Shown here: piece after piece, positions 1 through 64,000 of the stretch
Numbering within the stretch: position 1 is the stretch's first letter
Layout of the letters: each line of letters opens with the position of its first letter
Origin: an uncultured Chloroflexia bacterium
GTDB lineage: Bacteria; Chloroflexota; Limnocylindria; Limnocylindrales; CSP1-4
Direction: 5' to 3'
DNA length: 64,000 bases
Assembly (NCBI GenBank): GCA_963734535.1
Contig: CAVTHS010000011.1
Coordinates: 71,807-135,806, forward strand
Notes under the pieces: model-generated
What the model was told of the DNA's origin: nothing
Databases searched by the model: none
The model's input: only the letters and a program-made list of their open reading frames with translations
Position numbers and translations under genes: made by a program

Positions 1-2645
<2,645 letters not shown>

Positions 2646-2911
2646 GGTGACTCCCGGGAGGTGCTCCCGTCGCTGGTACAGCATTTCGGGATCATCTTCC
2701 CGAAGCGACCGGGGCCCAATCACCCATCAGGGTAGTGGCCGGCGCGAAATGGGCGGTGCGCGGTGGCACCGATACGGAGGATTCCCAGTCGACTGGTGCG
2801 ACCGGGGTACCCGCGACCGGACCCACGTACCATTTATCCGAACGCTGCGACCGACGATGCTCGCCGGGACCGGGGATCGAGCCCAGACTCGCTTGGATCG
2901 GATAGGGAATC

Positions 2912-4321
2912 GTGGCGTTCCGAACTTCGCATCGCTCGCGCGGACGCATTGTGTTCGGCGTCTTCGCGGTCGTCACCCTTTGGCTGGCATCATTCGCCGG
3001 TCCCGCCGGTGCGAACGCGATGTCCATCGGGCCCGCGGGCACGCCGGTCGTGTCCGCAACCGATGCCGTGTCGAGTGTCGACATCACGCTGATGAAGTAC
3101 ACCTGCCCGACGTACAGCGACGTTCCAGCCAACAGGAACCCAGGAACGTCCGACGCGACGGGCGGGCATGACAGCCAGCTCGACGTCAGCTATCAGACGA
3201 GCCGCGTCGATCCGGCAACCGACGTGCCTTCCACGTGCCATCCGCAACCCGGCGCGCAATTCATCCTGACCGCTGGCTCGCCTGGCGTCGACATTGCCAC
3301 GTGGACCACGGGTGTCGATGGCTCGGTCGTCGCCACCCTGGCGGGCGCGACCGCGACCCTCGTCACGAACAGGAACTGGGACACGGGGGTCGTCGTGACC
3401 GAACGGGTCCAGACGGACCACGGCTTCGGCGCCCTTCGATGCTACAGAGACATCAACAACGGTGACAATCTCGAGGGCATCTTCGGTTGGAACGGCATCG
3501 ATCTGCTCTTCTGCATCGCATATGACGTCCCGACTGCCCCGAGCCCGTCGCCCAGCCCGAGCCCGTCGCCCAGCCCGAGCCCGTCGCCCAGCCCGAGCCC
3601 GTCGCCCAGCCCGAGCCCGTCGCCCAGCCCGAGCCCGTCGCCCAGCCCGAGCCCGTCGCCCAGCCCGAGCCCGTCGCCCAGCCCGAGCCCGTCGCCGCAG
3701 CCCGAGCCCGTCGCCCAGCCCGAGCCCGTCGCCCAGCCCGAGCCCGTCGCCCAGCCCGAGCCCGTCGCCCAGCCCGAGCCCGTCGCCCAGCCCGAGCCCG
3801 TCGCCCAGCCCGAGCCCGTCGCCCAGCCCGAGCCCGTCGCCCAGCCCGAGCCCGTCGCCCAGCCCGAGCCCGTCGCCCAGCCCGAGCCCGTCGCCCAGCC
3901 CGAGCCCGTCGCCCAGCCCGAGCCCGTCGCCCAGCCCGAGCCCGTCGCCCAGCCCGAGCCCGTCGCCCAGCCCGAGCCCGTCGCCCAGCCCGAGCCCGTC
4001 GCCCAGCCCGAGCCCGTCGCCCAGCCCGAGCCCGTCGCCCAGCCCGAGCCCGTCGCCCAGCCCGAGCCCGTCGCCCAGCCCGAGCCCGTCGCCCAGCCCG
4101 AGCCCGTCGCCCAGCCCGAGCCCGTCGCCCAGCCCGAGCCCGTCGCCCAGCCCGAGCCCGTCGCCCAGCCCGAGCGTCCCTGGCGCCGGCTCCGGAGGGG
4201 GCCCGAGCACCAATGGCTCCCCTGGTGCCGATCCTGCACTCGCGGACGGGGGCTCCGGGCTCGACTCCGGGCCCGGCCGAGCCACCCCGGGCAACCCCGG
4301 ACGGTCGGGCGCCGCCGCTGA
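2912..4321 (+). CDS. secreted repeat protein: signal peptide, ~170-aa Cys-containing globular domain, (SP)n then (QPEPVA)27; this is the open frame as assembled
   Basis: The signal-like N-terminus is [25 protein letters not shown]. The globular part contains 4 Cys (YTCPTY, STCHP, LRCYRD, LFCIAY). From 3537 the frame runs through the 18-bp tandem array. See the finding on the extra G at 3697. Confidence 0.6.
3537..4174. repeat. tandem repeat, 18-bp unit GAGCCCGTCGCCCAGCCC x ~35, essentially perfect
   Basis: Read directly from the sequence. The only deviation found is GTCGCCGCAGCCC at 3691-3703, an extra G near 3697. All six reading frames are open across the array. Confidence 0.97.
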
Positions 4322-5114
4322 CGCCTCAGCGCCGCTATCGGGCGCACCAGAATCCCGGGCTCCCGCGAGAGGCGGTGCGGTACCGGGCGACCCGATCGGC
4401 TCTGCCGTCAGCGACGCGCGCGCAAACGGCACGGGCGACGACTCGCTCGCCGCGTTGATGGCTGGCATCCCGAGCCCCTTCGGGCATGATCCCTCTGGCA
4501 AGCTGCCGCGGCTCGCGACGCTCGCGACGCTCCTGTCCACGACGACCACCCTCGCGCTCGCCTTCCTGCTCTTCGGCAAGAAGCGCCGCGACGAGGCTCC
4601 GACCGAGTCGGACGCGGACCTCGCTGCTGCGGCGGCCTCTCCCTATGCCATGCTGGGATCCCAGCTCGCCCCGGCGTATGCGGGGGTGGACCCGGGGACG
4701 GGCGGAACGGACGTCAACCTGCCGCGCTGGCGTCGCCCATCGCTGCTTGCTGCGAGAATGTCGGATCCCGTCCGCAACGGTGTCGAGCACGTCAACCTGA
4801 CGTTCGGCTTCCAGGGAGGGGCGACGGCCTGTGGCGAGCGCCAGGTCGTCCGATACCGGCTGGTTCGCCTCCTCGACCGTCCCGACGAGATGCTTGGCCA
4901 GGCCGTGGACTCGCTGGACGAAGGGGACGAGGTGGAGATCCTCGAACAACGCGGCACATACCGCCGCGTGGCGACGCCCGACGGGCGCCAGGGATGGCTC
5001 CACCGGATGACCCTCGGCGAGACGGTGAGCGATGCACCGCCGCCAACAAGCGAATCGGACGATCCTGCTGACGACGTTCTGTCGGCCTACCTGGCGGCGC
5101 GGGCGCGGGCCTGA
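4175..5114 (+). CDS. C-terminal segment (frame 0) of the repeat protein: Gly/Pro-rich spacer, TM anchor, cytoplasmic SH3-like domain; no independent start apparent
   Basis: The frame of ORF 3462..5114 reads (SP)n through the array. It then gives [31 protein letters not shown] (a TM helix plus positive stop-transfer) and [57 protein letters not shown] (bacterial SH3-like). The SP reading is continuous with ORF 2912 if one base at 3697 is removed. Confidence 0.55.
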
Positions 5115-5191
5115 CGTCACGCGCCGTTGCAGCGCTCGTCGACGGCTGCCCCGTACCCTCGAACGCCGCCGCCGATCCCTAGAATGCCGCG

Positions 5192-8100
5192 ATGGGGAAG
5201 GAGCAGGTGCCCGCACGGTTCATCGGGCGGCTGCGCGAGCTGGACCAGCTCGACGCGGCCGTCACGGGTGTGGCCGACGGACGCGGCGGCACGATCCTGT
5301 TGGCCGGCTCGAGCGGGATGGGCGCGAGCCGGCTGTTGGACGAGCTCGAGTCACGCATCGTCGCGACGCCCCGAAGGCCGATCACCCTCCTTCGCAGCGA
5401 CCGGCTGCCGGCCTGGCGCGGTGCGCCGTACCGGCCCGTTCGGTATCGCCATCGAGGGACACCTGCGCACGCTTTCCCCATCGCGGGTCGCCGCGCTCGT
5501 CGGGCCCGCCGCCGAGCTCCTGGGCCCGCTGTTCCAGGGCGTCCTCTGGGCGCCGGTGGTCGATCCCGCACGGCCGGCTGGCCCGGAGCGGCGAACAGAG
5601 CGGACGCTCGAGGCGCTGCGTGGCCTCCTCGGCCGCCTTGCCGCCGACCGCCCGGTCGTCCTGTTCCTCGAGGACCTGCACGAGATCGATGCCGCGACGC
5701 GCGACCTCGTGGCGTTCCTTGCCCGAACCGCGGGGCACCTCCCGCTCCTGCTCGTCGGGACGTACCAACCCGACGCCCTGACTCGCACGCATCCGTTCCG
5801 GGCCACCCTGGAGGCGATCGAGAAGCGGGCCGAGCGGCGTCGGTCGAATCGACCTTGGCCCGTTGAGCCAGCCCGACATCGGGGCGCTCATCGAGGTCCA
5901 CGAGGGCGAGCGACCCTCCGCGCCGCTCCTGCTGCTCGTCACCGAGCGGTCGCGGGGGAACCCGCTGGTCGTCGAGGAGGTGCTCGACGCCCGACGGGAG
6001 CTGACCGGCGCGTCGCTCACAGCCCCGCTCGCGCAGCTCATCCTCGGCCGCGTTGGGCACCGGTCCGCCGACTGCCGCGGCGTCCTGCGCGCCCTCGCCC
6101 TCGCGGAGGGCCCGCTTGCGCTCGACGAGCTCGCCACGGTGGCTGCCGCGTACCGAGGGCCAGGGCCTGGCCCCGCGTCGTCCTCCGGACCGCGTTCGGG
6201 CGTGGCACGCGCATGCTCGACGGCGATCTTGCCGCCGGGCTCCAGGAGGCGCTTCGCGAGAGCGGTTCGCGGTGTCGGCTGACGCGGCCGCGAGATGGGT
6301 CCGCGGCGGCAGACGTACGGGATCCGTGCGCCATCGAGCAGGTCGCGGCCGCCCTGGCCGCGGACCTGCTTCCGGACGAGCGCCGGCGTATGCATGCCGC
6401 GCGTCGCCACCGCGCTCGACAGCCACCCGTCGGAGGCCGCGCGCCACTGGCTGCGAGCCTACGAGCCCGCGCGTGCGCGGGCGGCGGCGCTCCGGGCGGC
6501 CGCGGCCGAGGAGACTGCCGGCGCCGGTGCGGACGCCCTCGCGCACCTGGAGCTCGCGATCGAGCTGGCCGTCCCGGCGACGCCGGGACCTGATCAGTCC
6601 GCCGCCGCCATCCGGACGTCGCGCTTCTTCGCCGGGCAGCCGAGGCTGCGCTCGTCGCGGGCGACCCGGGCCGCGCAGCCGCGTTCGCGGAATCGGCCCT
6701 GGCTCCCGGGATCCCGTCCGGCGACCGCGTAGTCGGCTGCGGCGGCCTGGGACCGCCTCGGCGTCTTCCGCTGGGAGAGCGGCGACCGCGAGGGCGCGCT
6801 CGCTGCGCACGACCGCGCCCTCGAGATGCTGCCGCGGACGGAGACGCTGGAGCGCGCGCGGGTTCTGGCGACCGTGGCCCAGATCCGGATGCTGGAGGGT
6901 TCGTTCAGCGAGGCCGAGCACCTGGCGCGGAGGCGATTCGCGCTCGCCGAATCCAGCGGGCCCGGGCGGCGAGGCCTGGCTCGGGCACGCGCTCTGCACG
7001 TTGGGCGTCGTGGACGGCTGGCTGGGTCGGCCGGAGTCCGCCGGTCGCGCGCCTGGAGCGGGCACTTGCGATCGCCGTCCGCCTCGACCGGCTCGACGAC
7101 GCGTTCCGGGCGCGCGCCAACCTCGCCACGATCCTGGACCTCGAGGGCGCCGCGAGGAGGCGGTGCGAGTCTCGGAAGCGGGGATCGCTGCTGCGGAGGC
7201 GGCCGGCCTGGAGGCCGTGCACGGCAACCGCCTGCGGGGCGGCGCCGTCGATTCGCTCTTCCCGCTCGGGCGCTGGCGGAGGCGCGCGCGCTCGTCGAGG
7301 CATGCCCTCGCGTGGGCGCCGGCAGGGATCGCATTCGTGCATGCCGCGGTCGGGTTCATCACCGTGGAGACCGAGCTCTCCGCCGGGGAGGAGGCCAGCC
7401 GGACGCTTGGCCGCCTGCTCGTGGAGCTGGAGCTCATCGCGGACACGCAGTACGCCGTCCCCACCTACCAGGCCGCGGCCTCGCTTGCGCTCTGGCGGGG
7501 CGACCCCGCGGATGCCCGCCGGGTGGCCGATGCCGCGTGGGATCGCGTCCGGACCACGGAGGACTGGGCGCTCGCGGCGCCCGCCGGCCGGCACCGCTGC
7601 TCGCGGTGGCCGCCGACGTGGCGGAGGCCGCGCGCGACCGACGCGACCTCGCGACGCTGGCCGCGATCCGCGCCCGGGCGGAGGCCGTCCTCGGCGAGGC
7701 GCAGCGGATGGTGGAGGCGTCCGGGGTTGCGGCGCGACGTCTTCGCGCGCCGCGAGGTGGACGCCGAGCTCGCGACCGCCCGGGCGCACCTCCTGCGGGT
7801 GATCGGGCGCGACGATCCGGCGGCCTGGTCCGCCGTCGCGGAGCGTGTGGGTCACGCTCCGTCGCCCGTACGACACCGCCCGTGCCCGCCGTCGGCAGGC
7901 GGCGGCGATCCTCGCCGCGGGGGCGCCGACGGGCGAGCGACGCGGGCGGCGCGACGAGGCGCGCGAGCCGCTGCTGGAGGCCGCGCCGGATCGCGGCAGG
8001 CCTCCCGGCCCTGCCGCTCCTGCAGGCCGTCGCGGACCTCGCCGGACGCGCCCGGATCGTCCTGCCTGCGGCCGCGCTCGAGATCCTCGCGGCTCCCAGC

Positions 8101-8470
8101 CCGGCCGGACCCGGAGTCCGCCGCGAGGCTCGCCCCGGCGGACGCCCGTCACGGCCGCGCCCGGACTGGAGCGCGCTCCGCGGCGGAGCGGCGGACCGCG
8201 GAGACGTTCGGCCTGAGCGCCCGCGAGCGAGGCGTGCTGGCCGAGGTCGTGGCCGGCCGGACGAACCGCGAGATCGGCGAGCGCCTCTACATCAGCGAGA
8301 AGACGGTCGGCGTCCACGTCGGGAACATCCTCGCCAAGCTCGGGGTCTCCGGCCGGGTCGAGGCGGCGACGGTCGCGCTTCGGCTGGGGCTCGTGGATGA
8401 TCTGGCGGCGGACGCGAAGAGACCCGGACCGACGGGTCCGGGTCTCGTTCGGCGAGGCCGGGGCGCCTGA
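5192..8470 (+). pseudogene. large ATP-dependent LuxR-family regulator (LAL/MalT-like: AAA/P-loop, TPR-like helical repeats, C-terminal LuxR HTH), many +1 frame changes as assembled
   Basis: The N-terminus is FIGRLRELDQLDAAVTGVADGRGGTILLAGSSGMGASRLLDEL (P-loop). A Walker-B-like segment follows: RPVVLFLEDLHEIDAATRDLVAFLAR ... LLLVGTYQPD. Next come SRGNPLVVEEVLDA and helical-repeat segments spread over all three plus frames. The C-terminus is LSARERGVLAEVVAGRTNREIGERLYISEKTVGVHVGNILAKLGVSGRVEAA (LuxR/GerE HTH), ending at 8470. The frame order is 2 to 0 to 1 to 2 and so on. Confidence 0.8.
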
Positions 8471-9029
8471 TCGGTCGGCGGGGAGGGCACCGCGTCCCGG
8501 GCGTCCCCGAAGGGAGGGCCTACCAGCGCTTCGCGAGCAGTCGGGGCGACGAACGCGGCGAACAGGGAGAGCGTGACGGCAATTCCGAAGAGGCGGGACT
8601 TCAGCGACTGCTTCACGTGGGCACTCCTGCCTGGCGCGATCACGATGAACGGCGCGGATGAGAGCGGTGCGGCCCTCTCGCGCCTCTCGAGGGTCGCCGG
8701 TGTTGGCGCGTGCATGGAACGTATCCGGCGGCAGATCCGCCAGGCGGCTATGGGACGTTCGTACCCGGCGGTCCCGGGTGACCCGGTACTTCGGTCCCGC
8801 TTCGGTGCGCTGACGCACCAGTCACGGCCCGATCGACGGTCAGCGGCGCGTTGGGCGCGGTGGCGCTACCCTTTCGTCGGCCCGGGGCCTGATCCGAACG
8901 CGGGGGGATCCGCGGCCGCGCAGGGCCAGGCCGGGCGTCACCCGTGTCGCTCGATCGCGACCGTCCCAGACCCGGCCCGATGTCATCGCCACGAGCCGAA
9001 TCGTGCACACCGGAGGAAGCAGCACGCCC

Positions 9030-9557
9030 ATGCGCACCCGCCACGCAGCCGCCCTGACGGCCATCCTCGCGACGGTCCTCGCCGCGTGCTCGTCGGGCGC
9101 CCAGCCCGGGTGGACGTTCGCCCCGACGCCGCCGCCAAGCCCGGCGGCAAGCGGCACGGCGTCGGCCGCCCCGAGCGCGGGAGCGAGCGGCGCCCCGGCC
9201 GGGAGCGGCGCCCCGAGCGCGGCACCCGCGGGCAGCCCGGCAGGCTCGCCCGCAGCGTCGGGCGGCGCGACCGGGGCCGTCCTCGAGATCACGGCGTCGG
9301 GGTCGCGTTCGACAAGACCGACCTGACCGCCCCGGCCGGGGTCGCCTTCCAGATCAAGTTCACCAACAACGACGCGGGGATCCCCCACAACGTCGCGATC
9401 CACAAGGGCTCGCCGACGGGCGAGATCGTCTGGCAGGGCGAGATCTTCAGCGGGGTCGACACGCCGGACCTACGACGTCCCGGCGCTTCCCGCGGGGACC
9501 TACGGCTTCTCGTGCGTGGTCCACCCCAACATGACGGGGACCCTCACGGTCAAGTAG
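9030..9557 (+). pseudogene. cupredoxin (plastocyanin/amicyanin-like) lipoprotein, two frame changes as assembled
   Basis: The lipobox signal is MRTRHAAALTAILATVLAACSSG, followed by an Ala/Pro/Ser linker. The middle segment GVAFDKTDLTAPAGVAFQIKFTNNDAGIPHNVAIHKGSPTGEIVWQGEIFSG is in another frame. The original frame resumes with TYDVPALPAGTYGFSCVVHPNMTGTLTVK and a stop at 9555-9557. The type-1 copper ligand pattern H ... C..H....M is present. Confidence 0.75.
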
Positions 9558-9628
9558 CCGGGAGCGGCCGCCGGGCGGGAGATCCCGCGGTCGCATGCAG
9601 GGAGGCAGCGGCGGCGTACCGTACGCCC

Positions 9629-10397
9629 ATGAGCGACAACGTCTGCTACGTGGACGCGTACGTGCGGAGCGTCGAGGCGCGGCTGCGCGCCGTCGAGCCG
9701 CCCGCGGCGGAGGGCCGCGGAGCGATGGTGCTCCTGGACCGGACCGTCTTCTATCCCGGCGGCGGAGGCCAGCCGGCCGATCGCGGCGTGCTGCGGACGC
9801 CGGACGGGTCTCGAGTGGACCGTCGTGGCCGCGCGCAAGCAGGGCGACGAGATCTGGCACGAGCTGGAGCCCGGCCGGAGCCACCGGCACCCGGGCGGCC
9901 CGGGGGCTTCGGGCGGGACCGCGATCTTCACCGCCGACCTCGACTGGGAGCGCCGGCTCCGCCTGATGCGGACCCACACCGCGCTGCATGCGCTCTGCGG
10001 CGTGGTCTGGCGCGACTACGGGGCGCTCGTGACGGGCGGGAACATGGAGCCCGGCAGCGGTCGCATGGACTTCGAGTTCGAGCGGATGTCCGGCGAGCTC
10101 GTCGGCGCCATCGAGACCGCGGTCAACGAGGAGCTCCTCCGCGACCGGGACGTTCGGGTCAACGTGCTCCCGCGCGAGGAGGCCTTCGCGATCCCCGACC
10201 TGATCCGGACGAAGGTCAACCTCCTGCCGGCCGGGATCGAGCAGATCCGGACGATCGAGATCGTGGGTCTCGACCTCCAGGCGGACGGCGGAACGCACGT
10301 CGCGAACACCCGCGAGGTTGGCACGATCCACGTCACCGGCTACGAGTCGAAGGGGCGCATCAACAAGCGGATCCGGATGGAGCTCGTCGACCCGTAG
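9629..10397 (+). pseudogene. AlaX-like alanyl-tRNA editing protein (Thr/Ala-tRNA synthetase second additional domain), one +1 frame change near 9808
   Basis: The first segment MSDNVCYVDAYVRSVEARL ... VLLDRTVFYPGGGGQPADRGVLRTPDG is in frame 2. Frame 0 continues with LEWTVVAARKQGDEIWHEL ... RLMRTHTALHALCGVVW ... NMEPGSGRMDFEF ... IVGLDLQADGGTHVANTREVG. The HxxxH motif is present. The usual CxxxH reads ADGGTH here. Confidence 0.75.
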
Positions 10398-11105
10398 GTC
10401 GCAGCGGGCGCAACGTTCGGTCGCGGCTTGTCGTGGTCGGTCGAGACTGAGGATGGGTCTCCTGGCGACTTACGGATGCCTGAGGGCCCAATCGGCCGGC
10501 TCAGAGGTCCGATCGGATCGCCGGAGGGCGGTCGGTTTGCGAGGTGCATTCGGTCGTTTAGTATGCGCATGCCCGCATGAGACAGGGCCGCAGCGCCCGT
10601 CGGCCGACCACTTCGTCGCGACCGGTCCACCGGTTCTCCGGCCCGCTGCGCCACCGCCGCCTGGCGTCCGGGGGCGATCCCCCAGTCGTGGCGAACGCTC
10701 TCGGATCCGCCGACGAGCGCCTGCCGTGCCAGTCGCGTGCAGTCCCTGCCCGTGGCTCTGTTCCCCGCACGCTGCCCCGGCTATCGCGCGTCGTCCGCAA
10801 GGGGGGACCTGGGCGACGGAAAGGGGGGGACAATGGCTGCACCGGACAGTCCCGTCCGCGCGTCGGCGCCGACCGGCCGCGCGGACGACCAGGCTCGGAA
10901 CAGGACGCCGCTCGTCGCTCCCTGGGCACGATGGGCTGTCAGCATGGTCCTGGGCGCCCTTCGGAGCTCAGTCTCGGCCTGGCCCCGCGCAGCTCCGCCC
11001 AGGGAATCCGCCGGGCGGCGATCGGGGAGCCGGTCAAGGACGGCCACGCCGGCAGCGGGTCGAGCACGGCACCGGGGGCCTCGGTCGCCACGTCGACACA
11101 CACGG

Positions 11106-12497
11106 ATGACGGCGCCGACCCGCCGCGCGGATCCATCGGTGAGGGTCGCCGACTCATACGCCGTCGGTGCCCTGATTCCCGACCACGGGGCGCGGCGACT
11201 GCCGCGAACGCTCTGGCTGCTGATCTACGGGATCGCCCTCGCCGGTCCGTTCGTGCTCATCGCGGCGCGCGACCACTCGGCGCCGCGCCCGTTCATGTAT
11301 GAGCTCGGTTCCGCGCTTGGCATCGCGGCCTTGAGCCTGCTCGCGCTCCAGCTCGTCCTGCCTGCCCGGTTGCCAGTGCTGGCCGAGATCGGAGCCGAAG
11401 TCGCGGTCCGGCTTCATCGCCGGCTTGCCGACATCATGCTCGCGACCGTGGCGGCCCACGTCGCGGCGGTGATGGTCGCCGAACCGTCCAGGCTGGGCCT
11501 GTTCGCGTTCTTCGGAGCACCCTGGCGCGCCCAGGCGGCGATCGGGAGCGTGGTCGCGCTCATCGTGCTCATCGCCACCTCGATCGCTCGGCGACGTGTC
11601 CACCTCTCGTACATGCGCTGGCGCATGATCCATCTCTCGCTCGGTGCCGTGGCCCTCGTGCTTGCGGTTGTCCACACGATCGGTGTGGGCCGGTACCTGG
11701 CGACCGGTCCTGCCGAACTGGCGCTCGTCGCCCTGACCGCGGCAGGCCTGGGTGCGCTCGTGGTCATGCGCAGCCGGCTCTTCCGGCGCGGCTCGCTCCA
11801 GCCCTACGTCGTCGAGCGGGTGATCCCCGAACGCGGCGGTGCCATCACGGTCGAGCTTCGGGCCGATGGACACACCGGCCAACGGTTCATCCCGGGCCAG
11901 TTTGCGTGGCTGAAGCTGCCAGACCTCAAGGCCAGCCTGACCGAGCACCCCTTCTCATATGCGTCGAGCGCCGAAGCGCCCGGACGACCCAGCTTCACGA
12001 TGAAGACGATCGCCGGATTCACGGACCGCGCGGCAGGTTTCGAGCCGGGCACGCGGCTGCTCGTGGACGGTCCCCACGGGGCCTTCCGGCCCAGATCCTC
12101 TTCGACGGGGACGCTGCTCATCGCCGGCGGGATCGGGATCACACCGTCGATGAGCATCCTGCGCACGGCAGCGGATCGGAGCGACCGCAGGCCCTATCTG
12201 CTCCTGTACGCAAGCCGCAATTTCGAAGGGATCACGTTCGCAGACGAGCTTGAAGCGTTGAGGGCCCGGATGAACCTGACCGTGGTCAACGTGCTCTCTG
12301 CGCCGCCGCCCGACTGGCCCGGAGAGCGCGGGCGGATCAACGCCGGCGTGTTGGACCGCCATCTGCCCGGCGACATCCGCCACTGGCAGTTCCTCGTGTG
12401 CGGATCCGGTCCGTTCGTCGACGGTGCCGTGGAGGCGCTCGTGGCAGTAGGCGTGCCCGGTGAACGGGTCCATGCTGAACGATTCGTGGAGGTATGA
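11106..12497 (+). CDS. ferric-reductase-like transmembrane flavocytochrome (FRE/NOX family: 6-TM heme domain plus FAD/NAD(P)-binding domain)
   Basis: The TM region has paired His residues (HRRLADIMLATVAAHVAAV; IHLSLGAVALVLAVVHTIG). The FAD motif is HPFSYASS and the NAD motif is LLIAGGIGITPSMS ... LVCGSGPF. The ATG at 11106 is in frame with ORF 10737..12497. The upstream part of that ORF is Arg/Pro-rich and looks non-coding. Confidence 0.8.
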   Translation: MTAPTRRADPSVRVADSYAVGALIPDHGARRLPRTLWLLIYGIALAGPFVLIAARDHSAPRPFMYELGSALGIAALSLLALQLVLPARLPVLAEIGAEVAVRLHRRLADIMLATVAAHVAAVMVAEPSRLGLFAFFGAPWRAQAAIGSVVALIVLIATSIARRRVHLSYMRWRMIHLSLGAVALVLAVVHTIGVGRYLATGPAELALVALTAAGLGALVVMRSRLFRRGSLQPYVVERVIPERGGAITVELRADGHTGQRFIPGQFAWLKLPDLKASLTEHPFSYASSAEAPGRPSFTMKTIAGFTDRAAGFEPGTRLLVDGPHGAFRPRSSSTGTLLIAGGIGITPSMSILRTAADRSDRRPYLLLYASRNFEGITFADELEALRARMNLTVVNVLSAPPPDWPGERGRINAGVLDRHLPGDIRHWQFLVCGSGPFVDGAVEALVAVGVPGERVHAERFVEV

Positions 12498-12498
12498 C

Positions 12499-12594
12499 AT
12501 GAAGGGTGACGAGACCCGCTGGATGGCGGGCGCGATCGAGTTCATCGCGCTCCTCTGTGTGCTGGCGTTCGCGTTCTCGCGATCGCTCGGCTGA
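12499..12594 (+). CDS. 31-aa single-TM mini-protein translationally coupled to the ferric-reductase-like gene (tentative)
   Basis: The ATG lies 2 nt after the upstream TGA, and GGAGG is 7 nt upstream. The product is MKGDETRWMAGAIEFIALLCVLAFAFSRSLG, with one hydrophobic helix. Confidence 0.35.
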   Translation: MKGDETRWMAGAIEFIALLCVLAFAFSRSLG

Positions 12595-12629
12595 CGCACC
12601 GGCCCCAGAGGACACACGAGGTACGATCC

Positions 12630-13448
12630 GTGAACCGACTGCTTCCCGCCCCATCCAGGCTCACGCGCTCGCGCGCGATTCTCTCGACCATGCCGCACGG
12701 GCTCCCGACTGCCATGACCTTCGCGCTCGGCATCGGGGTCGCTGCGCTGAGCTCTGCGATCCTGCTTCACGCCACGATCCTCACCCCTCCCGCTCGACCG
12801 GACGGCGGGTTCGGGACCGGGACAGGCGACTCCGCTCGGGCCGTGGTGCTGGGGTCGCCGGCGGAAGACTCCCCGCGTCGTGCGCCTTCGAACGGCGGCT
12901 CCGAAACGGTGGCGTTCCACCCTTCGCCCGCCGCTGCCGGCCGGGCGCCGGCTCATGCCGCAATCCAGACTACCGTAGCTCGCGCAGGCAGCACCGGGTC
13001 GAGGGGCGGGGTGGCCGGAACACCCGATCCAGGTCCCACCGCGGCGGCGAGCGTCGCCCAGGCACTCCCTGTCGCCCAGGCACTCCCTCCGGCCATTCTC
13101 GACCCGTCGCCGGCACCGACGCCTGCGCCCAACCCCGCGGTCGCACCTCTGCCGAGAGCGACCCCGACCGACGAACACGACGCGTCTGGCTGGTCGCCGA
13201 CACCGCGGCCCCGCAGCTGGCCAACGCCGACGCCCACGCGGACGCCAACCCCGACGCCCACTCGGACGCCAACCCCGACGCCAACGCCAACGCCCACTCG
13301 GACGCCAACCCCGACGCCAACGCCAACGCCCACGAGGACGCCAACCCCGACGCCCATCCCAAGCCCGACCCCGAGCCCGGGCCGGACGCAGCCCCCGGAG
13401 ACCCCGGAGCCAACGCAGACGCCCTGGCCGACGCCCCGCGAACCCTGA
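12630..13448 (+). CDS. membrane-anchored Pro/Thr-repeat protein, function unknown
   Basis: The TM segment is TAMTFALGIGVAALSSAILLHATIL. The C-terminal third is (TPTPTR)n-like: PTPTPTRTPTPTPTRTPTPTPTPTPTRTPTPTPTPTPTRTPTPTPIPSPTPSP. The start is uncertain (GTG 12630 or an internal ATG). Confidence 0.4.
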   Translation: MNRLLPAPSRLTRSRAILSTMPHGLPTAMTFALGIGVAALSSAILLHATILTPPARPDGGFGTGTGDSARAVVLGSPAEDSPRRAPSNGGSETVAFHPSPAAAGRAPAHAAIQTTVARAGSTGSRGGVAGTPDPGPTAAASVAQALPVAQALPPAILDPSPAPTPAPNPAVAPLPRATPTDEHDASGWSPTPRPRSWPTPTPTRTPTPTPTRTPTPTPTPTPTRTPTPTPTPTPTRTPTPTPIPSPTPSPGRTQPPETPEPTQTPWPTPREP

Positions 13449-13555
13449 TATTCCGTCGGCAGCCGGTGGTTCCCCGGGGCGACCCGATCTTTCAGCCCTG
13501 GGCACGAGGGCAGGACCACGGCTCGTCTCTACCCCGCAGGCGCTTCACCTGCCCT

Positions 13556-13590
13556 GGACAGGGCCGACTGATCGCGGGTCGGTCCTGTCC
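13556..13590. terminator. GC-rich hairpin between convergent genes (PT-repeat gene and pntB)
   Basis: GGACAGGGCCGAC-TGATCGCGG-GTCGGTCCTGTCC forms a 13-bp stem with one mismatch. There is no U-tract on either side. Confidence 0.35.
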
Positions 13591-13632
13591 CCGCACCCGA
13601 CCGCACCGTGACGCGGGCGCTTCTCGGCCGGC

Positions 13633-15069
13633 TCAGAGCGCCTTGACGGCCGCGACCAGCTGGCCCAGGCCGTCCTTCGCATCGGCGAAGAGCATGCCCG
13701 TCTTGGGATTGCCGTAGAGCTCGTTGTCGATGCCGGCGTAGCCGCGGCCCATCGACCGCTTGATGACCACGATCGACTTCGCGTGGTCCACGTTGAGGAT
13801 CGGCATGCCGGACACCGGGCTGCCGGGCCGTCGGGCGGCCGGGTTCGTGACGTCGTTGGCGCCCACGACGAGCGCGACATCGCAGCGGTCGAATTCCGGG
13901 TTGATGTCGTCCATCTCCTTGAGGAGCGGGTACGGGACGTTCGCCTCCGCGAGGAGGACGTTCATGTGCCCCGGCATCCGGCCCGCAACCGGGTGGATGG
14001 CGTACTTCACGTCCACGCCCTTCGACTCCAGCAGCTCCCCGAGCTCCCGGCAGGCATGCTGCGCCTGGGCCACCGCGAGGCCGTAACCCGGCACGATGAT
14101 GACGCTCGACGCGTACGCCATCTGGATCGCCGCATCGTCGGCGGAGACGCTGCGAACCTGCGTCGCGCCACCGCCGGCCGACCCGACCGTGCCCTCGCCG
14201 CCGCCGAATCCGCCGACCATGATGTTCAGGATCGAGCGGTTCATCGCGTCGGCCATCAGCTTCGTGAGGATGCCGCCGGAAGCGCCGACGAGCGCCCCCG
14301 AGATGATCAGGACCGGGTTGATCAGCACGAACCCGGCCATCGCGACCGCCGTGCCGGTGAACGCGTTGAGGAGCGAGATCACGACCGGCATGTCGGCCCC
14401 GCCGATCGGCAGGACCATCGTGACGCCGAACACGCAGGCCGACGCGATGATCAGGGCGAGGACGAGGATCGAGACCGTCCCGTCGAGCCCCAGCGTGCCG
14501 TTGGCGGCGAGGACGAGGACCACGGTCGCAACCACCGCCACGATCGCGAGGACGATCGTGAGGATGCGCGAGCCGGGGAAGATGATCGGCTTGCCGCTGA
14601 TCAGGCCCTGGAGCTTGCCCGAGGCGATCAGCGATCCCGTGAACGTCACGGAGCCGATCACGACGTCCAGCACGGTGAAGATCGTCGTGGAGACGCTGGC
14701 CGTCTGGCCGGCGCCGGCGATCCGCACGAAGTCGTCGATGGCGACGAGCGCGGCCGCGCCGCCGCCCACCGCGTTGAAGAGCGACACCAGCTGTGGCATC
14801 GCGGTCATCTTCACGGTGCGCGCGGTGTAGAGGCCGAGGCCGCCGCCGACGGCGAAGCCGACCACGATGACGACCCAGCCGACGACGCTCACGCCGCCGG
14901 GGCGGGTGACCAGGTCGACGAGCGTGGCGCCGACCGCCACGACCATGCCGCCGGCCGACAGCAGGTTGCCGTTGCGGGCGGTCGCCGGCGAGTTCATCAG
15001 GTGGAGCCCGAGCACGAAGCAGGCGGCACCGGCGAGCTGGGCGAGTCGGACGAGGGTCTCGATGTCCAT
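13633..15069 (-). CDS. pntB: NAD(P) transhydrogenase subunit beta
   Basis: The intact 478-aa ORF has a multi-TM N-terminal half and a C-terminal dIII NADP(H) domain: VIIVPGYGLAVAQAQH ... YAIHPVAGRMPGHMNVLLAEANVPY ... VGANDVTNPAA. Confidence 0.95.
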   Translation of the reverse strand: MDIETLVRLAQLAGAACFVLGLHLMNSPATARNGNLLSAGGMVVAVGATLVDLVTRPGGVSVVGWVVIVVGFAVGGGLGLYTARTVKMTAMPQLVSLFNAVGGGAAALVAIDDFVRIAGAGQTASVSTTIFTVLDVVIGSVTFTGSLIASGKLQGLISGKPIIFPGSRILTIVLAIVAVVATVVLVLAANGTLGLDGTVSILVLALIIASACVFGVTMVLPIGGADMPVVISLLNAFTGTAVAMAGFVLINPVLIISGALVGASGGILTKLMADAMNRSILNIMVGGFGGGEGTVGSAGGGATQVRSVSADDAAIQMAYASSVIIVPGYGLAVAQAQHACRELGELLESKGVDVKYAIHPVAGRMPGHMNVLLAEANVPYPLLKEMDDINPEFDRCDVALVVGANDVTNPAARRPGSPVSGMPILNVDHAKSIVVIKRSMGRGYAGIDNELYGNPKTGMLFADAKDGLGQLVAAVKAL

Positions 15070-15080
15070 CGGGGTCCCCG

Positions 15081-15389
15081 TCAGGCCTGCGCGGCGGGCT
15101 TCGGGGCCGCCGGCTTCTTCTTGAACATCTGGAGCATCCGGTCGGTGACCACGTAGCCGCCCACCACGTTCGCGGCTCCGAAGACCATGGCGACGAACGC
15201 CAGCGTGTAGCTGAGCGGGTTGTCTGCTCCCGCCGCGATGATCATGCCGCCCACCAGGACGATCCCGTGGATCGAGTTGGCGCCCGACATCAGCGGTGTG
15301 TGGAGCGTCGCCGGAACCTTCGAGATGACCTCGAAGCCGACGAGGATGGCCAGGACGAAGATCGTGATCTGCGTGAGCAGGTCGGTCAT
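15081..15389 (-). CDS. pntAB: NAD(P) transhydrogenase subunit alpha part 2 (membrane part)
   Basis: The 102-aa product is MTDLLTQITIFVLAILVGFEVISKVPATLHTPLMSGANSIHGIVLVGG ... VVGGYVVTDRMLQMFKKK. An ATGA overlap links it to the pntAA stop at 15386-15389. Confidence 0.9.
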   Translation of the reverse strand: MTDLLTQITIFVLAILVGFEVISKVPATLHTPLMSGANSIHGIVLVGGMIIAAGADNPLSYTLAFVAMVFGAANVVGGYVVTDRMLQMFKKKPAAPKPAAQA

Positions 15390-16549
15390 GCGGTGGGCCC
15401 TCCCGCGGCCGGTGCGGGCGCGAGGAGCTTCGCGGTCGCCGGTTGGACGACCTTCCCGCCGTGGGTGATCAGGACGCCGGCCGTGATCTCCTCGGCCGGG
15501 TCGAGCGCCAGCTGCCCATCCTTCACGAGGTGGAGCAGCAGCGTCTGGAGGTTGCGCGCGTAGAACTGGCTGGCGCTGACGGGAACCGTCGCCGGGAGGT
15601 TGTCCGGCGAGATGATGGTCACCCCGTTCTCCGTCGCGATCGTCTCGCCCGCCTTCGAGAGCTCGCAGTTGCCGCCGAGCGCGCTGGCGGCCATGTCCAC
15701 GATGACCGAGCCGGGCTTCATCGCCAGGACCGCGTCGGCGGTCACCAGGACGGGCGGCTTGCGGCCGGGGATCTGGGCGGTCGTGATCACGACGTCCATG
15801 CCGCCGATCACCGCGTTGAGCTCGGCCTGCTGGGCGGCGCGCTCCTCCGCGGTGAGCTCGCGGGCGTAGCCGCCGGTGCCGGTCGCGTCGATGGCGGTCT
15901 TGAGGGTCACGAACTGGGCGCCGAGCGACTCGGCCTGCTCCTTCGTCTCGGGACGCACGTCGTACGCCTTGACGACGGCGCCGAGCCGTCGCGCGGTGCC
16001 GATGGCCTGGAGCCCCGCCACGCCGATCCCGAGGATCAGCACGTTGGCGGGCTTCGCCGTCCCGGCGGCCGTGGTCAGGAGCGGGAAGTAGCGCCCGAAC
16101 GAGTCGGCCGCGACGATCACGGCCTTGTACCCGGCGATGTTCGCCTGCGACGAGAGGACGTCCATGGCCTGCGCACGGGACAGCGTCCGGGGGATCGCGT
16201 CGAGGCTGATGGCGGTCACGCCCCGGTCGGCCAGCTGCTGCATCAGGCCGGGGTCGATGAGCGGCGTGAGCAGCCCGACCAGCGCCTGGCCGGCACGGAG
16301 CTTCGCAGCCTCCACCTCGGTCGGCTTCTGGACCTTCACGACGCAGTCGGCCTGGGCGTACACGTCGTCGGCGGACACGATCTTGGCCCCGGCCTCCTCG
16401 TAGGCGGTGTCCGGGAAGGCGGCCGCGGTCCCAGCACCGCGCTCGACGAGGATCTCGATACCCGCGGCCTCGAGCTTGGCGAGGGCCTCCGGCACCAGCG
16501 CCACGCGGCGCTCGCCGGGCAGGGTTTCTCTCGGAACGCCGACTTTCAT
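15386..16549 (-). CDS. pntAA: NAD(P) transhydrogenase subunit alpha part 1 (AlaDH/PNT dI domain)
   Basis: The intact 387-aa ORF begins MKVGVPRETLPGERRVALVPEA and contains VLILGIGVAGLQAIGTARRLGAVVKAYDVR (a Rossmann motif). Confidence 0.95.
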   Translation of the reverse strand: MKVGVPRETLPGERRVALVPEALAKLEAAGIEILVERGAGTAAAFPDTAYEEAGAKIVSADDVYAQADCVVKVQKPTEVEAAKLRAGQALVGLLTPLIDPGLMQQLADRGVTAISLDAIPRTLSRAQAMDVLSSQANIAGYKAVIVAADSFGRYFPLLTTAAGTAKPANVLILGIGVAGLQAIGTARRLGAVVKAYDVRPETKEQAESLGAQFVTLKTAIDATGTGGYARELTAEERAAQQAELNAVIGGMDVVITTAQIPGRKPPVLVTADAVLAMKPGSVIVDMAASALGGNCELSKAGETIATENGVTIISPDNLPATVPVSASQFYARNLQTLLLHLVKDGQLALDPAEEITAGVLITHGGKVVQPATAKLLAPAPAAGGPTA

Positions 16550-16910
16550 GTGGGCTCCTGGGGTGAGGGGAAGTGGCTACAGGATACCGTGCGACCATCG
16601 AGGCCGCGAGCATGTCGACGACGATTCAGGCGGTCACCATCGCGACCCGGCGCATGCACATCGTCGGCGCTGCCACCGGCGCGGACCCGGCGCGACCCGG
16701 ACCCGACACGTGCATGGATTGGACACTGCGACCAGTGAGGACCTCCCGGACGCCACGATTGTGCGTCCCATGACCAGATCAACCGCCCGGCGGTCGCGCG
16801 GCGTATCTCGTGACGCAGGATCGCGGGCGGCGCGATCGCCGACGGTCGGAGCGCCCAATCCGTGCACACGACCGAAGGCCGGGCGGCACGCGGCCCAATG
16901 GCATGCCCGG

Positions 16911-17381
16911 TCAGGCCGTCACCATCGCGACGCTGTCGCCCTCGAACGCGGCGATCGCGCGTCGGTAGTCACCTGGAACCGCCACTGGCCGGCGGGTCAC
17001 CACGTCGATCATGACGAGCGTCATGCGCGCGGTGCACATCAGGCGGTGGTCGTCGACCAGGTACGCGGCACCCTCGACGGTCACGCTGCTGTGTCCGATC
17101 CGGGTGGTCCGCACGTGCACGTCGAGCAGCTCGTCGAAGCGTGCCGGCGCCTCGTAGGTGACCTCGAGCGACCGCATGACGAACTCGCGCTCTCCCTGCC
17201 AGTACGCCTGGAGCCCAAGGTGCCGGTGATACTCCAGCCGGGCGTTGTCGAAGTAGGGGAGGTAGCGCCCGTAGTAGACGACCCCCTGGGCGTCCGTATC
17301 GGAGAACGACACGCGCGAGAGCGCCGAGTACCGGAATGGCGGGTGCTTGTCGGAGAGCCGCCCGGTCTCGAGATTCGTCAC
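16911..17381 (-). CDS. acyl-CoA thioesterase, 4HBT/YbgC-like hotdog fold
   Basis: FRYSALSRVSFSDTDAQGVVYYGRYLPYFDNARLEYHRHLGL ... VTYEAPARFDELLDVHVRTTRIGHSSVTVEGAAY is typical of the YbgC/FadM family. GTG 17381 was chosen because the longer ORF (to 17690) adds only Arg/Pro-rich sequence. Confidence 0.75.
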   Translation of the reverse strand: MTNLETGRLSDKHPPFRYSALSRVSFSDTDAQGVVYYGRYLPYFDNARLEYHRHLGLQAYWQGEREFVMRSLEVTYEAPARFDELLDVHVRTTRIGHSSVTVEGAAYLVDDHRLMCTARMTLVMIDVVTRRPVAVPGDYRRAIAAFEGDSVAMVTA

Positions 17382-17552
17382 GCGCGGATCGTACGCCGGG
17401 CGCGGCGAGGGGCGGGCGGGCTGCGGCGAGCGGCGCGATGGCGGTGGACGGCGGCGCGACGGGGGGCGCGCCGCGGGCGACGGCCCGCGCGTCAGCTGGC
17501 GGCGCCCGCGCGGGCGGTCCGGTGACGAGCGCGGAAGGCGTGTTCCCGCAAC

Positions 17553-17788
17553 ATCGCACGTGAAGTGAACACCGATGGCGCGGGCGCGAGTCCGGCGGGC
17601 ACGCCGGCTGTGAACGCCGCGCGGGCGGACCCGTCCTCGCCCTTCCACGCTCCACCCAGCCCGTCGCCCGTCGTGGGAGATCCGATCCACCGGAATCGAC
17701 CGGTCGCCGGCCTCGCGGTCAGCGCCAGCACCGCTCCGAGCCGCCGGGAGTCGACTCGAACGGTCGGCATGTGCACTTCACGTGCGAT
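17553..17788. repeat. 19-bp inverted repeat pair (18/19 identical) flanking a 198-bp spacer upstream of tRNA-Arg
   Basis: 17553-17571 reads ATCGCACGTGAAGTGAACA. The reverse complement of 17770-17788 reads ATCGCACGTGAAGTGCACA. Each arm contains CACGTG. Confidence 0.8.
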
Positions 17789-17887
17789 TCCGCGGGCGAG
17801 TGGCGAGCCGTCGCGCCGCTGGTCGATGAACGCCGGCCCTCGAGGCGGCGCGGAGATCGACGCCCTTCTGCGCTACGCTGTTGGTCC

Positions 17888-17963
17888 GCGCCCGTAGCTC
17901 AGTGGATAGAGCATCTGACTTCGGATCAGACGGTCGGGGGTTCGAATCCCTCCGGGCGCGCCA
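17888..17963 (+). tRNA. tRNA-Arg, anticodon TCG, CCA encoded
   Basis: Manual cloverleaf: acceptor GCGCCCG/CGGGCGC, D stem GCTC/GAGC, anticodon stem TCTGA/TCAGA with loop CTTCGGA (anticodon TCG), 5-nt variable loop, T arm GGGGG-TTCGAAT-CCCTC, discriminator G, CCA. Confidence 0.95.
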
Positions 17964-18309
17964 CACCAACCTGATTGGGAGCCGTCGCCGACGCGATGAG
18001 CGGTAGGTACTCCCCACGGGCGAGCTTCGTCCGCGACGACCCTGTCGTCGCGGACCTGACCTCAGCGGACAGCCCGCAGCGATCTCAGCTCGCTCCGGCG
18101 GCGTGGCCTTCGCCCATCGGCCGCCGAGGTCGGCTCGGAGACGCGCCGCGCGCCCGAGGACCGCCGCGGTCTAGGTCGGCTGGGGCATCCCGCCGCTTAA
18201 GGACGCGATCACGGCCCGCTTGCGCCCGACGTGCGTCCGACGTGCTCCTGTACGGCGTCGACCCGCAGCTGCGCTCGCGTCTTGAGATCTCGCGGATCAC
18301 GCCCCGTGC

Positions 18310-18786
18310 TCAGTCGCCTCGCTGCGCCTTCGGCTCGTGCCAGAACGGCGCGAGGGCCTCCGCGACCGCCCGCTGCTGATCGGGCGTCAGACGTCGGCCG
18401 AACTCCCGCTCGATGACTGGGAGATGGGCCGCAAATCCCCGTTCGTGAGCCCGGAGCCCCTCCGGCGTCAGCTCCACGCGCACGCCGCGACGATCACCCT
18501 TTACCCGCTCGCGATGCACGTACCCGGCGGCTTCCATGCGGTCGATGAGCCGGGTGATGCCGCTTCGCGTGAACAGCGACCGCTCCTGGATCTCCTGTAT
18601 GCGCAGCCCGTGCTCCGGCGAGTCGTAGAGCTGCGCCAGCACGTCGAGCCAGCTGAGTGGGTAACCGACCTTGGCGACCAGATCCGGCTCGGCGACCTGG
18701 AGCACCCTGGCGTTCGCGAACAAGACTCCCCGCCACGCATCAGCCCAGGAGTCCTCCGGCCGGCTCGGGTCCTCATCGGGGTCCAT
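18310..18786 (-). CDS. MarR-family transcriptional regulator
   Basis: The 158-aa product starts at ATG 18786. The winged HTH region is LSWLDVLAQLYDSPEHGLRIQEIQERSLFTRSGITRLIDRMEAAGYVHRERVKGDRRGVRVELTPEG. Confidence 0.85.
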   Translation of the reverse strand: MDPDEDPSRPEDSWADAWRGVLFANARVLQVAEPDLVAKVGYPLSWLDVLAQLYDSPEHGLRIQEIQERSLFTRSGITRLIDRMEAAGYVHRERVKGDRRGVRVELTPEGLRAHERGFAAHLPVIEREFGRRLTPDQQRAVAEALAPFWHEPKAQRGD

Positions 18787-18839
18787 ACCCCAAGTGTACG
18801 AGATAGAGTCTGCTGCTGCAATCACTGTTGGGATGGTCA

Positions 18840-18867
18840 TTGACAAGTCAGCTATTGCTGTTACAGT
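18840..18867 (+). promoter_or_regulatory. candidate promoter in the MarR/ABM divergent region
   Basis: TTGACA at 18840-18845, a 16-nt spacer, then TACAGT at 18862-18867 (TAnnnT). The segment is locally AT-rich, about 60 nt upstream of the ATG at 18929. Confidence 0.35.
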
Positions 18868-18928
18868 CACTGACGGAGCACACACACCGGTCGTCCCGCC
18901 GGAACGGCTCCAGCATCGGAGGCTCGCG

Positions 18929-19198
18929 ATGGCCACCTTGTTCGTCCGCCACCAGGTCGCGGACTACGCAGCCTGGCGCCGCGTCTACGACGCAGCGAAG
19001 CCGAAGCAGGAAGCGGCCGGCGTGCTTGCTGCCGCCATCTACCGCTCGGTCGACGATCCCAACGAGCTGACCGTCTCTCATGACTTCGACACGCTGGAGG
19101 CTGCGCGCGCCTGGGCGGCGAGCGCCGAGCTGCACGCGGCGATGCAGTCCGCCGGCGTCGTCGGCGCCCCGACAGTCTGGTTCACGAATCGAGCCTGA
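18929..19198 (+). CDS. small ABM/Dabb-like (ferredoxin-fold) protein, function unknown
   Basis: GGAGG is 6 nt upstream of the ATG. The 89-aa product is MATLFVRHQVADYAAWRRVYDAAKPKQEAAGVLAAAIYRSVDDPNELTVSHDFDTLEAARAWAAS. The gene is divergent from MarR. Confidence 0.55.
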   Translation: MATLFVRHQVADYAAWRRVYDAAKPKQEAAGVLAAAIYRSVDDPNELTVSHDFDTLEAARAWAASAELHAAMQSAGVVGAPTVWFTNRA

Positions 19199-19284
19199 CC
19201 GGCCCCCGACAAACCACACCCGGATTCGACGAGCACCCCCGGGCATGTCTGCCCGTCGAGCGGCTCCGCTTCCGACCGGACAAG

Positions 19285-19318
19285 CGTGAGAGCCACCCGG
19301 TCGAGGGTGGCTCTCACG
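19285..19318. terminator. hairpin between convergent genes (ABM-like gene and EAL gene)
   Basis: CGTGAGAGCCACCC-GGTCGA-GGGTGGCTCTCACG forms a perfect 14-bp stem. Confidence 0.5.
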
Positions 19319-19517
19319 GACTCTGTTGAGCGCCAGGCATGCGGCGAAGCTTCCGCACCGTATTCCACGTCCCACCGCATGCCCTGAAACAGCTTGACCC
19401 CATGGGAACGAGGCCACGCTGGCCGTGGTCCCCGGTTCCGAATGACCTCCTGCCTGCGCCGGTTCCGTTATCGGCGAGTGTCCGCAATCGTGAAGTTGGT
19501 CGCGAAGCGCAGCCGCG

Positions 19518-21662
19518 TCACCTGCTGCCCGCAGGGAGCGGCCGACCGAGTAGGTAGCCCTGGCCCAGGCGGATGTCGAGTGTTTGAAGGGTCGCGCGCT
19601 CGGCTTCTGTCTCGATCCCCTCCGCGATCAGACGGCAATGGATTGCACCGACGAAGTGGCTCAGGCCGACGATCAGGGCCTGCCGCGCGGGGTCGGCGTC
19701 GAGACCAGCCACGATCGACCGATCGACCTTCACGAAGTCCGGGCGCAGCTCCAGGATATGGCGGAGGCTGGCGAACCCTGCCCCCGCGTCATCGACCGCG
19801 AGCTCGACTCGCGGTCGCAGGTCGGCGACGGTCGCGTGGAACAGCGCGTAATCGGCGATTGCCGCGTGCTCGGTGATCTCGAGCACGACATGGCGGTCGG
19901 TCGTCGGGAGGAGACGCCGAAGCGCGTCCCCTGCCTCGATGAACTCAGGGGACGTGTTCACGTTGATCCATGGCCCACGTGGCAGTGCCGTCGCCGCGGC
20001 CAGCGCCATTTCGAGGGTCACGGCCTCGAGATCGAGGCCCAGGCCGATTGCGCCGGCTTCCTCGAATCGGAGGTCTGGCGGCACCTCGTCGTCGAAGCGG
20101 GTGAGGGCCTCGAAGCCGACGATGGCATTCGTCCGCAGATCGACGATCGGCTGGAAGACCGGGTGGAACTGGTGCCGTTCGATGATGGTTCCGATCAACT
20201 CCCGAGCTCGACCCGTCGCCGTGCGTGCCGCGACGTCGCGCCCGATCAACGCGGCTGCCAGGTCGGCGAACTCGACGACGGTGCCCAACGAGTCGGTCAG
20301 CTCCGCCTCCGAGACCCCGGCTGCAGCGTTGACCGCGAGCAACCCGATGAGGTTTCCGTCCCAGCGGATCGGCGCGTAGGCGACCAGCTCGACGCCGAGC
20401 CCCATCAACAGCCTGTTGTACGGGTGCGACCGCCGGTTGACCCAGGGCTCGATCCAGGGGCCCTCGAGAGCCCGTCCCCGAAGGTGCTGGCTGCGCTGGC
20501 GGGGCAGGCGCCGGAGCGGAGCGTCAGCCTGCCCCTGTACGGCTATTCCAATGGGCATCGCCCGCCCGTCAAGCCCGAAGATGAACAGCTTCGCGACGGT
20601 CACGAACAACAGGTTGAGCACCTGGTGACAGATCGCCTGCGCCGTCGTTTCGACGGTGTCGCTCGGTCGGATGGACCGGATGATCCCGCCGATCAGGGCC
20701 CGCTCCCGGGCCCGCACGGCCGACCGACCCTCGAGCGCGCGCTTCTCGGTCACGTCGCGCTTCACCGCCACGAAGCTAATGAGCGCACCCGCGTCGTCCC
20801 GGACGGGGGAGATGAAGGCCTCCTCGGTGAAGATCGAGCCATCCTTCCGCCGGCTGACCAGGTCCGCGGCCCACGGGACGCCGCTGAGCAGGGCCGCCCA
20901 CATCGCCTGATACGAGGCAGCCGGCTGGGTTTCGCCGTCGAGGATCCGGTCGTGCTTGCCGACGACCTCGTGGCGCGAATAGCCGGTCGCGCGCTCGAAG
21001 GCGGGGTTGACGTAGGTGATCAGCGCCTCGAGATCCGTGATGACCACGGATTCGCGGATCTGGTCGACGACCGCCGACAGGGGATCACGATCCGCCTGCA
21101 GCGACGAGCGTTCCGTCCGGTCAAGGCCGATCCCCGCGACGTTGGTTCGTCCGCCCTGACCGGCCACCGGAAAGGTGATGACGAGGAAGTCATGCGGCCC
21201 GTCCTCGAACGGCATGACCTGCGAGCGAAGATGCATGGCCCCGGTCCGCATGACCGTGAGGTCATCTGCCCGGATTCGTGGGGCGGCGTCGGGCCAGAGT
21301 TGCTCGTCGGTCCTGCCGCGCAAACCGCCCTCGATCGAGCTGCCGAGGTGCTCGACCAGGAACGCGTTGACGTAGATATATCGGCCGTCCGGGTCCTTCA
21401 CGAAGCCGACGGCTGGTGTCGCGGCCATCAGAGCCTCGAACGAAGTGGCAACGCCCGCGCCCTCGAGGTTCTCGCGGGCGGCGTCGGATGCCTGCTCGTC
21501 GTCGGGACTGACCGGCGCCGCGTGGAGCCTTGGCGGGTCCTTGCTCTTCCTCACTCGGCACTCCGCGCTCGAACGCGATCCGCTGAACTCCGGCAGCGGG
21601 CCACCCTGAACAAGGCTGCCACGCAAATTGCCCCATTTCATTACGGCCCGTAATGGCAGCAT
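19518..21662 (-). CDS. PAS-PAS-GAF-EAL signalling protein (c-di-GMP phosphodiesterase type, no GGDEF domain)
   Basis: There are two PAS-like modules (GFVKDPDGRYIYVNAFLVEHLG; SVVITDLEALITYVNPAFERATGYSRHEVVGKH) and a GAF-like region. The EAL-domain motifs are FQPIVDL ... GFEALTRF, NVNTSP, LEITEH, DDAGAGFASL, KVDRS, EGIETE and GQGYLLGRP. The start is uncertain and could be an internal Met. Confidence 0.85.
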   Translation of the reverse strand: MLPLRAVMKWGNLRGSLVQGGPLPEFSGSRSSAECRVRKSKDPPRLHAAPVSPDDEQASDAARENLEGAGVATSFEALMAATPAVGFVKDPDGRYIYVNAFLVEHLGSSIEGGLRGRTDEQLWPDAAPRIRADDLTVMRTGAMHLRSQVMPFEDGPHDFLVITFPVAGQGGRTNVAGIGLDRTERSSLQADRDPLSAVVDQIRESVVITDLEALITYVNPAFERATGYSRHEVVGKHDRILDGETQPAASYQAMWAALLSGVPWAADLVSRRKDGSIFTEEAFISPVRDDAGALISFVAVKRDVTEKRALEGRSAVRARERALIGGIIRSIRPSDTVETTAQAICHQVLNLLFVTVAKLFIFGLDGRAMPIGIAVQGQADAPLRRLPRQRSQHLRGRALEGPWIEPWVNRRSHPYNRLLMGLGVELVAYAPIRWDGNLIGLLAVNAAAGVSEAELTDSLGTVVEFADLAAALIGRDVAARTATGRARELIGTIIERHQFHPVFQPIVDLRTNAIVGFEALTRFDDEVPPDLRFEEAGAIGLGLDLEAVTLEMALAAATALPRGPWINVNTSPEFIEAGDALRRLLPTTDRHVVLEITEHAAIADYALFHATVADLRPRVELAVDDAGAGFASLRHILELRPDFVKVDRSIVAGLDADPARQALIVGLSHFVGAIHCRLIAEGIETEAERATLQTLDIRLGQGYLLGRPLPAGSR

Positions 21663-21936
21663 GAACCCGAAGGTCCCCGAGGATCCCCCACGCCCAGCCT
21701 CGTAGGCCCTCCCGGCGGGTGACTGGCCACCGCCCGGGCGGGTATCGAACGCCGACGCCTACCAGCCGGCCATCGAGTCTCGCTCCGTGGACTTCGATGG
21801 CACCCGGATAGCTCCGGAACCCGGACCAGAGAAACGGTCTGAGCACGCGCAGCCGCCGACGCGGGGTGCCACCGAGTAGGTGGCTGAACGCTGGCTCGTC
21901 CCCGGAGGCATCGGTCGTGTTGTTCGCGCGTGTCCG

Positions 21937-22239
21937 GCACCCTCCGGGCGCCACGACAACCTGAGGCAACGCGAGGGCCAGGCGTTCGGATAGGCGGCGC
22001 GCGTCAGGCGTCTCGCGACGATCGACCGCCCTGACGACGATGCGCTCGTAGATCGCGTGCAGCAGGTCGGCCTTAACCTCGGGGACGTCGGCATTGACCC
22101 ACGTGTCGGCCAGCACCCGCAGCCACTCCACCGCCCGTTTCGCGGGCAGATCGCCACGCGGGCTCCAGACTGACGTACCCGGTGAGATCCTCCACGCGAG
22201 GGATTTACTCGCGCGCCCCGAAGATCCGCGCGGGAGCAC
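21937..22239 (-). pseudogene. C-terminal remnant of a site-specific (serine-type) recombinase, N-terminally truncated and frame-damaged
   Basis: AKRAVEWLRVLADTWVNADVPEVKADLLHAIYERIVV ... LALALPQVVVAPGG resembles the conserved tail of actinobacterial recombinase-family proteins (…W…ll..iyerI.v…LALALP.vv). The tail is translated from the att-like copy of the tRNA 3' end. No catalytic domain is present. Confidence 0.35.
21940..21954. repeat. direct copy of the tRNA-Arg 3' end (att-like)
   Basis: CCCTCCGGGCGC at 21940-21951 is identical to tRNA positions 17948-17959. With a 2-nt gap, the following CACGACAAC matches CACACCAAC after the tRNA at 7 of 9 positions. Confidence 0.6.
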
Positions 22240-22248
22240 ACTTCACAC

Positions 22249-23493
22249 GTGGACCAGTCGCCAAGCTACCTCGGCGTCCTTGTTGCCTTCGGGCTCGTTC
22301 TCGTCAATGGCTTCTTCGTAGCCGCCGAGTTCGCCATCGTCAAGGTTCGCCAGACCCGTCTCACCGAGCTCTCGTCTCAGGGTAACCGGCTGGCGCCGCG
22401 CGCCCACCGGATCGCCGGCCGCCTTGACGCATATCTCGCGGCGACCCAGCTCGGCATCACGATCGCAAGCCTCGGTCTCGGCTGGATCGGTGAGCCGGCG
22501 GTCGCATCGCTGATCGAGGAGCCGCTCGCGCGGCTCGGACTGGGCGAGGCGGCGATCGAGGTGATTGCGTTCGGCCTCGCGTTCGGCTTCATCACGGTCC
22601 TGCACATCACGCTCGGGGAGCTCGCCCCCAAGTCGCTCGCCATCCTGCGCCCCGAGCGGACGGCCCTGGCCGTTGCCTGGCCGCTCGACGTCTTCTATTT
22701 CGTCATGCGCCCGGCGATCGTCCTCCTGAATGGCACTGCCAACCTGCTCCTACGCCTCATCGGGCTCAACCCCGCAACCGAATCCGAGGCCGCGCACTCG
22801 GACGTCGAGCTCCGGCTGCTCCTGGCGTCGAGCGGTGAGCACGGGATCATTGACCCGGTCGAGCAGGAGCTCGCCAGCCGCTCGCTCACGCTCGGTGACC
22901 TGTCGGTCCGCGACGTGCTCGTTCCGCGGACCGCCCTGGACGCGCTCCCGATCCGCCTCTCGGGCGAGGAGGCGCGCCGGCTGGCGCTCCTGTTTCGCCG
23001 GTCACGCCTTCCCGTCTATGCGGACTCGCTCGATGACATCCGCGGCGTGATCGACTGGCCCGACCTGTTCGCCGAACCCGCCAGCGGATGGGCCGCCCGC
23101 ATCAGGCCGCTTCTCGTCGTGCCGGAATCGCTCGCGGCATCAGCCGCGCTCGCACGGCTCCTTGACGCGCGAACCGACGTGGCGCTCGTGCTCGACGAAT
23201 ACGGGGGTACGGCGGGCCTCCTGACCTACCGCGATCTCGTGGGCGAGATCGCCCAGCGCGAGATCCTCTCCGCCGGCCATCTGGCAGGGGACACCCCCGT
23301 CCATCTTGTCGAGGAGTCCCTCGGCATCCGCATGGGCGAGAGCGAGGCGACCACGATCGGCGGGTTCCTCGTCGAGCGCCTCGGTCGGATGGCGGCAACC
23401 GGAGACGAAGTCCAGATCGGGGACTGGCTCTTCCGGGTCGTCGAAGCCGACGGCCATCACGTGCTCCAGGTCGCAGCGACGCGCAGGACCTGA
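22249..23493 (+). CDS. CNNM/CorC/TlyC-family protein (DUF21 membrane domain, CBS pair, CorC_HlyC domain)
   Basis: LVLVNGFFVAAEFAIVKVR ... LAATQLGITIASLGLGWIGE ... GELAPKSLA is the DUF21 region. It is followed by a CBS-pair region and the C-terminal TIGGFLVERLGRMAATGDEVQIGDWLFRVVEADGHHV. Confidence 0.9.
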   Translation: MDQSPSYLGVLVAFGLVLVNGFFVAAEFAIVKVRQTRLTELSSQGNRLAPRAHRIAGRLDAYLAATQLGITIASLGLGWIGEPAVASLIEEPLARLGLGEAAIEVIAFGLAFGFITVLHITLGELAPKSLAILRPERTALAVAWPLDVFYFVMRPAIVLLNGTANLLLRLIGLNPATESEAAHSDVELRLLLASSGEHGIIDPVEQELASRSLTLGDLSVRDVLVPRTALDALPIRLSGEEARRLALLFRRSRLPVYADSLDDIRGVIDWPDLFAEPASGWAARIRPLLVVPESLAASAALARLLDARTDVALVLDEYGGTAGLLTYRDLVGEIAQREILSAGHLAGDTPVHLVEESLGIRMGESEATTIGGFLVERLGRMAATGDEVQIGDWLFRVVEADGHHVLQVAATRRT

Positions 23494-24098
23494 TCGAGGC
23501 GGCATCGGGCGCGGGCGCCATGAGGGAGTGGCTGCCACAGCTCAGCCGGCATGCTGCGAGCGGGACATGCCCGAGATCGACTGGCTCACGCTTGGGCTCT
23601 TCGTCACCTCGCGACGGCGGCCAACCGCCAGCCGCGGCCTTCGATCGGCATGTCGTTGGCTATGCGCTCCTGGCGGCCGGAGGGGTCGTGCCATTCGGCT
23701 CTCGACCCCGTTGGGGGTTCGAGTGGATCGTTCAGCCATGGTCGACGAATGCCCTATGACCGAGGACTGCCCGGGCTACGACCGCGACCTGCAGACGTGC
23801 CTTATCCGTCCGGGCGACTGCGAGTTCAGGCCCGCTGACGGCGAGGCCGCCCTGACATTCGAGACGCCCGAGGCGCTCCCGCTCGACGACTCCGGAGCGT
23901 CAGGGCCGCGATAGGGCCGGAGGGTCGCCGTCAGCCCAGGGCGCCGCGACCGAGTGCTGTCGCGCGGCAGGGGTCAGGCACCGCTCCGCCGCAGACTCGT
24001 CACCCGCGCCCGGCTCCTCGCCGGGCGCGCCGCCCGGCGTCGCTGAGCAGCCGGCGTCGCGTCTCCTCCAGCGGGTCGCTCGACAGCGAGGGTGGATC

Positions 24099-24145
24099 GA
24101 CTCCGTCCCGCCGGGAGGAGGAGGAGGACCCGGCGGGACGGAGTC
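24099..24145 (-). terminator. strong hairpin immediately downstream of araA
   Basis: GACTCCGTCCCGCCGGG-(AGG)4A-CCCGGCGGGACGGAGTC forms a perfect 17-bp stem with a 13-nt loop. It lies 43 nt beyond the araA stop. Confidence 0.55.
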
Positions 24146-24187
24146 GTCAGGGAATGTGCGCGCCCGGGCGCACGTCGTCGCCTCCCG

Positions 24188-25693
24188 TCAGAGGCCACGG
24201 ACCAGGTGGTAGTAGGCCGCGTTCCAGCGAAGCTCTTTCTGGACCGCCGACACCCGAGCCTCCTCGTCGATGAGCACGAACTCGATGCCAGCCATCTCGG
24301 CGAAGTCGGCGAGGGGCTCAGGGCCCACCGCCCGGCTGAGCACCGTGTGGTGCGCACCGCCGGCGATCAGCCAGGCCTCGACCGCCGTGCGCAGGTCGGG
24401 TCTCGGCTGCCACACCGCGCGAGCGACCGGCAGGCGCGGCAGCTCGTGTCCTGCGTCGACGACGTCGACGACGTTGGCGACGATTCTGAATCGCTCGCCG
24501 AGGTCGGTCATGCCCGCGACGACCGCAGGTCCGGTGTCCGAATCGAAGACCAAACGTACCGGATCCGACCTGGAGCCGATGGAGAGTGGGTGGATCTCGC
24601 ACCGCGGGCGGCTGCGGGCGATCGATGGGCAGACCTCCAGCATGTGGGCCCCGAGGACCTTCGGAGCCAGCGGGTCCAGGTCGTACGTGTAGTCCTCCAT
24701 GAACGAGGTGCCACCGGGCAGGCCGGTTGCCATCACCTTCACGAGGCGCACAAGCGCTGCGGTCTTCCAGTCACCCTCAGCCCCGAAGCCGAACCCGTCC
24801 GCCATGAGGCGCTGGACCGCGAGTCCCGGCAGCTGGCGGAGCCCGTCCAGGTTCTCGAACGTGTCCGTGAAAGCGCCGTGCCCGCCGGCTGCGAGGAACC
24901 CCCTCAGGCCGGCCTCGATCCTCGCGGCTTCGAGGAGCGCCTCGCGACGGTCGCCCCCTTCGGCCAGCTCGGGCGCGAGGTCGTACTCCTGCTCGTACTG
25001 CTGGACGAGGTCGTCGATGGCGGCGCCGGGCACCGCCCGGATCGCGTCGCTGAGGTCGCTGACACCGTAGCCGTTGACGGCCACGCCGAGCCGGATCTGG
25101 GCCTCGACCTTGTCTCCCTCGGTGTCCGCGACGTGGCGCATCGTGTCGCCGAAGCGGGCCACCGAGAGGTGCTGCGCCTCCTGCCAGGCGCAGGCCGCCC
25201 GCGCCCACGTGGCGATCCGTCCCACGACCTGCGGATCCTGCCAGTGCCCTGCGACGGTCTTTCGGGCGACCTGCATCCGGGTGGCGAGGTAGCCGAACTC
25301 GCGATCGCCATGGGCCGACTGGTGGAGATTCATGAAGTCCATGTCGATCTCCGACCATGGGAGATCCCGGTTGAACTGCGTGTGAAGGTGGAGCAGGGGC
25401 TTCCGGATCGCCTGGAGCCCGGCGATCCACATCCGTGCCGGAGAGAAGGTGTGCATCCAGAGGATCACGCCGACACACGAGTCGCTCGCGTTTGCATCGC
25501 GACACGTGGTCGCGATCGATTCGGACGAAGTCACGACCGGGCGGTGCACGACGCGCACGGGAAGCACGGGCGAGGAATCGAGCTCGGCCGCGATCCGCTT
25601 GGAGTTGGCGGCCACCTGGCGCAGGGTCTCGTCCCCGTACATCTCCTGGCTTCCGGTGACGAGCCAGACCTCGTACGCGCCCAGGGGCTTCAT
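24188..25693 (-). CDS. araA: L-arabinose isomerase
   Basis: The intact 501-aa ORF begins [31 protein letters not shown]. It also contains [26 protein letters not shown] and FMEDYTYD. The gene sits in an ara context. Confidence 0.95.
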
Positions 25694-25870
25694 CGCAGCA
25701 TCTCGCTTTCACTGGGTGGTGCGGTCCGCACACGGATGGTGCGCGGTCGCCGGTGTTGATCGGACGGCGCTCCGCCCCTCGTCTCGAGCCCGCTGGCTCG
25801 TGATGCGCGCCCGATGGCTGCGGCCCTCGCCGGGCACGGGGCCCAGGCGCAGCCGCGGAACCTCGCGGAG

Positions 25871-26782
25871 CTACTTGTCGGTGATGTCGACGGCATGGCT
25901 CACGAACGTCTTCTGCTGCTTCGACTCGACGCTGACCAGGATGTAGAGACCGGTGACGTCTCCCGGCACCGAGACCTCGGTGGTCCAGTCCGCGGAGTGG
26001 CCAGCCGGGGTGATGGGGGTGTCCGCCAGGTGCGGACTCTCGTAGAAGCCGTAGATGATGCCGTCCGACCCGACCACCGGCGGCGTCCCGATGTGCACGT
26101 ACGTCGGGTACTCGGTGGGGTTGGTCGTCTGCCAGGCGAGCTCGAGGCCATCCGCGTTCCGTGTCGCGCTCGTGAGGCTCAGCGTGCAGTTGTTGATCGC
26201 CACGATCTTGGCGTCAGCCTTCTCGATGACGCCGTCGACCGGGGCGGCGACAGGGTACTTGAGGTCCGCTGACAGCTTGTCGAGATCGACCGCGAGCTTG
26301 GCGCCGATCGGGGCGGTCGGCGAGTAGTAGTTGAAGTCGCCGGTGACGTAGCTGTACGCGATCGAGAGCTTCGCACCGGGCGCCGGCGTGGCACCCGCGC
26401 ATTCGACGTAGATGAGCTGCGTCGCCGGCTTCGCCTTCGTGCCGCCCGTGTAACCGCGGACCTGGAAGCCCGGCGCGATGGACGTGCCGCCGGTCCCGAC
26501 GAAGACGGTTCCGCAGTTGGTCGACGTGCCGTCGCTCGTCGTAAGGACGGCCGGCTGGTTGGGTGTCGCCTGCATCGCGCTCCACGCCCCGGTGTCGTTC
26601 CGGACCGTGATGTCGACGTGAAGCCCGCCATTCGCGGCGTCGACCTTCGTCGCGACGGCGGTCCATGCGCCGGATGCCGCCGGCGAGGGAGAGCTCTCGT
26701 CCTCGGGCGTCACGATGTACCCGCAGCCCGCCAGCACCAGCGCGCAGGCCAATGCCGGGGCCAGCTTCCAGCGCGCTCTCAT
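25871..26782 (-). CDS. lipoprotein of unknown function, two beta-sandwich-like halves (DUF4352/MPT63-like impression only)
   Basis: The lipobox is MRARWKLAPALACALVLAGCG. The mature part is rich in T/G/V strands (LHVDITVRNDTGAWS; LELAWQTTNPTEYPTYVHIG). It lies 16 nt downstream of the extended permease gene and upstream of araA. Confidence 0.6.
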   Translation of the reverse strand: MRARWKLAPALACALVLAGCGYIVTPEDESSPSPAASGAWTAVATKVDAANGGLHVDITVRNDTGAWSAMQATPNQPAVLTTSDGTSTNCGTVFVGTGGTSIAPGFQVRGYTGGTKAKPATQLIYVECAGATPAPGAKLSIAYSYVTGDFNYYSPTAPIGAKLAVDLDKLSADLKYPVAAPVDGVIEKADAKIVAINNCTLSLTSATRNADGLELAWQTTNPTEYPTYVHIGTPPVVGSDGIIYGFYESPHLADTPITPAGHSADWTTEVSVPGDVTGLYILVSVESKQQKTFVSHAVDITDK

Positions 26783-26798
26783 CGTTGGAGTCCCTCGC

Positions 26799-28412
26799 TC
26801 ATTGGGAACCGGCACCGAACTTCGGGAGGATGGTGGACAGTCGGCCGGTCATGAGCCAGTAGTTGGCCGGAGCGGCCGTCCCGCCGTCGACGGCCTTCAC
26901 GGTCTTCACGACGCCCTTGTAGGCGACGGTCGTGTAGTACGTGAAGCACTGCCCACACTGGATCTCCGAGGTCGAGTACATGTTGTCGGTGAACCAGCCC
27001 AGGCTGTCGATCGCGCCGAGCAGCGCCTCGACGTCCGCCGGCGAGGCCTGCTTCTCCATCGTCTGCGCTCCGTTGTCGGCGACGATGCGTCCATCGGCAT
27101 AGATGGCGTACAGCTCGTCGACGCAGCCGGACCCGCCGTTTCGCTCGTACGCGATCACCGCACCATCATTCATGAGCTGGGTGGCCCGATCCTGCCGGAA
27201 CGGCTTGAGCTGGCACCCGGTGCCCGTATCACCCGGCCCGTGGGCCGCGTTCTGGGCACCGAAGACCTGCACGGCCGCGAGGAGCACCACGACGACGACG
27301 GCCCCCGCCAGCACCCGGCGGTCGCGCCAGACGGCGCGTCGCCCGCGGCCGGCCGTGGAGGCTCTGCCCGCGATCCCGAGCCGGCCGGCGGTGATCTGTC
27401 GGGCATTCAGCGTGGCCAGGAGGCTCTGCACGCCGATGAAGACGAGCATCAGCGCGCCGATGACGATGCTGGTCCACCACGAGCTGAGCTGGCCGTTGAA
27501 CTGGATCAGGCTCTGGATCAGGGCCGTGATGAGCACCCCGAAGAGCCCGCCGAGCAGGTAGCCTTCGCCGCCCGTGAGCGCCATCCCACCGATGACCACC
27601 GCCGCGATGGTCGTCAGCTCCATGCCCGTGGCGTGCGTCCCGTGGCCGGAGCCAACGTAGATGCTGTACGCGATTCCGGCGAGCGCCGAGCAGAACCCGC
27701 TCAGCATGTAGACCTGGACCTTGGTCCGGTCGACCCGTAGACCCATCAGGCGCGCGGACTGCTCGTTGAGGCCGTTGTTGCCGCCCATGGCATAGATGGT
27801 TCGGCCGAACTTCGTGAAGTGGGCGATGTACATGCCGACGGCGAGCACCACGAGCGCCACCACGACGAGGATCGTGACGTAGTCACCCTTCTTGGTCACC
27901 GGGTCCGCCAGCCCGGGAATCAGGATGCGCGTCCCGGAAAGCGTCCTGTAGAGCGGGTCGTAGATCCGGATCTCGCTGTCGCTGACGACGAAGGACAACC
28001 CCCGCGCCAGCCACATCCCCGCCAGCGTCGCGATGAATGGCTGCACCTTGAGATAGGCGATGAACGCGCCCATCACGGCGCCGAACAGCACGCCCATCCC
28101 GAGCATCAGGCCGAAGACGAGCCACGGGTCCCAGCCGTCCCTGAGGAGCGCTGCCGTGGCGACGGTCGTCAACGCCAGCACCCCGCTGACGGAGAGGTCG
28201 ATCCCGCCCGAGATGATCACCAGGCCTTCGCCCACGACCAGGATGAGCAGGAACGGGGTGGTGATGAACAGGTTGAAGAACAACTGCCCGTCGCGCATGG
28301 CCGGGAACAAGAAGGTTCCCGCCAGGAACGCGATCGCAAACAGCGCGACGGTCGCACCGACCGGCAGGAACTTCCGGCTGTTCGCGAAGCGCAGGCGCAA
28401 CGTCTGCATCAT
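26799..28412 (-). CDS. sugar ABC transporter permease (YjfF-like) fused in frame to a ~200-aa C-terminal TM plus Cys-containing extracytoplasmic domain
   Basis: MMQTLRLRFANSRKF ... LVIISGGIDLSVSGVLAL ... GRTIYAMGGNNGLNEQSARLMGLRVDRTKV ... is about 335 aa of permease. With no stop it continues RRAVWRDRRVLAGAVVVVVLLAAVQVFGAQNAAHGPGDTGTGCQLKPF ... GGSGCVDELYAIYADGRIV ... SEIQCGQCFTYYTTVAYKG. An ATGA overlap links it to the upstream permease. Confidence 0.8.
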   Translation of the reverse strand: MMQTLRLRFANSRKFLPVGATVALFAIAFLAGTFLFPAMRDGQLFFNLFITTPFLLILVVGEGLVIISGGIDLSVSGVLALTTVATAALLRDGWDPWLVFGLMLGMGVLFGAVMGAFIAYLKVQPFIATLAGMWLARGLSFVVSDSEIRIYDPLYRTLSGTRILIPGLADPVTKKGDYVTILVVVALVVLAVGMYIAHFTKFGRTIYAMGGNNGLNEQSARLMGLRVDRTKVQVYMLSGFCSALAGIAYSIYVGSGHGTHATGMELTTIAAVVIGGMALTGGEGYLLGGLFGVLITALIQSLIQFNGQLSSWWTSIVIGALMLVFIGVQSLLATLNARQITAGRLGIAGRASTAGRGRRAVWRDRRVLAGAVVVVVLLAAVQVFGAQNAAHGPGDTGTGCQLKPFRQDRATQLMNDGAVIAYERNGGSGCVDELYAIYADGRIVADNGAQTMEKQASPADVEALLGAIDSLGWFTDNMYSTSEIQCGQCFTYYTTVAYKGVVKTVKAVDGGTAAPANYWLMTGRLSTILPKFGAGSQ

Positions 28413-29503
28413 GCGGCCGCCTGCCTCCGCGCGACCCGCCCGACGATCCTGCGGCCGAGGTCCTGCACCTGCTGGGAGTAGAGCAGGATCACGACGATCA
28501 CCATGACCGCCTTGACCGCGGTGATCGCGCTGGCGGCCACGCCGATCGCGTACATGGATGTCTGCGTGGCCTGGATGACCAGGGCACCGATGAGACTGCC
28601 CAGCAGCGAGAAGCGGCCTCCCGCCCCGAGGACCGTCCCGCCGATGACGACCGCGAGGATCGCGTCGAGCTCCGTGTACAGGCCAATCTGGTTCGCGTCC
28701 GAGGTCCTGATGCTCGAGACGGCGATCAGCGCTGCGACGCCGGCACAGAAGCCGCAGAACGCGTAGGCGAAGAGCTTGATCCGCTTCTCGTTGATGCCGC
28801 TGTAGAGGCTCGCCCGGAAGCTGATCCCCACCGACTCGACGAAGAGGCCGATCGCCGTTCGTCGCGTCAGCAACCAGGCACCGGCGAACAGGGCGACGAC
28901 GATGAACAGCGAGAACGGCAGCACGATGAAGCCGTTTCCGATGAAGGCGAACGAATCGTTGAAGATGATGATCTTGATCGAGTTGGTGATCAGCTGGGCG
29001 ATGCCCCGACCGGCGATCATCAGGATCAGGGTGGCCACCATCGGCTGGATCCGCCCGAAGGAGACCAGCACGCCGTTCCACAGGCCGCAGACCACGGCCA
29101 CCGCGAGCGACGCCGCGATCACGACCGGGATCGGCACGAAGCTGTAGGTGGGGTCACCGACGACTGCAGTGATGTCCCCCTGGAGATTGAGCCCGACGAT
29201 CCTCGGATCGATGAGGATGCATGCAACGGAGGCAGCGATCGCCATGATCGCGCCAACTGACAGGTCCACCCCGCCCGTCGCGATGACGAGGGTCATCCCG
29301 ATCGCGAGCGCCACCGTCGGGGTGCTGTTGCGCAGGATGTCGACCAGGCTGCCGAACAGGTGACCGTCCCGAACCTCGAGGTTGAAGAAGCCGGGGACGA
29401 ACACGAGGTCGAACAGGAGGATCACCGCGAGCGCGATGATCGGGACGGCGAGCCGACTCTCCCGAAGCGCGTGCCAGCTGAACATGGAGCGGACGGCGCT
29501 CAT
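28409..29503 (-). CDS. sugar ABC transporter permease (YtfT-like)
   Basis: The 364-aa multi-TM protein contains MTLVIATGGVDLSVGAIMAIA ... GLFVESVGISFRASLYSGINEKRIKL. An ATGA overlap links it to the ATPase stop. Confidence 0.9.
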   Translation of the reverse strand: MSAVRSMFSWHALRESRLAVPIIALAVILLFDLVFVPGFFNLEVRDGHLFGSLVDILRNSTPTVALAIGMTLVIATGGVDLSVGAIMAIAASVACILIDPRIVGLNLQGDITAVVGDPTYSFVPIPVVIAASLAVAVVCGLWNGVLVSFGRIQPMVATLILMIAGRGIAQLITNSIKIIIFNDSFAFIGNGFIVLPFSLFIVVALFAGAWLLTRRTAIGLFVESVGISFRASLYSGINEKRIKLFAYAFCGFCAGVAALIAVSSIRTSDANQIGLYTELDAILAVVIGGTVLGAGGRFSLLGSLIGALVIQATQTSMYAIGVAASAITAVKAVMVIVVILLYSQQVQDLGRRIVGRVARRQAAA

Positions 29504-31020
29504 GCCTCGCCCCCAGCAATCGCGCGCATGATCTCCCGTTCGTCCACCTCGCCGGCGAACTCGGTCACCTTCGCACGGTCCCGCATCACGACGACGCGGT
29601 GGCTCGTGCGCAGCACCTCCTCGAGCTCGGAGGAGATGAAGATGCACGACTTGCCCTCTTCGGCGAGCGAGAGGACGAGCTTCTGGATGTCTGCTTTCGT
29701 CCCCACGTCGATGCCGCGGGTCGGCTCATCGAGGATCAGCAGGCGTGGATTGGTCGCCAGCCAGCGGGCGAGGATGACTTTCTGCTGGTTCCCGCCGCTC
29801 AGGTTCCTGACGGGCTGATCGGCCGACGGCGTCGCGATGTTCAGGAGCTTGATGTATTTACCGGCGATCGCGTACTGGTCGCTCGTGCTCAGGTGCCGGA
29901 ACCAGCCCCGGCTGGCCTGCATCGCCATGATGATGTTCTCTCGCACGGTCAGGTCGGCCACGATCCCTTCGGCCTTTCTGTCCTCGGGGCAGAGCGCAAC
30001 GCCTCGCTCGATGGAACCGATCGGCGAGAAGTTGCGAACAGGCTTGCCGTCCATCGTCAGGGAGCCCGCCGTCGGCTGGTCGATCCCGAAGAGCAGCTGG
30101 GCCATCTCGGTCCGCCCGGAGCCGAGCAGGCCGGCCAGGCCAACAACCTCTCCAGCGTGCAGGACGAGGTCGAACGGAGCGATCGACCCGACGAGGCCGA
30201 CCCCGTCCGCCTCGAGCAGCGGCTCGGTCCCGATGTGCTGGCTGCTCTCGATCTTGTGCCGGCTGATGTCGTCGAGCTCGGTCAGGCTCCGTCCCAGCAT
30301 GAGCGTGATGAGAGTCAGGCGCGGCAGGGCCGCCGTCTCGTACACGCCGACGAGCGCCCCGTTCCGGAGGATCGTGACGCGATCGCTCACCTCGTAGACC
30401 TGGTCGAGGAAGTGGGTGATGAACAGGATCGCAATTCCCTCGCCCTTCAGCTTGCGCATCACCCGGAAGAGCTGGTCCGTCTCGTGGCCCGTCAGGCTCG
30501 ACGTCGGCTCGTCCAGGACCAGGACCTTGGCCGACGAGATCACGAGGGCTCGCGCGATGGCCGCCATCTGCTGGATGGCGATCGAATAGGAGCCCAGGGG
30601 TCGGGTGACGTCGATCTCGACGTCCAGCCCGCGGAGTATCTCCCGGGCCTCGCGGTTCATCGCGTTCCAGTCCACGTGCCCCAGCCTCATCGGCTGCCGG
30701 CCGATCAGGAGGTTCTCCGCGACCGTCAGGTTGGGGCAGAGGTTGACCTCCTGGTACACCGTGCTGATGCCGAGCGACTGGGCGTGCAGCGGCGAGCGGA
30801 TCGCGACCTCGACGCCGTCCAGGGTGATCCTGCCGTGGTCGGGTCGTTCCACGCCGGTCAGGACCTTGATCAGCGTCGACTTGCCGGCGCCGTTCTCCCC
30901 GACCAGGGCATGGATCTCGCCGCTCGCGAGCGTGAGATTCACCTGCTTGAGCGCCTGCACGCCCGGGAACAACTTGTCGATGCTTTCCATCACGACAATG
31001 TCGCGGGCGGGATCGGTCAT
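29500..31020 (-). CDS. sugar ABC transporter ATP-binding protein, duplicated ATPase (YtfR/RbsA-like)
   Basis: Two cassettes are present. The first has GENGAGKSTL, IAIQQMAAIARAL and LVLDEPTSSL. The second has GLLGSGRTE, LSGGNQQKV and LILDEPTRGIDV. Confidence 0.95.
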   Translation of the reverse strand: MTDPARDIVVMESIDKLFPGVQALKQVNLTLASGEIHALVGENGAGKSTLIKVLTGVERPDHGRITLDGVEVAIRSPLHAQSLGISTVYQEVNLCPNLTVAENLLIGRQPMRLGHVDWNAMNREAREILRGLDVEIDVTRPLGSYSIAIQQMAAIARALVISSAKVLVLDEPTSSLTGHETDQLFRVMRKLKGEGIAILFITHFLDQVYEVSDRVTILRNGALVGVYETAALPRLTLITLMLGRSLTELDDISRHKIESSQHIGTEPLLEADGVGLVGSIAPFDLVLHAGEVVGLAGLLGSGRTEMAQLLFGIDQPTAGSLTMDGKPVRNFSPIGSIERGVALCPEDRKAEGIVADLTVRENIIMAMQASRGWFRHLSTSDQYAIAGKYIKLLNIATPSADQPVRNLSGGNQQKVILARWLATNPRLLILDEPTRGIDVGTKADIQKLVLSLAEEGKSCIFISSELEEVLRTSHRVVVMRDRAKVTEFAGEVDEREIMRAIAGGEA

Positions 31021-31141
31021 GACGAACCTCTGTCCCGAAGATCTCGGACTCCGCGCCTCACACGCGCGGCCTCGGTCAGGGCGTCGAGGAGGAGAGGAGG
31101 TGTGCGGCCACCTCTCCTCCCGCGCGACTGATCGGATGACG

Positions 31142-31163
31142 CCGGAGCGGTCACCCGCTCCGG
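31142..31163 (-). other. intercistronic hairpin between the binding-protein gene and the ATPase gene
   Basis: CCGGAGCGG-TCAC-CCGCTCCGG forms a perfect 9-bp stem, 8 nt after the binding-protein stop. Confidence 0.4.
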
Positions 31164-31170
31164 ACGGCAC

Positions 31171-32272
31171 CTAGTACTTGCGGGTCGCCAGGATCGCCGT
31201 GAGTGCGTCCGCGCCCTGGGCGGCGAAGAACTCGCCTTCCTGCGACGGGACCCACTTCGGCAGCGATGTGTCGCCGTTCAGAGCCTTCAGGGCCGCGTCG
31301 TAGACCTGCGGCGCGAGAAGCGGGTTGCACTCGATGTCCGCGCCAAGCTCGCCGGAGATCAGGGCCTTGAAGCCGTTGGCGGTCGCGTCGACGCCGATGA
31401 CCTGGATGTCCTTGCCGGGCACGAGGCCGGCTTCCTTGATCGCCTGGATGGCGCCGATGGCCTCTTCGTCGTTGTGGGCGAAGACGCCCTGGATGTCCTT
31501 GGTCTTCTTGAGGAAGGCTTCCATGACGGCCTTCGACTCCGGGACGCCCCAGTTGCCCGTCTGGCTCAGGCCATCGGGGATCGTGATCCCGCAGTCGCCC
31601 ATCTTCTCGCGGAAGCCCTTCGCGCGATCGATGCCGGCGGATGCGCCGACGGCGCCGGTGATCTCGGCAACGTTCTTCTTGGGGCTGTCCTTGAGCAGGT
31701 CGCACATCGCCTTGGCGGCCTTCTGCCCTTCGAGGTTGAAGTCCGAGCCGATGTAGGTGTAGTACAGGCTGGGGTCGGCGTCGATGCGGCGGTCCTCGAG
31801 GACGACCACCTTGCCGGCCGCCTTGGCCTCCTTGAGGACGTCGTCATAGCCGGTCACGTCGAGCGCCGCGAGGATGATCACGTTGACCGACGGGTCCTGG
31901 TTGAACTGGTGGAACGCCGAGACCTGGTTCTCGAGCTTGTTCTGGGCGTCGTAGAACTTCAGGGTGATGCCCTTCTGGGTCGCGGTCTCCTTGAAGGAGG
32001 CGGTGTTGGCGGCGCGCCAACCGCTCTCGGACCCCGTCTGGATGAAGCCGACGGTCATGTCCGCGAATGTCTTGGCGGCGGCAGCGACGCTCGGAGCAGC
32101 GCCGGGCGGCGCTCGGAGCGGCGCTCGGAGCGGCGACACTCGCGGCCGCGCTCGGGGCGACGCTCGGTGCAGCGGCGCTTGGCGCGGTCGTGGCGCCCGA
32201 CGAGCAGGCGCCGACCAAGGCGGTCATCGCCAGCGCCATCGCGATCCGGGGGAGGAATCCTGTCTTCTGCAT
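31171..32272 (-). pseudogene. periplasmic-type sugar-binding lipoprotein (YtfQ-like), one +1 frame change in the signal/linker region near 32100
   Basis: The lipobox MQKTGFLPRIAMALAMTALVGACSSG and an Ala/Pro/Ser linker are in one frame. The mature domain is in the next frame: FADMTVGFIQTGSESGWRAANTASFKETATQKGITLKFYDAQNK ... VFAHNDEEAIGAIQAIKEAG. Confidence 0.85.
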
Positions 32273-32611
32273 TGTCTGGTCTCCGTGTCTCTGCGTGACC
32301 AACGAGGTACCGAGAGAGCTCGCCCCACGACGAGGGCGACATTGCCGGGAGGGCGCAGAGGGGGACGCTCACTGCGCCGCGGCGCATCAGGTGGTTCCGG
32401 ATACCATCGGCACTCCTCCGCGACGGCCATCTGGGCGGGGTACTCGGCAGAACGCTGGCCGCGGCGAGCACGCGTGGTCGTGGTCGTCCCAGTCGCGAGG
32501 TCGGCCGAGCGGACGTGGCGCGCCGCGGGCGTCTGCCTGACGAAGTGGCGGCGTGCGTTCCGCGGGCCAGATCCGGGATCGAGACTCGTGCTTGCCGGGT
32601 GCTCGCCTCCC

Positions 32612-32649
32612 TGTTATCGTTCCCGTTATCGGTAACGGGACCGCTAACA
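32612..32649. promoter_or_regulatory. candidate LacI-family operator(s) in the divergent transporter/regulator intergenic region
   Basis: The sequence is TGTTATCG-TTC-CCGTTATCGGTAACGG-GAC-CGCTAACA. The inner palindrome CCCGTTA-TCGG-TAACGGG (32622-32639) has perfect 7-bp arms. The outer half-sites TGTTA and TAACA are also inverted. Confidence 0.5.
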
Positions 32650-32726
32650 CCCTAGCATCACCGGATGCTGTCCGTCAAGATGATTGATGCTGAAGGACGA
32701 CCGCCCGAGGCCGATCGGAGCAGGCC

Positions 32727-33887
32727 ATGACCACGCGCAGGCGAATGACGATCAAGGAGGTCGCTCGGGCAGCGGGCGTCTCGACGCAGACCGTCTCGCG
32801 CGTGCTGAACAACCGGCCGGACGTGGCGTTCGAGACGCTCGAGCGGGTTCGTCAGGTCATCGCCGACACGGGCTACACGCCCAACATGCTCGCCCGAGGC
32901 TTGACCCAGGGCCGCAGCCACATCATTGGCGTCGTCGGCTATGGCCTCGACTACTTCGGACCGTCGCGAGTGCTCACGGGGATCGAACAGCAGGCAGCCG
33001 ATCTCGGCTATGCGATCTCGCTCAACCTGATCCACGATCCGGAGACGCGCGACGTCGACGCGCTGCTGAGCAGCCTGTTCTCGCGGCAGGTCGACGGCAT
33101 CATCTGGGCGATTCCGGAGGTTGGTGAGAACCGCGTCTGGTCGCACGGCAAAGGGCCGGAGCTGCCACTGCCGGTCGTGCTGGTCGGTGGCATGGGCGGA
33201 CAGACCTCGCTCCTGTCGATCGCGATCGACAACGCGGCGATCGGCCGCATCGCCACGGAACACCTCCTGGCCGGGGGGGCGCACCGCGTGGGGATCATCA
33301 CGGGACCGCTCAGCTGGTGGGAGGCCCGGCAGCGCAGGCTCGGATGGCGCGAAGCGCTGGAGGCGCACGGCCTGACGGCCGACGAGCAGCTGGTGGCCAT
33401 CGGCGACTGGTCCCCGAACAGCGGCGAGCAGGGTCTCTACAAGCTCCTGGACCAGAACCCGGATCTCGACGCGGTCTTCGCGTCCAACGACCAGATGGCG
33501 CTCGGCGTGCTCCATGCGGCGCATCGGCTCGGCCGGCGTGTTCCCGAGGATCTTGCCGTGGTGGGCACCGACAACATCGCCGAGTCGTCGCACTTCTGGC
33601 CGTCCCTGACGACGGTCCACCAGCCATTGCACGACGCTGGCGCCCTCGCCGTGCGCGAGATCGATCAGTCGATCGCCGCCGCGCCGGGCTCGCGTCGTGC
33701 GGTCGGTACACTACCGTCTCATGCCGTCCTGCTCGAGCCCGAGCTCATCGTCCGGGAGAGCAGCCGGTCCGTCGAGTCGGTCGGGTCGAAGTCGAATGGT
33801 CGAAGCCAGGAGACCCTTGACGGCAGCGACCCGGTATGGGGCAGCCCGCAGGATCGCCCCGCGTCTCCGTTCAACTCCGTCCCATGA
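32727..33887 (+). CDS. LacI-family transcriptional regulator (likely the arabinose-locus repressor, by context)
   Basis: The HTH is MTIKEVARAAGVSTQTVSRVLNNRPDVAFETLERVRQVIADTGYTPNMLARGL. A periplasmic-binding-fold effector domain follows. Confidence 0.9.
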   Translation: MTTRRRMTIKEVARAAGVSTQTVSRVLNNRPDVAFETLERVRQVIADTGYTPNMLARGLTQGRSHIIGVVGYGLDYFGPSRVLTGIEQQAADLGYAISLNLIHDPETRDVDALLSSLFSRQVDGIIWAIPEVGENRVWSHGKGPELPLPVVLVGGMGGQTSLLSIAIDNAAIGRIATEHLLAGGAHRVGIITGPLSWWEARQRRLGWREALEAHGLTADEQLVAIGDWSPNSGEQGLYKLLDQNPDLDAVFASNDQMALGVLHAAHRLGRRVPEDLAVVGTDNIAESSHFWPSLTTVHQPLHDAGALAVREIDQSIAAAPGSRRAVGTLPSHAVLLEPELIVRESSRSVESVGSKSNGRSQETLDGSDPVWGSPQDRPASPFNSVP

Positions 33888-33953
33888 CCGCACGAAACGA
33901 GCGAGGCGAGCTCGCGGCGGGAGGAAGGGCGGCGCGCAGCGCCGGGACATGAG

Positions 33954-33964
33954 CCGGTAACCGG
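33954..33964. promoter_or_regulatory. short palindrome upstream of araB that shares the GGTAAC half-site
   Basis: CCGGT-A-ACCGG lies 38 nt upstream of the GTG at 34002. Confidence 0.25.
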
Positions 33965-34001
33965 ACAACACCAGCACGCCGGAAGGCGGGAGGAGGGTCG
34001 A

Positions 34002-35606
34002 GTGAACCAGCGACAGGGGAGCGCGGCGGAGCTGATCCGGTCGGGGGCCTCCATCCTCGGGATCGAGCTCGGGTCGACCCGCATCAAGGCGTCCCTCATC
34101 GCGCCCGACACGACGCCGCTGGCATCGGGCTCGTATGCCTGGGAGAACCAGCTCAGGGATGGCGTCTGGACGTATGCCATCGAGGATGTCTGGAAGGGCG
34201 TGGCCGCCTGCTACGCGTCACTCGTCTCGGACGTGCGCGCCCGCTACTCCCTGGAGCTGAAGACCGTCGCGGCCATGGGTCTCAGCGGGATGATGCACGG
34301 GTACGTGGCCCTGGATGTCGACGGGAACCTGCTGGTGCCGTTCCGCACATGGCGGAACAACATCACCGGCGAGGCCTGCGCCGAGCTGACCCCGCTCCTC
34401 GACTTCGCCGTGCCGCAACGCTGGAGCATCGCCCACCTGTACCAGTCGATCCTCGAGGAACAGCCGCACCTGCCGCGGATCGCTCACCTCACGACGCTGG
34501 CCGGCTACGTCCACTGGAAGCTGACCGGCGAGCACACGATCGGCGTTGGCGAGGCCTCGGGCATGTTCCCCATCGACCCGCGCACCGGCGACTGGGACGC
34601 CGCCCGGATGGCGAAGTTCGACGCCCTGATCGCGCCGCGCAAGCCGGGTTGGAAGCTCCGGGACATCCTCCCCGCCGTCCTGCCCGCCGGCCGCCCGGCC
34701 GGGAAGCTCACCGCCGAGGGCGCGAAGCTGCTTGACCCATCCGGCACGCTCCCGGCCGGCATCCCTCTGTGCCCTCCCGAGGGCGACGCGGGCACGGGCA
34801 TGGTCGCCACCAACGCCGTGCGCCCGCGCTCCGGGAACGTCTCCGCGGGCACCTCGGTGTTCGCGATGATCGTGCTGGACAAGAGCCTGGCCCGCGTCCA
34901 CGAGGAGATCGACATCGTGGTCACGCCCGACGGCAGGCCGGTGGCCATGGCCCACTCCAACAACGGATCATCCGACCTCGATGCCTGGATCAGCCTCTTC
35001 GGCCAGGTGGCGGCCGCGCTCGGCGTCGAGGCGCGGCCCGAGGACCTCTACGGCAAGCTCCTGCCCCTCGCAGTGCGGGGAGACCCGGACGCGGGCGGGC
35101 TCCTCTCCATCAACTACGTGTCGGGCGAGCACATGACCGGCTTCACCGAGGGCCGGCCGCTGTTCGCGAGGAGCCAGGACAGCACGTTCACGCTCGAGAA
35201 CTTCGTGCGGGCGATGTACTACGCCTCGCTCTGCTCCCTGCGCACCGGCATGGACATCCTCACCGAGCAGGAGGGCGTGGTCATCGAGGAGATACGCGGC
35301 CACGGCGGCTTCTTCAAGGGCGGCGACACCGGGCAGCGCATGATGGCGGCCGCGCTCAACGTCCCGGTCAGCATCCCCGCCACAGCTGGCGAGGGCGGGG
35401 CCTGGGGCATGGCGGTGCTGGCCGCCTACCTGCTCCGCGCCGACGCCGGGCAGTCGCTGCCCGACTATCTCGATGAGCGGATCGCCGCGAGCATCGGCAA
35501 GCCCGTCAAGCCCGACCCTCGCGACGTGAAAGGTTTCGCGGAGTTCTTTGCGCGCCACAGGAATGGGCTCGCCATCGAGCGGGAGGCCGTCAGGGCGCTG
35601 GGCTGA
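34002..35606 (+). CDS. araB: FGGY-family carbohydrate kinase, ribulokinase by context
   Basis: GTG start. [15 protein letters not shown] is an actin-fold phosphate motif. Other segments include [13 protein letters not shown] and [13 protein letters not shown]. The 534-aa gene is directly followed by araD. Confidence 0.75.
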
Positions 35607-35642
35607 CCGTTCGTGCTGATCGTGCGGCAGGAGGGATCGAGC

Positions 35643-36368
35643 ATGCGACACGCCGAGCTGAGGGAGCGCGTCTGCGAGGCGAACCTGGGCCTGGTGGAGG
35701 CGGGCCTGGTGGTCCTGTCGTTCGGCAACGCCAGCGGGATCGATCGAGATGCCCGGATCGTCGCCATCAAACCGAGCGGCGTGGACTACGCGACGCTCCG
35801 GCCCGAGGACATCGTCCTCGTCTCCCTCGACGATGGTCGCGTCCTGGAGGGAGCCGGGCGTCCATCGTCGGACACGCCCACGCACCTCGTGCTGTATCGC
35901 GCCTTCCCAGAGGTGGGCGGCGTGGTGCATACGCACTCCGTCCACGCGGCCGCGTGGGCGCAGGCTCGGCGCGAGATCCCGTGCCTGGGAACGACCCATG
36001 CGGACCACTTCCATGGTCCGGTGCCCGTCACGCGGTGGCTGACCGACGCGGAGATTCAGACCGACTACGAGGCGCACACCGGGCGCGTCATCGTGGAGCG
36101 CTTCGCGGAGGCCGGCATCGATCCGATCGATGTGCCGGCGTGCCTGGATGCCGGTCACGGGCCGTTCACCTGGGGCGCAACGCCCCAGGAGGCACTGGTG
36201 AATGCCGTCGTGCTCGAACAGGTCGCGCGCCAGGCCATCCACACCCTGGCGATCGAGCGGGGGACGGAGCCGATTCCCACTGCGCTGCTCGACAAGCACT
36301 TCAGGCGCAAGCACGGCCCCACCGCCTACTACGGACAGCCGCGATCCGGGGCCACAGCGGGAACGTGA
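35643..36368 (+). CDS. araD: L-ribulose-5-phosphate 4-epimerase
   Basis: GGAGGG lies upstream of the ATG. Matching segments are GNASGIDRDARIVAIKPSGVDY, PSSDTPTHLVLYRAFPEVGGVVHTHSVHA, THADHF and HGPFTWG. Confidence 0.9.
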   Translation: MRHAELRERVCEANLGLVEAGLVVLSFGNASGIDRDARIVAIKPSGVDYATLRPEDIVLVSLDDGRVLEGAGRPSSDTPTHLVLYRAFPEVGGVVHTHSVHAAAWAQARREIPCLGTTHADHFHGPVPVTRWLTDAEIQTDYEAHTGRVIVERFAEAGIDPIDVPACLDAGHGPFTWGATPQEALVNAVVLEQVARQAIHTLAIERGTEPIPTALLDKHFRRKHGPTAYYGQPRSGATAGT

Positions 36369-36628
36369 CGCGCCTGGGTGCCGGCACGGCCCAACGGCCT
36401 CCTGGGGTGCGGCCGGTTGGGCCGACTGGAGCTTCGGCGGGGCCGTCACGTCACTCGGAACTCGCAGCACCCGCGCGGGTTCTCCAGGACGACGGGCTGA
36501 CGGGCTGACGGCGCCGTCCCGCTCGACGCCGTCTTCCAGTACTCGGACGAGCTGGCATGACCGGCCGACCTCCAGTCGCCGCTGCCGCCGGACCGCAGGA
36601 CCACCGTCACACCGATCAGGAGCACACC

Positions 36629-37105
36629 ATGACAGAACCGTCGAAGAAGCCACCGTCTCTGCAGCCGCGCTGGTTCATCCGCTCGTTCTGGGTGGTGCAG
36701 CGTGCGCTCTACTCGGTCACCCGCGGCCGGTTCGGCCTCCGGACGGCCAGGGACGGCCGCTGGGGCATGATGCGGCTGCGAACGGTTGGGCGCCGCAGCG
36801 GCGAAGAGCGGAAGGCCATCCTCGGCTACTTCGAGGACGGTCAGGACCTGGTCACCATGGCCATGAACGGCTGGGCCGATCCCGAGCCCGCCTGGTGGCT
36901 CAACCTGCAGGCGCACCCCGACGTCACCGTCGATCTGCCCGGTGGGTCCCGCGCCGTCCACGGACGTGCAGCGGACCCGGACGAGCGGCCCCGACTGTGG
37001 GCCATGTGGGCCGCCTACGACAAGGATCTCGACGCCTTCGCCGCTCGGCGCTCCCGGGAGACCGCGGTCGTCATCCTGTCGCCCCGACCGGAATCGTGGT
37101 CGTGA
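36629..37105 (+). CDS. nitroreductase-family deazaflavin(F420)-dependent oxidoreductase (DDN-like)
   Basis: AGGAG is 7 nt upstream of the ATG. Matching segments are RTVGRRSGEERKAILGYFEDGQDLVTMAMNGWADPEPAWWLNLQAHPDVTVDL and RPRLWAMW. Confidence 0.8.
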   Translation: MTEPSKKPPSLQPRWFIRSFWVVQRALYSVTRGRFGLRTARDGRWGMMRLRTVGRRSGEERKAILGYFEDGQDLVTMAMNGWADPEPAWWLNLQAHPDVTVDLPGGSRAVHGRAADPDERPRLWAMWAAYDKDLDAFAARRSRETAVVILSPRPESWS

Positions 37106-37218
37106 CCGGCGAGGGCAGGCCTCCGGCCGCGAACCCCGCGGAGAGCCCACCGGAGGTGCCGGCGTGGGGCCGCGTGGCCCTACCGACTCCGGCAGCGGCG
37201 CGGTAGCCTCTCGCTGTC

Positions 37219-38154
37219 ATGAGGTGCCACCGGGTCGTGACGGCGGCGGCCGTCGCGCTGGTCGTGGTGGTCGCGGGATGCGGCGGTGGTGGCACCACCA
37301 GCCCACGCGCCGACCCAGGCGCGACGCCCGCGGAGTCCGGCCCGATCTCGCACGCGACCGGCCCGACCGACCTCGTGCTCCAGGCAGCTTCCGGCGGGGG
37401 CCTGCTGCCGCAGGACCTTCGTCTCGCAGAGATGCCGAATGTCTCGATCTACGGCGACGGGCGGGTCGTCATGCTCGGCGCGCATGACGGCAGACCCGGC
37501 GATCCCCTGGTGCCACGGCTCACCGAGGCACGGGTGACCGCCGACGGCATGGCCCGCATCCTCCAGGCTGCACGGGAGGCGGGAGTCCTTGGGCCGGATC
37601 GGCGCTTCGACCTGCCTGGTGGCTATGACCTGTGGACGGTCTGGTTCACGGCCATCGCCGACGGGAAGACCCACCGCGTCTCTGCCTATGCCCTCGGCTT
37701 CGAGGATGAGGCCCGTCTCGCCCCGGCCGGGGAGATGGAGGCGCGGAGCAAGCTCGATACGCTCTACGAACAGCTCCTCGACCTTCGAACCTGGCTCCCC
37801 GAGGGCACGGTCGGCCCCGACTCCGCCTACCGGCCGATCGAGACCCGCATCCTCCTCGTTCGCCTGGTCGACTGGTCGGCTGCGGACGGGGGCGCCACGC
37901 CCGTCCCAGCCACGCCGCGGGCTGACCAGGAGGTCCGCGACTGGCCGCTTGCGGGCTCTCCTGAGTCGTTTGGCGCACCGGTGGATGCCCACGAGGAGAC
38001 CTGGCACTGCGCCGTCATCGGGCCCGACCAGGTCGTCAGGCTCGGCCTCGAGACGGCCACGCGGGACACGCGGTGGCGGGCGGGGGACTCCCTGTACCAG
38101 GTCGTCGCGCGACCGCTCCTTCCCGACGAATCCGGCTGTCCGAAGAGCATCTGA
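37219..38154 (+). CDS. lipoprotein, function unknown
   Basis: The lipobox is MRCHRVVTAAAVALVVVVAGCGG. The intact 311-aa ORF has no motif I recognise. Confidence 0.6.
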   Translation: MRCHRVVTAAAVALVVVVAGCGGGGTTSPRADPGATPAESGPISHATGPTDLVLQAASGGGLLPQDLRLAEMPNVSIYGDGRVVMLGAHDGRPGDPLVPRLTEARVTADGMARILQAAREAGVLGPDRRFDLPGGYDLWTVWFTAIADGKTHRVSAYALGFEDEARLAPAGEMEARSKLDTLYEQLLDLRTWLPEGTVGPDSAYRPIETRILLVRLVDWSAADGGATPVPATPRADQEVRDWPLAGSPESFGAPVDAHEETWHCAVIGPDQVVRLGLETATRDTRWRAGDSLYQVVARPLLPDESGCPKSI

Positions 38155-38242
38155 GGCCGGTCGCGCCCACACGGGCCGCGGCATCTCGAGGGTGTCCGCT
38201 GGTCCGAACGGCGGCGGCCGAGGTGCGCCATCATCTGTCGCC

Positions 38243-39541
38243 ATGAGTCGAGCCGAGTCGCCCACGCCGGTGGCCACCGAGTTGGGCGCGACGACGGGAG
38301 CGAGCATTGCCGACGTGCGGCCGGCCTGGTCCCTCTGGCTGCTCTCGATCGCCCACGCCGTCAACCACGCCCAGGCGGTCATCCTGCCGCTCATCTACCT
38401 GAAGATCACCGACGACTTCAACGTCGGCGTCGACACGATCGCCTTCCTGGCCGCCGGCGGGGCCTTTGCCGCCGGCGTCGTCCAGCTCAGCTTCGCCTCG
38501 CTGACCCGGCTCGTGTCCCGGCGGACGATGCTCGGGGCCGGCGGGTTGCTGTTCGGCGGCGGGTTCGTCGCACAGGCGTTCGCCCCTGGCTTTCCGATGT
38601 TCGCGATCACCAACGTCCTGTCGCGGATCGGCGGCTCGCCGCAGCATCCGGTCGGCAACGGCCTCCTTGCCGAGCAGTTCCCGCCCGAGCGGCGGGGCTT
38701 CGCGATCAGCGCCCACATCTCGGGCGGGAACGTCGGGACGGTCGTCGTGGCGTTGATCGGGGCGCCGGTCATTGCCATGTTCGGCTGGCGCGGTGCGGCG
38801 ATCGTCTTCGGGATCCCGGCTCTCGCGATCGCCGTCGCGATCCTCCTCCTGGTCCGCGAGCGCGGCACTGACCGGGCGGCTGCCGTCGCCGGCGGGAGCG
38901 TCCGCGACGCATACCGGGCGATCGCCCGCGACCGTGACCTGCGCTGGTTGTACCTCACCTCGATCCTGGGCGGCGGGGGACGCGGGTTGGGCGTCGTCAA
39001 TCTCTTCGTGCTCATCTATCTCACGAAGGTGATCGGCCTCGACGAGTCGCTGTCGGGCCTGATGTACGGCGCGCTGATCGTCTTCTCGGTGCCCATGCCG
39101 CTCATCGCGGGCTGGCTGTCCGACCGGATCGGCCGCAAGCCGCTCATCATCGGCGTCTACCTCGGCGGGGCGATCGGGTTCGTCGTCTTCCTCGTCTCGG
39201 GGTCGAGCGTCATCGGACTCTGGGCCGGGATCCTGCTGATGGGCCTGTTCAGCTTCGCCGAGAGCCCGCAGCTCCAGGCGCTTCTCGCCGACATCGCTCG
39301 GCCCTCGATCCGGGATGCCACCTTTGCGCTGTACTTCACCCTTGCCTTCGGGGTCGGTTCGCTCTGGGTCGCGATCTATGGCGCGATCATCGGCGTTGCC
39401 GGCGATGCTGCTGGCCTGCCGATCGTCTTCGTCCTGATGGCCGTGACGTTCGTGCTTGCTGCCATCGGGACCGTGCCGATCCGGGCCGATCAGCGAGCGC
39501 ACGAGAACGCCGCCCACGAGACGTCGCTCGCGGAGCTGTAG
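38243..39541 (+). CDS. MFS transporter
   Basis: The protein has about 12 TM helices. LSDRIGRKP is the MFS loop 2-3-type motif. The ATG at 38243 is in frame with the long ORF 37589..39541, whose upstream part overlaps the lipoprotein gene. Confidence 0.85.
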   Translation: MSRAESPTPVATELGATTGASIADVRPAWSLWLLSIAHAVNHAQAVILPLIYLKITDDFNVGVDTIAFLAAGGAFAAGVVQLSFASLTRLVSRRTMLGAGGLLFGGGFVAQAFAPGFPMFAITNVLSRIGGSPQHPVGNGLLAEQFPPERRGFAISAHISGGNVGTVVVALIGAPVIAMFGWRGAAIVFGIPALAIAVAILLLVRERGTDRAAAVAGGSVRDAYRAIARDRDLRWLYLTSILGGGGRGLGVVNLFVLIYLTKVIGLDESLSGLMYGALIVFSVPMPLIAGWLSDRIGRKPLIIGVYLGGAIGFVVFLVSGSSVIGLWAGILLMGLFSFAESPQLQALLADIARPSIRDATFALYFTLAFGVGSLWVAIYGAIIGVAGDAAGLPIVFVLMAVTFVLAAIGTVPIRADQRAHENAAHETSLAEL

Positions 39542-39631
39542 CGCGGTTCGGCCGCGAGGGCTCCCAGCGCGCGTGCGTCGAAGCGGCGAAGCCGTCGTGC
39601 GCGCCGGGACGACGACGCGCGGCCTCCGCCC

Positions 39632-39661
39632 TTGCGTGCCACGGAGATATACGTATACTCC
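39632..39661 (+). promoter_or_regulatory. candidate promoter with an overlapping AT-rich palindrome upstream of the EXLDI gene
   Basis: TTGCGT at 39632-39637, a 16-nt spacer, then TATACT at 39654-39659. The perfect palindrome TATACGTATA (39648-39657) overlaps the -10, and GGAG/CTCC flank it. This is the most AT-rich stretch I noticed in the window. Confidence 0.45.
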
Positions 39662-39702
39662 TACGTATGGATGGAACGCCACGGAGGAGTTACGATGCTC
39701 GG

Positions 39703-40221
39703 GTGCCAAACAAGACGATCTATGTCTCCGACGGAGACCTCCCCCTGTACGGGCGGGCGCAGGAGCTTGCCGGCGGCAATCTCTCCGCGGCCATCTCCGC
39801 CGCGCTGCGTCGCTACGTCGACGTGGAGGAGGGTCGGCGGGAGGGCTTTGACGAGGTCGTCGTCCGTGTCGGGCCCGGCCGCGGCCGCAAGGTCCGGTTC
39901 ACGGGGATCTTCCTCGGGGAGTGGGTCAACACGAGCTTCAGCCGCGTGGAGACCTTCCGCGTCTACCGTGGCCGGACTGGCAAGTTCGTGGTCCACGTCG
40001 AACGGAGCCCCGACTACTCGATGGTCAACGCCGAGGGCAAGCCGGCCGGATGGCGAGGCTACCTCGGCATCGGGGCAATCAGCTACGGGACCACGCCAGG
40101 CGAGTCGACGCTCGAGGTCGTCGATTTGCTCGACGAGCTCCGCACGCGGATCCCGTCGCAGCTCTACGACAGCGTGGCCAGCTCCGCAAGGCAGCCGGCC
40201 GTCGAGGACCTCGAGATCTGA
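39703..40221 (+). CDS. EXLDI-family protein (actinobacterial protein associated with DrrAB-type ABC-2 exporters)
   Basis: VPNKTIYVSDGDLPLYGRAQELAGGNLSAAISAALRRYV ... FRVYRGRTGKFVVHVERSPDY ... C-terminal AVEDLEI. GGAGGAG ends 13 nt upstream of the GTG at 39703. The longer ORF begins at 39667. Confidence 0.7.
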   Translation: MPNKTIYVSDGDLPLYGRAQELAGGNLSAAISAALRRYVDVEEGRREGFDEVVVRVGPGRGRKVRFTGIFLGEWVNTSFSRVETFRVYRGRTGKFVVHVERSPDYSMVNAEGKPAGWRGYLGIGAISYGTTPGESTLEVVDLLDELRTRIPSQLYDSVASSARQPAVEDLEI

Positions 40222-40257
40222 TTCTCGTCATCTCGTCGCACGTCCAGGACGTGCGGA

Positions 40258-41214
40258 ATGAGCGCCACGATGTCGCCGCCCGCGATCCACGCGGCAGGCC
40301 TTCGAAAGTCGTACGGCACCCAGGTCGTCCTCGATGGGATCGACCTCGATGTGCCCATGGGCACGGTCTACGCGCTCCTCGGGCCGAACGGCGCCGGCAA
40401 GACGACCACGGTCCATATCCTGTCAACGCTCATCGCCGCTGACGACGGCCTCGTGGAGGTCGCGGGTCACGATGTCAGGCGGGATCCGGACCGCGTCCGC
40501 GCGGCAATCGGCGTCACTGGTCAATTCTCGGCCGTCGACAGGTTCCTCACCGGCGAGGAGAACCTGATGCTGATGGCGGACCTCCGGCACCTGGGAACGG
40601 CTGATGGCAGACGTCGGGCGGCGGAGCTGCTCGACGAGTTCGACATCGTCGCCGCGGCGCGAAAGCCGGTCTCGACATGGTCCGGCGGGATGCAGCGCCG
40701 GCTCGACCTCGCGATGACGCTCGTCGGCAATCCCCGGATCATCTTCCTCGACGAGCCAACCGCGGGGCTCGATCCGCGCAGCCGGCGGACGATGTGGCAG
40801 GTGATCCGCGACCTCGTGGATCGCGGGGTCACGATCTTCCTCACCACCCAGTACCTCGAAGAGGCCGACCGCCTTGCCGACCGGATCGCGGTCCTCGACC
40901 ATGGCCGGCTGGTGGCCGATGGCACGCCGTCTGAGCTCAAGCGCCGGGTTGGCGGCGGCCACGTGCGGCTCGAGTTCGCGAACAACGACGAGCTGGAGAA
41001 GGCCGTCCGCGTCTTCCGGGGCGCGTCACGCGACGTCGACTCGCTCGCCCTGCTCGTGCCGAGCGACGGCGGCGTCGGCGCGCTGCGGATACTGCTCGAC
41101 GCGCTCGAGGACGCCTCGATCGACGTCGACGGGCTGTCGGTGCGCACACCGGACCTCGACGATGTGTTCCTGTCACTCACTGGTCACCCCGACACCGAGA
41201 AGGGAGCCGCTTGA
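40258..41214 (+). CDS. ABC transporter ATP-binding protein, DrrA/daunorubicin-resistance type
   Basis: Motifs are GPNGAGKTTT, WSGGMQRRLDLA and IFLDEPTAGLDP. The C-terminal regulatory extension is typical of the DrrA family. Confidence 0.9.
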   Translation: MSATMSPPAIHAAGLRKSYGTQVVLDGIDLDVPMGTVYALLGPNGAGKTTTVHILSTLIAADDGLVEVAGHDVRRDPDRVRAAIGVTGQFSAVDRFLTGEENLMLMADLRHLGTADGRRRAAELLDEFDIVAAARKPVSTWSGGMQRRLDLAMTLVGNPRIIFLDEPTAGLDPRSRRTMWQVIRDLVDRGVTIFLTTQYLEEADRLADRIAVLDHGRLVADGTPSELKRRVGGGHVRLEFANNDELEKAVRVFRGASRDVDSLALLVPSDGGVGALRILLDALEDASIDVDGLSVRTPDLDDVFLSLTGHPDTEKGAA

Positions 41215-42008
41215 TGACCGCGCGCGCGTTCGTCCTGGCCGACTCCGCGACGATGCTGCGGCGGAATCTCCGCCACATGCAACGCTACCCATCACTGACG
41301 CTGTTCATGATCGGGATCCCGGTCGTGCTCCTGCTTCTCTTCGTCTTCGTCTTCGGGGGCACCCTCGGCGCTGGGCTGGGTGGCGTGTCAGGGGGTCGAG
41401 ACGGGTACCTGGCATACCTGGTCCCCGGGATCCTGCTGTTGACCGTGGCAACCGCGGCCCAGGGGACGGCGATCTCGGTTGCCATGGACATGACGGAGGG
41501 CATCGTTGCCCGCTTTCGCACCATGGCCATCTCCCGCGCCTCCGTGCTGACGGGCCACGTTGTCGGCAGCATGATCCAGACGGGCCTGGCCATCCTCGTG
41601 GTGGTGGTCGTGGCCCTGCTGATCGGGTTCCGGCCGACCACCGGCCCGGCGGCCTGGCTCGCCGCGGCCGGGCTGCTGGCGCTCACGTCACTGGCGGTCA
41701 GCTGGCTCTCGGTCGCGCTCGGCATGTCGACCCGGAGCGTCGAGACCGCAAGCAACCTCCCGATGTTTCTCATGCTCCTGCTCTTCTTCGGCAGCGGGTT
41801 CGTGCCAACGCAGTCGATGCCCGACGGTCTTCGCTGGTTCGCCGAGATCCAGCCCTTCACGCCGATCATCGAGACGCTGCGTGGCCTCCTGCTCGGGACC
41901 GCGATCGGTGACCGGGGCGTGATCGCCGTGGCCTGGTGCGGGGCGATCTCGCTGCTCGGCTTCCTGTGGGCGAGGAGGCTCTACGAACGCGACCCCGCCC
42001 ATCGATAG
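41214..42008 (+). CDS. ABC-2 type transporter permease (DrrB-like)
   Basis: The protein has 6 TM helices. TGATG overlaps the ATPase stop. A TTG at 41211 is an alternative start. Confidence 0.85.
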   Translation: MTARAFVLADSATMLRRNLRHMQRYPSLTLFMIGIPVVLLLLFVFVFGGTLGAGLGGVSGGRDGYLAYLVPGILLLTVATAAQGTAISVAMDMTEGIVARFRTMAISRASVLTGHVVGSMIQTGLAILVVVVVALLIGFRPTTGPAAWLAAAGLLALTSLAVSWLSVALGMSTRSVETASNLPMFLMLLLFFGSGFVPTQSMPDGLRWFAEIQPFTPIIETLRGLLLGTAIGDRGVIAVAWCGAISLLGFLWARRLYERDPAHR

Positions 42009-42218
42009 TCCTCGGCGAGCGCGGCCGGAAAGCGACGGCGGCCTCCACGGGACCGACCTCCGTGTGGCGCCGGACGCCCCGATGAAGGACACTTCGGCGC
42101 GTGAGACTGCCCCATGCTTCCCTCGCGACCCGCCATGGCCGTGCCGGCGGCCGTTGCGCTCCGTGACCTGCCGCGGGCGATCGTCCACGCTCGTCACGGC
42201 CTGACGCAGGAGCAACGA

Positions 42219-42797
42219 GTGTCTGCTCTCGAGGATGCGCCGGAGGTTCACGCCGACGATCGCGCGACGTGGCGCGCATGGCTGGAGGCGAACCATCGGA
42301 CTGCCCGTGGCGCCTGGCTCGTGACCTGGCGGCCACGTCCCGGTCGGGTCAGCCTCGAGTACGAGGCGGCCGTGGAGGAAGCCCTGTGCTTCGGCTGGGT
42401 GGACAGCACGGGCGGCCACGTCGACGATGAGCGCGGCAAGCTCTATTTCGCGCCGCGCAAGCCGCGCAGCGTCTGGGCGGCGTCCAACAGGGCGCGCGTC
42501 GAGCGGTTGATCGAGGAGGGGCGGATGGCTCCTGCGGGTCTCGCCGCCATCGAACGCGCGAAGGCGAACGGATCGTGGAGCGTCCTGGAAGCCGCGGAAC
42601 GGATGGAGATCCCGGATGACCTCGCGGCTGCTTTCGAAAGCCGCTCTCCCTCCGCCGCCAACTTCGCGGCGTTCCCGCCCTCGGCGCGCAAGATGCTGCT
42701 CGCCTGGGTGGCCGTGGCTCGGCGCCCGGAGACTCGGGCGACGCGAATCGCCGAGATCGCGGAGGCGGCCGCGCGCAACGAACGGGCCAGGAGCTGA
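42219..42797 (+). CDS. YdeI/OmpD-associated family protein
   Basis: AGGAG is 6 nt upstream of the GTG. Matching segments are ADDRATWRAWLEANHRTARGAWLV, EEALCFGWVDS, FAPRKPRSVWAASNRARVERLIEEGRMAPAGL and AFPPSARKMLLAWV. Confidence 0.7.
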   Translation: MSALEDAPEVHADDRATWRAWLEANHRTARGAWLVTWRPRPGRVSLEYEAAVEEALCFGWVDSTGGHVDDERGKLYFAPRKPRSVWAASNRARVERLIEEGRMAPAGLAAIERAKANGSWSVLEAAERMEIPDDLAAAFESRSPSAANFAAFPPSARKMLLAWVAVARRPETRATRIAEIAEAAARNERARS

Positions 42798-42912
42798 CGA
42801 CCGGACCCGGTGGAAAGCGCCCTCGACGACCCGATCGCATCGGGTCGGCGCCTCGCGCGCGGTAGCATCCGGCCGTGCGAGAGCCTGTTCGCCTGCGCCC
42901 GGCCACTGCGGG

Positions 42913-44538
42913 ATGATCGACGTGGATGTCCTGATCGAGGGCGGGACCATCGTGGACGGCACCGGGGCGCCCGGCTTCGCCGGCTCCGTTGCGGTCATCG
43001 GCGACCGGTTGCGCATGCTTCGGGACGCCACGACCGGCGACGACGACGGTCGCCGCTCAGCTGAGATCCGAGCCCGCCGGCGGATCGATGCCCGCGGCCT
43101 CGTGATCGCACCGGGCTTCATCGACCTCCACAGCCACGGGGGCCTGGTGATGCTCGCCGAGCCGCGCAACGAGCCGAAGGTTCGCCAGGGGGTGACGACC
43201 GAGCTCATCGGCGTGGATGGCAATGCGTACGCGCCGTTCCCGTCGCCAGGCGACCTTCTCGACTACGTCGTCCTCAACGGTGGGCTCGACGGACGGCCCG
43301 ACATCACCTACGACTGGTCGACGGTTGCCGAGTACATCGCGCGGTACGACCGCCAGGTCTCGGTGAACGTCGCCTATGTCGTCGGGAACTCGCCGCTCCG
43401 GATCGCCTCGGTGGGCTGGGACGAGATCGAGGCGGATCACCACGCGATGGCCGACCAGCGGTCGCGCCTGCGTGTTGCGCTCGAGGAGGGTGCCTTCGGC
43501 CTGTCGACGGGCCTCGACTACCCGCCGGGCTCCTACGCGACGACCGCGGAGCTCGTCGAGCTGGCCGCCGAGGCGGCGCGGCTGGGCGGGATCTACCACA
43601 CCCATGTCCGGTACCCGCTCGGGGACGGGTTCCTCGATCCGTACCGGGAGGCGATCGAGATCGGGCGGCGGTCGGGCGCTCCCGTTCACATCACGCACTT
43701 CTATCACCGGCCGACATTTCCGGGCCCGCCCGCGGTGATGCTGGCGCTCGTCGACGACGCTCGCGCCGAGGGGCTCGACGTGACGTTCGACCTCTATCCG
43801 TACGAGTGGGCAAGCACCAGGCTCCTGATCATGCTGCCGAACTGGATCCAGGCTGGCGGCCTGGGCCCGCTCCGCGAGCGCCTCGCCGACCGGAGAGTCC
43901 GGGCCCGGATCCGCGAGGAATCCGGGGCACGAGGCCGGCTGTTCGCCGGCGACCGGTCGTGGGACGAGGTCCGGCTCGGCTACTTCGCCCGCCCGGAGAA
44001 CGCCGAGTGGGAGGGCCGGACGCTGGGCGACTACCTGGCCGCGACCGGCCTGGACCCGGTGGACGCCATCTGCGACCTGCTGATCGCGGAGGACCTCCGG
44101 ATCAACCAGGTGACGCCGGGGCCGCATCGGGCCGGGATCGAGGCGTTCATCCGGCACCCTCGGGCGATGATCGCGACCGACGGCGTCATGATCGGGGCGA
44201 AGCCGGCCCCCCGGACGTACGGCACCTATCCGCGCATCCTGGGCGAGCTCGTGCGCGATGAGCGCGTGCTGGGCCTGGAGGAGGCCATCCACAAGATGAC
44301 CGGGGCATCGGCCGCGCGGCTCGGCCTCACCGACCGGGGCGTCATCGCCGATGGGTGTTTCGCGGACCTCGTCGTGTTCGACCCGGCCCGGGTGCGCGCG
44401 CTTGCCACCTACGAGGAGCCGCGCCGCTTCCCGGAGGGCATCCCCTACGTGCTCGTGAACGGGGTGCTGGTGATCGACGGCGACGCGCACACGGGCGCCA
44501 CGCCCGGACGAACGCTGCGGCGGGGACGCCCGGGCTGA
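42913..44538 (+). CDS. N-acyl-D-amino-acid deacylase (D-aminoacylase) family amidohydrolase
   Basis: MIDVDVLIEGGTIVDGTGAPGF ... GFIDLHSHG is the HxH metal motif. Other segments are GVTTELIG, GGIYHTHVRY, PVHITHF and GTYPRILG. The C-terminal beta-barrel part is FADLVVFDP. Confidence 0.85.
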   Translation: MIDVDVLIEGGTIVDGTGAPGFAGSVAVIGDRLRMLRDATTGDDDGRRSAEIRARRRIDARGLVIAPGFIDLHSHGGLVMLAEPRNEPKVRQGVTTELIGVDGNAYAPFPSPGDLLDYVVLNGGLDGRPDITYDWSTVAEYIARYDRQVSVNVAYVVGNSPLRIASVGWDEIEADHHAMADQRSRLRVALEEGAFGLSTGLDYPPGSYATTAELVELAAEAARLGGIYHTHVRYPLGDGFLDPYREAIEIGRRSGAPVHITHFYHRPTFPGPPAVMLALVDDARAEGLDVTFDLYPYEWASTRLLIMLPNWIQAGGLGPLRERLADRRVRARIREESGARGRLFAGDRSWDEVRLGYFARPENAEWEGRTLGDYLAATGLDPVDAICDLLIAEDLRINQVTPGPHRAGIEAFIRHPRAMIATDGVMIGAKPAPRTYGTYPRILGELVRDERVLGLEEAIHKMTGASAARLGLTDRGVIADGCFADLVVFDPARVRALATYEEPRRFPEGIPYVLVNGVLVIDGDAHTGATPGRTLRRGRPG

Positions 44539-44683
44539 TCCGTGGCCCACGGCACGCGGCGCGCCGCGGCCCACATCCCAGCATCGGGGTTGCTGAGACG
44601 CAGTGGCCCACCGGTTGACACCGTGCGCCGTCGGCCCCCACGCTGTGTCGACCCACCCGGGCGTCCACGTCAGGAGGATCGGC

Positions 44684-45529
44684 GTGATCGAGCTCGGCGA
44701 GAACCGCTACGGCAAGCGGGCGATCCGGCTTGTCAAGGTCGTCCGCGATCCCGACGGCACCCAGGTGCGCGACCTCACCGTTGACATCGCGCTCGAGGGG
44801 GATTTCGCTGCCGCCCACACGGCGGGGGACAACGCGGCGGTCGTCGCAACGGACACGATGAAGAACACCGTGTATGCCCTGGCGGCGGACCAGCTGACCG
44901 GCGCGATCGAGCAGTTCGGCACGATCCTCGGGACGCACTTCATCGGCTTCCCGCAGGTCCGGCGCGCAACCGTCGACCTCCGCGAGCACCGCTGGAAGCC
45001 GATCGCGGGCACGGGTGTTTCCGCGTCGGGCGCATTCCGGCGTGTCGGCGACGCCACCCGCACGGCGCGCGTCTCGGCGACCCCGGACGCGACGGTCGTC
45101 GAGTCGGGACTCGAGGATCTCGTCGTCATGAAGACGGCCGGATCGGCATTCTTCGGCTTCGCCCGCGACCGCAACACGACCCTTCCCGAGCTGCGCGACC
45201 GGATCCTTGCGACGAACGTGACCGTCTGGTGGCGCCACAGCGGCCCGACCGCAGACTGGGACGCCAGCCACGCGGCACTCGCGACCACCCTGCTCGAGGT
45301 CTTCGCAGACCACGCGAGCGAGTCGGTCCAGCACTCGATCTGGGTGATGGCCCAGGCGATGCTCGAGCGCCATCAAGGGATCGACGAGGTCCGCATGGCG
45401 CTACCGAACCTCCACCACCTGCCCATCGACCTGACGCCGTTCGGGGGGACGAACCGGGGCGAGATCTTCGTGGCGACCGCGCAGCCCCACGGCCTCATCG
45501 AGGCCACCGTCCGACGAACCGCGTCATGA
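44684..45529 (+). CDS. urate oxidase (uricase)
   Basis: AGGAGG is upstream of the GTG. Matching segments are [56 protein letters not shown] and SESVQHSIW. Confidence 0.85.
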
Positions 45530-47097
45530 CCCGGATGGCCCCGGGCGTCGAGATCGTCGGGCCCGGCGTCGCGGGCGAGGAGCGCCTCCTGACGCCCCGG
45601 GCGGTTGCGTTCGTGGCCGACCTCGAGCGCCGGTTCCGCGCCGAGCGGCAGGCGTTGCTCGGGCGACGGGTGGACCGGCACGCGCAGATCGCCGCCGGCC
45701 GAATGCCCGCCTTCCTGCCGGAGACCGCGGACGTCCGGGCGGGCACGTGGCGGGTCGCGCCCGCGCCAGCGGACCTCGACGACCGGCGGGTGGAGATCAC
45801 CGGCCCGGCCGAGCCGAAGATGATGATCAACGCCCTGAACTCCGGCGCACAGGTGTTCATGGCGGACTTCGAGGACGCGCTCAGCCCCACCTGGTCGAAC
45901 ATAGTCGCCGGCCAGCTGGCCGTGCAGGAGGCGGTCCGCGGCACGCTCACGTTCGAAACCCCCGACAGGGCCTACCGGCTGGGGAAACGGACGGCGACCC
46001 TCCTTGTCCGGCCGCGCGGCTGGCACCTGGAGGAGCGGCATCTCCTCGTCGACGGCCGACCCGTCTCGGCCAGCCTGTTCGACGCCGGGCTCTTCCTGTT
46101 CCACGACGCGGCCGAGACGCTGGCTCGCGGCTCCGGCCCGTACCTCTACCTCCCGAAGCTCGAGAGTCACCTCGAGGCCCGGCTCTGGAACGACGTCCTT
46201 GTTCATGCCCAGGCGGCGGCGGGCATCCCGCGCGGCAGCGTTCGTGCCACGGTCCTGATCGAGACGATCCTCGCGGCGTTCGAGATGGACGAGATCCTGT
46301 TCGAGCTCCGCGAGCACGCCGCCGGGTTGAACGCCGGTCGCTGGGACTACATCTTCAGCCTCATCAAGCGCTTCCGGGAGCTTCCTGCGTTCGTGTTGCC
46401 TGACCGAGGGCAGGTCACGATGGGCGTTCCGTTCATGCGCACGTACACACGCCTCCTCGTCGCCACGTGCCACCGCCGCGGCGCCCACGCGATCGGCGGG
46501 ATGTCTGCCTTCATCCCGAACCGCCGCGAGCCCGAGGTGACCGCGAACGCGCTCGCCCGGGTCCGCGAGGACAAGGAGCGCGAGGCGCGCGACGGGTTCG
46601 ACGGGACCTGGGTCGCCCACCCGGACCTGGTCCCCGTCGCCGCCGAGGTCTTCGGCCGGATGCTCGGCGACCGCCCGAACCAGAAGGAGGCGCCCGGTGT
46701 GAGCGACGTCAAGGCAGCCGCGCTCCTCGATGTGGGGGTGCCGGGCGGCCGCGTCACCGAGGCCGGCGTTCGCCAGAACGTCAACGTCACGATCCGCTAC
46801 CTCGACGCGTGGCTGCAGGGAAACGGCGCGGCGGCGATCGACAACCTGATGGAGGACACGGCGACCGCGGAGATCTCGCGCTCCCAGCTGTGGCAGTGGC
46901 GCCGTCACGCGACGCCGCTCGCGGATGGCGCGGCATTCACCGCCGACCGCTATCGGCGGATCCGGGACGAGGAGCTCGAGAGGATCGTGCACCAGGGCGG
47001 GCGGTCCACCGAGGCAGCCACACTCCTCGACGACCTGGTGCTGGCGGACGAGTTCGTCGAGTTCCTGACCCTGGACGCGTACTCCCGGCTGGACTGA
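45526..47097 (+). CDS. aceB: malate synthase A
   Basis: An ATGA overlap links it to uricase. Matching segments are [100 protein letters not shown] and WVAHPDLV. Confidence 0.92.
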
Positions 47098-47178
47098 CCG
47101 GGCCGGCCCGGACGGCCCATCCGGGCCGCCGCCCGAGCGGCCGCAGCTGCAGCCGCCACGCCTGTGAGGCCCGCACCG

Positions 47179-48576
47179 TCAGGCGAGGCGCTGGATCTCC
47201 CGTTCCACGAAGCGCCCGAAGCCGCGCCGGCCGACGAACGCGCCGTCGCGCACGACGAAGGACCCGCGGACGATCGTCGAGCGAACTGTCCCGTGCACCA
47301 CACGGCCCTCGAATGGCGTGTAGTCGCTCGAGTGGTGGAGGTCGTCCGCGCGGATCGTGCGGCGCGACGATGGGTCGAACAGGACGATGTCTGCATCGAG
47401 GCCCACCGCCAGCGCACCCTTCAACGCGAACCCGAACAGCCGTGCGGGCGTGGTGGAGAGCAGGTCGACCATGCGCTCCACGCTGATCCGACCGCTGGCC
47501 ACGCCCGCGTCGTACACGACGCTGAGCAGCGTCTCGATCCCCGGCGCGCCGTTGGAAACCCGGTCGAACGATTCGCGCCAGCTCTGCTTCTCGACCCCGA
47601 CCCGGTCGGGCACATGGTCCGTGGCAACGACCGAGAGGTCGCCGTCGGCGAGACCGTCCCACAACGCGTCGGCATGGCCCGCCTGCCGGAGCGGCGGTGA
47701 GATCACGTAACGGGCCGCCTCCTCCGGATCACCGGCGTAGCGGTCGTCGGTGAGGGTGAGATAGACGGGGCACGTCTCGGCGAACACCGGGAGACCCTCG
47801 GCGCGGGCCGTCCGCACCTGTGCCAGGGCGTCCGCCGACGAGAGATGGACGATGAACAGCGGCGCCCGGGCAGCGCGGGCGAGGGCGATCGCCCGGCCCG
47901 TCGCCTCGGCTTCGACGTACGGCGGCCGCGACGACGCGTGGTAGCGCGGACCGATCTCGCCGGCGGCCAGGTGGCGGGCGGTCAGGGTCTCGAGGATCGC
48001 CCGGTTCTCGCAGTGCACCTGCAGCATCCCGCCACGGCGACCCGCCGCCTCGAGCGCCCGGAGGATCCGCGCATCGTCAAGGCCGAAGTCGTAGACCATG
48101 AATGCCTTGAAGGTCGGGACGCCGGCGTCGATCGCGGCGGCAATCTCCGCGGCCGGATCCTCGTGGGATGCCGTGACCACGAGGCTGGGCGCGACATCGA
48201 CGGCCGAATCGCTCGCCGTCGCGGCACGCCATTCGCGGAGACCGGTCATCAGTGAGCGGGCCGCTGCCAGGGACGACCCGGTGCCGGGGTTGTTGAAGGC
48301 GAGGAACGACGTGGTGCCACCGAAGGCCGCGGCGACCGAGTCGTCGAAGAATCGGTCGGGCCGCTCATCTGTCGCGACGCGGGTGTGGGTATGGACGTCG
48401 ACGACCCCTGGGAGGACGAGGAGGCCGCTCGCGTCGACGACCTGCCGGGCCGACGCCGCGAGACCTTCGAGGTCGGGTTCCACGGCGGCGATCCGGCCGC
48501 CCTCGACGGCGATGTCGGCGCGCGTCGAACCCTCCGTGGTGACGACGACGCCGCCCAGGACGAGGAGGTCCGTCAC
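47179..48576 (-). CDS. cyclic amidohydrolase (dihydropyrimidinase/allantoinase/hydantoinase family)
   Basis: GTG start. LPGVVDVHTH is the HxH motif. Other segments are GGTTSFLAF, VPTFKAFMVY, MLQVHCEN, FIVHLSS and VVATDHVP. Confidence 0.85.
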   Translation of the reverse strand: MTDLLVLGGVVVTTEGSTRADIAVEGGRIAAVEPDLEGLAASARQVVDASGLLVLPGVVDVHTHTRVATDERPDRFFDDSVAAAFGGTTSFLAFNNPGTGSSLAAARSLMTGLREWRAATASDSAVDVAPSLVVTASHEDPAAEIAAAIDAGVPTFKAFMVYDFGLDDARILRALEAAGRRGGMLQVHCENRAILETLTARHLAAGEIGPRYHASSRPPYVEAEATGRAIALARAARAPLFIVHLSSADALAQVRTARAEGLPVFAETCPVYLTLTDDRYAGDPEEAARYVISPPLRQAGHADALWDGLADGDLSVVATDHVPDRVGVEKQSWRESFDRVSNGAPGIETLLSVVYDAGVASGRISVERMVDLLSTTPARLFGFALKGALAVGLDADIVLFDPSSRRTIRADDLHHSSDYTPFEGRVVHGTVRSTIVRGSFVVRDGAFVGRRGFGRFVEREIQRLA

Positions 48577-49001
48577 GGGTTACGTGGCCCGAGGATCTCG
48601 ATCTCCTGGGCGCCTTCCCACAGGCATCGTCGCCCGGCCTCGCGGAGGCGATCCGCCCAGCCCTCGTCGGGCTCGATCGTCGCGAAGTGGTTGGCCGCCA
48701 GCTGGCCGACCTTCGACGACGTGGTGCAGGCCCCGTAGGGGAGGAAGATCTCGCACTCGCTGATCCCGCCGGGATAGAGCGCGAGCTGGCCGGGGGCGGG
48801 GTGCGAGGTGTGGTGCTCCCAGCCGACATCGGGCCGGAGATCGCCGTACGGGATCCACGTCGACTCCCCGCTCCAGCGGCAGTGGATGAGCCGTGCGCGC
48901 AGGGGCAGGAGGAGGCGAATGACGGCGATCGTGCTCGGCGCCTCGGGTTCCCAGCCGGCGCTAAAGTGGAGGTCACCAACCCGGATCGACAGATCGCTCA
49001 T
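48573..49001 (-). CDS. DUF3830-like (cyclophilin-like fold) protein, function unknown
   Basis: MSDLSIRVGDLHFSAGWEPEAPSTIAVIRLLLPLRARLIHCRWSGESTWIPYGDL ... GQLALYPGGISECEIFLPYG. A GTGA overlap couples it to the downstream amidohydrolase. The family name is from memory. Confidence 0.55.
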   Translation of the reverse strand: MSDLSIRVGDLHFSAGWEPEAPSTIAVIRLLLPLRARLIHCRWSGESTWIPYGDLRPDVGWEHHTSHPAPGQLALYPGGISECEIFLPYGACTTSSKVGQLAANHFATIEPDEGWADRLREAGRRCLWEGAQEIEILGPRNP

Positions 49002-49017
49002 CGGCGGAGGATAGCGC

Positions 49018-49350
49018 GTGTCGCAGCACCGGCCGACGATCTCCACCCACGTCCTGGACACCGCGGCGGGCGCGCCACGCGCCGGTGTCGTCGTCCGGCT
49101 CCGGCGGCCGGCCGGGGACGGCAGCGCGCCGATCGTCGGGGAAGGCGTGACCGACGAGGATGGCCGGATCCGCGACCTCCTCGGCGGCGGCATGCTGGAG
49201 ACCGGCACCTACCGGCTGGAGTTCGGGCTCGAACCTGCCGCGTTCCTCGTGGGCCTTGCGCTGGAGATCCGGGTGGACGACGCCGCACGCAGCCAGCACG
49301 TGCCGCTCCTGGTGGCGCCGTTCGGTGTCACGGCCTACCGCGGATCCTGA
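49018..49350 (+). CDS. uraH: 5-hydroxyisourate hydrolase (transthyretin-like)
   Basis: ISTHVLDTAAGAPRAGVVVRL ... TDEDGRI ... GTYRLEF ... HVPLLVAPFGVTAYRGS. The C-terminal YRGS signature is present. Confidence 0.9.
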   Translation: MSQHRPTISTHVLDTAAGAPRAGVVVRLRRPAGDGSAPIVGEGVTDEDGRIRDLLGGGMLETGTYRLEFGLEPAAFLVGLALEIRVDDAARSQHVPLLVAPFGVTAYRGS

Positions 49351-49355
49351 CGCGC

Positions 49356-49892
49356 GTGACGGAGCGCGTGCCCACCATCCCCGAGCTCGACGTGCTCGAC
49401 GAGGACGCCTGTCGCGCGGCCCTGGCGCCGCTGTTCGAGGGTGCCCCCCAATTCCTCGCCCGGCTCTGCGCCGACCGGCCGTTCGTGGACGCGGCTCGCC
49501 TCTTCGCTCGGGCGCGCGAGATCGCCCGGGCGATGCCGGAGCCCGATCAGCTCGAGCTCATCGACGCCCATCCGCGCCTCGGGGCTCCCCGCGAAGCCGT
49601 CTCGTCGCTCTCGTTCATCGAGCAGGGCTACCACCGCGACGGCGAAGGGGCCGCCGTCGATGACACGGGCCCTTCCCTCGCGGAGGAGCTGGAGCGCCTG
49701 AACGCTCGGTACGAGGCGGTGTTCGGGTTCCGCTACTGCGTCTTCGTGGCTGGCCGCCCGCGCGCCGCGCTGGTGCCGGAGCTCCGGGCCGCCGTCCACG
49801 CCGGGCGCGATGCGGAGATCGCGCGGGCGCTCGAGGCGGTCGTCGCGATCGCCGCAGACCGCTATCGGAAGGTCGCCGCTCCCGCCGGCTGA
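49356..49892 (+). CDS. uraD: 2-oxo-4-hydroxy-4-carboxy-5-ureidoimidazoline (OHCU) decarboxylase
   Basis: LAPLFEGAPQFLARL ... LIDAHPRLG ... SLSFIEQG ... LNARYEAVFGFRYCVFVAGR. GTG start 5 nt after the uraH stop. Confidence 0.85.
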   Translation: MTERVPTIPELDVLDEDACRAALAPLFEGAPQFLARLCADRPFVDAARLFARAREIARAMPEPDQLELIDAHPRLGAPREAVSSLSFIEQGYHRDGEGAAVDDTGPSLAEELERLNARYEAVFGFRYCVFVAGRPRAALVPELRAAVHAGRDAEIARALEAVVAIAADRYRKVAAPAG

Positions 49893-49940
49893 TGGGTGCC
49901 GCGCGGCGGTCGCACGAGGTGTCCGCGTGCGCCCCGTCGA

Positions 49941-51344
49941 CTAGAAATCGGCGCTGGCGGGCGTGCGCGGGAACGGGATGACATCCCGGATGTTCGCCAT
50001 CCCCGTGGCATACGCGACCGCCCGATCGAACCCCAGCCCGAAGCCGGCATGCGGCACGGTGCCGTACCGGCGCAGGTCGCGGTACCACCAGTACGCCGCG
50101 GGATCAAGCCCCGTCTCGCGGATGCGTGCGTCGAGCACATCCAGGCGCTCCTCGCGCTGGCTTCCCCCGACGATCTCGCCGATCCCGGGGGCCAGCACGT
50201 CCATGGCCGCGACCGTGCGGCCGTCGTCGTTGCGGCGCATGTAGAACGCCTTGATCTCCTTCGGGTAGTTGACGACCACGACCGGGCGCTTCGCGAACTC
50301 CTCGCAGAGGTACCGCTCGTGCTCCGCCTGCAGGGCGACGCCCCACTCGACCGGGAACTCCCAGTCGCGGCCGGTCCGCTTGAGAACCTCGATCGCCTCC
50401 GTGTACTCCATGCGCGCAAAGCTCGACGTGACGAAGCCCTCCAGCCGGCTGACCGCTTCCTTGTCGATCCGGTCCGCGAAGAAGGCCATGTCGTCTGCGC
50501 GCTCGTCCAGGACCGCGCGGAAGCTGTAGCGAAGCAGGTCCTCGGCCAGGTCGGCGTTGTCGGAGATGTCGGCGAAGGCGATCTCCGGCTCGACCATCCA
50601 GAACTCGGAGAGATGGCGGCTGGTGTTCGAGTTCTCGGCCCGGAACGTGGGCCCGAAGGTGTAGACGTTCGTGAGCGCCAGGCAGTAGGACTCGATGTTG
50701 AGCTGGCCGGACACGGTCAGGAAGGCAGGCTTGCCGAAGAAGTCCTGGGAATAGTCGACCGCGCCCCCGGGCGTTCGCGGGAGGTTGGCGAGGTCGAGCG
50801 TCGAGACGCGGAACAGCTCTCCCGCCCCTTCGGCATCGCTGGCGGTCAGGATCGGCGTATGCACCCAGTAGAAGCCGTGCTCGTCGAAGTAGCGATGGAT
50901 CGCCATCGCGAGACAGTGCCGAACCCGGGCGACCGCCCCGAAGGTGTTCGTCCGCACCCGGAGGTGAGCGACCTCCCGGAGGTACTCGAAGGAGTGCCGC
51001 TTCGCCGAGATCGGGTACGTCTCCGGATCGTCCACCCACCCGACGACCACGACGGAGTCGGCGAGGAGCTCGACGGCCTGCCCCTGGCCCTGCGACGCCG
51101 CGACCGTGCCCGTGATGGTGACGGCGCATCCGGCGGTCAGATGCTGGATCTCGTCGTGGTAGTTGCCGAGCGCCGCCGGGGCGACGACCTGGAGGGCGTC
51201 GAAGCAGGACCCGTCGTGAACATGCAGGAACGAGAGCCCCGCCTTCGAGTCGCGACGGGTCCGGATCCAGCCCTGGACGGTCGCGCGAGCGCCGACCGCG
51301 GTCCGGCCCGCGAGGATGTCGACGACTCGTTCTGCCTTTGGCAT
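49941..51344 (-). CDS. asnS: asparagine--tRNA ligase
   Basis: AAGGAG is upstream of the [26 protein letters not shown] is the OB fold. Class II motifs are [26 protein letters not shown] and GFGLGFDR. Confidence 0.93.
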
Positions 51345-51525
51345 GCGGTTCTCCTTGCGGCCTCGAGGAGCACGCCGTGTCCGGCCGTGGTCCATGGAGA
51401 CACGTGGTGATGCCGTGACTCGCTCAGGATGAACCTTACCGAACGCGCCGTGCTGACACTCGAGGGCCGTGGGGATCGGCCGCGGCGCGAGGCCTCGATC
51501 GGTCGTCCAGGTCGGTCGGGGCGGC

Positions 51526-51581
51526 TTCTTGACCGATCCAGACGGGTCGGGTATGCTGGCCCCGTTCTTGATCGATCCAGA
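51526..51581. repeat. two 17-nt direct repeats (16/17 identical) in the asnS / small-ORF divergent region
   Basis: TTCTTGACCGATCCAGA at 51526-51542 and TTCTTGATCGATCCAGA at 51565-51581, 39 bp start to start. Confidence 0.85.
51529..51557 (+). promoter_or_regulatory. candidate sigma-70-type promoter
   Basis: TTGACC at 51529-51534, a 17-nt spacer, then TATGCT at 51552-51557. The second direct repeat would sit at about +1 to +20. Confidence 0.4.
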
Positions 51582-51619
51582 ATCATCCGCACGAGGTCGA
51601 GCGGGAACGGGAGTCACCG

Positions 51620-51868
51620 GTGAACCTTCTCACGATGCCATCCAACGAGGATCTCGCACGCGAGCGAATCGAGATGGCCTGGCGCGAATACGACGTCTGC
51701 CACGCCTGCGGTCAGCCGATGTCGATCGAGGTCGTCGGCGGCAGCCTGTGGATCGAGTGCGCCTCGCTGCGTTCTCTCCAGGGGGTCCGGCGTCGCCTCT
51801 CGGCCCGCTTCCATGACCGTCACGAGATCGCGCTGCCGGATGACGAGATGATCCCGGCTGCAGCCTAG
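51620..51868 (+). CDS. 82-aa hypothetical protein with a CxxC ... C segment (tentative)
   Basis: GTG start. The product is [50 protein letters not shown]. It lies downstream of the candidate promoter. No family was recognised. Confidence 0.35.
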
Positions 51869-51943
51869 GCCTGAGCACGTTCGCCAGCGACGGCCTCGGC
51901 CGGCCGCGGCGCGCCGGACGCCCGGATGGGACCGGCCGTGTGC

Positions 51944-52912
51944 TCACCTCGGCATCTCGAAGGCGACGCCGCGCAGCGCCCACACGTAGCTGGCGCACCC
52001 GATGAGCGAGGTCCCCGCGGCGATCGCAAGGGCCGCCACGAACGTCCTCGGCGCGACCGTGTTCGTTGCCATCAAATCGGCAAGCGGCATCGGATCCACG
52101 CCGATGACGACGATCCCGGCCGTGCCCAGGACGACCGCGGCGACCCCCGCGACGGCCACGATCCGCATCGGCGGACCCCCGAGGCCGTGGCCCCACGTTC
52201 GGCGGGGCATCCACCCCTGGCCCCAGGCGAGGATGGCCGTCACGAATGAGGCCCAGGCGAGCGAGATGAAGATCGCACCCTCTACGTCGGCCAGGCGATG
52301 CCAGCCCGCGATCATCGTGCTGACGCCCACGGTCGCGATCAGGGCCGCGCCGAGGACGGCGACGACCGTGCGAACGCGCCGCGGCGCCACGAGAACGGAA
52401 GCCAGGGCGAGCGACGACACGATCGCGACGTGTCCGCTGGGGAAGCTGTTACCCGTGGCATAGGCGGCTCCCGCGAGGAGGTCCGGCCGCTCGAGGACCT
52501 GCTTCAGGCCCTGGGCGCTGAGGTTCGCCCCGGCGAGGACCACCAACACGGCTGCGCCGAGCCCGAAGCCGCCCCGCGCGATGGCCAGGCTGATGAGCCC
52601 GGCCGCAGCCGTCGCGACGAGCGCCATGCTGACGGTCGTCAGGGCCTCGGTTGCCGCACCGAGGACGGCCGGGTCGGACGCCACGCGCCCGTAGAGGATC
52701 ATGTCCGCGACCTGCTGGCCGATGACCGACTGGGTCGTGGCCAGCCAGACGGCGGCGACGAGGGAGGTCGAGAGGATCCCGACCACTGCGAGCCGGCGGC
52801 TGCTTCCCCGCGGCGTGACGACGGGCGTCCGTGTTCCGGAGAGCTCTGCGCGGTCGAGCCGCATCGCGTTCCGGCGTGTCATCGTGCGCCGGGCACCCGC
52901 GGCGGCATCCAC
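51944..52912 (-). CDS. PAP2-superfamily membrane phosphatase
   Basis: The protein has multiple TM helices. GNSFPSGHVAIVSSLALAS is the PSGH motif, and a downstream HRLADV motif (the SRxxxxxHxxxD region) is also present. The start is uncertain. Confidence 0.7.
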   Translation of the reverse strand: MDAAAGARRTMTRRNAMRLDRAELSGTRTPVVTPRGSSRRLAVVGILSTSLVAAVWLATTQSVIGQQVADMILYGRVASDPAVLGAATEALTTVSMALVATAAAGLISLAIARGGFGLGAAVLVVLAGANLSAQGLKQVLERPDLLAGAAYATGNSFPSGHVAIVSSLALASVLVAPRRVRTVVAVLGAALIATVGVSTMIAGWHRLADVEGAIFISLAWASFVTAILAWGQGWMPRRTWGHGLGGPPMRIVAVAGVAAVVLGTAGIVVIGVDPMPLADLMATNTVAPRTFVAALAIAAGTSLIGCASYVWALRGVAFEMPR

Positions 52913-52992
52913 CGAATCCGCCCAAAAGCTTCGGTCGCCATCACCTGCAGCCTAGCCCGATCCGGTGCGGGCAGCCAGTCGGCATCGGCGGT

Positions 52993-55377
52993 CTACTCGC
53001 CCTCGCCCGCCTTCTTCCCCTGCTTCGGCGAATAGTGCTCATAGACGTGCCTGGTCATGGCGTTCGCGCCGGCGAAGATGACCCGGATCTGCTCGGCCAT
53101 CGCGGGCCAGCTGCCGGCCCACGTCTCGGGACTGCGGAGAATCTGGAGCGATTCGGTGCCGAGGGCGGCGACGAGGTCCGGGTGGCCGCCCATCTGCGGC
53201 GCCCGGGTATCGGCAACCTGGCTGCTGAGGCTTTCGAGGTCGCGCAGCCAGTACTTGGTGTACGAGGTGAGCTTCTGCTCGATCATCGCCTTCGTGGTCG
53301 GGTCGGTCGTCTCGCCGAGCAGCTTCGTGTCGGCGACGAAGTCCTTCGCCCCGAGCGACGCGGCATCCTGGCAGGTGCCGACATACGACCACGCGGCATT
53401 GTGGACATTCTGATCGTTGGCCCACTCGATCATCGCGGCCGCGCCGCGGAGGCCCTCGATCTCTGCGGCAACGATGATCTCGATGCCACCGACCATCGCC
53501 GCGCCGCCCGCACCTGTCGCCAGGCCAGCTGCAAGTCCGCCGAGCGTGCTGGCCGCCTCGCCTGCAGCCTCCGCGATCTTGCCCTGCGAGATCAGGTCGA
53601 CGATCCGGACCACGCTGATCACCACGGTGATCACGGTGGCGACCTTGCCGATCGTCTTCAGGGCGTCGGCGTACTTCGTCATCGACTTGGCGACCGTGCC
53701 CCACTCCTCGGCCGCCTTCTCGAGCCCGAGCAAAGCCAGCCGCTTCTCCTGGGCTTCGGCGAACCGCTTGATGATCTCGGTCGACAAGGAGAGGATTGCC
53801 CGGGCCATGCCGCTCGCCTTGTCCGCGATCTCGGCGATCGTGACGGCCTTGCCGAGCCGGCTTTGTTCCTTGTACTTCTCCAGCTTCTCCGCGATCTCGC
53901 CGGGCGCCTTGACCAGCTCGAAGATCTCGTGCCCGGTCTGCTCGAACTCCTCCTGGCTCAGGACTGCCGAGATCGCGTCCTCCTGGGCGAGCGTGAAGCC
54001 CTTGGCCGCGAGCTTCTCGGCCTCGTTGAGCTCCCTGGCCGCCTCCTTGAAGGCTTCGACCTGGCGAACCTGGTCGGGCGCCTCGAGCTTCGTCTCCTTG
54101 ACTGCGACGCCGTGCGCCTCCGAGTAGACGCCGCCGGTGAAGAGGGTCCGGCCGATGCCATTCAACTTGCCCTGCAGCTCGGCGATGTCGTCCGTGAAGT
54201 GGAGGGTGGAGCGGTCATCCTGGTCGACGAGGAACTTCGACATCCGCCGGAGCGCGAGGCGCAGGTCGCCCTGGGTCGCCGTCCAGAGCGCCAGCGCGTC
54301 CGACGCCGACCCTGTTGAGTCGGTCCGCGTCAGGATGAACGCGGTGCGCATCTTCTCGAGCATCTCGCGGTGCTGTGGCGTGAGGTGCTGCCCGAACTGG
54401 ACGCCGCCCAGGTCGGCACGCTGCTTCTGGTTCGTCTCGGCGAGGTTCAGGGGGACGACCGCGTCCGTCTTGTCCACGCTCTGCTGCTCGAGGACGTAGA
54501 GAAGGCGGTTGATCCCGTTCAGGAGGTCGACGTAGTCGTCGGGCGTCTCCACCTGCGACGCGCCCCGGCGCGGCGCGTGGACGTGCATCTCGCCGATGGC
54601 CGACAGGTTGTTGGTGACGGTGGCCAGGAAGTCGGCCGAGACGCCGAGCTTCCTGGCGTGATCGACTGCCTCGCGCATCCGCCGGTCGAGCGAGGGCCAT
54701 GCGGCGATCGCCGCGCGCCGCGACTCCGCCGACCTCTCCTGGGCCTGGATCAGCGCCGCCTGGATCCGGTCGAGCAGGTTGCGGTGGACGGGGCTAAGGT
54801 CGGGGCCGAAATGCACGCTATCGAGGCGTCGGCCGCCATCATTCACCGCGGCGCCGGCCAGGTCCTCGAAGCCGTTCAGCAGGTCGACGATGTCGTTGCG
54901 ATCCTTCGCCTGGGTCTGCTGATGGCCCGCAGCGGCGGGCGCCCGCTGGACGCTGGCCGCCGGGGAGCTCGACCGTCTGCCGCGCGAGTCCCGGGCGACG
55001 GCGCGGCCCGGCCCGCCCGCCTGGGCCTGCGACCCGTCCTGACCCAGGGACCCGGCGGCCTGAGGCTCGAGGGGCGTGGCCGCTGCTTCGCGGCCGGCCG
55101 AACGCGCTTCCAGCATCGCGGCCGCGACCGCCCGATTGCCGGCGTCGCGCTGGAGGGCGAGCACATCGGTCTCGGATAGTCCGGCGGCATCAACCGATCC
55201 GCTCGCCCCGACCGCGCGTCCGTTCAGCAGGGCACGCGGGTCGGCGACCCGCGGCCGCGGCCGTCCGGCGCCGACGGCGGGATGGGCGCGCCGCGGCTGG
55301 GACCGCGCCCGCTCAGGCATGCACGGGTCGCGGCTTCCTGGTCCCCATCGCGGGATCCTCCACCCTTCGCCCGCCAC
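52993..55377 (-). CDS. large helical protein with an N-terminal LQRxAGNxAV leader-like motif and a C-terminal glycine-zipper hydrophobic hairpin; candidate secreted or membrane-active effector
   Basis: The intact 794-aa ORF may instead start at Met20, position 55320. The N-terminal motif is DVLALQRDAGNRAVAAAML. An internal duplicated module is present (DIVDLLNGFEDL ... VHFGPDLSPVHRNLLDRIQAALIQA versus DYVDLLNGINRL ... VQFGQHLTPQHREMLEKMRTAFILT). A Lys/Glu-rich coiled region follows. The C-terminal part is KVATVITVVISVVRIVDLISQGKIAEAAGEAASTLGGLAAGLATGAGGAAMVGGIEIIVAAEI. Confidence 0.75.
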   Translation of the reverse strand: MAGEGWRIPRWGPGSRDPCMPERARSQPRRAHPAVGAGRPRPRVADPRALLNGRAVGASGSVDAAGLSETDVLALQRDAGNRAVAAAMLEARSAGREAAATPLEPQAAGSLGQDGSQAQAGGPGRAVARDSRGRRSSSPAASVQRAPAAAGHQQTQAKDRNDIVDLLNGFEDLAGAAVNDGGRRLDSVHFGPDLSPVHRNLLDRIQAALIQAQERSAESRRAAIAAWPSLDRRMREAVDHARKLGVSADFLATVTNNLSAIGEMHVHAPRRGASQVETPDDYVDLLNGINRLLYVLEQQSVDKTDAVVPLNLAETNQKQRADLGGVQFGQHLTPQHREMLEKMRTAFILTRTDSTGSASDALALWTATQGDLRLALRRMSKFLVDQDDRSTLHFTDDIAELQGKLNGIGRTLFTGGVYSEAHGVAVKETKLEAPDQVRQVEAFKEAARELNEAEKLAAKGFTLAQEDAISAVLSQEEFEQTGHEIFELVKAPGEIAEKLEKYKEQSRLGKAVTIAEIADKASGMARAILSLSTEIIKRFAEAQEKRLALLGLEKAAEEWGTVAKSMTKYADALKTIGKVATVITVVISVVRIVDLISQGKIAEAAGEAASTLGGLAAGLATGAGGAAMVGGIEIIVAAEIEGLRGAAAMIEWANDQNVHNAAWSYVGTCQDAASLGAKDFVADTKLLGETTDPTTKAMIEQKLTSYTKYWLRDLESLSSQVADTRAPQMGGHPDLVAALGTESLQILRSPETWAGSWPAMAEQIRVIFAGANAMTRHVYEHYSPKQGKKAGEGE

Positions 55378-55511
55378 GGGGCAGATCGTCGCGGGCCGCC
55401 GTTCGGGCAGGCTTGTGTGCGCGTTCGGGCACGAGCGTTCCGGCCGGCGCGCCCGGGAGGCGCTCCGCTGCGCGTCTCAGCTGTCCCTCCGGGCAGAGGG
55501 AGGTCCGGAGC

Positions 55512-58500
55512 TCATTTGAACCTGAAGACCGCGACGTGGTCCGAACCGTCGGACAGCCTGAGGTCGAACTGGCGGCAGGTGCCCGCCCACGACTTGGACG
55601 TCTTCCAGGCATAGAGGTACTGGTTCACGGGGGCGCCCACGTAGACGAGGAAGTTGCGGGGGATCGGGATGAGCGCGGGGACGGTGTTCGTCGCGACGCC
55701 CGTCGGGCAGGCGACCGCGATCACGACCGGCGAACCGGCAGCGAGGATGCCCAGCCCGCGGTTGCCCCCGAGGGCGAACCGGATGGGGACGGCGGAGCCT
55801 GCCGTCGCGAGATTGAGCGTCGGCGGATCCTTGACCGGGATCAGGAAGCCGCTGAATGGCCACCGGATCGAGAGCGTCGCCTGCCCGTGAGCCGGCGCGT
55901 AGCCGACGTCCGAGGGGGCCAGGTTGACCGGCGCGGGTACGCCATTGAAGTACGCGTCGACGCTGTAGCTCCCGGCCGGGAGGCTTCCGAGCGTCGAGGC
56001 AGGGACGACGACCCGGCCGAGCGGGTCGGTCCTCCCGGTGACCACGCTGGTGACCCCCGTGTTCACCGCGCCGGTGCCCGTGAAGATGACGAAGACGGAC
56101 CGCTGGGCGAGGGCGGCCGGAGGCGTGCCGGCGTTCAGGGTCGCGACGACGGAGAGCGCGCCGCCGAACGCCTGGCTTCCGAGCGTGCCGGACAGGGCCA
56201 GGCTCGTGGGTTGCGCCGTGACGGACACGCTGGCCGTCGCGCCCGACGGCGCATCGGCGCCATCCCCGGCAAAGCTGGCCGTGACCTGGTACGAACCCGG
56301 AGTGAGCGAGGCCAGGAGCGTCACGCTCGCCGTGCCGTTGGCGTCGGTGATCGCCGGCATCAGGGCGGACCCGATCCCGATCCGGACGAGCTTGCCGGCG
56401 AGCGGGTTCCCGCCCGCGGAGAGGCTGGCCGTGACCGTGACGCTGCTGCCGTAGGCGACGCTCGTGGGCGGCCCGGAAGGGAACCCGGTCACCGTGGCTG
56501 CAGGCGTCGTGGTCGTGCCCGTCGGAGCGCCCGGGATCGACCCGGGATGGTAGTAGGCACCGACGTTCGCGTCGAGCGTGACGCGGCCGTCGCCGTTCGC
56601 CGCCTGCACCATGAAGGCCACGCTGCCCGGGTCGGCGCCGGTCGGCAGCTGGGCGGTGCCGGTCCAGAGCGACGGATCGACTGCGTCCTGGGTCAGGTCG
56701 ACGGAATGCCACGTGCCCTGCTGGCCGATCACCGGTGGGATCGTCCACGTCGCCCAGACGGCCTGGATCCCCGCGGTCGGGTCACCGATGGCGCGTGCCT
56801 TGAACGTGAGCACGCCCGTCCCGGCGTCGAAGCTCGTATCGACCCCGGTGATCGTCGGTGGGGAGGCAAGCGCCGCCGCGCTGAGGTCGTTGCTGTAGAA
56901 GAGCCGGAAGTCCATGTTCGAGAACTGGCGGCGCGTGCTCGTGAGGGGGTTGGTGTCCGAGACGTGCTGGACGGGCGTGACCTGCAGGCGCGTGACCCCC
57001 GCGCCGCCGATCGCGTCGAACGAGTTGACCGACCACGGCTCGACCGGGAAGAGCACGTCCGTGAAGAACGGCGCGTGGATGCCGCGCAGTTCCGTGGCGG
57101 GAGCGGCCGTGAGCGGGGTCACGCCGCTCGTCTCCGTGTAGGTGCCCCCGCGAAAGCCGGCGCCGCGCAGGAGATAGCCGGCGCTCGGCGAGGTGACGTT
57201 GGCGCTCACGAGGGGAAGGATCGGCTGCATCGGGCGCAGCACGACGCTGCCGTCGGGTGGGGCCAGGTAGGTGGCGATCGGACCCGCCGTGAGGTCGGGG
57301 TTCGTGAGCTGGAGGCTGTTGGACGCAAGCGCCGCCGTGACGCTGGTGTCGGCCGTGGCGAGACCCAGCGCGCTGCCGGGAGTCCCGGTCGCGACCGGAG
57401 CGATCGAGGCGATGGTGCTCGAATCGGGCGCCTGGTAGATCCGCCCCTGCGGCAGGTTGACGCCGAGCATGGGCAGCCCGAAGAGCGTCGACTCGAGGAG
57501 CGCCTTCTCGTCGAGCGCGGTCAGCGAGGGCGTGGTCGCCAGGTAGACGCGCTTGGAGCGAACCAGCGCATCGCCGACCGCGACCGGGGTCGGCTGACCC
57601 TGCGGGTCGGTGGTCACCAGGAGCTGCCGCGAGAACTCGGCGTAGATCCGCTCGCTGTAGGCGAGGAAGTCGGTGTCGCCGTACTGGTAGCCAGTCCCGG
57701 CGATGAGCGTCGCCTTCCTGCCCGCGAATGCCTGCGCCCAGTCCATCGGCTGGGTCACGTTGGGGATCGCGTCGCGGTTGACGATGTTGTAGCCGGAATG
57801 GCAGCCGGCGCTGAAGACGATCGCGTTCGTGAAGTCCGTGGCCGACGCACCGAGCTCGGTCGAGAGGACGTTCGTCGCGTAGTCGGCCGCCAGCGCGTCG
57901 TTGGCGCTGAAGTGCCCGGCCAGGAAGATGAGGTCGTGCCGCCCGGACTGCAGCAGGGCCCTGCGGAGGTCGGCGCCGGTCCACGAGTGGAGTCGGTCGG
58001 GGGTTCCGTTCACGGTCACCAGGCCGGGTGCCACGCCCTCGTTCGTGATCAGCGTCGCGTTCCCGGTGCCGCCGATGCCGGCTCGGAGGTTGGACGCGAC
58101 GGCGTCCGCGGCATCCTGGAGGAAGTCGTAGCCGGTCACGAGCGAGGTCGTCGGGGTCGCCACGACGCCGTTGGTCGAGCCCGTTGTAGGCATCGAGCAT
58201 GCCGCCGATCTCGGCGGGCGTCTCGATGAGCCGGCCGACCGCGAGGTCCGGCACGGGGAACTGCGCGCCCAGCACCGAGACCTGGTCCTTGGTCCCGTAG
58301 GCGTCCTGGTTGAGGACGTAGCCGAGCCGCAGGCTCGCCTGCGACGCGCTGGCGTCGAGCACGGGCGGGGTATACAGCGTCTCGTTGCCCAGGAGCGCGG
58401 GATCCGGGTAGCGGAAGAAGGGGATCACCCCGTCGCTGCCGACGACCACCACGTACCGGACGGGATTGTCGGCGCGGTAGGCGTCGACGATCCGCTTGAT

Positions 58501-60473
58501 GGCCGATGCGACAAGGTTCTTGGCGTACGGACAGCTGGCGTGCGCGTCGGCCTGGGAGTTGAGTGAGGCGACGGTCGCGTCGGCGCTCACGTCGACGATC
58601 GCGCCGTTGACCTTCGCGCTGAACGTGGCCAGCTTGCCGGCGAGCGTGGCATCGATCGTCATCCGGTGGCTGTCCGTGAGGATGACCGTGCCGACGCTGC
58701 CCGCCGGCGCGACGGGGCTGCTGGCCTGGTCAGAGACGCCGACGCAGGGGCTGCCCTCGCGCGTGACCGCCAGCGAGAACGCATGGGATGGATCGAACGC
58801 GCCGTTCTTGCCCTGGACGCGGACATACACGAAGCCCGTGTTGTTCCAGGTGTTGACGGAGACGCTCTCAGACGGCCAGCCCCGTCCCGGCCGAGACCGC
58901 GAGCAGGCTCGCGGTCTGGGCGCTCGTGAAGATCTTCGGGTCGTTCGGGAACGAGCCGCTCCATTGCGAGGGGCTCCACTGCGAGGGTGACCACTGCGAG
59001 GGCGACCACTGCGACGGGCTCCACTGGGACGGACTCCACTGCGACGGCGACCACTGGGAGGGCGACCACTGCGACGGTGCCCACTGCGAGGCGCTCCACT
59101 GCGACGGCGCACCACTGCGACGGGCTCCACTGGGACGGGCTGAAGCCGGCCGTGTTCAGGGTCGGGTTCCAGTTGGTGGGATCCCACGCCGAGGGGTTGT
59201 ACTGCGACGTGTTGAAGGCATCGCCGGGCGCGCTGGCGTCCTGCTTGGCGAGGTCCGTCAGCGCCAGCGATGGGCCGGTCGTGGAGGTCGCGCCGGCGGT
59301 CAACGCGTCGTAGGCGGCCCCGATGTCGCTGAAGACGATGAGGTCGTAGTCGGCGGGCAGCTGGGACAGCGTGATGTCGACGCGCCCGTTGGGCAGGATC
59401 GGCACCTTGAACCAGCGCGCCTCGCCCTGGTTCTGGAGGTAGCCGGACGCCGGTCGCCTGGCCGTTCGTGTCGAGCGAAAGCGGTGTCGCGGTCGGCCAG
59501 GAGGTGTTGTTCGGCTCGACGCGGACGCAGTTCGAGAACGCCGATGGAGAGCCGCCCGGGACGTTCGCCTGCGCGCGGACATAGGTGCCCTCGACGAGCG
59601 TCGGGAAGTCCAGGGCGAACGCCGCGATCCCGTTCGAATTCGTGGTGATCAAGCTCGGGGTCGGGTTGAGCAGTGCCGGTTCCGGGTCGCCGCAGGTGGC
59701 GCTCGTGTAGAAGGTCAGCTGGTAGGCCGTCCCGGCCGGGACGCTGTCCTTCACAAGGCCGGCGATGCCGCCGTTCGGGACGGCGCCGAAGAGGACCGGC
59801 GCTGGCGCCTGGGTCGCCGGTGTCACCGACACGTTGTCGAGGGCGATCCCGTATGGAGCTGCTGGCCGCGTCCGTCGACACGAACGCCAGACGCGAGGTC
59901 GTCCCGGTCGCCACGACCGTCACCTGGCCGTGCGTCCACCCCATGGTGGTCGACGAGGATCCAGAGGTGTGGTCGACATGAAGCGGCGTCGACGCTCCCC
60001 ACTCGACATCCATTCCGGCTGGTCCATCGGCGCTGGGACGCTCGAAGTTGGCGGTATAGTCAAAGGAGACGAGGTACGCTTGTCCGGGGATCGTCGTGAA
60101 GACCTGGGAGATTGTCCCCGCGATCCTCTCGTTCGCGTCCGGACGCGCTGCCGTCGAGGTCGATCGACTGGGAACCCTCCGATGGCGACCAGTACCCCTT
60201 GATGAGGTCGACCGAGCCGCTGTCGAGCGACCACCCCGTGATGCCGGGCGCCGGAGAAACGAAGGTGTCGAACGTCGAAGCGTTGACGACGGGCGGCAGC
60301 TCGAAGCCACCGTTCGTGACGAGGTTGCTCAGGGTCGGCGCGAGGCTCGTGAAGACCGAGCTACCGGTCGCGACGGAGACCGATGCGACGCCAGGGAGGC
60401 CGCTGACCGCGAGCGCAACCGCGGCTGCCAGGCCAGGCCAACGCGACGAACGCGTGCGCGAGTGCCCCCTCAC
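55512..60473 (-). pseudogene. secreted multidomain protein of about 1650 aa (signal peptide, DUF642-like, PPC-like, SPSQW repeats, clan-CD-like His/Cys module, Ig-like repeats, PxKF-like C-terminus), six +1 frame changes as assembled
   Basis: The GTG at 60473 opens VRGHSRTRSSRWPGLAAAVALAVSGLPGVASVSVA.
- DUF642-like: NGGFELPP ... ITGWSL ... GSVDLIKGYW ... QSIDLDGS ... ISQVFTTIPGQAYLVSFDY ... YGIALDNVSV.
- PPC-like: GEARWFKVPILPNGRVDITLSQLPADYDLIVFSD.
- (SPSQW)12 repeats.
- His/Cys module: DLIFLAGHFSAN and IVFSAGCHSGYN, about 40 aa apart.
- Ig-like: TVTASLSAGGNPLAGKLV ... YQVTASFAGD.
- C-terminus: LNLATAGSAVPIRFAL ... YLYAWKTSKSWAGTCRQFDLRLSDGSDHVAVFRFK.
The frame changes are near 60145, 59854, 59450, 59111, 58880 and 58180. 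Confidence 0.75.
58961..59141. repeat. 15-bp imperfect tandem repeat x12 encoding (S/A)(P/A)SQW on the minus strand
   Basis: The plus-strand units read CCACTGCGAGGGCGA-like. One unit (59096-59111) is 16 bp long, and that is where the reading frame changes. Confidence 0.9.
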
Positions 60474-60630
60474 CGGATCCCCCCTGATCTCGAGGCCGAT
60501 GCCTCGTCCCACTCGGTCGCGGCGACCAGCGTCCCGGAACCACCCCCCGGAACTCGGCACAGTACGCAGATTCGCAACGCGCGGCAATACCCAAATCGCA
60601 GTGGCCGCGGGCGCGTCTCAGCCGCACGTC

Positions 60631-63600
60631 TCAGAGGAAGGCGAGCGCCTCCTCGATCGCGGCCTCGAGCCCGAGCCGCCGCCCCGCGGCCCACGGCTCG
60701 GCCGCGTCCGGGCCGAGCGCGTCGCGCGATGCACGCAGCTGGCCGTCGAGCTCCTGCTGGTCGGCCGGACCGCGCGGCGCCCCGATCTCGTCGCGGACAG
60801 CCGCGCCGGCCCCCGCCAGTCGCAGGGCAACCTCATGCTGCTCGAGCAGCGTCGCGAGCACCGCGACGTCCTCCAGCATGAACGCCAGCGCCCACTTGTC
60901 TCCGTGCTCGCGGTAGGTCAGCAGCGCTCGCCGGAACAGGTTCCGCGTCGCCCTGTAGTCGCGTTGGGAGCGTGTCAGGAGGCCGAGGTTGTGCTCGCCG
61001 AGCGCGATCATCCACGGATCTCCCGTCTCGCGGCGCAGGCGCAGGCTCTCCTCCTGGCAGTCGCGCGCTTCGCTCACGTTCCCTTTCAACAGGAGCACGT
61101 TGCCCAGGTTCATCAGCGAGATCGCGATCGCGCCCTTGTCGCCGGCCTCGACCCGGAGGCCAAGGCCCTCCTCGTGGAGCGCCCACGATCGGTCGTAGTC
61201 CCCGTCGTATTCGGCCATGATCCCGAGGTTGGAGAGGAGCGCCCCCATGGCTGCCTTGTCCCCGAGCTCGCGACGGATCTCGAGGCTCGCCTCGAGGAGC
61301 GAGCGGGCCGTCACGAAGTCGCCGCGCGTCGCCGCCACCGTCCCCTGGACCTGGGTCACGCGGCCCAGGCCGACGCGGTCGCCGAGCAGCTCGAAGCGCT
61401 CGCGAGCCGCGGTCAGCCAGCTCGACGCCTCGTCGTATTCGCCGCGCTTCCGGGCAAGGTCGGCCAGCGCGACGTCAGTCCAGGCAGTCGCCGACGGGTC
61501 CGCCGTGCCGTCCGCAAGCGCGAGCGCGTCCCGGTACGCGCGGCCGGCTCCGGGCCAGTCACCGGCCACCTCCAGCGCCTCGCCGAGGCGGCGCGTGACC
61601 TCCCAGCGGTCCACGCCTTCGAGGAGGGGCGCTGCGCGCTCGAAGTAGCTGATCGCGGCGGCATTCGCGTACGTCGCCTGGGCCGCCTTCCCGGCCCTCA
61701 CCAGGTACTCGCGCTTCTTGGCCGGGTTGTCGCCGTGCCAGTAGTGGTGGGCCAGCAGGTCCAGGTTCCGGTCGATCGCCTCGGGCTCGCTCTCCTCCAC
61801 GTGCCTGCCCACTCGTCCGTGGAGCGACGCCCGGATCTCGAACGGGAGGCTCTCATAGGCGACCTCCTGGGTGACGACGTGCTTGAACAGGTACGAGTCG
61901 TCGGCCTCGACGTCGAGGTGGACCAGCTCGGCCTCGCGCAGGCGCACCAGGTGGTCGCGCACGTCCGCAAGATCACCGAGCTCGGGGTGGACGCTCGGCA
62001 GCCACGCGGCGCGGAACAGGCGCCCGATCACGCTCGCGACCTTGAGCGTCCGGCGCGGAGACTCCGCGAGCGCGTCGATGCGGCTCAGGATCAGGCTCTG
62101 GAGGCTGTCCGGCAGCTCGAGCGCGCCGAGCGCGACCGTGTCGCTCGGATCGATCCCCTGGGCCCGGATGTAGGTCAGCAGCTCCTCGACGTAGAACGGG
62201 TTGCCCTGCGAACGGGCCGTCACGAGCTCCACGAGCGAGTCGGCGGCATCGACGCTGCCCCCGGACTCCTGCTCGAGCTTGGCGCGGATGAGCAGCGCAG
62301 CGTCGGCGCGGTCGAGCTCCGAGAGGGCGATCTCGGAGAAGCCGGCGAGTCGCTCGATCCCGAGCGTGGCGCCGGGCAACGTGGCCGGGCGCATGGCTAC
62401 GACGAGGAGCACGTGGAGCGTGGGGCAGGCGCGGGCGAGCGCCACGAGCAGGTCCCGGGAGAGCGGGTCGAGCCAGTGGCAATCCTCGAGGACGAGCACG
62501 AGCGGGTGGCGAGCGGCTCGAGCCTGGAGGCAGGCCACGAGCAGGCTCTCGAGCGACGCCTTGCGGACCTTCGCGTCGAAGGGCCGCGTGAGATCGTTAT
62601 CGGGGATCTCGATGTCGAGGACCACGTCGAGGAGGGGCGCCCTCGCCACGAGGGATGGGTCGATCGAGGCCAGCTCCAGCTCCAGCTCGCGGACACGTTC
62701 GGTTGGCGGCTTCTCGAGGTGGACGTGCAGCAGCCGACGCCACACCTCCCGCCATGGGAAGTAGCTGGTGTTCGCCCCGTAGGCCTGACATTCCCCGGTG
62801 GCAACCATCACGCCGCCCCGGCGCGCATCACGGACCAGCTCCGCGACGAGGCGCGACTTGCCGAGCCCGGCCTCGGCGGTGATCGCGATGATGCGCCCGG
62901 TTCCCGCCGCCGCCTCGTCGAGCCGCGCACGGAGCGCCTCGACCTCCGAAGCGCGACCGAACATGGGGAGGCGGTACCGCGTGCGACGCGTCCTCCCCTC
63001 GCGAGCCCCCGTGAGCGAGAACGCCGTGACGGGCGCGGACTTGCCCTTCACGGACAGCGGTCCCAACGGCTCCCATGAGAACGCCTCGCCGGCCGCGTTC
63101 CGGACCGCCTCGGAGGCGTAGACGCGGCCGGCCGGCGCCGCCGACATCAGGCGGGCCGCCAGGTTGACGGCGTCGCCGAGGCACACGAACGTGCGCCGCA
63201 TCGAATGGCCGTACGTGCCGCTCCGGAGCTGGCCGTGGGCGATCCCCACCTGGATCCCGGTCACAGCCGTGGCGCCCTCCAGGTCGAGGAGCGCAAGTGC
63301 CGCGGCGGCGGCCCGGGCGGCGTCGTCCTCGTGCGCGATCGGCGAGCCGAAGACGCCGTAGAGGTAGGCGCCCTTGTCCCCGAGCGTGAGCTGGAGGGCC
63401 GTGCCTCCGAACCCCCGCAGGATCCGCTGGGCGCCGCTCACGAACGCGTCGAGCTTCGCGATCGCCTCGTCATCGGCGTCATAGTCGATGCCCCCGAACC
63501 GCAGGAACAGCGGAAACGCCGCCCGCAGCTCGGCGAGGAGCTCGCCGTGACCCGCCCGCAGGCGCTCGTAGACCGCCGGAAGGATCCAGGGACGAACCTG

Positions 63601-64000
63601 CTCATCGTCGAGGCTCTCGACCATCGCGGATGCCGGGACTGCCTCGACCTCCACGCTGAGATGGCTCACGACCGCGATGGTGCGGCCCGTTGCCTCGTCC
63701 TGCCGTTCGGCGGCGATCTCGGCGCGGGCGCCGAGCGAGGCGCGCGCCGCCGGATCGAGCACGACCTCGCCCGGTTGGGCATGCTCCTCGGCCTGGGCAA
63801 GGTCGTCGATAAGCCGACCCGCGAGCACCTCGATGAGCTGGATCTCCGGATCGCCCACCAGGAAGCGTCGCGCCGGCCCGACGGCGACGGCCACCTTCAT
63901 CGCCAGGCGGATGCTGGCGCCGGACGGCGTCACGATCTCGCCGACTCGGTCGAGGGCGCGGTGCATGGCGAACCCGGCAGCAACAGCGCGGACGCCGTCG
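60631..64000 (-). CDS. tandem class III adenylate/guanylate cyclase domains, AAA/P-loop NTPase, TPR repeats; 5' end lies beyond the window
   Basis: The frame is open from 64000: ...GVRAVAAGFAMHRALDRV ... MKVAVAVGPARRFLVGDP is cyclase-like domain 1. FLRFGGIDYD ... GGTALQLTLGDKGAYLYGVFG ... RTFVCLGDAVNLAARLMS ... VKGKSAPV is cyclase domain 2. FGRASEVEALRARL ... ITAEAGLGKSRLVAEL ... LVLEDCHWLD is the P-loop/Walker B region. More than 8 TPR-like repeats run to the stop at 60631. Confidence 0.85.
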   Translation of the reverse strand, partial: DGVRAVAAGFAMHRALDRVGEIVTPSGASIRLAMKVAVAVGPARRFLVGDPEIQLIEVLAGRLIDDLAQAEEHAQPGEVVLDPAARASLGARAEIAAERQDEATGRTIAVVSHLSVEVEAVPASAMVESLDDEQVRPWILPAVYERLRAGHGELLAELRAAFPLFLRFGGIDYDADDEAIAKLDAFVSGAQRILRGFGGTALQLTLGDKGAYLYGVFGSPIAHEDDAARAAAAALALLDLEGATAVTGIQVGIAHGQLRSGTYGHSMRRTFVCLGDAVNLAARLMSAAPAGRVYASEAVRNAAGEAFSWEPLGPLSVKGKSAPVTAFSLTGAREGRTRRTRYRLPMFGRASEVEALRARLDEAAAGTGRIIAITAEAGLGKSRLVAELVRDARRGGVMVATGECQAYGANTSYFPWREVWRRLLHVHLEKPPTERVRELELELASIDPSLVARAPLLDVVLDIEIPDNDLTRPFDAKVRKASLESLLVACLQARAARHPLVLVLEDCHWLDPLSRDLLVALARACPTLHVLLVVAMRPATLPGATLGIERLAGFSEIALSELDRADAALLIRAKLEQESGGSVDAADSLVELVTARSQGNPFYVEELLTYIRAQGIDPSDTVALGALELPDSLQSLILSRIDALAESPRRTLKVASVIGRLFRAAWLPSVHPELGDLADVRDHLVRLREAELVHLDVEADDSYLFKHVVTQEVAYESLPFEIRASLHGRVGRHVEESEPEAIDRNLDLLAHHYWHGDNPAKKREYLVRAGKAAQATYANAAAISYFERAAPLLEGVDRWEVTRRLGEALEVAGDWPGAGRAYRDALALADGTADPSATAWTDVALADLARKRGEYDEASSWLTAARERFELLGDRVGLGRVTQVQGTVAATRGDFVTARSLLEASLEIRRELGDKAAMGALLSNLGIMAEYDGDYDRSWALHEEGLGLRVEAGDKGAIAISLMNLGNVLLLKGNVSEARDCQEESLRLRRETGDPWMIALGEHNLGLLTRSQRDYRATRNLFRRALLTYREHGDKWALAFMLEDVAVLATLLEQHEVALRLAGAGAAVRDEIGAPRGPADQQELDGQLRASRDALGPDAAEPWAAGRRLGLEAAIEEALAFL

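Follow-up and report, generated by a model that had tools for sequence, protein, structure and literature searches.

Does a single additional G that shifts the reading frame within a long Ser-Pro-encoding repeat belong to the organism, or was it introduced when the genome was assembled? The question is raised by a surface-protein gene in the window (the whole stretch of 64,000 nucleotides analysed here, from contig CAVTHS010000011.1 of assembly GCA_963734535.1), in which the base lies between the part encoding an N-terminal domain and the part encoding a transmembrane helix and C-terminal tail. A preliminary description of the locus had proposed that the base switches the encoded repeat from (SP)n to (QPEPVA)n and orphans the tail, and had named a plain consensus error as the contrary outcome. 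Both readings are considered below, together with the possibilities that the frame is recoded during translation and that the array is itself partly a product of assembly.

The repeat array and its reading frames

An exact search located GAGCCCGTCGCCCAGCCC 34 times without mismatch, spaced 18 bp apart, in the window region 3541–4171, the sole irregular interval being that from 3667 to 3704 (37 bp), which contains a single 19-bp unit (GAGCCCGTCGCC-G-CAGCCC, 3685–3703) with the additional G at position 3697. The array of about 35 units with one extra G that had been described previously is therefore present as stated, in the form of 34 exact units and one 19-bp unit. TRF delimits the array at 3538–4175 (period 18, 35.4 copies, 99% matches, score 1267), and a genome-wide repeat scan ranks it as the largest short-period repeat of the 3.2-Mb genome, such that it is not a chance feature. 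The features of the locus and of its two neighbours are collected in Table 1.

Table 1. Features of the locus and of the neighbouring genes, in window coordinates.
Feature	Position	Strand	Basis
metY (O-acetylhomoserine sulfhydrylase), with two +1 insertions (C 1067, G 1299)	239..1524	-	G023 alignment, L061 orthologue
GTG start and Sec-type signal peptide / N-terminal hydrophobic helix	2912..3016	+	translation; AF2 helix at residues 18-28
Extracellular N-domain, ~170 aa, beta-sandwich	3017..3540	+	15 homologues, conservation, AF2, Foldseek
Tandem array, 34 exact 18-bp units and one 19-bp unit; (Ser-Pro)n in the frame common to both flanking domains	3541..4171	+	exact search, TRF
Extra G, GTCGCC[G]CAGCCC; lone +1 insertion outside a homopolymer, probably a consensus error	3697..3697	+	exact search
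Out-of-frame continuation of ORF 2912, QPEPVA x26 then Arg-rich, TGA at 4319-4321	3698..4321	+	translation
Gly/Pro/Ala-rich extracellular spacer, probably disordered	4172..4511	+	translation, tail frame
Transmembrane helix, followed by KKRRDE	4512..4577	+	AF2 helix at residues 20-51 of P0135; nearly invariant among homologues
Juxtamembrane segment, with invariant motif ending in (K/M)SDP	4578..4838	+	invariant columns P94-R105, 27 homologues
SH3b-like beta-barrel	4839..5027	+	AF2 pLDDT ~94, residues 133-195 of P0135; Foldseek
Acidic spacer, conserved terminal helix and stop codon	5028..5114	+	translation, conservation, AF2
LuxR-family AAA_16/TPR/GerE regulator, with at least three +1 shifts	5192..8467	+	AAA_16 model, tblastn

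No stop codon occurs within the array in any of the six frames. The open reading frame that begins at 2912 (2912–4321, 469 aa) encodes the signal peptide, the N-domain, (SP)26 and 26 units of QPEPVA before it enters Arg-rich, out-of-frame text; the 27 such units counted previously are reduced to 26 on translation, with the 27th shortened to QPE. A look-up of this 469-aa product as an exact protein returned no record. A second frame is open from 3462 to 5114 and encodes (SP)79, a Gly-rich stretch, the transmembrane helix and the tail, and translation is in agreement with the earlier statement that the Ser-Pro reading passes without a stop into a membrane anchor and an SH3-like tail that ends at 5114. 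The Ser-Pro frame is continuous on either side of G 3697, and the effect of the base is to displace this reading from the frame of ORF 2912 into the frame of the tail. With the additional base removed, the interval 2912–5111 amounts to exactly 733 codons.

A tandem repeat in a surface-protein gene combined with a change of frame is also seen in SSR phase variation, of which the CTCTT repeats of the Neisseria opa contingency loci are an example. Such a mechanism is excluded in principle at this locus, as the 18-bp unit is a multiple of 3 and the shift results from a single inserted base that is not part of the repeat, so that, unlike at the SSR contingency loci, the frame stays the same however many units are gained or lost. 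That a change in unit number is unable to restore the frame had been pointed out in the preliminary description, and the unit length leaves this conclusion in place.

The shifted frame (CAG CCC GAG CCC GTC GCC) does contain two CCC-G sites per unit, at each of which re-pairing of a Pro tRNA in the +1 frame is conceivable. One may on this basis envisage recoding, whether programmed or leaky, in which a +1 slip at one of the ~52 CCC-G contexts returns ribosomes to the Ser-Pro frame, with anchored and unanchored forms of the protein as products. The argument for recoding is one of sequence context, and position 3697 has neither a dedicated slippery site nor an element that would stimulate slippage.

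Domains of the protein and its single-frame relatives

The N-terminus, including the signal peptide region, is conserved in the orthologues P0003–P0005, and the signal peptide would be cleaved after ANA. Pfam and NCBIfam profiles gave no match to the N-terminal 209 aa. Among the homologues the N-domain contains four invariant Cys residues (C65, C109, C177 and C201) and the conserved motifs CPxY..PAN..DATGGH and FGALRCYxDxNNGDNLE. Structure prediction for the N-terminal ~170 aa, as had been recommended, yielded a confident beta-sandwich (core pLDDT 87–97) when an AF2 model was built with the homologue alignment. The best PDB matches of this model in Foldseek are SpaA pilin, TIE, CnaB2 and SdrD-B domains (E 4e-5 to 5e-3), and the match to the CnaB/pilin folds has an E-value of 4e-5 and a probability of 1.0 but a TM-score of only ~0.36 at 13% identity. 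In its beta-sandwich fold class and its surface-protein setting the N-domain may be akin to the stalk domains of CnaB/SpaA-type pilins and adhesins (PDB 5f44, 6fwv, 8bdw), although a sequence relationship is not detectable and the TM-scores are modest. Two further differences are that the N-domain has two probable disulfides, whereas isopeptide bonds are typical of CnaB domains, and that its protein is anchored through a transmembrane helix and has no LPXTG motif, unlike the CnaB/SpaA-type pilin and adhesin proteins.

Beyond the array, the Gly/Pro/Ala-rich spacer has a counterpart in P0003–P0005 and in P0018–P0022. The KKRRDE sequence that follows the transmembrane helix suggests a positive-inside signal, which would place the C-terminal tail in the cytoplasm, and the juxtamembrane segment, modelled with low pLDDT, is probably flexible. 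The preliminary description had called the tail SH3-like, and the AF2 model and Foldseek bear this out: the modelled barrel matches the SH3b domain of dipeptidyl-peptidase VI (4r0k; rmsd 1.5 Å over 61 residues, 26% identity) as well as the CPF_0587 SH3 domain and an endolysin SH3_3 domain, with E-values of 2e-4 to 1e-3 and rmsd values of 1.1–1.5 Å for SH3b domains overall. The C-terminal barrel, as modelled, is a five-stranded SH3b fold. At the level of sequence profiles, Pfam SH3_3 (PF08239) gives E 0.005 and 17.5 bits on the tail, under the 27-bit cut-off that several of the tail homologues pass, and TIGR04211 (SH3_and_anchor) gives 24.3 against a 65-bit cut-off and covers model positions 20–61 only. 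As in the SH3_and_anchor model, an SH3 domain is here paired with a membrane anchor. Most SH3b domains are extracellular and bind the cell wall, whereas the domain of the present protein is predicted to be cytoplasmic.

The comparison with related genomes that had been called for beforehand identified intact orthologues in which these parts reside in a single open reading frame. In G013, which shares its genus with the genome under study, the N-domain and the tail lie within one open frame of 837 codons, with TPTPTPAPTPTPDP and TPTPGA arrays between them. The orthologues P0003 (629 aa), P0004 (636 aa) and P0005 (644 aa), from short-read metagenomes, are each a single ORF with the order signal peptide, four-Cys N-domain, PT/PS linker, Gly-rich stretch, transmembrane helix and SH3b-like tail. 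The single protein of about 730 aa that had been predicted on deletion of one base corresponds to the 733 codons obtained here, and its architecture is that of the one ORF in G013 and in P0003–P0005. A QPEPVA-type linker is absent from all relatives compared, the linkers of which are all of PT/PS type, and on sequence comparison the Ser-Pro frame is the frame consistent with the protein family. Neither half of the gene has decayed: over its full length the N-domain is 63–65% and the tail 74–85% identical to homologues (63–65% and 74–76%, respectively, for P0003–P0005, and 85% for the tail of P0018).

Programmed frameshifting was rejected on the grounds that in the orthologues a single frame spans N-domain and tail, and the frameshift is not conserved. 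The frame breaks known from other relatives (see below) are situated at different places and in different units, and the genome-wide error pattern accounts for the G with no special mechanism. Taken together, recoding at this locus is extremely improbable.

One-base insertions around the locus and across the genome

The error content of the assembly was gauged locally against G023:C196, a contig of a fragmented and presumably short-read MAG that can be aligned, with 92–93% nucleotide identity, over the 17 kb immediately upstream. Within these 17 kb the genome under study (G000) contains 28 lone one-base extras with respect to G023. They are mostly G or C in a non-homopolymer context with identical flanks, e.g. 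GGTCGGGACG[C]ATCGACTGGC and CGCCCTCGAT[G]CGCGGCGACC, and the context of G 3697, CCGTCGCC[G]CAGCCC, is of the same event type. Frames were mapped with tblastn, since a comparison of coding-score ORF lengths between G000 and G023 was too noisy in this DNA of 72% GC. ORFs that are intact in G023 switch frame in G000 exactly at the extras, with 91–98% amino-acid identity on both sides.

Both neighbours of the surface-protein gene are affected. The metY gene is spread across three frames in G000, the pieces of which are 89–96% identical to the intact 437-aa orthologue of L061, a syntenic short-read scaffold. In the LuxR-family regulator, breaks are located near 5343–5458, at ~5824 and at ~6932–6963; positions 1–51 of the AAA_16 model are matched in one frame and positions 80–167 in the next, and tblastn with the intact 1087-aa L061 orthologue runs through frames 2, 3, 1 and 2. 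The local density is therefore at least one break per 2 kb, and one break in a gene of 2.2 kb is what the error model predicts.

On the scale of the genome, an HMM of GC3 periodicity was used to detect same-strand frame switches at which both frames are open over the junction. It returned 377 candidates in G000, or 251 by a stricter rule, which are to be read as a rough count only: 400 kb of G007, a clean, high-quality congener that served as the control, yields about one-third of the G000 candidate density, and the HMM also under-calls, with two breaks found in a matched 17 kb against at least nine by homology. Breaks of the +1 type, i.e. one-base insertions, constitute 78–82% of the G000 candidates and all eight of those that the HMM places in the window. 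Four of the HMM candidates were checked with curated full-length models, and all four proved to be one gene cut between consecutive model positions: rpoC (TIGR02386 positions 227|229, at a C-run), hisS (TIGR00442 positions 44|47), a CopA-type ATPase (324|329) and a glucan phosphorylase (220|233). The MAG has a single copy each of rpoC and hisS. Counting splits by homology provides a cleaner measure than the HMM. By this measure the G000 orthologues of 15 of 91 long G007 genes (16%) are split between frames, at 19 breaks in all, against 3 of 98 genes (3%) that are split in G007 in the reciprocal test.

Indels are the dominant error of long-read sequencing and create false pseudogenes in MAGs, the effect being worst at low coverage (PMC8103633), and residual indel errors in long-read MAGs are also the subject of the paper describing the Kastor tool (PMC12007338). 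The breaks observed in G000 have the same traits, in that lone indels split conserved and even essential genes, occur in clusters and are absent from short-read relatives, whereas the halves that flank them remain 89–98% identical to orthologues. They differ in kind from the homopolymer deletions that are usually quoted as the error of Nanopore data, as lone insertions outside homopolymers prevail in G000 and homopolymer deletions are a minority.

Ser-Pro-type arrays elsewhere in G000 are not spared, and two subtilase genes are frame-broken within theirs. The linker arrays of the long-contig relatives G005, G021, G010 and P0007 also hold many frame changes. The sources of these four appear to be long-read MAGs too, and recurrent breaks of this sort could alternatively be real mutational hot spots.

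The linker breaks in these relatives are one of three observations on which a real and very recent frameshift may be argued for, whether fixed or a strain variant. The second is that the G is present in the sole assembly available, a search of metagenome and GTDB contigs for both versions of the array, with the additional base and lacking it, having found no independent copy of the locus; the search returned two matches, both in unrelated genes with the same SPSPSP codon unit (a PASTA-domain gene, L039, and a gene of a Solirubrobacteraceae MAG, L040). The third is that the array is open in all frames, such that translation would go on for 208 codons. Under this reading the gene would either have become a pseudogene only very recently or give rise to a secreted, unanchored N-domain with a (SP)26-(QPEPVA)26 tail, the transmembrane helix and SH3 domain being unexpressed. 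Against a real mutation stand the fit of the break to the class and density of the assembly's error profile, in which essential genes and both neighbours are broken likewise, a downstream tail that shows no decay in comparison with P0018, and the intact short-read orthologues. We consider a real frameshift unlikely. A more elaborate version, in which the G is real, the linker is frame-tolerant, the ectodomain is shed with the hybrid (SP)26-(QPEPVA)26 tail and occasional +1 slips at CCC-G restore some anchored protein, is very unlikely; if both the G and the slippage were true, the locus would exemplify switching between shed and anchored states of a surface protein by means other than the customary repeats of phase variation.

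The extra G at 3697 is very probably an assembly consensus error and not a mutation in the organism, since essential genes, both neighbours and other Ser-Pro arrays are broken in the same manner and the short-read orthologues are intact. This is a statistical verdict for a single base, and it is the assembly-wide error pattern that points to the plain consensus error named in the preliminary description. In an assembly where rpoC, hisS and both neighbours are broken by one-base shifts, a true change of the encoded repeat from (SP)n to (QPEPVA)n with an orphaned tail is not supported, and the organism most likely does not translate the QPEPVA/Arg-rich stretch. On the preferred reading, G 3697 would be a one-base insertion error in a long-read metagenome consensus, and the locus would comprise one gene, read in the cell as a single 733-codon ORF in the Ser-Pro frame. 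Its product, in a soil bacterium of Limnocylindria-like (Chloroflexota) affinity, would be a surface protein anchored in the membrane in type I orientation and composed of a signal peptide, a disulfide-bonded CnaB/SpaA-like beta-sandwich ectodomain, a (Ser-Pro)n stalk of ~210 aa, a Gly-rich spacer, a transmembrane helix and a cytoplasmic SH3b-like tail. The gene is probably intact and ordinary.

The biological weight of the frame switch is small, as it is very probably an artefact. The locus serves rather as a warning that G000 contains hundreds of one-base frame breaks, mostly of the +1 type (rpoC, hisS, metY and the LuxR regulator among the genes affected), and that calls of pseudogenes, split genes or recoding on this genome need read-level support.

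Linker turnover and the gene family

The linker unit is different in each relative (TPTPTPAPTPTPDP, TPTPGA, TPTPTPKP and SAAPTPSPSPSP), and the linkers of P0003 and P0004 are set apart by a single unit of 7 aa. Such differences in unit and copy number imply that the linkers turn over fast by gain and loss of units. The stalk is in this respect comparable to the Pro/Thr/Ser-rich tandem stalks of bacterial secreted and surface proteins, which likewise place a low-complexity, Pro-rich spacer between ectodomain and membrane anchor and change unit and copy number quickly among relatives. The present array stands out from these by its unusual length and the homogeneity of its DNA, with 35 units free of substitutions in the assembly.

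This homogeneity may be asked to bear on the array itself, as the true copy number or unit variation could differ from 35 identical units through collapse, expansion or homogenisation during polishing. The many consensus errors of the assembly are in line with this, as are the less perfect arrays of the relatives (66–96% matches) and the failure of short-read assembly at the orthologous array in L061 (SAAPTPSPSPSP, 36 bp), where a 100-N gap is left. The errors seen against G023 are, however, one-base indels and not substitutions or large rearrangements; an array of 638 bp is easily spanned by long reads; and the one-unit difference between P0003 and P0004 illustrates the natural variation of such arrays. 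An array that is partly an assembly product is on balance unlikely. The most plausible source of the homogeneity is replication slippage or unequal recombination, by which the array would recently have expanded and been homogenised, a process that would be typical of this gene family, and the homogeneous 35-unit Ser-Pro array is a manifestation of the rapid linker turnover within it. The array and the gene are real and ordinary features: the gene adds a member to the surface proteins with Pro-rich linkers, and its array is unusually homogeneous.

For the C-terminal module more than 210 homologues were identified, some of them, from Candidatus Limnocylindrales and Dormibacteraeota MAGs, with the annotation 'SH3 domain-containing protein', and paralogues with the same tail but other ectodomains are found in G003, G001, G019 and G008 and as P0022. 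The locus therewith brings to attention an uncharacterised yet widespread family of Limnocylindria/Dormibacteraeota membrane proteins, in which interchangeable ectodomains are combined with a conserved module of transmembrane helix, invariant motif and SH3b domain (predicted to be cytoplasmic). Genes of this family often adjoin a LuxR/AAA regulator.

Frame breaks in G000 and same-genus relatives

One-base frame shifts split the single-copy genes rpoC and hisS in the MAG under study (G000), the rpoC break site being a run of six C (CTCCCCCCGAG), and such splits affect every pseudogene or gene-content analysis of this MAG. The surface-protein gene stands in a conserved gene order (metY, a 396-aa gene, the surface protein and a LuxR regulator), and its neighbours metY and the regulator, which carry +1 shifts in the window (see table), are both unbroken in the syntenic short-read metagenome scaffold L061. 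Frame is also lost in two subtilase genes with Ser-Pro (SP)-type linkers; in the second of these, the SP frame gives way to Arg-rich text and then returns to SP, with a 768-aa ORF kept open. Relatives from the same genus show a similar split: at L027 (G005:C19), L028 (G021:C10) and L029 (G010:C8), the orthologue or paralogue has its N-domain in one frame and its tail in another, with many frame changes in the PT array of G021 and further breaks in the middle DUF11-like domain of G005. The same assembly problem seems to be common to these three MAGs.

Locations of the features discussed (G000:C2, C3 and C7, contigs of the MAG; L039 and L040, loci in unrelated bacteria)
Feature	Location	Strand	Remark
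metY	window 239-1524	-	2 +1 shifts
4-Cys N-domain	window 3017-3540		
C-terminal module	window 4512-5114		
LuxR/AAA_16/TPR/GerE regulator	window 5192-8467	+	at least 3 +1 shifts
rpoC	G000:C2:179888		outside window; split site
hisS	G000:C3:218187		outside window; split site
Subtilase (S8), SP-type tandem linker	G000:C7:65000-66900, array 65742-66052		outside window; frame broken within array
Second subtilase (S8), SP-type tandem linker	G000:C7:85300-88000, array 86781-87056		outside window; frame broken within array
L039	Ga0335397_10093867:9-62		identical 18-bp SPSPSP unit
L040	CAWCSS010000009.1 (Solirubrobacteraceae MAG MFD05442.bin.2.218)		identical 18-bp SPSPSP unit

The linker array and the N-domain

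The 18-bp unit of the linker is also present at L039 and L040, in genes that are unrelated to this one and belong to unrelated high-GC bacteria; in one of them it precedes a PASTA-like domain. Convergence on the same codons for (Ser-Pro)n, rather than homology, seems to account for the match. In L061 (ENA scaffold WOOD18-1_SAMN07125060_METAG-scaffold_8001), a 100-N gap (3806-3905) stands in place of the orthologous array (36-bp unit, SAAPTPSPSPSP), and the gene caller called the tail alone (P0018, 318 aa); the short database homologues that consist of the tail only are therefore likely to be truncated gene calls. The 4-Cys beta-sandwich N-domain, for which there is no Pfam model, is also found within other large surface proteins (P0008, P0010, P0015-P0017), where it is accompanied by PF19407, PF19403, PF18676/PF24346 and DUF11 (PF01345).

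The C-terminal TM/SH3b module

The C-terminal module comprises a TM helix, an invariant motif, an SH3b barrel and a terminal AYLAARARA helix. More than 210 proteins from Limnocylindria/Dormibacteraeota-type MAGs, including the homologues P0018-P0134, form a family defined by this module, in which different ectodomains are joined to the module, and which appears to be uncharacterised. A LuxR/AAA regulator adjoins the module gene in at least three genomes (G000, the relative G008 and L061), which hints at a signalling role for the family.

Follow-up and report, generated by a model that had tools for sequence, protein, structure and literature searches.

The locus described here raises the question of whether a protein that resembles the cargo of a contractile injection system (CIS) can be one when its gene lies away from any such machine. 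The gene was found in a window of 64 kb, by which we mean the whole stretch of DNA that was analysed. An earlier note had described its product as a candidate membrane-active effector that combines an LQRxAGNxAV leader motif, a duplicated module and a hydrophobic hairpin, and all the features described there are present, some of them in corrected form (strand, start and tail length). Discovery of CIS and eCIS cargo now relies on operon proximity or on the DUF4157 marker, and to our knowledge eCIS loading signals are described as having no sequence conservation. The hosts here are uncultured soil Chloroflexia, in which we know of nothing on such systems. Overall, the gene, which lies far from any injection machine, probably encodes an effector that is injected or targeted to membranes.

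Gene and protein organization

The mechanical open reading frame (52993..55377) opens with GTG on the minus strand and encodes 794 aa; a plus-strand reading of the same interval was rejected, as it yields no protein. Since homologues open with 'MPE[RQL]A' in the family alignment, the start was set at M20 (ATG at 55320, with AGGAAG 13 nt upstream), which gives a protein of 775 aa. That the reading frame is intact, as had been claimed, and that it belongs to a real gene is borne out by its GC3 of 0.90 and by a dN/dS of 0.28-0.39 over the whole gene, with 0.10-0.31 in the structured parts and ~0.8-1.1 in the leader and linker. An artefactual reading frame was rejected, as GC3 and dN/dS speak against it. 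The upstream neighbour is indeed interrupted: in a GC3 frame plot, the frame changes at least 5 times from 60500 to 58240.

Table 1. Features of the gene and its product, with residues numbered along the 794-aa reading frame and positions given in the window.
Feature	Residues	Position	Strand	Basis or remark
Gene supported by homologues		52993..55320	-	775 aa + stop; mechanical ORF runs on to GTG 55377
Disordered leader, Arg/Pro/Ala/Gly-rich, net charge +6	20-68	55174..55320	-	pLDDT ~30
Predicted helix with the LALQRDAGNRAV motif	69-99	55081..55173	-	structure model, alignment
LQRxAGNxAV-type motif LALQRDAGNRAV	L73-V84	55126-55161	-	sequence
Disordered linker, ending in the conserved junction QRAPAA	100-153	54919..55080	-	pLDDT, alignment
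QRAPAA junction	144-149	54931-54948	-	family alignment
Module copy 1, D[IY]VDLLNGF...FG.DLS..HR.LL...W	154-270	54568..54918	-	BLASTP vs copy 2, pLDDT 85-94
Module copy 2, GGVYxEAH motif at end	271-430	54088..54567	-	BLASTP, structure model, alignment
Lys/Glu-rich long helices, first part of C-terminal domain	431-570	53668..54087	-	composition, domain model
Hydrophobic helix (579-597), helix (601-620), Gly/Ala-zipper segment (606-637), conserved AAEIEGLxGAAAMI		53428..53667	-	KD, domain model, alignment
Conserved helical tail, W710, R712, GG(Q/H)P 730-733, F.GAN.M..YV..HY	651-794	52996..53427	-	alignment; pLDDT 88-98

The N-terminal leader, its motif and the duplicated module

The N-terminal region is disordered, hydrophilic and slightly positive: the model has a pLDDT of ~30 at residues 1-68 and 96-153, the KD sum over the first 50 aa is -31.8, the charge is +4 over aa 6-21, and no Sec/Tat-type hydrophobic core is visible in the leader by eye. 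The described eCIS signals are likewise disordered, hydrophilic and positively charged (PMC11297309; bioRxiv 10.64898/2026.05.27.728243). The LQRxAGNxAV leader motif proved to be there as claimed, and LALQRDAGNRAV is the sole such motif across all six frames of the 64-kb window. Conservation across the family is 90% or more at Q76, G80 and N81. Among the relatives listed, ~60 of 150 carry the motif within their first ~110 residues (at 152 in P0019), and those listed that do not carry it are mostly fragments or of the DUF4157 type; most motif-bearing relatives, in turn, have no DUF4157. Neither PF13699 nor HExxH was found in the window protein (hmmscan against Pfam-A, E up to 1), nor any other Pfam or NCBIfam domain, in agreement with the earlier reading that no DUF4157 stands behind the motif. 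A motif-only profile run against the database of 5.8e9 proteins gave at least 3 matches and was uninformative.

The statement of the earlier note that LQRxAGNxAV precedes DUF4157 holds only in part. In a sample of DUF4157 proteins that extend upstream of the domain, 39 of 77 were observed to have an LQR-type element there, against 5 expected, at a fixed distance of ~28 residues, and the LQR.A.N form occurred 7 times against 0.05 expected; the strict AGNxAV form, however, was found in just 1 of the 77, a rarity that counts against the reading of the protein as a cargo.

Behind the linker, the duplication of a ~110-aa module was confirmed by BLASTP of copy 1 against copy 2 (E=1e-9, 30% identity over 108 aa), and it is also visible in the DNA as repeat D1 (54515-54555 / 54872-54912, spacing 357 nt). 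Copy 1 holds invariant columns in the family alignment. The family itself is small and unannotated, with 25 proteins in 5.8e9 and, by profile search, 129 representatives in 1.84e9, while the metagenome scan contributed just 4 further loci. The 129 relatives fall into three architectures, which indicates that the modules are independent: class-2 relatives have a single module copy, and the leader together with the duplicated module recurs at the front of long, polymorphic class-3 proteins, of which some have an eCIS_core domain and others do not.

Two sets of relatives connect the module to injection systems. In P0050, P0051, P0055, P0057 and P0062 it stands directly behind PF13699 eCIS_core (E 1e-25 to 1e-32), the only recognised domain that was found fused upstream of it; P0050 and P0051, which have the same 'VQRAP' junction after the DUF4157 domain, end in the toxin domains PT-HINT and EndoU. 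In addition, a Thermoleophilia MAG (locus L011) encodes a 2776-aa ORF with 'LQRSAGNRA...VQRAPA' and the module, which is preceded by Pvc16_N (1e-41) and a WHD-AAA ATPase and followed by sheath and gp19 tube genes, these CIS genes being the only machinery genes ever found beside a relative. The N-terminal part of the window protein is homologous to these demonstrably CIS-linked proteins, as profile positions ~40-390 match the five eCIS_core relatives at E 1e-64 to 1e-79 and the L011 protein was matched by tblastn at 7e-34. A Pfam scan of the giant proteins of L009, L010 and L011 recognised no domains.

The C-terminal domain and its hydrophobic hairpin

The last 370 aa make up a conserved domain of their own, which is all-helical and confidently modelled (pLDDT 84.7, pTM 0.79). 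The Lys/Glu-rich region noticed earlier is real, with 10% K and 16% E in residues 431-570 against 0% K in residues 20-153. Similarly, the two hydrophobic elements with GxxxG/AxxxG spacing were recovered, as KD19 peaks of 2.21 at 579-597 and 1.60 at 619-637 and as the run G614/G618/G622 (GxxxGxxxG), with nine small-xxx-small-xxx-small matches in 606-650. The second arm is conserved, with a hydrophobicity of at least 1.6 in 46 of 52 family members, and the hairpin region has the lowest dN/dS of the protein (0.10-0.14). The first hydrophobic helix, however, includes Arg and Asp, and this arm is merely amphipathic in many relatives, both of which count against the protein being a cargo with a membrane payload. 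The hairpin, with its small-residue zipper, is buried in the soluble form of the domain; we infer that the domain is membrane-active. The helical tail is found in every class-1 and class-2 relative, and its length is ~145 aa instead of the ~190 aa first given.

Pfam, NCBIfam, PADLOC and PDB sequence-profile searches of the protein gave no match; a single sub-threshold match to EXOC6/Sec15 was disregarded. PADLOC anti-phage models matched neither the protein, nor a class-2 relative, nor the downstream PAP2 neighbour. Foldseek of the full model returned nothing significant, and its weak entries AhlB, HblL1, SmhB and MakA (E 2.5-5, TM ~0.1) are not taken as evidence, while for the C-terminal domain alone nothing significant was found in PDB or BFVD (best PDB E 0.38). 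No match to known pore-formers (colicin, ClyA family, Tse4/Ssp6-like) reached E <0.38 or TM >0.24 in Pfam, PDB profile and Foldseek searches. Thus, the comparison with DUF4157, LXG, colicin-like and Tse4/Ssp6-like proteins that the earlier note had proposed gave no homology or fold match to any of them, and the C-terminal domain is a fold without known relative in the searches run. PHROG 167, a tape-measure family, matched weakly (E=3.8e-5, 22.6 bits) over residues ~418-654, a compositionally biased region that spans the long helices and the hairpin, and the match was not reproduced with the class-2 relative P0045. Tape-measure proteins were also seen among the weak, non-significant Foldseek viral matches.

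Genomic setting

No CIS, T7SS, phage or secretion genes were found in the 64-kb window, and no CIS, T7SS or phage genes within 10 kb of any other full-length or class-2 (hairpin-domain) relative; moreover, a tblastn run on the window and 21 loci, with the CIS proteins of L011 as queries, matched L011 alone. The injection or secretion loci for which the earlier note suggested a search are therefore absent from the window and from the surroundings of full-length homologues. Known eCIS toxins nearly always lie within ~ten genes of their operon (PMC11297309), a proximity that the window gene does not show. The class-3 protein P0066, which has an LQR leader, is also an orphan. Nor is there a conserved neighbour across 9 loci, and the small immunity-like partner that had been envisaged was not found among them; together with the constant orphan location, this argues against a simple effector. 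A prophage remnant was rejected, as there are no phage genes, and so was a T7SS LXG toxin, as there is no such domain and there are no such genes.

The neighbours in the window are of a housekeeping type (a PAP2 membrane phosphatase and an Asn/Asp-tRNA synthetase), and small MarR/PadR regulators adjoin the gene in three loci. At the DNA level, homology to L018, the closest relative, is limited to 52952-55457, and the neighbourhood differs completely even between copies of 87% identity, which suggests an accessory, mobile gene. Around this gene-sized homology block nothing convincing was found in the way of mobile-element termini, promoters or terminators.

Possible roles of the protein

The best explanation of these findings, to which we assign a probability of about 0.5, is a modular CIS-type cargo protein encoded away from the machine. 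The tie to contractile-injection effectors, first drawn from the motif, has gained a module homologous to eCIS_core-linked and CIS-embedded proteins, but it finds no CIS genes nearby; the link to injection systems holds because of the module behind eCIS_core in five relatives and of motif and module in the L011 operon. In such a protein, the N-terminal half (basic disordered leader, LQRxAGNxAV helix, QRAP junction and two modules) would serve as a delivery or adaptor part. If it works as in AlgoCIS and PVC cargos, this half may guide the protein to the AAA+ loader and to the lumen of spike and tube. The C-terminal 370 residues would be the payload, and after release the hairpin could insert in a membrane and anchor, permeabilise or depolarise, by analogy with Sle1 and Tme. 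Loading into a CIS, like membrane insertion and any toxicity, is thus proposed as a putative step.

It is also conceivable, though unlikely, that the protein acts within the cell that makes it, as a membrane-associated helical protein (e.g., in envelope stress or membrane remodelling) descended from a CIS or tape-measure-like cargo. The housekeeping neighbours, the adjacent regulators, the purifying selection and the lack of an immunity gene would all suit such a role, and in Streptomyces the CISs, too, are cytoplasmic and have their effect on the producing cell (PMC10020575, PMC11126660). However, a disordered leader with its specific motif has been kept across divergent relatives along with the adaptor module, and it is difficult to see why unless a partner recognises them; in addition, the fully variable neighbourhood speaks for an accessory mobile gene.

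Somewhat more doubtful is the reading in which the protein, as an effector of the polymorphic-toxin type, leaves the cell by a non-CIS route (e.g., a T7SS-like or an unknown monoderm pathway), and in which leader and module would form a general pre-toxin scaffold that some CIS loci have recruited. The consistently orphan gene, the modular architecture with swapped C-termini and the absence of DUF4157 from most motif-bearing relatives agree with this; nevertheless, Pfam gave no trafficking domain such as LXG or WXG100, the leader has no export signal of the Sec/Tat type by eye, secretion genes are absent nearby, and CIS genes alone were found beside a relative, just as eCIS_core alone is fused upstream of the module. 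Finally, it is highly improbable that the protein is not an effector but a structural, tape-measure-like part of a CIS or of a phage tail, or what is left of a prophage: the tape-measure matches and a helical build with coiled-coil and hydrophobic segments point that way, but those matches are not significant or not reproducible, no tail genes lie nearby, a scan of viral contigs found no relative, and the protein is not as long as those Tme-like relatives that are embedded in a CIS, with whose middle region its C-terminal domain shows no relation (hhalign probability 0.1%).

Returning to the cargo reading, we tentatively suggest that the leader (LQRxAGNxAV helix and QRAP junction) and the module might together be a portable, sequence-defined tag that recruits cargos genome-wide, in trans, to a distant CIS; the protein would then be one of a class of CIS cargos encoded as orphans, in this case with a previously unseen membrane-inserting helical domain. 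If true, this would contradict the current view, in which cargos are encoded in the operon and the loading signals of eCISs lack a conserved sequence. The module, common to DUF4157-bearing proteins, a CIS-embedded giant and orphan proteins, would offer a sequence handle for genome-wide cargo discovery, and engineered injection systems could make use of it as a candidate loading tag. Moreover, the C-terminal domain, with a confident conserved fold and a strongly constrained hairpin, is a candidate new membrane-active module.

Comparison with known systems

Pore-forming and depolarising toxins (colicin, ClyA-family alpha-PFTs, Tse4/Ssp6) are alike in concept, as a soluble helical bundle that hides a Gly/Ala-zipper hairpin, but the window protein has no Pfam, PDB-sequence or significant Foldseek match to them. 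A further likeness, drawn by description, is to Sle1 (SLIV_17115) of Streptomyces lividans, a DUF4157-less, TMP-like and hairpin-bearing CIS cargo (bioRxiv 10.1101/2025.11.06.686954): both proteins are all-helical, with long coiled-coil-like helices, faint tape-measure similarity, a C-terminal helical globule with a predicted membrane hairpin and no DUF4157 of their own. Sle1, however, invariably has a small DUF4157 protein and the sheath gene beside it, and the window gene has neither nearby.

Class-3 relatives, especially the L011 protein, fit the description of Tme from the Streptomyces davawensis CIS (PMC11126660), in that they share with it the position of largest ORF in the CIS cluster, toxin ends, Gly-rich segments that are hydrophobic and Pro-rich regions that are disordered. 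Compared with Tme by description, the window protein has the N-terminal module in common with these relatives; it is much shorter than Tme, an orphan, and without DUF4157 or nuclease, and it does not combine the traits of Tme-like proteins (largest CIS-cluster ORF, N-terminal DUF4157, TM segments and tape-measure homology).

Finally, eCIS_core toxins (Geller 2021, PMC8213781; Danov 2024, PMC11297309; AlgoCIS Cgo1/Cgo2) share with the window protein a disordered basic N-terminus, a variable C-terminal payload and an LQR-type element, which in them lies upstream of the core. They differ from it in that the window protein has no DUF4157/HExxH and its gene is neither in nor beside a CIS operon. 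In AlgoCIS, loading depends on the disordered NTD and can do without DUF4157 (bioRxiv 10.64898/2026.05.27.728243), and the five eCIS_core relatives of the family carry the same 'QRAP' junction and module as the window protein.

Architecture of the family

Scans of the window protein against Pfam, NCBIfam and PADLOC returned no match, and neither did a sequence-profile search of the PDB. A word-indexed search of 5.8e9 proteins found 25 relatives only, none with a Pfam domain; those from reference genomes belong to uncultured soil Chloroflexia MAGs, with partial matches in one Chloroflexota and one Thermoleophilia MAG. A high-GC Chloroflexia is accordingly the probable source of the window. By exhaustive hmmsearch of 1.84e9 representative proteins, the family profile matched 129 proteins, which sort into three classes: full-length relatives (class 1); proteins of 470-690 aa with the leader, one module copy and the C-terminal domain as in the window protein, most of them again carrying an LQRxAGNxAV-type motif (class 2); and proteins of 800-2071 aa that match only profile positions ~40-390, i.e., leader/junction and duplicated module, and are otherwise entirely unlike the window protein (class 3).

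The LALQRDAGNRAV motif reported in the earlier note lies at residues 73-84, as the sole copy in a six-frame translation of the window, and the Pfam scan found no PF13699 behind it, as had been stated for HExxH/DUF4157. The low-complexity spacer described there is represented by low-complexity linkers, and the proposed duplication of the helical module was borne out by BLASTP (E=1e-9, 30% identity over 108 aa) and by a residual DNA repeat with copies 357 nt apart. The Lys/Glu-rich region spans residues 431-570 (K 10%, E 16%; leader K 0%). After it come the two expected hydrophobic elements, residues 579-597 (KD19 2.21) and 619-637 (KD19 1.60), the latter with the anticipated GxxxG-type spacing as a GxxxGxxxG/small-xxx-small zipper. 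The conserved tail is present as well, but measures only about 145 aa instead of ~190 aa.

Other arrangements were also observed. In the relative P0083 (818 aa), the C-terminal hairpin domain is preceded by an unrelated N-terminal domain of ~380 aa. Its gene belongs to what looks like an operon for three unannotated proteins, with a VanY-domain protein of 837 aa after them; the hairpin domain may therefore have a different delivery context there. P0140 (1003 aa) joins an LQR-like leader, 'VTEWQRAAGNTAVV', to an unrelated ~600-aa middle and a divergent C-terminal hairpin region, which is further evidence for leader/payload recombination. Two Chloroflexota proteins (loci L009 and L010) share leader and module with the window protein, continue with a conserved hydrophobic/Gly-rich 'YDADLDxGYRRL...VQVALVxLVPxAGEAALA' and then Pro-rich repeats; the L009 protein has at its C-terminus a domain that no Pfam entry matched. 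Each of the two genes lies immediately downstream of methionyl-tRNA synthetase.

Coding status of the gene

A plus-strand reading of the gene interval was ruled out by its many stops. GC3 of the ORF is 0.90 (stop-to-stop) versus ~70% GC for the window. Since homologues begin with 'MPE[RQL]A', the likely start is ATG 55320 (M20), giving 775 aa, with AGGAAG 13 nt upstream. Against the two closest relatives, which lie in L018 and L012 and share 84-87% of their amino acids with the window protein, dN/dS is 0.10-0.31 across structured regions and lowest in the hairpin (0.10-0.14); leader and linker are nearly neutral (0.8-1.1). Overall, the ORF is a real, functional gene.

Link to contractile injection systems

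A bona fide PF13699 eCIS_core (DUF4157; E 1e-25 to 1e-32) is present in five class-3 representatives (P0050, P0051, P0055, P0057 and P0062), immediately upstream of the shared module and linked to it through the same 'VQRAP' junction. At the C-terminal end, P0050 has PT-HINT/Hint and P0051 an EndoU nuclease; P0050 is adjoined by a DUF6519 giant protein. In the Thermoleophilia locus L011, a 2776-aa ORF starting '...LAGLQRSAGNRATANLLRVQRAPA' and continuing with the module is preceded by a GerE regulator, a Pvc16_N terminator (1e-41) and a WHD-AAA ATPase, and followed by phage sheath and gp19 tube genes. An AAA+ ATPase and a Pvc16_N terminator distinguish eCIS regions from phage tails (PMC10020575), and Nagakubo et al. 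use the term Tme-like for giant ORFs of such clusters that combine hydrophobic, disordered and coiled-coil stretches (PMC11126660). As the module both follows eCIS_core in five relatives and sits in the L011 cluster, two independent criteria connect its carriers to CISs, and the window protein's N-terminal half is homologous to the N-terminal part of these carriers.

The earlier note had held that LQRxAGNxAV precedes DUF4157. Among the best 120 of 2208 DUF4157 matches, a biased, fragment-rich sample, 77 had 20 or more residues ahead of the domain. In that stretch, [LIVMF]Q[RK] was found in 39/77 (5.1 expected from shuffles), at an almost constant distance of ~28 residues from the domain start, 'LQR.A.N' in 7/77 and 'LQR..GN' in 2/77 (0.05 expected for each), and P0051 carries 'LLQRKCTCGNHAVAGG'. 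Given this excess, the LQR-type element is a real feature upstream of DUF4157, but the strict form was found in 1/77 only: the AGNxAV version typifies the window protein's family and is a minority elsewhere in that biased, fragment-rich sample. The window protein reads like a DUF4157-deleted arrangement, with LQR element, linker replacing the domain, QRAP and module.

In AlgoCIS, cargo loading requires the disordered NTD upstream of DUF4157, the domain itself being dispensable (bioRxiv 10.64898/2026.05.27.728243), and a hydrophilic, disordered character with a slight positive charge is typical of eCIS signals (PMC11297309). On these grounds the leader (KD sum -31.8 over 50 aa, charge +4 over aa 6-21, pLDDT about 30) is a plausible candidate loading signal. 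The best-supported reading, to which we give about an even chance (about 0.5), is that of an orphan CIS-type cargo, in which the N-terminal half would serve as recognition/adaptor part and the C-terminal helical domain as membrane-targeting payload.

Genomic neighbourhood

The window is ordinary chromosome, with pntAB transhydrogenase, araA and sugar ABC/catabolic genes, an EAL/PAS protein, a CNNM transporter and purine-catabolism-like amidohydrolases. Where class-1 and class-2 relatives lie on long contigs, they too are orphans among unrelated genes, as is P0066, an LQR-type class-3 protein. This orphan position is the main weakness of the CIS-cargo reading. We regard the alternative of a cell-intrinsic membrane protein descended from CIS-type cargo as unlikely. 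When the L011 CIS proteins and DUF4157 domains served as tblastn queries on the window and the full set of 21 loci, L011 alone was matched, and the flanks of L009 and L010 gave no match to the L011 CIS proteins. Delivery by a route other than a CIS seems quite improbable.

Coordinates of the family gene and of features around it or its relatives
Feature	Locus	Coordinates	Strand	Remarks
ORF of window protein	window	52993..55377	minus	GTG start, 794 aa
Shared DNA block	window	52952-55457		89.7% similarity to L018
Shared DNA block	L018	9908-12414
Upstream neighbour	window	about 55512-60500	minus	frame switches 60500 to 58240
PAP2 membrane protein	window			just downstream of gene
Cyclase-AAA_16-TPR regulator	window	60631-63966		upstream of gene
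AAA_16 regulator with GerE	L001	2690-6091
AAA_16 regulator with GerE	L002	1-4018
MarR or PadR regulator	L001	12400-12924
MarR or PadR regulator	L012	9155-9589
MarR or PadR regulator	L013	8536-9156
Asn/Asp-tRNA synthetase	window	49941-51617
Synthetase-type gene	window	9633-10397
Synthetase-type gene	L001	8970-9725
Synthetase-type gene	L009	7772-9619
Synthetase-type gene	L010	7881-9522
Leader-module protein	L009	9713-13702		1329 aa
Leader-module protein	L010	9779-13033		1084 aa
P0083 apparent operon	L017	4887-14069

An all-against-all comparison of the ORFs of nine loci found the family gene itself as the sole conserved item, and thus, in these loci, no immunity-like partner of the kind that the earlier note had proposed to look for. 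DNA similarity to L018, the closest relative, extends past the gene by only ~80 nt on the upstream and ~40 nt on the downstream side; the flanks beyond are unrelated, and no repeats or element termini were recognisable around the block. The gene behaves as a single-gene accessory unit.

The upstream neighbour encodes a large secreted-type protein with a Big_3_5 Ig-like domain and, by eye, PPC-like and repeat regions. Its interruption, previously claimed, is evident as at least five high-GC3 frame switches in the 5' third, the 3' 2.7 kb being intact; the cause is either pseudogene decay or clustered indel errors, possibly from long-read assembly. In three loci the family gene has a very large AAA_16 regulator at a distance of 3-10 kb, and GerE-type regulators are reported to control eCIS operons; as such regulators are common in these genomes, this proximity may be coincidence. 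Small MarR or PadR regulators directly adjoin the gene in three loci, unrelated in other respects, and none does in the window. Genes of aminoacyl-tRNA-synthetase type (Asn/Asp-RS, Met-RS, AlaX-like tRNA_SAD) adjoin family members in several loci, and the occurrence of tRNA_SAD and pntAB in both the window and L001 suggests synteny remnants.

C-terminal domain and comparison with known systems

Modelled alone from a 52-sequence alignment, residues 425-794 gave a confident, all-helical structure (pLDDT 84.7, pTM 0.79), uncertain only in the Gly-rich stretch 621-643. Foldseek against PDB and BFVD found nothing significant for this domain (best E 0.2-0.4, TM <=0.24), nor for the full-length model. 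Hairpin hydrophobicity is kept across the 52 class-1 and class-2 proteins (>=1.6 for arm 2 in 46/52 and arm 1 in 33/52), and the AE.E(A/G)(I/L)..AA..I motif that follows is nearly invariant. The domain is a module separate from the middle region of Tme-like relatives, to which hhalign found no relation. A structural tape-measure-like protein is highly improbable. The PHROG scan matched tape-measure family 167 weakly (E=3.8e-5, 22.6 bits) over the K/E helices and hairpin, which may be taken as a hint only, as the region is compositionally biased and one class-2 relative gave no match.

Read as CIS cargo or polymorphic effector with a swapped payload, the window protein is of an already known kind. 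What is new is an undescribed helical module following or replacing DUF4157, a well-defined leader motif, an orphan location consistent across the family, and a C-terminal domain without sequence or fold relative in the searches made here. The nearest functional parallel is Sle1 from S. lividans, a CIS cargo that likewise lacks DUF4157; it combines a coiled coil of tape-measure-like type with a helical globule at the C-terminus, in which a membrane hairpin is predicted.
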